DNA of 25,955 nucleotides. It comes from Nitrososphaerota archaeon (lineage in GTDB: Archaea > Thermoproteota > Nitrososphaeria > Nitrososphaerales > Nitrosopumilaceae). The notes under the pieces were generated by a model. The model was not told where the DNA came from. It searched no databases and saw only the letters and a list, made by a program, of their open reading frames with translations. Location: contig JACQFM010000016.1 of assembly GCA_016200035.1 (NCBI GenBank), positions 1 through 25,955 on the forward strand. Direction: 5' to 3'. Below, piece after piece: positions 1 to 25,955 of the stretch (positions are counted from its first letter, which is position 1; each line of letters begins with the position of its first letter). The position numbers were made by a program, and so were the translations under genes.

Positions 1-1079
<1,079 letters not shown>

Positions 1080-1117
1080 TCATCTTAAAAAACTATACTA
1101 ATGAGCCTTTCTGGATT

Positions 1118-1402
1118 TTAGAGTGGTTCGCCTTTGCAAAGGACTTTTCCAGTTATCCTGCTTTGGAAATTTGGACATACAAAACACTGGACAAATCCAA
1201 CCTCGCTTTTTAGTACAGGACATTCAACGGCTTCTTCTTTCATTCTCTTTAGCATCTTTGGGCTCACACCTTTTAACTTTAGTTTGCCTTTCTCGTCCAT
1301 CAATCCAGAGGACTTGAGCTCATCTTTTATGTTATCTGGCAGCTTGTGTGGCTTTGTTGCTGTGATAATAGTTACTTCATATTTGTGTGGAAGCTCGCCC
1401 AT
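1118..1402 (-). CDS. Small hypothetical protein with a four-Cys (C-x11-C-x2-C-x12-C) putative metal site
   Basis: 94-aa ORF with ATG start, co-oriented 44 nt upstream of proS. Natural composition, with Cys clustered at the C-terminus. Confidence 0.8.
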   Translation of the reverse strand: MGELPHKYEVTIITATKPHKLPDNIKDELKSSGLMDEKGKLKLKGVSPKMLKRMKEEAVECPVLKSEVGFVQCFVCPNFQSRITGKVLCKGEPL

Positions 1403-1507
1403 GGCAGGCCTTTTAGTATCGTAGAATATATTGCTAGTGGTTTATTGTACGATTTCGATCTCTTAAGATTAATATAATCAGAATTTCTGACTCAAAACAG
1501 AAACTAA

Positions 1508-2158
1508 TTGTTAGCAATTTTTGATGTCGAGGGAGTTCTGCTTGATGCAGAATTTCTTCCGATCCTTGCTGAAAAAATAAACAAACAAGATGAGATCTGG
1601 GATATAACCAGAAAGGGAATCGAGGGTGTAATAAACTGGGAAGAAGGACTCAAAAAAAGAATTGAGACTCTGAAAGGAATTAGCTACAAGACATGCAAAG
1701 AGGTTGCAGATTCTCTTCCAATCATGACTGGAGCAAAGGAAGCATGTACTGCATTAAGAGCAGCTGGATGGAAACTGCTTGCCGTGTCTGGCGGGTTTTC
1801 CATCATGACAGAACGTCTCAAAAGGGAACTAGATTTAGACTATGTATTTTCAAATGAACTAATCTTCAAGGACGACAAGCTTGACGGCGTTAAGATATCA
1901 GTAGACTCGGACAAGGCCAAGTCAGCAATGATTAAGGTAAAGGAATGGAAGGAACAGAAGAAGGATATTGTAGTAGTTGTTGACGGCGCAAATGACATAA
2001 AATTATTCAATATATGTGGACTTGGTGTTGCATTTAGAGCACAAGATATTGTCAAAGATTTAGCTACAGCGACTCTTGAAGAAAAGGACCTATCACTACT
2101 GATTGGAATAATAAACAGGCATTACGGTACTAAGGTTCAGCTACAAACGGTTGCCTAA
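1508..2158 (+). CDS. serB: Phosphoserine phosphatase (HAD)
   Basis: HAD motif I FDVEGVL, motif II VSGGF, K in SDKAK, motif IV DGAND; SerB-like cap region. Confidence 0.9.
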   Translation: MLAIFDVEGVLLDAEFLPILAEKINKQDEIWDITRKGIEGVINWEEGLKKRIETLKGISYKTCKEVADSLPIMTGAKEACTALRAAGWKLLAVSGGFSIMTERLKRELDLDYVFSNELIFKDDKLDGVKISVDSDKAKSAMIKVKEWKEQKKDIVVVVDGANDIKLFNICGLGVAFRAQDIVKDLATATLEEKDLSLLIGIINRHYGTKVQLQTVA

Positions 2159-2199
2159 AGTCGGTATCATTTTAAATTATAACACAATAGAGTCAACAA

Positions 2200-2940
2200 A
2201 TGTCACTTGAGATTATTCCGGTAATTGTAAACAAGGATGTTGAGCCAGGAGATAACATAGTAGAACTTATCTTATCATCACCATCAAAACCAAAAATAAG
2301 AGACGGTGACGTTTTGATAGTAGCACAAAAAATTATCTCAAAACAAGAGGGAAACATCGTTAATATATCAACCATAAAACCATCACTTCTTGCTGTTGGT
2401 ATTGCAAGTGAATACGCAAAAGATCCAAGAGTCGTAGAACTAATACTTGAACAATCAAAACGTATAGTACGTCTGGGTAACGGTGTAATAATAGTTGAAA
2501 CATTAAATGGTTTTATCTGCGCTAACGCAGGCGTAGACGAGAGTAATGTTAAAGACAACTATGTTACATTGTTGCCAAAAAACCCTGATGTTTCTGCAAA
2601 AAAATTAAGAGATCAGATATTTCAGAAAACAAAAATGAATGTTGCAGTAGTAATATCTGATACATTTGGAAGGCCATTTAGAGAAGGACAGACAAACTTT
2701 GCTATAGGAATTGCTGGAGTTTCCGCACTCTTGGATTATGTAGGAACAAAGGACACCTTTGGAAAGACGCTGCATGTTACAGCAATAGCAGCTGTCGATG
2801 AACTGTGTGCTGCAGCAGAACTTGTAATGGGAAAGACATTCAATACACCAATTGCCATTGTCAGAAATTACAAGTTTAGAAGTTCCGATGATTCGATCTC
2901 AAAATTGTTTAGACCAAAATCTATGGATCTATTTAGATAA
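2200..2940 (+). CDS. cofE: Coenzyme F420-0:L-glutamate ligase
   Basis: AQKIISKQEG, ICANAGVDESN, ISDTFGRPFREG and DELCAAAELVMGK are CofE signature motifs. Confidence 0.95.
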   Translation: MSLEIIPVIVNKDVEPGDNIVELILSSPSKPKIRDGDVLIVAQKIISKQEGNIVNISTIKPSLLAVGIASEYAKDPRVVELILEQSKRIVRLGNGVIIVETLNGFICANAGVDESNVKDNYVTLLPKNPDVSAKKLRDQIFQKTKMNVAVVISDTFGRPFREGQTNFAIGIAGVSALLDYVGTKDTFGKTLHVTAIAAVDELCAAAELVMGKTFNTPIAIVRNYKFRSSDDSISKLFRPKSMDLFR

Positions 2941-3010
2941 CATAAAAAACAATTTTTAAGATACTTTGTAAAATAAAGATTATATTGTAAGCTAAGCAGT
3001 ACGAATAATC

Positions 3011-3931
3011 GTGAATCTTCTGAAGGCAGAGCTACACTGCCATAATCAATTCTCAAACTTTAATCTGGGATTTGGTGAGACACCTTATGACTGCGGTATT
3101 GAAGTGCCAGATCAATTTGACCAAGCCTACAGGGCAGGCTTGGACCTGTTGTTTATAACAAATCACAATACACTGGATGGTTATTCTGCCATGCTTGAAT
3201 ACAAGCAAGACCACGAACGATTACGAAATTTGCAGGTATATCCAGCCGAGGAGATTACAACAAACAATGGAGCACATGTTATTGCATATGGAATTTCTGA
3301 GACAATAAAGCCAGGTCTTACAGTAGAGGAAGTTGTTGATAAGATAAAAGCACAAGGAGCGGTATCAAGTGCACCACATCCTTTTGGTCTAAGTAACGGA
3401 TTACGGGAGAAAGCAATTCTTTGTGATCTAATCGAGGTTTTTAACAGCAATAACGTGGATAGATATTCAAATCTACGGGCCGCACATTTTGCCAAAGCAA
3501 ACAACAAGGTACAAGTGGCAGGAAGTGACTCTCATGTTGTTTCTACGCTGGGTAGATGTACCAACCTAATAGAATCAGAAAATAAACTAGATGATATCTT
3601 GTATGCTATGCTAAAAGGTAAGATCACAATAGAAAACACAGGATACGTTACAAGCAAAGAAATGATAGAACATGCAAAATACAAGATTGTAAATTCCAAA
3701 GATTACATTATAAATTATTTTCATCAGACTCATCCAAATCTGACTGGTCTGTGTCTACTTTTAATACGATTGTTTGAATCAAATCCAAACAGTGTCATCT
3801 GGAAGGGAGTATACAGAATTGCTGTTCATATGACATCAAAGCTTTCTAACAAAGTAAATTTCAAAAATTATGATCACACAATTTTATACGAACGCAATTT
3901 GAGAGCGTTGTTGCCCATGATTCTTCATTGA
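3011..3931 (+). CDS. PHP-domain metallophosphoesterase with C-terminal extension
   Basis: ELHCH, ITNHN, AEE, AHV, APHPF, IEVFN and GSDSH motifs of the PHP family. Confidence 0.92.
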   Translation: MNLLKAELHCHNQFSNFNLGFGETPYDCGIEVPDQFDQAYRAGLDLLFITNHNTLDGYSAMLEYKQDHERLRNLQVYPAEEITTNNGAHVIAYGISETIKPGLTVEEVVDKIKAQGAVSSAPHPFGLSNGLREKAILCDLIEVFNSNNVDRYSNLRAAHFAKANNKVQVAGSDSHVVSTLGRCTNLIESENKLDDILYAMLKGKITIENTGYVTSKEMIEHAKYKIVNSKDYIINYFHQTHPNLTGLCLLLIRLFESNPNSVIWKGVYRIAVHMTSKLSNKVNFKNYDHTILYERNLRALLPMILH

Positions 3932-3937
3932 TTAAAC

Positions 3938-3955
3938 ATTCTTGCATGCAAGAAT
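3938..3955. promoter_or_regulatory. Perfect 18-bp palindrome ATTCTTGCATGCAAGAAT
   Basis: Exact self-reverse-complement. Lies 6 nt after the PHP stop and overlaps the predicted BRE of the tusA-cysM promoter. Function inferred. Confidence 0.6.
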
Positions 3956-3999
3956 AGATTTTAATATGACATTGAGTCCGTTTTAAAATATTAGGTGAT
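3951..3999 (+). promoter_or_regulatory. BRE/TATA (AGAATAGA-TTTTAATAT) and Shine-Dalgarno (AGGTGAT, 3993-3999) of tusA-cysM
   Basis: Archaeal TATA-like box at 3959-3967. AGGTGAT is complementary to the archaeal 16S 3' tail. Confidence 0.6.
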
Positions 4000-4004
4000 T
4001 TAAT

Positions 4005-4244
4005 ATTTCAGAATTAACTCCAACTAAGACAATTGATGTGAGAGGACTGTTCTGTCCTGAACCAGTGTTTAGGACCAAAATAGAAATTGAAAGGATGACA
4101 GTAGGTAACGTGTTAAAAGTAATCGCAGATGATCCAGCTTCTGAGGAAGATATTTCAAGATGGGTCAATAGAAACGGCCACAAGCTCCTTGAACTAAAAA
4201 AGACTGACAAGGCGTTGGAGTTCACCATAAAAAAGGTGAAGTAA
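4005..4244 (+). CDS. tusA: TusA/SirA-family sulfur carrier, probable non-canonical ATT start
   Basis: TIDVRGLFCPEP (D-x-x-G-x-x-CP-x-P) and VIADDP motifs. The track start (GTG 4038) cuts the motif. The frame is closed by TGA at 3996-3998, and ATT at 4005 follows a strong SD. Confidence 0.9.
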   Translation: MSELTPTKTIDVRGLFCPEPVFRTKIEIERMTVGNVLKVIADDPASEEDISRWVNRNGHKLLELKKTDKALEFTIKKVK

Positions 4245-4247
4245 TAT

Positions 4248-5246
4248 GTGGCAACCAAGGTCGTAGGCGATATCAAGACCCTAAAGAAAATTGGGAATAC
4301 ACCACTTGTAAAACTAAACTCACTTACCTCAGCTAACGTCACAGCATATGCAAAACTTGAATCATACAACCCATTTGGGTCTGTAAAGGATAGAGCAGCC
4401 TATTGGATGATAAAAGATGGAGAAGAGCGCGGTGTTCTAAAAAAGGGCGAAAGCATAATCATAGAGCCAACTTCGGGCAATACCGGTATAGCTCTGGCAG
4501 GAATAGCAAATCTACTTGGATACAAAGTGGAAATTGTAATACCAGAAAAGGCCAGTGATGAAACAAAGAAAATAATCGAGTCTCTTGGTGCAAAATTATT
4601 TCAGACAAGTGACGATCTGTGCCCTAAAGTGGGCGCAGGAACAGACCAAAGTATAGCACTTGCAAGAGCAATATCATCAGCGCGACCAGACAAGTACTAC
4701 ATGCCAAACCAGTACGAGAATGAGGCAAACTTTATGGGTCATTACAAAGGCACAGGACCAGAGATCTGGAAACAAACTGAGGGAAAAGTAACTCATTTTT
4801 TGACAGGTGTTGGTACAGGGGGCACAATAACTGGCATCTCAGCTTATCTTAAGGAACAAAATCCATCTGTTAGAACAATAGCTGTTCAGCCACAGCAAAA
4901 TCATCTAATTCAGGGATTGCGTAATTTTGTTGAGTCAGATAAACAAGTTTTATTCAAAAAGCGGGAAAACCTAGTTGATGATTGGCTAACAATAACAAAC
5001 GATGAAGCTTTTGCGGCAGTAGTCAGGTTGTTTGAGAAAGAAAAGCTCCTTGTAGGACCATCTTCTGGCGTCGTGTATGCAGCTATGGAGAAACTTTCTC
5101 TTGATAAGGGATGTGTTGTGGGTATATTTGCAGATGATGGTCGCAAATTCAAGAGCTTATATTCACAACAAAAGGTGTTTACAGAAGAACAATTTGATAA
5201 ATCATTAAAGGAAGCGCTTTATCTGTCTGAAGTTTCCATTCTCTAG
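4248..5246 (+). CDS. cysM: PLP-dependent cysteine synthase family, CysM-like
   Basis: GNTPLV, AKLESYNPFGSVKDR (PLP Lys), PTSGNTG, GVGTGGT, QGLRN (CysM-type Arg) and VGPSSG. Confidence 0.88.
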   Translation: MATKVVGDIKTLKKIGNTPLVKLNSLTSANVTAYAKLESYNPFGSVKDRAAYWMIKDGEERGVLKKGESIIIEPTSGNTGIALAGIANLLGYKVEIVIPEKASDETKKIIESLGAKLFQTSDDLCPKVGAGTDQSIALARAISSARPDKYYMPNQYENEANFMGHYKGTGPEIWKQTEGKVTHFLTGVGTGGTITGISAYLKEQNPSVRTIAVQPQQNHLIQGLRNFVESDKQVLFKKRENLVDDWLTITNDEAFAAVVRLFEKEKLLVGPSSGVVYAAMEKLSLDKGCVVGIFADDGRKFKSLYSQQKVFTEEQFDKSLKEALYLSEVSIL

Positions 5247-6227
5247 TTACTTTTTTTTATTTTCAGAAAGATACTTGTCAACATCAATGCCTGCCATGCA
5301 TCCAAATCCAGCTGCAGTAACTGCCTGCCTATATCTGTGATCGTGTACGTCACCTGCAGCAAAAACTCCTTCCACACTCGTCTTTGTATTTTCTCTTAGT
5401 TTGATGTATCCTTGATCATCAAGCTCAACTTGACCTTTGAAGAGCTTCGTGTTCGGTTCATGCCCTATTGCCACAAAAATTGCTCCTACATCTAGGGCTT
5501 TTCTTTCGTTTGTTACCATATCCTTGATAATCACCTGATTTACTTTATCTGCCCCCTTTATCTCATCAATAACCTTGTTCCAATGAAACCTTATCTTTGG
5601 ATTCTCAAACGCTCGTTCTTGCATCACTTTGCTTGCTCTAAGCTGGTCTCTTCTGTGTACAACATGAATATTTTTGCCAAATTTTGTCAAAAAGATGGCC
5701 TCTTCCATTGCTGTGTCGCCACCTCCAGTAACCACAATCTCCTGATTTCTAAAGAATGGTCCATCGCAGGTTGCACAGTACGAGACTCCTTTGCCTCCAA
5801 ACTCGTGTTCTCCTTTTGCGCCTATTTTTCTAGGATTAGCTCCAGTGCAGATTATTACTGCTTCAGCCTCGTATTCTTCTGATGGTGTGAGCACCTTGAA
5901 GGGTTTGTGTTTGAAATCAACATTGACTACTTCATCATCAACTACTGTGGCACCCATTCTCTCTGTCTGTTTGCGCATTATTGTCATAAGTTCAGGGCCA
6001 AAAATTCCATCACTAAACCCAGGATAATTTTCAACTTCTGTTGTAAGCATAAGTTGTCCTCCTGGCAATATACCAGAAAATATCAAAGTGTCACGTTTTG
6101 CTCTAGCTGTATAAATTGCAGCAGTGTATCCGGCAGGCCCAGAACCTATTATTATTACTTCAAACCTTCGCTTTTTTTCAACAGGCTTCGCCTCTTCTTT
6201 TATCTGAGCTTGCACAGAACCATTCAT
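5247..6227 (-). CDS. trxB: Thioredoxin-disulfide reductase
   Basis: GSGPAG FAD motif, CATCDG redox pair, GGGDTAMEEA, HRRD (NADPH) and AAGDV. Confidence 0.97.
   Translation of the reverse strand: MNGSVQAQIKEEAKPVEKKRRFEVIIIGSGPAGYTAAIYTARAKRDTLIFSGILPGGQLMLTTEVENYPGFSDGIFGPELMTIMRKQTERMGATVVDDEVVNVDFKHKPFKVLTPSEEYEAEAVIICTGANPRKIGAKGEHEFGGKGVSYCATCDGPFFRNQEIVVTGGGDTAMEEAIFLTKFGKNIHVVHRRDQLRASKVMQERAFENPKIRFHWNKVIDEIKGADKVNQVIIKDMVTNERKALDVGAIFVAIGHEPNTKLFKGQVELDDQGYIKLRENTKTSVEGVFAAGDVHDHRYRQAVTAAGFGCMAGIDVDKYLSENKKK
5251..5258 (+). terminator. T8 run, putative archaeal terminator for tusA-cysM, inside the trxB 3' end
   Basis: cysM TAG (5244-5246) abuts the trxB stop (5247-5249) with zero gap. 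The T-run is antisense to the TrxB C-terminal Lys codons. Confidence 0.45.
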
Positions 6228-6245
6228 CTTTGGTATATATTTAAA

Positions 6246-7034
6246 TTATTCACGGTTTGCGACGATCGTATCAAGAAATTGTTGGTGTTTGTTACACAAC
6301 TTTCCTATCTGAATTTGTGAATACAAAAGATCAGCTTGCCAGTGAGCGTTAAAGAGTCTGCATTCTATTGATTCACAGAATGGCTCTCCTGTAAGATAAT
6401 AAATTAGTGCCTGCAACGCATATCCTTTGACAACATCAGCAAGCTTTGAATCATGATATTCAAGATATTTTCCTTTGAACTGATCTTTTATGGAGTCGAT
6501 GTTAAGACCCTGTGTCATCTTGGTGAGTAATGCCAGATAATATTCACGTGGCTTTGCAGGAGCTTCAATAATGCCAGTGGTGGAAATAATTGAGGGGTTG
6601 GAACAAATTACAGCCCTTCCATGATATCGATAATCAGTAAAATCATATGTGCAGGTAAGTTTGTTTGTAAAAGCCAAGTGAAATTTATCTGATTGTAATT
6701 CATTCTCAGGTATTAAGCTTGTAATTATTTTTTGAAATTCAAACCCATCATACATTATGATGTTAGTCTCTTTGGATTCAGTCAGCAATTCTTCTTCCAT
6801 CTTTATTTCTTCATTTGTGGGGTTGTGTTTCTCAAAGGGCCTTTTTGTATCGAAAATCCTACAAGCTGCAAGCTCGTAAGAGACAGCTCCACTTGACGGT
6901 TTGAAAAACCTGAAAACACTTTCTCTTGATTCTACCTTGACGCGAAAATTTTCTTGTATGAATTTGACAAGATCTTCTATTTTTATTTCAGGAACAGAGG
7001 GTTCATCATAAAGATAGACTGTAGAGATCTTCAA
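6246..7034 (-). CDS. Archaemetzincin-like putative metalloprotein (DUF6775-like) lacking HExxH
   Basis: 262-aa ORF. C-terminal C-x4-C...LCNKH resembles the archaemetzincin Cys-rich tail. Family label from recall, not searched. Confidence 0.65.
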   Translation of the reverse strand: MKISTVYLYDEPSVPEIKIEDLVKFIQENFRVKVESRESVFRFFKPSSGAVSYELAACRIFDTKRPFEKHNPTNEEIKMEEELLTESKETNIIMYDGFEFQKIITSLIPENELQSDKFHLAFTNKLTCTYDFTDYRYHGRAVICSNPSIISTTGIIEAPAKPREYYLALLTKMTQGLNIDSIKDQFKGKYLEYHDSKLADVVKGYALQALIYYLTGEPFCESIECRLFNAHWQADLLYSQIQIGKLCNKHQQFLDTIVANRE

Positions 7035-7064
7035 TAATCACAAAAGGAATTACTTGGATATAGT

Positions 7065-7880
7065 TTATCTTCTTAGTTCTTTTATCTTTGCCGCCGTAAT
7101 TTCAGCAGCCTTTTTACCTGAAAGAAGCATCGAACCATAAGTTGGTCCCATTCTTGCTATGCCAAAAGTTTCAGTTACAGACATACCTGCAATCACAAGA
7201 CCAGGATAAATCTCGCCTGTCTTGTGAACCACTCTGTTTTCACCATCGTCAACCCACATTGGATCCATACCCTTCCACTCAACCAACTTTCTGTCTACTA
7301 GTCTTTTTACTGCAACAGAATCATGCCCAGAAGCATCTATTACCATTTTTGATTCTAATGCAACCGGATCAACACACGTTATGTTTCTTGGTAGCGCAGA
7401 GACTGGCATCCAGTTTACAACGACCCCTCTTACTCTACCACTTTTTAGGACAAGATCATCAAATTTTGTTAGATTAAGGAATTTCACACCGGCATCACAA
7501 GCTGCTGCAATCAGTTTTGAGACTGCATGGGGACCAGGTGTAAGATAAAGCCCCTCTGAAACTTTTTTGTATGGAATTCCAAGCTCGTCCCATATCTTTT
7601 GTGCAGGAGCTCTTACAGTAACAGGATTCATCATATATCCACCAAGCCAGTAGCCACCTCCAAGATAGTTGTTTTGTTCTATGATCAAGGTCCTAAATCC
7701 CATAGAAGCAAGCTCCTTTCCTGCAGTAAGGCCTGCTGGTCCAGCACCAATAATTATTACATCAGAATCTGCTCTGTCAACTAGTACTGAGTGGAATTCA
7801 TTTGCAATGGCTCTTGTAATTTCCATCTCGCTAACATCTGCAAAAATTTTTGGTGCTTCATCAACATGTGTACTTTGCAT
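7065..7880 (-). CDS. thi4: Thi4-family thiazole synthase, Cys-type
   Basis: IIGAGPAG, LGGGYWLGG, TCVDP, DASGHD, GMSV and RMGPTYGSMLLSGKKAA. Confidence 0.95.
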   Translation of the reverse strand: MQSTHVDEAPKIFADVSEMEITRAIANEFHSVLVDRADSDVIIIGAGPAGLTAGKELASMGFRTLIIEQNNYLGGGYWLGGYMMNPVTVRAPAQKIWDELGIPYKKVSEGLYLTPGPHAVSKLIAAACDAGVKFLNLTKFDDLVLKSGRVRGVVVNWMPVSALPRNITCVDPVALESKMVIDASGHDSVAVKRLVDRKLVEWKGMDPMWVDDGENRVVHKTGEIYPGLVIAGMSVTETFGIARMGPTYGSMLLSGKKAAEITAAKIKELRR

Positions 7881-7917
7881 AGAAATTCATCCGCTGTCTA
7901 TTACATTAATAGTTTGC

Positions 7918-8961
7918 TTAGCTAACAAACTCTTCTTCAAAGGATTTGATGGAATCTCTGATCTTCATCTTCTTTAGCGGACTTTTGAAAGCATACGCAG
8001 AAATTATTTCGGATTTTGTCAAGTCATTTTTAGATATTGCCATCCTGGCAGCTCTGATAGAATCAACTATTACATTACAACCATTGGTACTATCATCGGT
8101 CCTCAGGGAGAGGTCCATCTCAATATTAGAACCCAAAAAGCCTTTTGCTTCCATCCAATAATAACTAACTCTAGAACTTCCAAGTTGTTCTGCATATTCA
8201 GTTGTTCCAGCAGTTGACCTAAACATGTATGGTGCCTCAACCGATATAGATTCTGTTTTTATCTTACGTTTTTTTTCTCTAAGCTCTTCGGCCATTGTGT
8301 TTTGTGTATCTGCATTTCCTCCTACGTCAAGCTGATATGCTTTTTGGATCTTGATTCCTCGATTTGTCATAAACTCTATCATTCCACGATGAAAGGCTGT
8401 TCCACCAAATTGACTCATCAGGTCATCTCCCAAGATCATTAATCCCTTAGACTCAAAAGTCGATTTTATTTGCGGATTTATGATCTTGGATGATGTTGCA
8501 TTAAAAAACGAACAACCCGCTTCTAGAGCTGCTTTTGAATACATCTCTCCACTTCTATCCATTCCAGAAGATATTAGACTTAGAAGAAAATCAGGCTTGA
8601 TCCTCTTCAATGAATTTACAAATTCATTATATTTTACCGATTTTAGCTGGCCATGATTTAAAACATGACTAGGCCTTGGATCTTCGGCAATACCTGGCTG
8701 TACGGTCAAGTCACCAAAACCGCCATTGGGTTCCGTTACGAGTTCTTTAATTTTCTTACCAACTTTGACAGAGTCTACATCAAAAACACCAACCAAATTA
8801 ATGTCATTTATTGTAAAACCGCCAACTCTTGGATGCCACAGGCCATCATTGGAATTTTTATAAAATTGAAACCCTTTGATCAGCGTACTTGCGACATTTC
8901 CCATACCAGCTATTGCAATGGTAATTTTATCTGGCATGTTTTTTTTCTTGTCAGTGATCAT
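7918..8961 (-). CDS. ino1: myo-inositol-1-phosphate synthase family protein (divergent)
   Basis: GMGNVAS Rossmann motif, FDVD..KVG, GDDLMSQFGGT, YQLDVGGN, DS.N...IVD.IRAA and FKSP. Alternative start at MPDK (8937). Confidence 0.8.
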   Translation of the reverse strand: MITDKKKNMPDKITIAIAGMGNVASTLIKGFQFYKNSNDGLWHPRVGGFTINDINLVGVFDVDSVKVGKKIKELVTEPNGGFGDLTVQPGIAEDPRPSHVLNHGQLKSVKYNEFVNSLKRIKPDFLLSLISSGMDRSGEMYSKAALEAGCSFFNATSSKIINPQIKSTFESKGLMILGDDLMSQFGGTAFHRGMIEFMTNRGIKIQKAYQLDVGGNADTQNTMAEELREKKRKIKTESISVEAPYMFRSTAGTTEYAEQLGSSRVSYYWMEAKGFLGSNIEMDLSLRTDDSTNGCNVIVDSIRAARMAISKNDLTKSEIISAYAFKSPLKKMKIRDSIKSFEEEFVS

Positions 8962-8981
8962 TTAACTCTTTTCTGAGTTAA
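8962..8981. promoter_or_regulatory. 7-bp inverted repeat TTAACTC-N6-GAGTTAA abutting the ino1 start
   Basis: Arms at 8962-8968 and 8975-8981 are exact reverse complements. Confidence 0.35.
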
Positions 8982-9027
8982 TCTAATTAGCTGAAACTAA
9001 ATGATTTGAAATATAATTTTGTCAAAA

Positions 9028-9063
9028 ATGAACAAAAGTTTGCAAAGGAACAGATTTGTTCAT
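9028..9063. promoter_or_regulatory. 9-bp inverted repeat ATGAACAAA-N18-TTTGTTCAT upstream of the sulfite reductase promoter
   Basis: Arms at 9028-9036 and 9055-9063 are exact. The spacer contains the palindrome TTTGCAAA. Confidence 0.4.
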
Positions 9064-9097
9064 CTTTATCATTACATTTAGCTAAAATTCCCCTATT

Positions 9098-9110
9098 CAA
9101 AAATTTATAT
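9098..9110 (+). promoter_or_regulatory. BRE/TATA (CAAAAA-TTTATAT) of the sulfite reductase-rhodanese operon
   Basis: Consensus archaeal TATA about 28 nt upstream of TTG 9138, consistent with a near-leaderless transcript. Confidence 0.6.
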
Positions 9111-9137
9111 GCCTTCCGACGCGAGATTACGCGTAAG

Positions 9138-10940
9138 TTGAGTAAGACTAGCCTTAGTCAATCTAAAGGTGATTTGCCAAAACACAAGATAAATTGGGGC
9201 AGACTAGAGGAAGCTGAAAAATTTGCAGAGACTGTAAAACTTTTCCGTCAAGGTAAGCTAAGTCATGATGATTTCAGACGATTTCGATTACAACACGGTG
9301 CATATGGTAGTCGAATGACTGACAATTACAGCATGGTAAGAATAAAAATTCCCGCGGGTGAGATTCATCCAGAACAACTTGAGAGAATAGCTCAGCTGAG
9401 TGAAGCGTTTTCAATAGGTAGTGCTCATGTCTCCACTAGACAAAATTTCCAACTGCACTGGGTGTTTTTAGAAGATGTATCAGAAATTATGCGAGGTCTA
9501 GCAGAGGTAGGACTTACAACGAGAGAAGCGTGTGGCAATACAGTAAGAAATGTCATGTGTAGTCCTCTTGCTGGCGTATGTCCAGACGAAGATTTCGATC
9601 CTACTCCATATGCTATAGCTACTGCAAGATTTCTTTTGCGAAATCCACTAAACCAAGCCCTGCCGCGAAAATTCAAAATCAATTTTACATGTTGTGAAAA
9701 ACACGGAATGGCACGCATTGCTGACATTGGTTTGATACCTAAAAGGACCGAGGTTGATGGAAAGGCACAGAACGGATTCAAAGTATTTTTGGGCGGCGGA
9801 TTGGGGGCACAATCATTTATAGGATATCAGCTTGAAGAATTCACAGCCGAGGAAGACTTGGCATATACGACAATAGCTGTTCTTAGGATATTTGATAGAA
9901 TGGGCAATCGTGAGAATATGGCCAGAAACAGGATGAGGTATCTTGTTAACGAGATGGGATGGGAGAAGTTCCAAAAACTAGTGTTAAAGGAAAGAGCAAT
10001 AGTAAGAGCAACACAATCTGTACTAGTAAAGCTTGAAGTAGATAAGACCCCTGATGCGTTGCAAAGAGTTACAATTAGCTCAGACCGTCCAGCTCCACCG
10101 GATGGATTTTCTAGATGGGCTAAAAGTAATACTGTCAAACAAAAACAGAGTGGATACAGTGCAGTATTTCTGACTTTGGAGTCTGGCGATATGACTGCAA
10201 ACCAACTAAGGGTGGCGGCCCAGATAGCAAGAGAATTCTCTGCGGAAGGAAAAGCAAGAAATGGTTTCACACAAGACATTGTATTTAGATGGGTAAGAGA
10301 CGAGGATCTTACAGGATTATATTCCAAGCTCTTAGAGGTTGGACTTGCAAGTCCTGGAGCTCTAACCATGGCATCAGTGGTAGGATGCACAGGAACTGCT
10401 TCATGCAATCTTGCATTGACAAATTCTCACAGACTGTCAAAGGAGATACAGAGAAAATTCATTGAGCTTAAGCTTGATATGGATGATTCATTGCGTGACT
10501 CTACAATAAAGATAAGTGGTTGTCCCAACTCATGTGGTCAGCACGGGATCGCAACAATTGGATTTTATGGTGGCGGTGGAAGGATGGGAAAAAACATGTA
10601 CCCACTGTATATGATGTCACTAGGGGGACGCGCAGATGAACAAGCAATGCTTGGTCTGAATTGCACGAGAGTTCCTGCAAGGAGAGTCATACCAGTAATT
10701 TTAAAAATAATTGATATTTTCAAATCTGAAAAAAGAGACGGCGAAACACTAGATTCATGGATACACAGAGTAATAGATAGAAACGGTGGTCCAAATGTCA
10801 AGTCTATAAACGACATTAAGGAATTGTTAAAACCGCTACTAACTATTCCATCCGTTGAAGAAGACAAAGACTTCTATATCGACTATGGAAGCGATGGAGG
10901 TTATCATGCAAGAACAGGAAGGGGAGAATGTGCTGCTTGA
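9138..10940 (+). CDS. Siroheme/[4Fe-4S] ferredoxin-dependent nitrite/sulfite reductase (probably assimilatory sulfite reductase)
   Basis: RLQHGAYG, HVSTRQNFQLH, ACGNTVRN, CTGTASCNLA (C-x5-C), SGCPNSCG (C-x3-C) and C-terminal GECAA. Start moved from 9006 to TTG 9138 on the basis of TATA position. Confidence 0.93.
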   Translation: MSKTSLSQSKGDLPKHKINWGRLEEAEKFAETVKLFRQGKLSHDDFRRFRLQHGAYGSRMTDNYSMVRIKIPAGEIHPEQLERIAQLSEAFSIGSAHVSTRQNFQLHWVFLEDVSEIMRGLAEVGLTTREACGNTVRNVMCSPLAGVCPDEDFDPTPYAIATARFLLRNPLNQALPRKFKINFTCCEKHGMARIADIGLIPKRTEVDGKAQNGFKVFLGGGLGAQSFIGYQLEEFTAEEDLAYTTIAVLRIFDRMGNRENMARNRMRYLVNEMGWEKFQKLVLKERAIVRATQSVLVKLEVDKTPDALQRVTISSDRPAPPDGFSRWAKSNTVKQKQSGYSAVFLTLESGDMTANQLRVAAQIAREFSAEGKARNGFTQDIVFRWVRDEDLTGLYSKLLEVGLASPGALTMASVVGCTGTASCNLALTNSHRLSKEIQRKFIELKLDMDDSLRDSTIKISGCPNSCGQHGIATIGFYGGGGRMGKNMYPLYMMSLGGRADEQAMLGLNCTRVPARRVIPVILKIIDIFKSEKRDGETLDSWIHRVIDRNGGPNVKSINDIKELLKPLLTIPSVEEDKDFYIDYGSDGGYHARTGRGECAA

Positions 10941-11740
10941 GTGCAGAAAAGACTACGCGTATTACAATAGATGCAGATTCACTTAGGTCTGAAATAAGAG
11001 ACAAGAGTGTACGTGTACTAGATGTAAGAAAGGAAGAAGACTTTAAACAAAATCACATTCCAAGTGCAGTAAATCTTCCTCTTGCAACTCTGCTCTCAGA
11101 TGACAGTCCACAAAAGGTGTTACAACTAACCCAGTCATTTGGAATCGATGACGAAACTCCAGTTGTAGTTTACGATGACACATTTGGAGCGCTTGCTTCC
11201 AGAGTCGCATGGACACTCCAATATATTGGCCATCAGAATGTTTCGCTTTTAGGCATTACATATGGAACTTGGAAGAAGATGGGTCTTGAAACAAGTGCAG
11301 AACAACCTTCATTTGCTAAAAAAAATCACTCACTGAAAATAAGACCAGAAATTCTTGCAACCGTAGATTACTTGGAATCCGTGAAAGGAAAAAACGGAAC
11401 CATTCTTATTGATAACCGAGAAAGACTAAATTATCTAGAAAATCACATCCCAGGAGCAATCAACCTTCCCTATAGAATGCTAGCATCTCCTGAAAACATA
11501 TTGAGACCAAAAGAAGAACTCAGGCGACTAATCCAGAACAGAAACATTCCACTTGGGGTTGAAACGATAACATACTGTGGTAGTGTAGGCACACTTTCAG
11601 GACTGGCTTACTATGCACTAAAATCTACAGGCATGGAAAACGTGAAACTCTATGTGCGTTCCTTTAAAGAATGGAAGACACTACAAAAACCAGTTGATGG
11701 CCAAAAAGACGCACACTATTGGGATCTTTCAGCAGAATAA
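10937..11740 (+). CDS. Tandem-domain rhodanese/sulfurtransferase
   Basis: LDVR...HIPSA, VVYDD, IDNR..HIPGA and active-site loop YCGSVGT. TTG start overlaps the reductase TGA (TTGA, 10937-10940). Confidence 0.92.
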   Translation: MSAEKTTRITIDADSLRSEIRDKSVRVLDVRKEEDFKQNHIPSAVNLPLATLLSDDSPQKVLQLTQSFGIDDETPVVVYDDTFGALASRVAWTLQYIGHQNVSLLGITYGTWKKMGLETSAEQPSFAKKNHSLKIRPEILATVDYLESVKGKNGTILIDNRERLNYLENHIPGAINLPYRMLASPENILRPKEELRRLIQNRNIPLGVETITYCGSVGTLSGLAYYALKSTGMENVKLYVRSFKEWKTLQKPVDGQKDAHYWDLSAE

Positions 11741-11752
11741 GTTATATCAATA

Positions 11753-12853
11753 TCAATTTTGAGCTACAGCATTTCGCAGCTTTTGCGTAATATTCATTTC
11801 CATGTTATCAAAAAGCTCTGACATTTTTTGCTTATTTGCTTGCAGAAACTCAACCCCTCTGTCCTTTATTCTTATTTTATAAAGTCTAATCTCCCTATGT
11901 TCTTCAAGAAATTGTTCAATCATTTGCTGACCCTTCTTTTTTGAATCTATGAACACTTCAAGATTTGAAAGTGTCTCATCAACATCTAATCTTTCTATAG
12001 CTGATTTGGTTGCCTGAATTGCTTGAATAAGCTCTTTAAGATTATTTATTGAAGCTGAACTTTTTTTCGTCGCAAAGCCAAACTTACTTTTCTTTTCTGC
12101 GCCAATCTTTTCTGCAATCTCTGGCGCAAGCTCATATATTTCCTGTTTGTGAAATCCCTGCTTCTTTTCTTTTTTTATAATCAGTCCTTTTTCCATTAAT
12201 TTTTTCATCGCATCTTCAACTTCGGCTTTTCCCAACATTGTTGTCCAAACAATCTGTCCTACATGATGGTAACCCTGTCTGACAGATTCTAAAACCACAA
12301 CCTCGACTATTCTTCTGAACCCTTCTTCTGCTTTTACATTTTCAAAATCTTTATCTTTTACTGCTCGCTTTGCATTTTTGACATCGATCTCAATCGAGCG
12401 TTTTAGGGCCTCGATGGCCTCAGGAATTTGATTTAAAATTGAATGATAACAACCTTTGTTGTACCAAGCCATGCCATCTGTGGGGTTGGAGTCAATTGCC
12501 TTTTCTACACATTCCAAAGCCTTTTCGTAGTTTTTTAATTCATAATGAACAAGTCCTTTTAGATTCCAAGCATCTGCATTAGTTACATCAATTTGGAGCA
12601 CTTTGTCGTAAGCTTCCATTGCACCAGAAAAATCATCGGCGTGAAAACGCGCATAACCTAACTTTATGAGTGAATCAACATGATTTGGATCTACACGAAG
12701 TGCTTTTTCAAAGGCTTGGATTGCATCTTCCATCCTTTCATCTGCCATCATTTTGATTCCTTTTTTGTAAAACTCGTTTCTGGTGTAGTCAGGATCCGTC
12801 AATTTGGATTCTTTCTTAAGTTCCTCATGCTTGCCTTTTACTTTCTTTCTCAT
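11753..12853 (-). CDS. TPR-repeat protein with probable winged-helix and C-terminal helical domain
   Basis: Four to five TPR units (A...F.KAL..DP; AW..KG). The segment VLESVRQG...GKAEVEDAMKKLMEKGLI is wHTH-like. Confidence 0.88.
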   Translation of the reverse strand: MRKKVKGKHEELKKESKLTDPDYTRNEFYKKGIKMMADERMEDAIQAFEKALRVDPNHVDSLIKLGYARFHADDFSGAMEAYDKVLQIDVTNADAWNLKGLVHYELKNYEKALECVEKAIDSNPTDGMAWYNKGCYHSILNQIPEAIEALKRSIEIDVKNAKRAVKDKDFENVKAEEGFRRIVEVVVLESVRQGYHHVGQIVWTTMLGKAEVEDAMKKLMEKGLIIKKEKKQGFHKQEIYELAPEIAEKIGAEKKSKFGFATKKSSASINNLKELIQAIQATKSAIERLDVDETLSNLEVFIDSKKKGQQMIEQFLEEHREIRLYKIRIKDRGVEFLQANKQKMSELFDNMEMNITQKLRNAVAQN

Positions 12854-12988
12854 ATGTTTATAATTCGAACTTTTGCCAGATAAATACTATTCAAAGAAGG
12901 CATGGTATGAAAAATACTCAAATTCGTTCGTAAAGCGGTTTTTATATTACTTGAAAATACAAAAATACTAAGGGATTACACCTAGGAT

Positions 12989-14413
12989 ATGTCAAGCGGC
13001 GGGGCAAGGAAGATCGAAATAGAAGGGATTTCTCCTTTCAAATTGTCCTCCGGTGTCTTTGAGGTTCAGATTGCGATTTGTCAAAGTAAGCCATCTGAAG
13101 AAGAAATTGCAAAAAAAAGTTTTCCATCATTATGGAAAGATGATTTCCATCTAAGAGTCAAGGATTCAAAATTTGCTCAAGTGCTTGGCGCTGATAAAAA
13201 TCCAATCCCCGAATTAGTTTTTCAATTGGGTAGAGCATGGATAGTAATTACTGATCATTTTTCTTCAATTCACGCTGTTTTTGAAACTGAGGTCTCTCCA
13301 CCTGTTGTTAAGAAAGTAGTTGGGACCTATGAACCGAAACCTCAAAGAGCAGAACTAGCGCCTAGACCTACACGAGGAACTGAAGGTCCACCAGGTCCGC
13401 CTGGACCGAGGGGACGGACAGGTCCACAAGGTCCTCCAGGCGATAAAGGCCCACCAGGTCTACAAGGTCAACGTGGAGAAGATGGTCCACTAGGTCCATC
13501 AGGCGACAAAGGTCACTCAGGGCCGCCAGGAGACAAGGGTGAACCTGGTCCAAGAGGTACGCCAGGTGATAAAGGTGACAAAGGTGACAAGGGAGAGCAA
13601 GGTCCACGTGGAGACAAAGGATTAACAGGTGATAAGGGCCCCCCAGGAGACAAGGGACCAAGAGGCGATAAAGGCCCACCAGGTGACAAGGGAGACAAAG
13701 GCGACAAGGGAGACAAAGGCGACAAAGGTCTAACTGGCGATATCGGTCTACCAGGCGATAAAGGTCCGACTGGTCCACCAGGTCCGTCTGGTGACAAAGG
13801 CATCATGGGACCACCTGGAGAAAAAGGAATCAAAGGTCCACCAGGAGCTGCAGGAGATAAAGGAGAGAGAGGTCCACAAGGCCCACAGGGAGAAAAAGGT
13901 CTTACAGGTCCACAAGGTTCGTCAGGTGACAAGGGTCCACAAGGTCCACAAGGTCCTCCAGGAGAGAAAGGTCTAACTGGAGTTCCAGGTCAGCAGGGTG
14001 ATAGGGGTCCAAGGGGAATGCCAGGTCCATCAGGTGAACAGGGTCCAAGAGGACTTCAGGGTCCACCAGGTGATAAGGGTCCAGGTGGTCCACAAGGTCC
14101 ACAAGGTGAAAGAGGTCCACAAGGCCCGCAAGGTACACCAGGCGAACGCGGTCCACAAGGAATCCAAGGGTTGCAGGGAGAACGAGGTCCATCAGGTCCA
14201 CAAGGTTCATCAGGTGACAAGGGTCCACAAGGTCCACAAGGTCCACCAGGTGAACAAGGGCCAAGAGGGCCGCCAGGTCCACCAGGTGATAAAGGCCCTA
14301 CTGGCTTTTCAGAACAAGAAAGAGCACTTCTAACTCAATTGCTAGAATTACTTGTCGCAAAAAATGTTATAACAACAGAACAGCAAATTAAATTACTCAG
14401 TTTTCTGTACTAG
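12989..14413 (+). CDS. Collagen-like protein: 129-aa N-domain, 104 Gly-X-Y triplets, 33-aa Leu-rich C-terminus
   Basis: Residues 130-441 are uninterrupted G-X-Y. No signal peptide or long hydrophobic segment is visible. Confidence 0.95.
13376..14311 (+). repeat. 9-nt-period collagen coding repeat, with a 60-nt duplicated block and a (GDK)5 tandem
   Basis: 13907-13966 and 14195-14254 match at 56/60 nt. GGNGACAAR occurs five times in tandem at 13682-13726. Confidence 0.9.
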
Positions 14414-14514
14414 CAGGTTATACTACATTATTAGACACAGGCAGTCTAAAAATTCAATTTTAGTTTTAAGTTACGTCAGTATCTTCAAATAACTGCAGAG
14501 ACTCTTCATCCTTG

Positions 14515-14799
14515 ATGAGTAGTTCAAAAGATAAGATAGATTTCAAATTGTTAGATCATGAAAGGATAGGAAACGAGTCTGTATCTTTCAAGCTTGAAGA
14601 TGGCACTATAGTAAAAGTCAAAGTAGATTTGGATCGGGTGGGAATAGCTACTAACTACAGAAATCCAGATGGAACTCCACACTATGCCATCAACACTTCA
14701 GTGAAGATATCAGTAATTCCTAGTGAGAGAAAGTTTTCTGTAGAGCGAGAAGCGATAAAAGGAAAATCATCTTCTCCTCCAGGACAGATGTTTAGCTAA
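14515..14799 (+). CDS. Hypothetical beta-rich protein
   Basis: About 94 aa (TTG 14512 or ATG 14515) with LEDGTIVKVKV...NPDGTPHY and natural composition. Confidence 0.8.
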   Translation: MSSSKDKIDFKLLDHERIGNESVSFKLEDGTIVKVKVDLDRVGIATNYRNPDGTPHYAINTSVKISVIPSERKFSVEREAIKGKSSSPPGQMFS

Positions 14800-14820
14800 A
14801 GCTGTAAAAATATGAAGATT

Positions 14821-14838
14821 ATCGCTCAATGGAGCGAT
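14821..14838. terminator. Hairpin ATCGCTC-AATG-GAGCGAT between convergent genes
   Basis: Perfect 7-bp stem with 4-nt loop, in the 66-nt gap between two facing stop codons. Confidence 0.45.
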
Positions 14839-14865
14839 GCTTTCATCTAATCTCTTAGATAAGAA

Positions 14866-15003
14866 CTATCTTCGTCGCTTTTTTGCTTTTTTCTTAGATG
14901 ATCTCTTTGGTCTTCTTGGAGCAGATCGTCGCTTTGTAGCTGGTCTGCGTTTTGAAGATGATCTACGCTTCGCAGCTTTTCTAGATCGCTTTTTAGTCGC
15001 CAT
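14866..15003 (-). CDS. 45-aa protamine/histone-H1-tail-like basic protein
   Basis: Hand translation: MATKKRSRKAAKRRSSSKRRPATKRRSAPRRPKRSSKKKAKKRRR*. ATG to TAG, 14 R and 12 K. Below the ORF-track cutoff. Confidence 0.85.
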   Translation of the reverse strand: MATKKRSRKAAKRRSSSKRRPATKRRSAPRRPKRSSKKKAKKRRR

Positions 15004-15119
15004 TAAAAAAAGTAGAATTAACTTACTTTTCTATAGCTAAACTAAAAAACATTACACTAACTGATTCACAATATGTCACTGGATTTTTTCTAAAAAATTT
15101 TTATTGATCGCAATTTTGA

Positions 15120-15296
15120 TCAGTAAACAGCTTCTGCGGAAGGTCTTCTACCTAACAACCAAGTTTTCTCACCGCAAATTGTGCATTTGTATTGTCTTCT
15201 TCTTTTGTAAGTTGGAATTTCTGGCATGAAAATAATTTCTTGTTTTGTTTTTGCCAGGCATCTTTTGCACCAACGATTTTCAAACTCAGCTTCCAT
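15120..15296 (-). CDS. 58-aa zinc-ribbon protein (2x CxxC)
   Basis: Hand translation: MEAEFENRWCKRCLAKTKQEIIFMPEIPTYKRRRQYKCTICGEKTWLLGRRPSAEAVY*. Starts 11 nt after the drg stop. Confidence 0.88.
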   Translation of the reverse strand: MEAEFENRWCKRCLAKTKQEIIFMPEIPTYKRRRQYKCTICGEKTWLLGRRPSAEAVY

Positions 15297-15307
15297 GTCT
15301 AAAATTT

Positions 15308-16414
15308 TCAGGCTCCCCTGTTTTTTACTATGGTTAGAACATCTTCATCTTGCAAACTATGATGAAGCCCAACTCTTTGTCCACCAAACTTTACACTCTT
15401 TCCCCAAACCAAGCCATATCTGAACTCTTTTTTCAAATCGCGGTGGAGCTTATTACAAATTTCTAGTAGGGTAGAGCCGTTTCTTGTTATTAGAGGCTCT
15501 TTGTAGTCTGTTTCGCCACCCTTTGGTCTCATGTATATCCTAATGAAGTCAAGCTTTTCGTAGATTTTATCCTTGAGTGCGTTTATGTTAATATCGGCGT
15601 CTGCAGATATTGGAATGATTTTTGCTTTTAGATTAGATTGAAGCTCATTTAGAAAACCCTGGTTTACTAGGTCTATTTTGTTTACCACCATAAGTGACTC
15701 AACATAGGTCTTGCTTCCTGAAATAAAATCGATAAGTTGCTCAGAATCAATATCCTCCCTTACTAAGACTCTGGCATTGTTTAGTCCGTAAACGCGGAGA
15801 ATGTCTTTCATAAGGCCAACTGACATTTTTGTCATCTTTATCTGCTGGCTCACAGATATTCCTCCGTCAGATGTTTTTTCGATAACAATGTTTGGTGGTT
15901 TTTGGTCTAATCGAATTCCGATATTTGCAAGCTCTGTCCTAATAACGTCCTCATGATACGGTTGAAAAACATCAAGAAGAATTAGGACTAGGTCAGCACT
16001 TTTTGCCACTGCCAATACGCGCTTACCTAGTCCCTTGCCAGTTGAAGCTCCTTTTATAATTCCAGGCAAATCAAGGATCTGAATCTTTGCGCCACGATGT
16101 TCCATCATTCCAGGAACCACCGTAGTTGTTGTGAATTGAAATGATGCAACAGCTGATTTTGCACCAGTGAGTCTGTTAAGTAAGGTAGATTTTCCAACGC
16201 TTGGCAATCCTAATAATACAACAGTTGCATCACCGGTTCTCTTTACATCAAATCCGACAGAGCTGCCAGATGATTTTGATTTTAGTTCTTCTTGCTCACG
16301 TTTAAGCTTTGCAAGCTTTGCTTTTAACAGACCAACATGGTGCTCCGTGGCTTTGTTTATCTGTGTCTTGGCCATCTCATCTTTTATTGCTTGAATCTTC
16401 TCGGGAATTCCCAT
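15308..16414 (-). CDS. drg: DRG/OBG-family ribosome-associated GTPase with TGS domain
   Basis: N-terminal NKATEHH..LLKAKLAKL, G1 GLPSVGKST, G3 DLPG, G4 NKID and TGS-end VGLHHSLQDEDV. Confidence 0.96.
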   Translation of the reverse strand: MGIPEKIQAIKDEMAKTQINKATEHHVGLLKAKLAKLKREQEELKSKSSGSSVGFDVKRTGDATVVLLGLPSVGKSTLLNRLTGAKSAVASFQFTTTTVVPGMMEHRGAKIQILDLPGIIKGASTGKGLGKRVLAVAKSADLVLILLDVFQPYHEDVIRTELANIGIRLDQKPPNIVIEKTSDGGISVSQQIKMTKMSVGLMKDILRVYGLNNARVLVREDIDSEQLIDFISGSKTYVESLMVVNKIDLVNQGFLNELQSNLKAKIIPISADADININALKDKIYEKLDFIRIYMRPKGGETDYKEPLITRNGSTLLEICNKLHRDLKKEFRYGLVWGKSVKFGGQRVGLHHSLQDEDVLTIVKNRGA

Positions 16415-16415
16415 C

Positions 16416-16643
16416 CTATCTCACCTTTCTTTTGGATTTACTAAATAAAACCCTATTTCCTTTCTTGACATACTGAATCCTGTTAGCTGGAATTGTCTCA
16501 AAGTTATCAGAAATTTTCATGAAATCTTCCAAAGTGATCTCCTTTATGATATCATAGTCTAGATATCCTACCGTATAAGAAGAAGGGTTGTCTTGATGTA
16601 ATGCCTTGCTAAAAATTTCTGAAAGCAGGCCCTTTCTTACCAT
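16416..16643 (-). CDS. DUF504 (MJ1316-like) family protein
   Basis: 75 aa with VGYLD...IPANRIQYVK.G..LF, matching the DUF504 IPxHRI pattern (His replaced by Asn). Ends 1 nt before the drg ATG. Confidence 0.7.
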   Translation of the reverse strand: MVRKGLLSEIFSKALHQDNPSSYTVGYLDYDIIKEITLEDFMKISDNFETIPANRIQYVKKGNRVLFSKSKRKVR

Positions 16644-16771
16644 AGTTGCTGTATGCTGAAATACTATTTATCATCACTAGAGTGCTTATTGTTTTAACTC
16701 ATTAAAGCTGGTTCAAATTTTTTGATTCTTGATACGTAGCAGTTATTACACTCCATAGAATATCTGACTTG

Positions 16772-17467
16772 ATGCATCAGAAAATTTTTGCACTTGACAT
16801 AGACGGAACAATCACTGAAAATGGCGGGGGCAGGATCCATCTTGATGCATTAGAAGCCTTAAGACATATGGAAAGGCTAGGCCACAAAGTTATCTTTGTG
16901 TCAGGTAGGTCGTCTGTAGAAGGTTACATTCTGTCTGTGTTTGCTGGAACTACTCGTATGGCAGTAGGCGAAAATGGTGGTGCCATAACATTTGGACCTT
17001 CAGATCACAAACTGCTGGGAAGTAAGGATGATTGCATCAAAGCATTTGAATTTATTAAATCAAAAATTCCACAAGCAAGAGAAAAACACGTTTTCCCAAG
17101 AATGACTGAGGTGGTACTTGAAAGAACATTTGACATAAACATGGCAAAAAAGATTGTTGAAGATAACAATCTTCCAGTTCAACTATCCGATAGCCAGTAT
17201 GCTTTTCACATTAATTCAAAAGGAGTTAACAAAGCACGGGGTTTTGAGGAAGTAATGAAGATGCTTTCTGTATCAAAAGATGATGTCATATCCATAGGTG
17301 ATAGTGAGACAGATGTTCCACTCTATAAAATGGCCGCTTTTAGCATAGCACTTGGCAACTCTGAAGAAAGTGTAAAGAATCAAGCAAGTATGAGCGTTTC
17401 AGGGAAAGCAGGGGATGGAGTAATTCAGGCCCTAGAACATGTGGCACTCAGATTATCAAAGGTGTAA
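16772..17467 (+). CDS. Archaeal phosphoglycolate phosphatase-type HAD (class IIB)
   Basis: DIDGTIT, SGR, GENGG, GVNKARG and IGDSETD. Confidence 0.88.
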   Translation: MHQKIFALDIDGTITENGGGRIHLDALEALRHMERLGHKVIFVSGRSSVEGYILSVFAGTTRMAVGENGGAITFGPSDHKLLGSKDDCIKAFEFIKSKIPQAREKHVFPRMTEVVLERTFDINMAKKIVEDNNLPVQLSDSQYAFHINSKGVNKARGFEEVMKMLSVSKDDVISIGDSETDVPLYKMAAFSIALGNSEESVKNQASMSVSGKAGDGVIQALEHVALRLSKV

Positions 17468-17470
17468 CCT

Positions 17471-19357
17471 ATGACTTTGAGACTCTTGCTTGATGAGATA
17501 AGATCAAACATAGGCCAAATCTGCATCAGGCTTGGATATCCAACAGTTCAGTTCGAAGTCGCAGAAGCTGCAAAATCAGATTTTGGTGATATTAGCTGTA
17601 ATGTCGCATTCTTACTTGCTAAACCATTAGGCAAAAGGCCATATGATATTGCAAAAGAGATTTCAAGTCAGTATGAAAAGAATCTTGGAAGATTTGTAAA
17701 AAAAGTAACCCCACACCAATCAGGATATATTAATTTCATTGCAAACTACTCAGCCCTAAATAATTCAACAATAAAATCATCTGTACGCGAAGACTATGGT
17801 TCTATAAACATAGGAAACAAAACCAGAATTGTTGTTGAACACACAAGTGTAAATCCAAACAAGGCATTACATGTTGGCCATGTGAGAAACATAATCATTG
17901 GTGACACCATCTCCAGAATATTAAAAAAAGCAAATTATGATGTTAGGATCTTAAATTATGTTGACGATTCGGGCTTGCAAGTAGCCGATATCGTTGTTGG
18001 CTTCAAATATGGTGGCTTTGCTGAAGAGCCACCAAAAGATCAAAAGTTTGATCATTATTGTGGAGATATTGTATATGTTAAAACCACAGAAATGTATGAG
18101 ACAGACAAAAAACTTGAAGAGTTTAGAACTACCGTACTCAAAGAGATAGAAGAAGGTAAATCCGAAATTGCAAAGTTTGCTAACAATATAACAAGAAGAG
18201 TTCTTGCAGAGCAACTGAAAACCTGTTGGAGACTAGGTTCAACATATGACTGCCTTAACTTTGAATCCCAAATCGTTCGATCTAATCTTTGGAAAATAGT
18301 CTTTGAAAAGATGAAAGAGATGGAAATTATACAACTAGAAAAAGAAGGGAAAAACACAGGATGTTGGGTAATAAGGTCAGAAACTGACGAAGAGGACAAG
18401 GTGCTTGTGCGAAGTAGTGGCCTTGCAACATACATTGCAAAAGATATACCATATGCAGCCTGGAAGCTTGGACTCCTTGGCGATCCGTTCTACTATGTAA
18501 AATATGGAGAACAACCAGGAGGCAAAATATTGTGGGAAACCATCTTAGAAAGGAATTCTAACGCGAAGATTGACTTTAGTGGTGAAAGAGTAATTACTGT
18601 AATTGATTCACGACAATCGCGCTTACAAAAAATAATTACAAGACTGATGTCCAGTTTCAAGTCTCAAGAAGGCGCATATGTTCATCTCGGATATGAAGCG
18701 GTAACGCTTAGTGCAGAAACTGCAAGTATGCTTAACGTGGAAACTGGAGGTAAACAGATCCAGATGTCAGGTCGTAAGGGAATCTATGTCAACGCTGACT
18801 ATGTACTTGATATTCTGGGCGTAAAGACCTACGAAGAAGCAAAGAAGCGTAATCCGGAGCTTGATGAGATACGATTAGTGAATATAGCTGAGGCAGTTGC
18901 AGTTGGCGCATTAAGATATGCTATGGTAAAACAAGACTTGGACAAGATAATAACATTTGATATGGCTGAATCACTCAGTCTTGAAGGTGATACTGGTCCT
19001 TACATACAATATTCATACGCCAGAGCTGTAAGAATTTTAGAAAAAGCTGGAGTCAAGCCACAATTTGACACACCATTTGATAATCTTAACACCGAATATG
19101 AGATCAATTTAATCAAAGCTATGAGCAAATTTGATATCAGAATCGAAGAAGCAGCAAAAAACCTCTCGCCAAAAGTAATGGCACGATATTGTTATGAACT
19201 TGCAGTTGCCTTTAACGCATTTTATGAACACGTGAAAGTTCTCACTGCAGAAAGCAAATCTCTTGTGAATGAAAGGTTATGCCTAGTACACTGCTTTAAA
19301 GAAACTCTTGCCAAGGCGCTTGATGTAATAGGAGTTTCATCACCCGACAGAATGTGA
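17471..19357 (+). CDS. argS: Arginyl-tRNA synthetase
   Basis: FGD N-domain, VEHTSVNPNKALHVGH (HIGH), MSGRKG (KMSKS-like), GDTGPYIQYSYARA and C-terminal DRM. Confidence 0.97.
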   Translation: MTLRLLLDEIRSNIGQICIRLGYPTVQFEVAEAAKSDFGDISCNVAFLLAKPLGKRPYDIAKEISSQYEKNLGRFVKKVTPHQSGYINFIANYSALNNSTIKSSVREDYGSINIGNKTRIVVEHTSVNPNKALHVGHVRNIIIGDTISRILKKANYDVRILNYVDDSGLQVADIVVGFKYGGFAEEPPKDQKFDHYCGDIVYVKTTEMYETDKKLEEFRTTVLKEIEEGKSEIAKFANNITRRVLAEQLKTCWRLGSTYDCLNFESQIVRSNLWKIVFEKMKEMEIIQLEKEGKNTGCWVIRSETDEEDKVLVRSSGLATYIAKDIPYAAWKLGLLGDPFYYVKYGEQPGGKILWETILERNSNAKIDFSGERVITVIDSRQSRLQKIITRLMSSFKSQEGAYVHLGYEAVTLSAETASMLNVETGGKQIQMSGRKGIYVNADYVLDILGVKTYEEAKKRNPELDEIRLVNIAEAVAVGALRYAMVKQDLDKIITFDMAESLSLEGDTGPYIQYSYARAVRILEKAGVKPQFDTPFDNLNTEYEINLIKAMSKFDIRIEEAAKNLSPKVMARYCYELAVAFNAFYEHVKVLTAESKSLVNERLCLVHCFKETLAKALDVIGVSSPDRM

Positions 19358-19394
19358 GAGCCAGATTTAACAGATAGTAAGACATTGTAAAGTT

Positions 19395-19547
19395 ATGGCC
19401 GGTCTAAAATCTATTGCAAAATTTATCATTTTTGTTATTGGGGGAATAGCAATATTGATTGTAGGATCATTTATGCTTGCAAGTATTATGAGGTTATGGG
19501 AACGAAAAGATCCAACAAAAAAATCTAAAGGGCTAAAACGTCAATAA
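19395..19547 (+). CDS. 50-aa single-pass membrane protein with basic tail
   Basis: Hand translation: MAGLKSIAKFIIFVIGGIAILIVGSFMLASIMRLWERKDPTKKSKGLKRQ*. Confidence 0.7.
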   Translation: MAGLKSIAKFIIFVIGGIAILIVGSFMLASIMRLWERKDPTKKSKGLKRQ

Positions 19548-19605
19548 TATGGAATTCTCTGCATTACAATTTTTACCATATCAAGCTGATTCTTTTACAA
19601 TCCTT

Positions 19606-19956
19606 TTATGTAATGTGATTTTTGTTTAGTGCTGCGTTTAGTTGAATTACGGATCGCAGGATGAGGCCTGATAAGCCAAGTGTAGAAGTAAGAAAGGCGG
19701 CAGCTTCTTCTAGCGCATTTTTACCTCTATAACCCTCGTAGTATGTCATCTCAACCTCGCCTTTGTCTGTCTCAACTACTGAAGTAATTAATGAATACAG
19801 CCCGCGCTCAGGATCGGTCTTTTGTATATACAGACAAAGTTGGACTCTCTTTATGGTAACTCCCTGTTCTACGTAGTTTCCTGAAGATAGTAGAACTATG
19901 GTTTTATCTGGAATCTTACTTACTCGTTGTGGGTCTATAACATCAATGACCTTCAC
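19606..19956 (-). CDS. Hypothetical protein
   Basis: ORF-track 19606..20049. The globular-looking part begins at GTG 19956 (MKVIDVIDPQRVSKIPDKTIVLLS...). The upstream extension looks non-coding. Confidence 0.72.
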   Translation of the reverse strand: MKVIDVIDPQRVSKIPDKTIVLLSSGNYVEQGVTIKRVQLCLYIQKTDPERGLYSLITSVVETDKGEVEMTYYEGYRGKNALEEAAAFLTSTLGLSGLILRSVIQLNAALNKNHIT

Positions 19957-20157
19957 TACTTTACAAACGCAAATGTGACTAAATAGTATTGTTATAGCGT
20001 ATCTAATCTGGAAAAATTTTAACAATCGCAGAAGAAATTGTAGATGCAATTACTTGTTGCGAATGATTAAAAATCCCATAAGAACATCAGTGAATTTGTT
20101 TCCAGCTTTCGCTTCAAACAGCCAATTTTTTTCTATTTGACGTTTAGAAGTTAGTTA

Positions 20158-20415
20158 TCAAATAAGTTTCATTGCTTCTTCTCGTGATATTGTCACGAGT
20201 GTTTCTGTTCGTACCACGTCGCCAGCATTTGCCCAGAGCCTGATTGCATCTTTTTCACTAGCTCCTTCGTAGATCCAGACAGCATCGAATCGTCCTAGTG
20301 TCCAGTAAGTTGCAATTATCTTCACACCAGCTGGTAAGTTTTGCATGATCTTTTTACCTACTTCAACTACTTCACTTGCTTTTTTCTTGAATTTTATCAA
20401 GGTAATGAATAGCAT
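20158..20415 (-). CDS. GYD-domain protein
   Basis: 85 aa with Y-W-T-L-G-R-F-D (GYD variant) and VRTETLV, typical of the family. Confidence 0.85.
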   Translation of the reverse strand: MLFITLIKFKKKASEVVEVGKKIMQNLPAGVKIIATYWTLGRFDAVWIYEGASEKDAIRLWANAGDVVRTETLVTISREEAMKLI

Positions 20416-20489
20416 TACAATTCAAATGCCAGAGAATTACTTAAAATTATCCAAGCTAATGGATTCTCTTTTATACTTTGAATTGTAAT
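20414..20489. promoter_or_regulatory. Two opposed copies of the 13-mer TTTGAATTGTAAT in a divergent promoter
   Basis: 20414-20426 (ATTACAATTCAAA) is the exact reverse complement of 20477-20489. Confidence 0.6.
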
Positions 20490-20497
20490 AATACATC

Positions 20498-20611
20498 ATG
20501 TGTAACGAAATAGAATACGCTATGATAGAAGAATATCTGGCGAAACTAAAACAAAAAGAAGCTAAAGAAAAAGAACCCGAGAAACAAGTTATCGTACAAG
20601 TGGCAGCCTAG
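20498..20611 (+). CDS. 37-aa small protein
   Basis: Hand translation: MCNEIEYAMIEEYLAKLKQKEAKEKEPEKQVIVQVAA*. TATA TTTTATA at 20469-20475 fits a leaderless mRNA. Confidence 0.65.
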   Translation: MCNEIEYAMIEEYLAKLKQKEAKEKEPEKQVIVQVAA

Positions 20612-20630
20612 GTTAAACTCAACTGATAGT

Positions 20631-21350
20631 CTAAACCAATCCGTAGACTGGGATCGCAGCCCCGTGTATGGGTTTAGAATCTTCTGAAGCAAGGAAAAGT
20701 ACTACTTTTGCAATATCTGAAGTCTTCACCCATCTCGTGAAGTCAGCATCTGGCATGGCCTTTCTATTTGCCTCAGTATCAATTATGCTGGGCATGATAC
20801 AGTTTACGTTAATTCCCTTATCCTTAACCTCTTCAGAAAGTGACTCCACAAGTCTTATGACTCCAGATTTGGATGCAACATATGCTGAATCTCGGCCTGA
20901 GCCTTTGAGACCAGGTCTTGCTGCAACATGAATTACTTTTCCGCTTCCTTGTTTGACCATCTGTGGTATGACGTATTTACTAATTAGAAATGCAGTTTTT
21001 AGATTAAGATTTATCATAAAATTCCATTCTTTCTCTTCTAGTTCTGTAACTGTTTTGCCACCGATGTATCCACCTGTAACGTTGGCAAGTATGTCAATAC
21101 GAGAGTACCTTCTTAATACATCTGACACAAGTTTTTGAACTTGAATGCTGTCTGTCAAGTCAACTTTCAAGAGAAATGCATTCTTTGCTAGTTCACCTAA
21201 CTTTGACTTAACCTGGTTGAGCTCTTCATCCAACACATATGTGATTGCAACTAAAGCCTTTGCCTTCAGGAACGCTAAACTCACTTCTCTTCCTAGGGCT
21301 CCTGTACCGCCTGTGATAAGAACTACTCTACCACTAAAATCATATTCCAT
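20631..21350 (-). CDS. Short-chain dehydrogenase/reductase (SDR)
   Basis: TGGTGALG, YVASK (YxxxK) and NCIMPSIIDTEANR. Start placed at MEYDFSGRVV (21350). Confidence 0.93.
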   Translation of the reverse strand: MEYDFSGRVVLITGGTGALGREVSLAFLKAKALVAITYVLDEELNQVKSKLGELAKNAFLLKVDLTDSIQVQKLVSDVLRRYSRIDILANVTGGYIGGKTVTELEEKEWNFMINLNLKTAFLISKYVIPQMVKQGSGKVIHVAARPGLKGSGRDSAYVASKSGVIRLVESLSEEVKDKGINVNCIMPSIIDTEANRKAMPDADFTRWVKTSDIAKVVLFLASEDSKPIHGAAIPVYGLV

Positions 21351-21455
21351 TGCATAATGCATCTGCTGACAAATAGATAACTTTTCATTATTTGATATTA
21401 TTTTTGCCATCTGGAACATGAAGTGAACTATTATACTACTATTGCATACATGGCT

Positions 21456-21644
21456 ATGATGAGTATACGTTGTAACATCTGCTCGATGGATTTGGAGGAG
21501 AATGATATTGAGACACATCTAAAAGATGTGCAACATCAATCCAACAAGAAAATCATACTGGATTCAAAAGACAATGAAAACAAGAATGGTCAAAGTCTAA
21601 TAAAAATTTGGTTAGATTCTCTCAAATCTAGTAATTTTGAATAA
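21456..21644 (+). CDS. Small C2H2 zinc-finger protein
   Basis: CNIC-x11-H-x5-H (CNICSMDLEENDIETHLKDVQH). TATA-like TTATAC at 21431. Confidence 0.72.
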   Translation: MMSIRCNICSMDLEENDIETHLKDVQHQSNKKIILDSKDNENKNGQSLIKIWLDSLKSSNFE

Positions 21645-21867
21645 CTTTATCAATCATTCTGACCATTATATGGTGGTGCTTAAACGAAATAATAACAAAA
21701 ATAATTTAAAAATGCCTAAAAAGAATGTTGATATCTATAGAATTTTTGATGATCAGACCATTGAGAGTCTGATGCGTTATTATAAACTTGATAGTCCAGA
21801 TGCCTTATTGAGATACATAAAAAGAAATGGTATCGCAAGGGACGACATTTTCAAAAGCTCTATTTGA
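21637..21867 (+). CDS. Hypothetical protein (uncertain)
   Basis: 76-aa ORF overlapping the flanking ORFs. Asn/Lys-rich N-terminus, no recognised motif. Confidence 0.4.
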   Translation: MNNFINHSDHYMVVLKRNNNKNNLKMPKKNVDIYRIFDDQTIESLMRYYKLDSPDALLRYIKRNGIARDDIFKSSI

Positions 21868-22058
21868 AAAGAAATTCAAAAGATCAAAATAAAAAGAGTA
21901 AAGGACTTTCAAAACCTAGAAAGGATTTCATGAACAAAAAGAAGAGTAAGAAGGAAGCAACAAAAACACAAGACAACGACTTTGGCCGTCAATTTAGAAT
22001 AGGTATGAAAAATAGACGCAAACTCGGTAAGCAAAGTAGACATTATGAACATAGCTAG
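21864..22058 (+). CDS. Lys-rich hypothetical protein (uncertain)
   Basis: 64-aa ORF with TTGA overlap on the previous stop. Low complexity. Confidence 0.4.
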   Translation: MKRNSKDQNKKSKGLSKPRKDFMNKKKSKKEATKTQDNDFGRQFRIGMKNRRKLGKQSRHYEHS

Positions 22059-22124
22059 AAATTATCTATCCAAGTCGTTGATCATAAGATAAATTCTTAT
22101 TCAAATGAACTTAGCCCTATTTTT

Positions 22125-22958
22125 GTGGATAAAATAAAACAAAACTCGTACGTTCTATTTTTTTTCAACGATTCAAAAAAATGGTTAATGAAAGTATCAA
22201 AGAAGCAGCAATTTCACACACACATTGGCATAATTGATCATAAAAAAGCAATAGGAAAAGAGTATGGGTCTGTCATTAAGACCAATAAGGGAAAATTCGT
22301 CTATCTGTTCAAGCCTACGATATATGACTATGTGATGAAGAGCCAACGCAGTACTCAGATAGTTTATCCAAAAGATCTTGGATACATTGCGGCAAGGACA
22401 GGATTACAAAGTGGGCAAAAAGTGGTCGAGATAGGAACGGGCAGCGGATCACTTACAACTTTTCTTGCAAGTATAGTAAAACCACGTGGCCATGTCTATA
22501 CTTATGATGTGGACCCAAACTTTATGGAGATTGCCAAAAAAAATATCGAGAAGGCCGGGCTTACAAAACATGTAACAATGGAAAAGCTTGATCTGAAAAC
22601 TGTTAAAAGAGTTCCGCAAACTGATGTGGACTTGGCAATAGTAGATCTTGGAGATCCATGGTCGGTTTTACCACAAGTAAGAAAGATGCTCAAGGGAAGT
22701 GGAGCATTAGTTGCCATATGTCCTACCATGAACCAACTTGAAAGACTGGCAACAGCTCTTCATGAAAACCAGTTCTATGATATTGAATGTACTGAACAAA
22801 TTGTCAGAACTATTGAGGCAAGAGAGGGAAAGACCAGACATTCATTTCGAAGTATAGGTCATACAACTTACGTTGCCTTTGCAAGGAAGGTTTTCAAACC
22901 AAGATTTTATCCTATCAAAAGGCAAGAAGAGGAACCTGAACCCAATTATTCCATGTGA
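22125..22958 (+). CDS. trmI: tRNA (adenine-N1)-methyltransferase, TrmI/Gcd14
   Basis: HTHIGII, RSTQIVYPKD, EIGTGSGSLT, DLGDPW and GHTTY. Confidence 0.94.
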   Translation: MDKIKQNSYVLFFFNDSKKWLMKVSKKQQFHTHIGIIDHKKAIGKEYGSVIKTNKGKFVYLFKPTIYDYVMKSQRSTQIVYPKDLGYIAARTGLQSGQKVVEIGTGSGSLTTFLASIVKPRGHVYTYDVDPNFMEIAKKNIEKAGLTKHVTMEKLDLKTVKRVPQTDVDLAIVDLGDPWSVLPQVRKMLKGSGALVAICPTMNQLERLATALHENQFYDIECTEQIVRTIEAREGKTRHSFRSIGHTTYVAFARKVFKPRFYPIKRQEEEPEPNYSM

Positions 22959-23029
22959 GTACAAAAAAGACTAGAAATAGTTGTTTGAATTTACAAGGAA
23001 GGTTTATTCGCTCAAAAATAGGATTACCG

Positions 23030-23896
23030 ATGTTGAAAAGCAAGATTTTGCAAACAACTATCGTAAAAAAATTCATACCAGAACGAAAGTTTGCTTCGCG
23101 AAAGGGTGAGAACGGAAAAGTTCTGGTCGTTGGTGGAAGCTACATCTACCACGGAGCACCAATCCTTTCATCGCTTGCTGCTCTTAGATGCGGCACAGAT
23201 CTTGTATATACATGTGTTCCAAAAATAAATGCACAGGCAACACGCTCTGTATCGCCAAACTTAATAGTGCTGCCGTTGGTTGATGCCAAGATTACACGTG
23301 GTGCGGTGCATAAACTACTTGGTCTGATTCCTAAAGAACTTGATTCTGCGACAATTGGCATGGGACTTGGTATACAGGATGTAGAAGCACTAAAGCTACT
23401 TGTAAATTCACTTTTAGATAGAGAAGTAAAACTATCACTTGACGCAAGTGCTCTTGTACCAGATATTTTGCCTGTGATAAAAAACAAAGATGTTGTAGTA
23501 ACTCCTCATGAAGGAGAATTTAAGAGATTATTTGGCGAACTGCCACCAAACTCCAAAAAAGAAAAAATTCTGCTTGTCGAAAAACACGCCAAGGAAAATT
23601 CTGTCACAATTTTATTAAAAGGACCTACAGACATCGTGTCAGATGGTCAAAAGACCTTTCTTAACGTAAAAAACACTCCTGCAATGACAGTAGGAGGAAC
23701 AGGTGATGTGCTCTCCGGACTAGTAGCTGGAATGCTATCAAAACATAGGAAATCACTGGAAGCTGCCGCAGCAGCAGTCTTTATCAATGGAAGAGCAGGA
23801 GTACTCGCACAGAAAAAGTATGGATTGCATATGGTGGCAACTGATCTACTGGAATTTATCGCGGTTGCAATGAAACCATTTGACAAGGTAACGTGA
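23030..23896 (+). CDS. nnrD: Stand-alone ADP/ATP-dependent NAD(P)HX dehydratase
   Basis: RKGENGKVLVVGGS..YHGAP, LDA, TPHEGEF, LKG and GGTGDVLSG. ATG 23030 preferred over GTG 22955, which overlaps the trmI stop. Confidence 0.93.
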   Translation: MLKSKILQTTIVKKFIPERKFASRKGENGKVLVVGGSYIYHGAPILSSLAALRCGTDLVYTCVPKINAQATRSVSPNLIVLPLVDAKITRGAVHKLLGLIPKELDSATIGMGLGIQDVEALKLLVNSLLDREVKLSLDASALVPDILPVIKNKDVVVTPHEGEFKRLFGELPPNSKKEKILLVEKHAKENSVTILLKGPTDIVSDGQKTFLNVKNTPAMTVGGTGDVLSGLVAGMLSKHRKSLEAAAAAVFINGRAGVLAQKKYGLHMVATDLLEFIAVAMKPFDKVT

Positions 23897-23900
23897 TCTT

Positions 23901-25253
23901 ATGTCACAAATTGAGTTTGTAGATAAGCACATGAACGGATTAATTTCAGATCTGCAGACTTTGATTAGACAACCTAGCGTTTCAGCAAAAAATGAAGGTC
24001 TTGAAGAGTGTGCACGGCTTGTTACAAAAATAATGAGAAGTTCAGGAATAAAATCAGAGATACTGCGTCTAGCAAAAGGCGTTCCGCCTGCGGTATATGG
24101 TGAAGTAATATCAAAGCAAAATCCTTCAAAGACTTTGCTATTTTACAATCATTATGATGTGCAACCTGCTGAACCATATGATCTATGGAATGAAGATCCG
24201 TTTAGTGGCAAAGTGAAAGGAAAGAAGATCTACGGTAGAGGCTCTGCTGATGACAAAGGAGAGCTGATAACTAGAATAAAGGCGGTAGAGTCATATCTAA
24301 AAACAGAAGGTGATGTTCCTTGCAATGTAAAATTTCTTGTTGAGGGTGAAGAAGAAATTGGAAGCATGCACATTGAAGCATATCTAAAAAAATACAAGAA
24401 AAAGCTTGCTTCTGACGCAGTTATCTGGGAGTTTGGCTATGTGGATGCCAAAAACAGGCCAATAATTAGTCTTGGCATGAAAGGTTTGCTCTACGTTGAG
24501 CTTTCCGCAGAAGAATCTATCCGAGATGCTCACTCGAGCTTGGCAGTAATAATCGAAAATCCTGCTTGGAGACTTTTGGAGGCCATCAAGACTTTGCGAG
24601 ATTCTAAGGGAAGAATACTAATCAAGGACTGGTACAAGGAGGTTGACAGATTTACTAAGAAAGAGCTCGAAATTATAAATTCAGAACCTTTTGATGAAAA
24701 TGAATTCAAAAAAGAGTATGGCATCAAGAGGTTTCTTGCAAACAAGCGTGGAAATGAACTCAAAAAGGCACTCGTTGGAGAACCAACCTGTAACATTGCT
24801 GGTTTTATCTCAGGATACACAGGACTTGGCGCAAAAACCGTTCTTCCTTCAAGAGCAACTGTAAAGATAGATTTTAGGCTCGTACCTAGAATGGTTCCTA
24901 TAAAACAATTAGCAAGGCTCAGAAGACATCTACAAAAAAATGGCTTTGACGATATCACAATAACTATGATTCATGGCGAGGCTGCATCAAGAACAAAGAC
25001 AACTGATCCTTTTGTCTCTGTAGTAAAGGAAGCCGCTGATGAGTCATTTGGAAGTTCAGTAATCAGCATATCATCAGCTGGAACGGGGCCAATGCATTCT
25101 TTTGTGAAAGTCTTGCATTCACCTTGTATATCGATAGGGAGTACGTATATTTTTTCTAGAATTCACTCACCAAATGAGTTTGCAAGAATAGATCTTCTAA
25201 ATAAAACAACAAAATGTATGTGTAAAATAATGGACAAATTTTCAAAACACTAA
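23901..25253 (+). CDS. M20 family metallopeptidase (ArgE/DapE/Dug1-like)
   Basis: YNHYDVQP, YGRGSADDKG, EGEEEIGS and IHSPNE metal ligands. Confidence 0.94.
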   Translation: MSQIEFVDKHMNGLISDLQTLIRQPSVSAKNEGLEECARLVTKIMRSSGIKSEILRLAKGVPPAVYGEVISKQNPSKTLLFYNHYDVQPAEPYDLWNEDPFSGKVKGKKIYGRGSADDKGELITRIKAVESYLKTEGDVPCNVKFLVEGEEEIGSMHIEAYLKKYKKKLASDAVIWEFGYVDAKNRPIISLGMKGLLYVELSAEESIRDAHSSLAVIIENPAWRLLEAIKTLRDSKGRILIKDWYKEVDRFTKKELEIINSEPFDENEFKKEYGIKRFLANKRGNELKKALVGEPTCNIAGFISGYTGLGAKTVLPSRATVKIDFRLVPRMVPIKQLARLRRHLQKNGFDDITITMIHGEAASRTKTTDPFVSVVKEAADESFGSSVISISSAGTGPMHSFVKVLHSPCISIGSTYIFSRIHSPNEFARIDLLNKTTKCMCKIMDKFSKH

Positions 25254-25255
25254 TC

Positions 25256-25378
25256 ATGGAAATTATCACTCTACATGATGATGGTGAATTAACCTTGTTA
25301 AGTAACACATTATATTCAAAAAATTATACAATTGAACAATGGCAAAATCTAGTTACGCTCGGATTGGGGAAAAGATAA
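25256..25378 (+). CDS. Possible 40-aa small protein
   Basis: ATG 2 nt after the M20 stop: MEIITLHDDGELTLLSNTLYSKNYTIEQWQNLVTLGLGKR*. No motif. Confidence 0.35.
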   Translation: MEIITLHDDGELTLLSNTLYSKNYTIEQWQNLVTLGLGKR

Positions 25379-25384
25379 CTAACG

Positions 25385-25403
25385 AATTGCATGATTTGCA
25401 ATT
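25385..25403. promoter_or_regulatory. Inverted repeat AATTGCA-N5-TGCAATT upstream of the wHTH gene
   Basis: Exact 7-bp arms at 25385-25391 and 25397-25403. Confidence 0.4.
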
Positions 25404-25454
25404 AACACAATTTTGTAGCGAAACAACAGTCATGAAAAAGACTGAATCAATTTT

Positions 25455-25736
25455 TTGGTGATAATTGTGCAGGCCCAAGAAGAATCAATAAAAATAGACG
25501 CGGAAAAAAGCATAATTATGAACATTTTGTCGGATAAATACTCAAGGTTAATACTTGCTGCAACATCAAAGTTGCCAAGATCGGCCTCTGAACTTAGTTC
25601 TGAATGCAGAATTCCTATGAGTACCACTTACAGAAAGGTCCAGAAACTTTACAATTGTAAACTTTTGATGATGATTGGTAGAATAAGCGATGATGGAAAA
25701 AAGATCATGTTATACAAAAATAGGAAAGGTTTCTGA
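25455..25736 (+). CDS. ArsR-like winged-helix transcription regulator, possibly C-terminally truncated
   Basis: LSDKYSRLIL...PRSASELSSECRIPMSTTYRKVQKL...DGKK..LYK is an archaeal wHTH pattern. Start uncertain. Confidence 0.8.
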   Translation: MVIIVQAQEESIKIDAEKSIIMNILSDKYSRLILAATSKLPRSASELSSECRIPMSTTYRKVQKLYNCKLLMMIGRISDDGKKIMLYKNRKGF

Positions 25737-25955
25737 CGCTAAATCTAGGTGCCAAAGACAACTCAGAAACTTAATCTTGTAGCATTATATCAGCGAAACG
25801 CTTGATGATGGATCAAAATCTTTCACAAATAATTGTGTTATGCATGGAAAATGAAAGAAGTAAATTTTTGATTCCATAATATTGTATAACTTGATCTTTC
25901 TAATTGCTAAAAAGATAACCAAGTAATGGAAAGGGCTTTATTGTGCTCATTTGGC

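Follow-up and report, generated by a model that had tools for sequence, protein, structure and literature searches.

How do ammonia-oxidising archaea (AOA) bring the sulfur of sulfite into cysteine, and does it travel bound to proteins? The question is raised by a 25,955-nt stretch of DNA from a Nitrososphaerota archaeon (the window), which carries tusA next to a cysM-type gene and a sulfite reductase (SiR) gene next to one for a rhodanese. The preliminary description of this DNA proposed that persulfide is handed from SiR through rhodanese and TusA to CysM, where cysteine would be made from phosphoserine. Our tentative conclusion is that the cluster forms the core of AOA sulfur assimilation, with a protein-bound persulfide relay as its most likely way of working.

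Two conserved pairs of sulfur genes

We identified the following features in the window:

1508..2158, + strand: serB, phosphoserine phosphatase (TIGR00338)
4005..4244, + strand: tusA, 79-aa sulfur carrier (PF01206, 91.8 bits)
4248..5246, + strand: CysM-type PLP beta-replacement enzyme, 332 aa (family scans, orthologue alignment, AF2 model, Foldseek)
5247..6227, - strand: trxB, thioredoxin-disulfide reductase (TIGR01292)
7065..7880, - strand: thi4, thiazole synthase (TIGR00292)
9138..10940, + strand: NirA/SirA-type assimilatory SiR, 600 aa (PF01077, PF03460)
10928..11740, + strand: tandem-domain rhodanese, 270 aa (PF00581, twice)

The genes trxB, thi4 and serB lie where they had been placed before, and each exceeds its NCBIfam cut-off (420.8 bits against 343, 226 against 148 and 162.3 against 144, respectively); trxB is convergent with cysM and abuts its stop. 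The 3-nt gap reported between tusA and cysM is also there, with the tusA stop at 4244 and the cysM GTG at 4248. Regarding gene starts, the first canonical one of tusA, GTG at 4038, would cut off conserved residues, so that ATT at 4005 is the probable start. The SiR frame opens at 9006, and we placed its start at 9138 because there is a TTG there and the homologues have 600-601 aa. The TTGA overlap described between reductase and rhodanese exists (TTG 10937), but ATG 10928, which gives a 13-nt overlap, is the likelier rhodanese start since the orthologues mostly begin with MCC. The rhodanese gene is predicted to be translationally coupled to that of the reductase.

Both pairs recur among the relatives. 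In 49 of their 53 loci, tusA immediately precedes cysM on the same strand, at a median distance of about 3 nt; leaving out the unpublished genomes G003 and G141, the count is 47 of 51. SiR and rhodanese were adjacent in 29 of 30 loci and in all of 15 further AOA loci. These arrangements are far more frequent than chance would give. Upstream, the order serB-cofE-(PHP)-tusA is kept; trxB follows cysM in most relatives, and in G014 thi4 lies directly 3' of the rhodanese gene. That the two pairs lie near one another, as the preliminary description noted, is true of this locus and of part of the family (about 5-7 kb apart), but not of G005, G010, G011, G015 and G038, where they are widely separated. 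At three deep-branching loci there was no tusA within 1.5 kb of the CysM orthologue, and a deep-branching relative has TusA-rhodanese and TusA-SiR-like pairs. That the SiR and the cysteine-synthesis genes are each paired with a small sulfur carrier suggests that sulfur may pass from protein to protein with no free, toxic sulfide.

An invariant cysteine at the end of the sulfite reductase

SiR has two matches each to PF01077 and PF03460, resembles M. tuberculosis NirA (1zj8) most closely in fold, and scores 227.8 bits in NCBIfam against a cut-off of 523. Among 50 diverse homologues (34-61% identity), three of the four cysteines that bind the 4Fe-4S cluster and siroheme (C423, C462 and C466) are invariant, and the fourth, C417, is nearly so. 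We infer from the linkage to rhodanese and TusA, and from the presence of CysH in relatives, that its substrate would be sulfite rather than nitrite.

The protein ends in a 55-aa extension terminating in GECAA, with Cys598 encoded at 10929-10931. This motif, newly found here, is invariant in 29 AOA orthologues, including those in which the N-terminus of the overlapped rhodanese differs, and both Glu597 and Cys598 are invariant in the 50 diverse homologues. On a wider scale, 115 of 135 full-length cluster representatives carry an xEC motif; in 51 of the 64 terminal cases the Cys is followed by exactly two residues (C-x-x-COOH), and it is kept in many phyla. Solved structures stop short of this tail. 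In the AF2 model the extension is well ordered, with the last 10 residues less certain (pLDDT 73).

The CysM-type enzyme and its acceptor

The only CysK/CysM-family gene of the whole genome is the one at 4248-5246. Its PLP lysine, Lys47 (4386-4388) in GSVKDR, and the TSGNTG loop (T75-G80) are invariant in 27 orthologues. In the tree the enzyme falls with CysM rather than with CysK, and in Foldseek its AF2 model superposes best on the CysM of E. coli/Salmonella and of M. tuberculosis (3dki, rmsd 2.1 Å). It stays under all NCBIfam equivalog cut-offs, with 267.2 bits against 394.2 for TIGR01138, 247.9 against 413 for NF008735 and 274.2 against 344.15 for the cysKM subfamily. The QGLRN read earlier in the synthase occupies residues 222-226, and its Arg225 (4920-4922) is indeed the equivalent Arg, as it aligns with Arg210 of E. 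coli CysM and, ungapped, with residue 220 of M. tuberculosis CysM (3dwi). A functional role of this Arg220 was reportedly described by Agren et al. in 2008. Besides, all aligned CysM orthologues share a DDLCP loop with Cys125 (4620-4622) that is also newly found; E. coli CysK and CysM lack this loop, which has a pLDDT below 50 in the model, i.e. it is flexible. The Arg210 segment of E. coli CysM gives that enzyme a larger pocket, suited to bulkier sulfur donors (PMC9547175).

As for the acceptor, no cysE (TIGR01172) passed the cut-off in any of 41 relatives, where the best score was 47.5 bits against 210.65, while 8 of 14 control genomes passed. O-acetylserine is therefore unlikely and O-phosphoserine a plausible substrate; serB is a marker of the phosphorylated serine pathway, from which O-phosphoserine comes. 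Neither CysO nor the JAMM protease Mec is encoded in the window, and the single ThiS-family match of the genome lies on a different contig, in the N-terminal domain of a 257-aa fusion protein. No CysO/JAMM set is linked to the cluster, in line with the preliminary description, which favoured TusA over a ubiquitin-like thiocarboxylate. Elsewhere, we found CysH (APS/PAPS reductase) in relatives, and cysteine desulfurases.

TusA, its clients and the rhodanese

TusA exceeds the PF01206 cut-off of 28.6 bits and is the sole copy in the genome. Its active Cys17 (4053-4055) lies in GLFCPEP, a CPxP motif present in all aligned orthologues, and the protein scores 60.8 bits with the E. coli TusA equivalog NF001423 (cut-off 78). 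One alternative raised earlier, that TusA serves only tRNA thiolation or Moco synthesis, lost ground: neither the genome of the window nor four genomes that are 99% complete yielded MoaE or DsrE/TusBCD, and for MnmA there were only partial PP-loop hits, at most 41 bits strong. Nevertheless, seven near-complete Nitrosopumilaceae genomes keep their single tusA with cysM lost or decaying, namely G014 (93% complete), the single-cell genome AG-439-M12 (locus L090), and G082, G084, G104, G126 and G140 (each at least 98% complete). Hence, TusA has a function independent of CysM, and it is a hub with at least one other client rather than a dedicated CysM partner. G014 and L090 also retain SiR-rhodanese. 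Another client of the carried sulfur could possibly be the thi4 product, of a type annotated as sulfide-dependent.

Regarding the rhodanese, PF00581 matches two stretches, i.e. tandem domains. The active Cys217 (11576-11578) is in the C-terminal domain, within an invariant CGSVGTLSG, and the closest solved structures (1uar and 1e0c) are tandem thiosulfate/3-mercaptopyruvate sulfurtransferases.

Fusions in other lineages

The preliminary description noted that some bacterial sulfite reductases are fused to TusA-like domains, and this is the case for 30 of the 150 nearest cluster representatives, in the order SiR-linker-TusA; such fusions are named from Nitrospirota and also occur in Poribacteria and Nitrospinaceae. 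On the cysteine-synthesis side, an abundant bacterial family of CysM-rhodanese fusions carries both the DDLCP loop and the Arg, and two of its members (L122 and L142) adjoin a GEC-type SiR. We also found one TusA-CysM fusion (P0375). The tree did not resolve AOA CysM and rhodanese-fused CysM as sisters, so their common loop could be convergent or ancestral. The SiR-TusA and CysM-rhodanese fusions support a persulfide relay between SiR, rhodanese/TusA and CysM.

A proposed protein-bound persulfide relay and its alternatives

For the relay we infer the acceptor, the placing of rhodanese before TusA and each of the chemical steps that follow. Sulfate would be converted to sulfite, and sulfite reduced by the ferredoxin-type SiR, whose C-terminal Cys (GEC-x-x-COOH) would capture the sulfur as persulfide; assimilatory sulfite reductases yield zero-valent sulfur (PMC13188885). 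The sulfane sulfur would then move to the coupled rhodanese and on to TusA. Meanwhile, the CysM-type enzyme would form the PLP aminoacrylate, likely from O-phosphoserine because no serine acetyltransferase was found. The persulfide would attack this aminoacrylate, possibly through the mobile Cys125 loop of CysM, to give a carrier-S-S-cysteine disulfide, much as CysK/CysM and glutathione persulfide give a GS-S-Cys disulfide that needs reduction (PMC13188885). Free cysteine would be released by the thioredoxin/TrxB system, trxB being a candidate reductant for a TusA-S-S-Cys or TusA-S-S-CysM disulfide. The relay interpretation of the preliminary description thus gains from the aligned Arg, the lack of cysE, the fusions and the TusA partners that were not found; what does not stand is a TusA dedicated to CysM.

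One could argue that SiR simply releases sulfide and that CysM is an ordinary sulfhydrylase acting on O-phosphoserine (or serine) and free sulfide, with rhodanese and TusA serving thiazole synthase, Fe-S assembly, thionucleosides or sulfide/persulfide detoxification, and with a shared sulfur regulon and old synteny explaining the proximity of the genes. Free sulfide is accepted by every CysK/CysM enzyme tested (PMC13188885) and would probably suit any enzyme of the CysM type, thi4 lies within the cluster, tusA is retained despite cysM deletion or decay, and cysteine desulfurases cover other sulfur needs. However, nearly all AOA show translational coupling, which goes beyond mere neighbourhood, in other phyla the same enzyme types have independently become fused with TusA or rhodanese, and the invariant extra Cys of both enzymes have no role in classical chemistry, so we hold this explanation to be rather unlikely.

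We consider improbable a route from thiosulfate, in which rhodanese splits it into sulfite for SiR and a persulfide, with TusA acting like YeeD/TsuB, or in which CysM makes S-sulfocysteine directly, thioredoxin/TrxB reduces it and the freed sulfite goes to SiR. The rhodanese has the fold of a thiosulfate sulfurtransferase, trxB is adjacent, Arg225 corresponds to the E. coli Arg210 linked to thiosulfate use (PMC9547175), and a TusA-like protein, YeeD, is reported to work with thiosulfate (PMC11073785). But TusA does not reach the YeeD-type cut-off (22.7 bits against 147.5), the YeeE/TsuA transporter was not found in the genome of the window (79.5% complete), relatives have CysH, a sulfate-reduction enzyme, and thiosulfate was the poorest donor for the synthases tested (PMC13188885). 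This route also leaves the invariant C-terminal Cys of SiR and the SiR-TusA fusions unexplained. Slightly more improbable still is that cysteine synthesis does not depend mainly on the PLP enzyme, which would instead catalyse another beta-replacement or a desulfhydration, sulfur flowing in reverse from CysM to TusA, for example as persulfide or sulfide taken from cysteine to load the carrier. The gene order (tusA, then cysM), the dispensability of cysM in several free-living lineages and scores below every equivalog cut-off (e.g. 274 against 344 for cysKM) would fit such a flow. Against it, the genome has no second CysK/CysM-family gene, the complete synthase motif set is retained, dedicated cysteine desulfurases exist, and the rhodanese-fused relatives of CysM adjoin sulfite reductase, which points to assimilation.

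Comparison with known systems

The AOA system is a variant of known carrier-dependent cysteine synthesis. With CysO-CysM-Mec of M. tuberculosis it shares a CysM-type enzyme of closely similar fold with the equivalent Arg, a proposed small sulfur carrier whose gene lies directly upstream, and no dependence of this enzyme on O-acetylserine (PMC9547175). In contrast, the AOA carrier would be a TusA Cys persulfide in place of a ThiS-like thiocarboxylate, neither E1 (MoeZ) nor JAMM is linked, and the product would be a disulfide freed by reduction instead of a peptide bond cleaved by hydrolysis. E. coli/Salmonella CysM has the equivalent Arg210 and the enlarged pocket, and falls on the same side of the tree; the AOA enzyme differs in lying below the equivalog cut-offs, in the absence of cysE, in its additional invariant DDLCP loop and in the proposed donor, a protein rather than glutathione persulfide or thiosulfate. 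The persulfide use of CysK/CysM (Cao et al. 2026, PMC13188885) is a precedent for the attack of a persulfide on aminoacrylate to give a mixed disulfide that is then reduced.

Like DsrAB-DsrC, the AOA reductase combines siroheme with a conserved Cys by a C-terminus, a proposed acceptor of zero-valent sulfur. However, this Cys lies within the chain of an assimilatory, NirA-type reductase itself, the likeness is an analogy and not DsrC homology, and since the tail has a single Cys, no trisulfide is expected, unlike in DsrC. According to PMC13188885, assimilation has no known carrier of the DsrC kind. The rhodanese-TusA-DsrE relays of sulfur oxidisers (e.g. PMC11094781) also carry sulfane sulfur as Cys persulfides on rhodanese and TusA; they feed sulfur oxidation, whereas the AOA end point would be cysteine. 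Finally, the ThiS/MoaD-JAB-E1-SirA(TusA)-sulfite reductase neighbourhoods (Iyer, Burroughs and Aravind 2006, PMC1779556), all of which include a TusA-family (SirA) protein, are likewise predicted to pass sulfite-derived sulfur to a carrier. The AOA cluster lacks ThiS, E1 and JAB, its carriers would be rhodanese and TusA only, and its sulfhydrylase is CysM-type and not MetY-type.

A possible wider sulfite reductase subfamily

GEC-type SiR occurs in AOA, Nitrospirota, Nitrospinaceae, Poribacteria, Methylomirabilota/NC10, Thermus, Acidobacteriota, Chloroflexota and others. It is conceivable, though we consider it doubtful, that these enzymes form a large unrecognised subfamily that releases no sulfide and passes zero-valent sulfur by way of its own C-terminal Cys to TusA/rhodanese and on to a Cys-loop subtype of CysM. 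The C-terminal Cys would then act as a built-in DsrC-like arm, with its TusA/rhodanese partner fused or co-transcribed. If true, this would mean sulfur assimilation without free sulfide in mostly aerobic organisms, major nitrifiers included.

Gene content and gene boundaries

The window comes from a genome bin of 1.2 Mb (79.5% complete), and its nearest named homologues are from the ammonia-oxidising archaea (AOA), namely from Nitrosotalea and other members of the Nitrosopumilaceae. An ORF listing combined with family scans of the window gave the following gene order:

1508-2158: serB, the first gene of the order
after serB and before the PHP hydrolase: cofE
between cofE and tusA: PHP hydrolase
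4005/4038-4244: tusA
4248-5246: CysK/CysM-family PLP enzyme (cysM)
5247-6227, minus strand: trxB
6246-7034, minus strand: DUF6775/DUF7001 'probable metallopeptidase', between trxB and thi4
7065-7880, minus strand: thi4
between thi4 and the reductase: inositol-phosphate synthase
from 9138 (probable TTG start), 600 residues: NirA-type sulfite/nitrite reductase (SiR)
10928-11740: tandem rhodanese

The 3-nt gap between tusA and cysM given in the preliminary description is present in the window sequence. The overlap reported between the reductase and rhodanese genes is also real, but judging from orthologues its start at TTG 10937 is less likely than ATG 10928, which gives a 13-nt overlap. For the reductase, TTG 9138 is the most likely start, as the predicted 600 residues match its homologues. 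Regarding tusA, GTG 4038 is the first ATG, GTG or TTG codon after the in-frame stop at 3996 (window 3996-4040), and starting there would remove conserved residues. An AUU start is likely, since ATT 4005 lines up with the first codon of the orthologue in genome G009, which begins with MSELG. Two further features are the DUF6775/DUF7001 gene, whose position between trxB and thi4 is kept in most relatives, and a 474-aa protein with a long unbroken collagen-like Gly-X-Y repeat (12989-14413).

Conservation of the two gene pairs

tusA lies directly upstream of cysM, on the same strand and at a median distance of about 3 nt, in 49 of the 53 loci holding a CysM orthologue (47 of 51 without the two loci from the unpublished genomes G003 and G141). 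Of the four other loci, one is at a contig end and three belong to deep-branching lineages. In most loci, trxB is found convergently downstream of cysM. The SiR and rhodanese genes adjoin or overlap each other in 29 of 30 loci, and in all 15 AOA loci of an independent scan. The two pairs are separated by 5-7 kb in part of the family and are far apart in other genomes. Hence, of the sulfur gene cluster previously proposed to span 8 kb, both pairs are conserved but their mutual closeness holds in part of the family, and we consider the whole 8-kb arrangement as synteny and the two pairs as the functional units. A deep-branching relative carries a TusA-rhodanese pair, and its SiR-like gene is immediately preceded by a TusA-like one.

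A conserved cysteine in the sulfite reductase tail

The C-terminus of SiR reaches about 55 residues past the end of the solved NiR/NirA structures. This extension ends in GECAA in 29 of 29 AOA orthologues, even where the overlapping rhodanese frame encodes something else. When 50 diverse members were aligned, Glu597 and Cys598 of this tail matched the cluster-binding cysteines in invariance. The AF2 model of SiR (mean pLDDT 93.4) shows a well-ordered extension, with a pLDDT of 73 for the last ten residues. A whole-library search extended the xEC motif far outside the archaea, to 115 of 135 full-length cluster representatives. The motif is terminal in 64 of these 115, with exactly two residues after the Cys in 51 of the 64. 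In the remaining 51 of the 115, the chain continues into a helical domain of about 140 aa, and in some cases further into a TusA domain at the C-terminus.

The claim that some sulfite reductases are fused to TusA-like domains was borne out by 30 of 150 representatives, with named examples from Nitrospirota and loci from Poribacteria and Nitrospinaceae. No reductase-rhodanese fusion was found among the 150 cluster representatives. In the bacterial fusions, the domain of about 140 aa between GEC and TusA has no conserved Cys and gives a weak HEPN-like match. Most bacterial SiR homologues (loci L094-L156; proteins P0093, P0124 and P0143) have this helical domain directly after GEC, with or without the terminal TusA.

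The CysM-type synthase

The gene at 4248-5246 is the sole CysK/CysM-type gene in the window's genome. In our tree, its product groups with CysM rather than CysK at the split between the two (support 100/97), and its AF2 model (mean pLDDT 87.8) superposes best on the E. coli/Salmonella and M. tuberculosis CysM structures, with an rmsd of 2.1-2.3 Å. The sequences of M. tuberculosis CysM and the Aeropyrum OPSS were compared through PDB search output. The Arg of the enzyme's QGLRN motif aligns with E. coli CysM Arg210 and, ungapped, with M. tuberculosis CysM residue 220, in line with the equivalence held in the preliminary description. Arg210 sits in a segment that gives the CysM pocket room for thiosulfate or bulkier donors; CysK has Gly-Ala-Gly there (PMC9547175). 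An invariant insertion, DDLCPxVGxGTDQ, which contains Cys125, is present in the alignment of all AOA CysM orthologues, and is missing from E. coli CysK and CysM. The insertion is a flexible loop in the model (pLDDT below 50). Both this loop and the Arg of the QGLRN motif recur in bacterial CysM-rhodanese fusions, a very abundant family (both Pfam domains in 118 of the 120 best clusters). Two of these fusions, from Planctomycetota (L122 and L142), divergently adjoin a GEC-type sulfite reductase.

Regarding the acceptor, none of 41 relatives, closed genomes in many cases, has a serine acetyltransferase (cysE) above the cut-off, compared to 8 of 14 controls. This makes O-acetylserine unlikely, and O-phosphoserine is a plausible acceptor.

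Besides, bacterial loci L144 (9834-10844) and L152 (11647-12615) hold CysM-like genes next to or near a GEC-type reductase, in which Lys-His (GLKH/GWKH) replaces Arg-Asn. They lack the Cys loop; in the tree they branch on the CysM side, as a third subtype.

TusA is retained in lineages without cysM

The window's genome encodes one TusA. MoaE and DsrE/TusBCD were not found in this genome or in four near-complete Nitrosopumilaceae relatives, and searches for MnmA gave weak partial matches. With these partner proteins not found, we rejected a TusA serving only Moco synthesis or bacterial-type tRNA thiolation.

Of the 68 Nitrosopumilaceae genomes in the class-level sampling, 8 yielded no CysM orthologue, closed genomes among them. 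The stretch from tusA to trxB shows a clean loss of cysM in G014:C2 (L072), in the marine single-cell genome AG-439-M12 (L090), in G084 (L185) and in G104 (L186), and decaying remnants are seen in G140 (L184). The single tusA was kept in all five cysM-less genomes tested, so TusA must have at least one other essential client.

These four genomes and G140, G082 and G126, all of them near-complete or closed and from marine Nitrosopumilaceae, have no CysK/CysM-type gene left. No MetY/CGS family gene was found in the five Nitrosopumilaceae genomes checked, G014 being the cysM-less one covered.

Possible routes of sulfur into cysteine

The preliminary description proposed a protein-bound sulfur relay from sulfite reductase through rhodanese and TusA to CysM. 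Its observations were confirmed as a whole, and its interpretation is partly supported. A functional chain of SiR, rhodanese/TusA and CysM is the best reading. It is backed by the conservation of the operons and by fusions of three independent kinds: SiR-TusA, CysM-rhodanese and, in one example, TusA-CysM. That a persulfide is handed along this chain is a reading we put forward tentatively. Its candidate stations would be SiR Cys598, rhodanese Cys217, TusA Cys17 and CysM Cys125, and TrxB with thioredoxin may reduce the resulting disulfide. Assimilatory sulfite reductases are reported in a 2026 study to yield zero-valent sulfur, and cysteine synthases to favour persulfides; CysK/CysM join glutathione persulfide to aminoacrylate, giving GS-S-Cys to be reduced by a cellular reductant that the study leaves unspecified, and no protein carrier in assimilation is known or named there (PMC13188885).

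One could argue that CysM uses ordinary free sulfide and that the carriers have unrelated functions. The additional client of TusA fits such functions, the operons and fusions speak for the chain, and we regard free sulfide as less likely than the relay. A thiosulfate route draws on the correspondence of the QGLRN Arg with E. coli CysM Arg210. A YeeE/YeeD thiosulfate uptake module was rejected, as YeeE was not found in the window's genome (79.5% complete) and the YeeD model score was poor, and the thiosulfate route appears improbable. Finally, the PLP enzyme scores under every curated family cut-off and might have a non-synthase or reverse role. It retains the PLP Lys and the TSGNTG loop, and we consider such a role very improbable.

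A CysO-type thiocarboxylate route was rejected because no linked ThiS, E1 or JAMM genes were found. The sole ThiS-like domain in the genome, a ThiS/MoaD-like one with the end ...IHGGG, forms the N-terminus of an unrelated 257-aa fusion protein (G000 contig C90, 230-1003 on the minus strand; L037). This protein is not a molybdopterin synthase subunit, since neither the window's genome nor four near-complete Nitrosopumilaceae relatives yielded MoaE. As an alternative entry, transsulfuration or a MetY-type sulfhydrylase is unlikely, PF01053 giving weak partial matches.

Discussion

AOA are among the most abundant microbes of oceans and soils, and carrier-dependent cysteine synthesis is established for the CysO-CysM system of M. 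tuberculosis. Neighbourhoods of sulfite reductase, TusA-family (SirA) and ThiS/E1/JAB genes led in 2006 to the prediction that assimilated sulfur passes to a carrier (PMC1779556). In contrast to both, the AOA system has persulfide-type carriers only, and its SiR and CysM each carry a conserved extra Cys. Our literature searches found no paper describing these features or AOA cysteine synthesis, and nothing specific on TusA-CysM in AOA, SiR-TusA fusions or CysM-rhodanese fusions. The features added here are the C-terminal tail of the reductase and the Cys loop that AOA CysM shares with the bacterial fusions.

The cluster supplies candidates for the parts missing in the reported persulfide chemistry (PMC13188885): a conserved Cys of the reductase, two carriers (rhodanese and TusA), an acceptor in the form of the Cys-loop CysM, and a reducing system through the adjacent trxB. 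The same parts recur as fusions in many bacterial phyla, so that results from a single organism would bear on a widespread and possibly major way of assimilating sulfur.

Follow-up and report, generated by a model that had tools for sequence, protein, structure and literature searches.

Does a 45-codon reading frame that encodes little besides arginine, lysine and small residues specify a protein, and if so, what might that protein do in an archaeal cell? The question arises from positions 1–25,955 of a contig of a Nitrososphaerota archaeon (JACQFM010000016.1), a stretch that is called the window here. A first-pass annotation had picked out an ORF at 14866–15003 as an unannotated protamine-like protein and a candidate chromatin-condensing factor of a thaumarchaeote, without giving its strand. 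The ORF lies on the minus strand and runs from ATG to TAG, the stop being included in the coordinates, and its 45-aa product is MATKKRSRKAAKRRSSSKRRPATKRRSAPRRPKRSSKKKAKKRRR. The gene does belong to a thaumarchaeote, as the closest public loci are metagenome-assembled genomes (MAGs) of Nitrosopumilaceae. Ammonia-oxidising archaea rank with the most numerous cells of ocean and soil, and how they package their DNA bears on what we found.

Coding evidence at the basic ORF

The composition given for the product, R14 K12 S7 A6 P3 T2 M1, is exact. Lysine and arginine together make up 58% of the residues (Arg 31%, Lys 27%), the net charge is about +26, the pI is about 12 and the longest run of Arg is 3. 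There is no acidic, aromatic or large hydrophobic residue, and no signal peptide or hydrophobic segment was found in the protein. The 6-residue periodicity that had been noticed is also there, with residues 11–28 forming three successive x-KRR-xx hexads (AKRRSS, SKRRPA and TKRRSA), and synonymous codons do vary (Arg AGA 7, CGA 5, CGT 1 and CGC 1; Lys AAA 6 and AAG 6; three codons for Ala and two for Ser). Because the codons are mixed and Tandem Repeats Finder detects only an 8-nt match in two copies, the window copy is no microsatellite. A single-sequence AlphaFold2 model is all coil (pLDDT 69, pTM 0.14), which is consistent with the intrinsically disordered polycation that had been proposed.

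The ORF exceeds chance expectation in its own genome. The 1.2-Mb assembly contains 13,746 ORFs that are 24 aa or longer, and only 3 of these, the window ORF among them, have a K+R content of 45% or more. The remaining two arise where Glu/Lys-rich tails of larger genes are read out of frame.

The first-pass annotation had suggested looking downstream of drg in other genomes, and held that the lack of a syntenic basic ORF there would count against the gene. Whole-genome HMMER with the 45-mer recovered only two of the four same-genus genomes, and those weakly. Because sequence searches of this kind recovered almost nothing, we adopted synteny anchors and DNA patterns. With the DRG-type GTPase gene (15308–16414, minus strand; MMR_HSR1, MMR_HSR1_Xtn and TGS domains) as the anchor, 40 relatives were examined for a basic ORF at the same place. 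All 5 genomes of the genus had one (24–45 aa), as did 18 of the 24 other Nitrosopumilaceae genomes in the sample. Both tallies count one unpublished genome, whose 39-aa orthologue is identical to that on the public MAG contig JBOGRG010000196.1. A profile of the zinc-ribbon gene next to drg (15120–15296, minus strand) yielded 80 more public loci, 75 of them usable, and about 58 of those 75 carry the basic ORF, including contigs named Nitrosotalea, Nitrosarchaeum and Nitrosopumilus. At every orthologous locus, 112–125 nt separate the zinc-ribbon stop from the start of the ORF. Basic ORFs are therefore syntenic in most relatives, and the objection that had been foreseen does not arise.

Comparison of the coding sequences shows what has been kept. 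All 81 distinct sequences start with ATG, and codon 2 is Ala in 76 of them, spelled GCT in 39, GCA in 36 and GCG in 1. The start is mostly ATG-Ala-Thr-Lys, with four codons in use for Thr3, and the end is mostly Arg-Arg-Arg-stop, with a near-even mix of CGA and AGA and with TAA, TAG or TGA as the stop. Since these residues stay constant through synonymous changes, including first-position changes from AGA to CGA, selection acts on the protein. Length in the same 81 sequences ranges from 18 to 152 aa, and the top-scoring tandem-repeat periods (12, 18, 24, 30, 33, 36, 45, 51, 66, 72, 78, 81, 93 and 162 nt) are all multiples of 3. Two species that encode the same 42-aa protein differ at five bases, and all five differences are silent in the sense frame only. 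A 114-aa orthologue has been annotated as a gene, with no Pfam family, on the 1.646-Mb Nitrosopumilus chromosome CP067007.1 (N. maritimus; orthologue at about 823,741–824,085, paralogue at about 633.7 kb), so the label "unannotated" does not wholly hold for the family.

The same data bear on whether the locus makes a different product or none. In such a case the basic ORF would be a chance frame in a purine-rich spacer, or the real product would be an RNA or the 67-aa ORF on the opposite (plus) strand at 14837–15040. Although the sense frame alone is open in all 19 orthologues tested, other frames are often open too, the antisense one in 17 and the +2 frame in 15, and the exact basic proteins are absent from large protein collections. 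Set against these points are the conserved ATG-Ala-Thr-Lys start and Arg-Arg-Arg-stop end with their synonymous codon variation, a sense frame kept through many indels, antisense stops in 2 of 19 orthologues, the five of five substitutions that are silent in the sense frame only, a promoter positioned for the sense ATG, and the lack of any Rfam family match. The antisense 67-aa ORF was rejected as the product on its stops in two orthologues and on the sense-only silent changes. Rfam models run on 14400–15400 gave nothing above E 0.08, a result that excludes a known RNA gene at the locus. That no functional protein is made here strikes us as very improbable, and we hold the basic ORF to be, with little doubt, a real gene. 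It is conserved and under selection at the protein level.

Family variation, relatives and database coverage

The 79 distinct proteins have 4,657 residues between them, of which one is acidic and none is Phe, Trp, Tyr, Cys or His. K+R makes up 44–63% of each protein, and K/(K+R) spans 0.15 to 0.73, so it is charge that is conserved and not residue identity. Pooled over 34 orthologues, the composition is 31% Lys, 25% Ala, 21% Arg, 9% Thr, 6% Pro and 5% Ser. The termini are conserved as M-A-T-K-(K/R)-(K/R) at the N-terminal end and (K/R)RRR at the C-terminal end. Repeat units are SAPKRR and AKRRS near the window's genus and AAPKRK(T)AAKK in Nitrosopumilus and Nitrosarchaeum; two genera have Thr-rich units, and five lineages have a Val-rich variant, RKAVVRKAVRR. 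The five Val-rich focal proteins (RKAVVRKAVRRAV..., with at least 10% Val) are encoded at the same locus behind the same promoter. In this variant Val stands in for most of the Ala, which could favour amphipathic helices.

Short motifs vary in the same way. The pattern AP[KR][KR] is found in 60 of the 79 distinct proteins and once in the window copy (SAPRR, residue 28). By comparison, [ST]P[KR][KR] is found in one of the 79, which is not the window copy. Of the 79, 62 contain RR[ST], in many cases as a KRRS near the N-terminus. The first-pass annotation had raised the idea of phospho-regulation at such sites. Three of the 79 proteins have no Ser or Thr beyond residue 3, so a phospho-switch, although possible from the motifs present, would not be a family-wide feature.

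The MATKRK N-terminal DNA pattern matched in 27 of 40 genomes of the family. It also matched in 2 of 160 genomes from the order's other families, and both of these matches are chance ORFs of 11–20 aa. A search with the 114-aa orthologue gave matches in a second family (f14; genus g51, with 0.8–1 Mb genomes), where stand-alone ORFs of (K/R)-Ala-Pro repeats are present in 8 of 14 genomes. Three such ORFs carry (A/T)KRKAAPKRK repeats, are 70–109 aa long and have an apparent TTG start; their gene context and upstream region differ from those of the focal locus.

Nitrosopumilus-type genomes also carry a paralogue, which we call B. It is 53–127 aa long and has a conserved start, SKAKR(A/S)xAAKKAARTRKRNAA, followed by AAPKRK-type repeats. 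Eight loci of paralogue B were recorded, and it has a conserved promoter of its own. Two genera without the focal gene have it, and the query used did not detect it in the window's genus. One genome carries the focal gene (L016:2920–3264) and paralogue B (L173:1506–1889, minus strand) 190 kb apart, and a 182-nt stretch inside the repeats is 100% identical between them, which indicates gene conversion, concerted evolution or a very recent copy. In another genome the two genes are 96% identical over 97 nt. A further paralogue in Nitrosopumilus-type genomes has an acidic coiled-coil head.

The same repeat module forms tails on other Nitrosopumilaceae proteins. Outside the window, contig C136 of the window's own genome has (about 2900–3730, plus strand) an ORF that encodes at least 276 aa with a coiled coil; its last 95 or so residues are a Lys/Arg tail, ...RTRTRTRKARKTKTRTRK...GKRR. 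A larger protein of this organism thus bears a polycationic tail as well. Two other genomes encode proteins of 283–347 aa that start with MATK(S/R)K and have a basic N-terminal stretch, followed by a coiled coil and PKPAE/KPKPE repeats.

We searched for relatives of known function in several collections. The window protein had no family match in Pfam (E ≤ 1) or NCBIfam, and the 45-aa protein gave no matches in a word-indexed protein search or in the PDB. Exact look-up in a collection of 15 billion proteins did not find the window protein, and of 10 orthologues looked up none was on record. An exhaustive phmmer search with the 114-aa orthologue against 1.84 billion representatives returned 52 weak matches. 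The best of these fall in basic tails that adenylate kinase, Hsp20 and nitrile hydratase carry; we rejected them as relatives, the likeness being one of composition and not of kinship. The family's own cluster is not among the 1.84 billion representatives. With the Hc2 model (PF07382), the 114-aa orthologue scored 15.8 bits (E 0.015), below the cut-off of 40, and another orthologue had an E-value of 0.38. The ESM Atlas gave top scores of 0.89 to unnamed clusters, and the nearest named cluster was HC2 at 0.78, which we take as a lead only. Judged by these searches, the protein is a member of no known family, and what it has in common with named ones is a likeness of kind.

Some of this scarcity may be technical. 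Logan contigs with an identical DRG stop short of the ORF, and several public contigs end inside or just before the basic repeats. Assemblies tend to break at the basic gene, which adds to its under-representation in databases. Trypsin would be expected to cut the protein to di- and tripeptides, so tryptic proteomics would miss it. This is a case of a real gene family slipping through standard resources, namely protein collections, assemblies and trypsin-based proteomics. Literature searches for a described H1-like or protamine-like protein found none, in Thaumarchaeota or in other archaea, among the papers searched. To our knowledge, this would be the first conserved stand-alone polycation of the H1-tail kind to be described in archaea.

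Promoter, neighbourhood and candidate roles

The 70 nt that precede the ATG show striking conservation between genera, including genera whose DRG is only 64–70% identical to the window's. Alignment of 19 orthologous upstream regions gave the consensus ATCAnTTnGTGTAAT-TTTnTTTAGTTTAACTATAGAAAA and a promoter core, TTTAGTTTAGCTATAGAAAA, at 15027–15046 on the minus strand, with the TATA box at −32 to −25 (15035–15028). TATA/TTTA motifs before the ATG of 841 long ORFs of the same genome peak at −31 to −26, as leaderless transcripts would lead one to expect. The TATA at −32 matches this genome-wide peak, which suggests that the basic gene probably has its own transcript, leaderless or nearly so. A literature search for promoter or transcription start site data from Nitrosopumilus returned nothing relevant.

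Farther upstream is a conserved box, ATCAGTTAGTGTAAT, at 15051–15065 on the minus strand (−62 to −48), which its conservation marks as a candidate regulator site. The exact box occurs only here in the assembly, where eight 15-mers lie within two mismatches of it, the box itself included. Most orthologues have a direct repeat, TGTAAT-N7-TGTAAT, at about 15051–15075 (minus strand), with its second copy inside the box; the window's version is TGTGAAT...GTGTAAT. This repeat is a possible binding site for a dedicated regulator. The conserved block as a whole, about 45 nt, occurs once in the assembly. We rejected it as a regulon motif on this uniqueness and on its absence from five family genomes that lack the gene.

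Past the end of the basic gene, a pattern scan found an 8-bp hairpin with four G-C pairs at 14820–14839 (fold −17.7 kcal/mol, z −2.6). It lies between two convergent genes, and a U-rich tract follows it on the minus strand, so that it appears terminator-like.

The basic ORF lies on the same strand as an MJ1316-like ORF, drg and the zinc-ribbon gene. The zinc-ribbon gene encodes 58 aa with a CxxC-24-CxxC arrangement and is outside the transcription unit of the basic gene. In nine sequences from nine genera, 28 of its positions are invariant, including an RRPSAExVY C-terminus, and neither Pfam nor NCBIfam has a family for it. It almost always comes after drg, although in three genomes of the family it is missing there. 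On the other side, a convergent gene for a 95-aa protein of no family (14512–14799, plus strand; C-terminus ...SSPPGQMFS) and a gene for a collagen-repeat protein with six Pfam Collagen stretches (12989–14413, plus strand) keep their place family-wide, even where the basic gene is absent.

About 14 lineages have the zinc-ribbon gene without the basic gene. In these, for example CSP1-1 and the marine NP-delta and NP-iota MAGs, promoter and basic ORF are missing together, drg and the zinc-ribbon gene persist, and the zinc-ribbon gene directly abuts the convergent gene. Because promoter and ORF are lost together, the basic gene is a discrete single-gene cassette and not the tail of a drg operon. 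The clean loss also indicates that the gene is dispensable or replaceable.

The neighbourhood raises the idea of a role in translation. On this view the polycation would associate with RNA or with ribosomes. It might bind rRNA as the peptides eL41 and bTHX do, serve in ribosome biogenesis or hibernation, or act as an RNA chaperone, and it might have the neighbouring DRG GTPase and zinc-ribbon protein as partners. The conserved place directly downstream of the MJ1316-like, drg and zinc-ribbon genes agrees with this, and disordered peptides rich in Lys and Arg bind rRNA. None of 26 relatives had a match to the eL41 Pfam model that reached the cut-off, which may leave a small basic ribosomal peptide still to be accounted for. 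Several observations argue the other way. The basic gene has a conserved promoter of its own, 112–125 nt past the zinc-ribbon stop, and drg and the zinc ribbon remain where that promoter and the ORF have been deleted. Similar proteins occur in unrelated contexts, as in family f14, and as paralogues. A range of 18–152 aa with repeat turnover between species is hard to reconcile with a fixed place in the ribosome. The ORF itself gave no match to PF05162, although the model is below its cut-off in control genomes too. On that result, with the insensitivity of the model in the controls, and on the variable length we rejected an identity with eL41. The wider reading as an RNA or ribosome partner we consider unlikely.

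The reading that we favour is that the product is a stand-alone nucleoid polycation of the H1-tail/Hc2 kind, an assignment by analogy that we hold to be about as probable as everything else put together. The protein, a polycation predicted to be disordered and with about +0.5 charge per residue, is made of fast-evolving tandem basic units between conserved termini, and the units are x-KRR-xx in the window and AAPKRK, SAPKRR and RKAVVRK in relatives. It would bind chromosomal DNA non-specifically through electrostatic contacts, neutralise phosphate charge, and bridge or compact the nucleoid. In this it would act like the C-terminal tail of linker histone H1, chlamydial Hc2 and the Lys/Ala/Pro tail of mycobacterial HupB, as a tail alone, without any folded DNA-binding domain. 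We think it likely that the protein binds polyanions of some kind; whether DNA is the main one is a close call, and we put it at nearly an even chance.

Three considerations point to DNA. The composition and the repeat architecture match those of DNA condensers, namely the H1 C-terminal domain, Hc2 and the HupB tail. The gene is small, basic and a single-gene unit, as expected of archaeal nucleoid proteins, for which published criteria include the single-gene unit (Hocher et al., bioRxiv 10.1101/2021.07.08.451601); here the product has 45 aa and a pI of about 12, and the gene has its own promoter block and a convergent gene downstream. Finally, Nitrosopumilus maritimus has almost no histone protein, with histones at less than 0.06% of the proteome in published proteomics (Hocher et al.). 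Other considerations weigh against DNA. The likeness to H1, Hc2 and HupB tails is compositional and not homologous, and the canonical minor-groove motif [ST]P[KR][KR] is present in just 1 of 79 proteins. The gene is dispensable or replaceable, being absent from about 14 lineages, and the neighbouring drg and zinc-ribbon genes point to translation. Moreover, a polycation will bind RNA or polyphosphate no less readily than DNA.

Polyphosphate is the basis of another possible role. The protein might organise polyphosphate granules in the way of the H1-like AlgP of Pseudomonas aeruginosa, a Lys/Ala/Pro repeat protein that localises to such granules (PMC9239181). The composition of AlgP is alike, and N. 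maritimus has granules interpreted as polyphosphate (PMC11082331). There are, on the other hand, no ppk, ppx or other phosphate genes in the window, and nothing specific separates polyphosphate binding from DNA binding, with which it is compatible. We regard a granule protein as quite improbable.

The patchy presence and absence of the gene, its fast repeat turnover with paralogues evolving in concert, and the Val-rich RKAVVRK variant in five lineages could each fit some further polycation role, such as a buffer for foreign nucleic acid, a partner for an acidic protein, or a secreted or surface-active peptide. These features are offset by the lack of a signal peptide or hydrophobic segment in the window protein, by the absence of defence or mobile-element genes near the locus, and by a place conserved within a core-gene neighbourhood. 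A role of this sort is improbable in our estimate.

If the favoured reading, a stand-alone nucleoid polycation, is taken further, the focal family and its repeat-module paralogues might together form the main chromatin coat of Nitrosopumilaceae, replacing the barely expressed histones. They would have stayed unseen because gene callers and databases drop them and trypsin destroys them, and the number of repeats, homogenised by gene conversion, would tune nucleoid compaction in each lineage. Taken as a whole, this extended proposal is speculative and rather unlikely. The favoured reading would by itself make the basic protein a concrete candidate for the missing nucleoid coat of ammonia-oxidising archaea.

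Comparison with known systems

"Protamine-like", the name under which the ORF was first listed, turns out to be loose. Lys and Arg are about equally frequent in the window copy, and the orthologues are mostly rich in Lys, Ala and Pro, closer to H1 C-terminal tails or to Hc2. No protamine, H1 or Hc2 model matched the window protein. True protamines (P1/P2, PF00260) are sperm proteins with Arg clusters, marked by an Arg content of at least about 50%, runs of 4–6 Arg and a match to the model. The archaeal family is unrelated to them, and the window protein has none of these marks.

The C-terminal domain of linker histone H1 and the sperm proteins that are called "protamine-like" come closer. They share with the archaeal family a composition of Lys, Ala, Pro, Ser and Thr, disorder, about +0.4 to +0.6 charge per residue and a variable length. 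As in the H1 tail, Ser and Thr beside basic residues could be phosphorylated. A linker histone H1/H5 is defined by a winged helix with basic tails. The 45-aa protein differs in having no winged-helix globular domain and no match to PF00538, and its AlphaFold2 model contains no folded segment. Arg is also far more abundant in the archaeal family than in H1 tails, and the S/TPKK motif is found in 1 of 79 proteins. The repeated [ST]-P-[KR]-[KR] turns that characterise SPKK minor-groove binders are accordingly lacking.

Mycobacterial HupB/Hlp and AlgP of Pseudomonas share tandem basic repeats of the PAKKA/KPAA type with the archaeal proteins. HupB repeats bind DNA and AlgP binds polyphosphate granules (PMC9239181). 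In HupB the tail is attached to an HU fold, and AlgP is a much longer protein, whereas the archaeal protein is the tail alone, and no homology was detected.

The ribosomal peptides eL41 (PF05162) and bTHX are likewise tiny, extremely basic and often missed by annotation, and the archaeal gene lies near translation genes. The differences are in length and distribution. eL41 is described by a 25-position model and has a fixed length of about 25–40 aa; the archaeal family has an approximately 8-fold length range through repeat turnover, and it is absent from some lineages that keep drg. No match to the eL41 model was obtained at E ≤ 1, a result to be read with the failure of that model to reach its cut-off in the controls.

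Within archaea, a comparable case is WP_019177984.1 from Methanomassiliicoccales, a small, basic, Lys-rich protein without domains, encoded as a single-gene unit and proposed as a nucleoid protein of a mesophilic archaeon (Hocher et al., bioRxiv 10.1101/2021.07.08.451601). It has 74 aa and a pI of 9.6 and was detected by proteomics (Hocher et al.). Compared by description only, the present family is far more extreme, with a pI of about 12, virtually no acidic residues and an architecture based on repeats.

Chlamydial Hc2 (HctB, PF07382) is the only named family that gave any signal for archaeal orthologues. Like the archaeal family, it is a stand-alone protein almost wholly of Lys, Arg and Ala (with Val, Thr and Pro) built of short tandem basic repeats, and the number of repeats varies, in Hc2 between strains. 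The archaeal proteins show this architecture with lengths of 18–152 aa and periods of 12–162 nt. Hc2 condenses DNA electrostatically. The homology is not significant, however, as the window copy is unmatched and no orthologue reached the gathering score of 40 bits. Hc2 is a bacterial protein with developmental expression, whereas the archaeal family has its own MATK(K/R)(K/R) start, RRR end and promoter. By these family-specific termini and this promoter, the archaeal polycation appears as a new stand-alone protein of the H1-tail/Hc2 kind, and its function, by analogy with these systems, may be to coat and compact the nucleoid.
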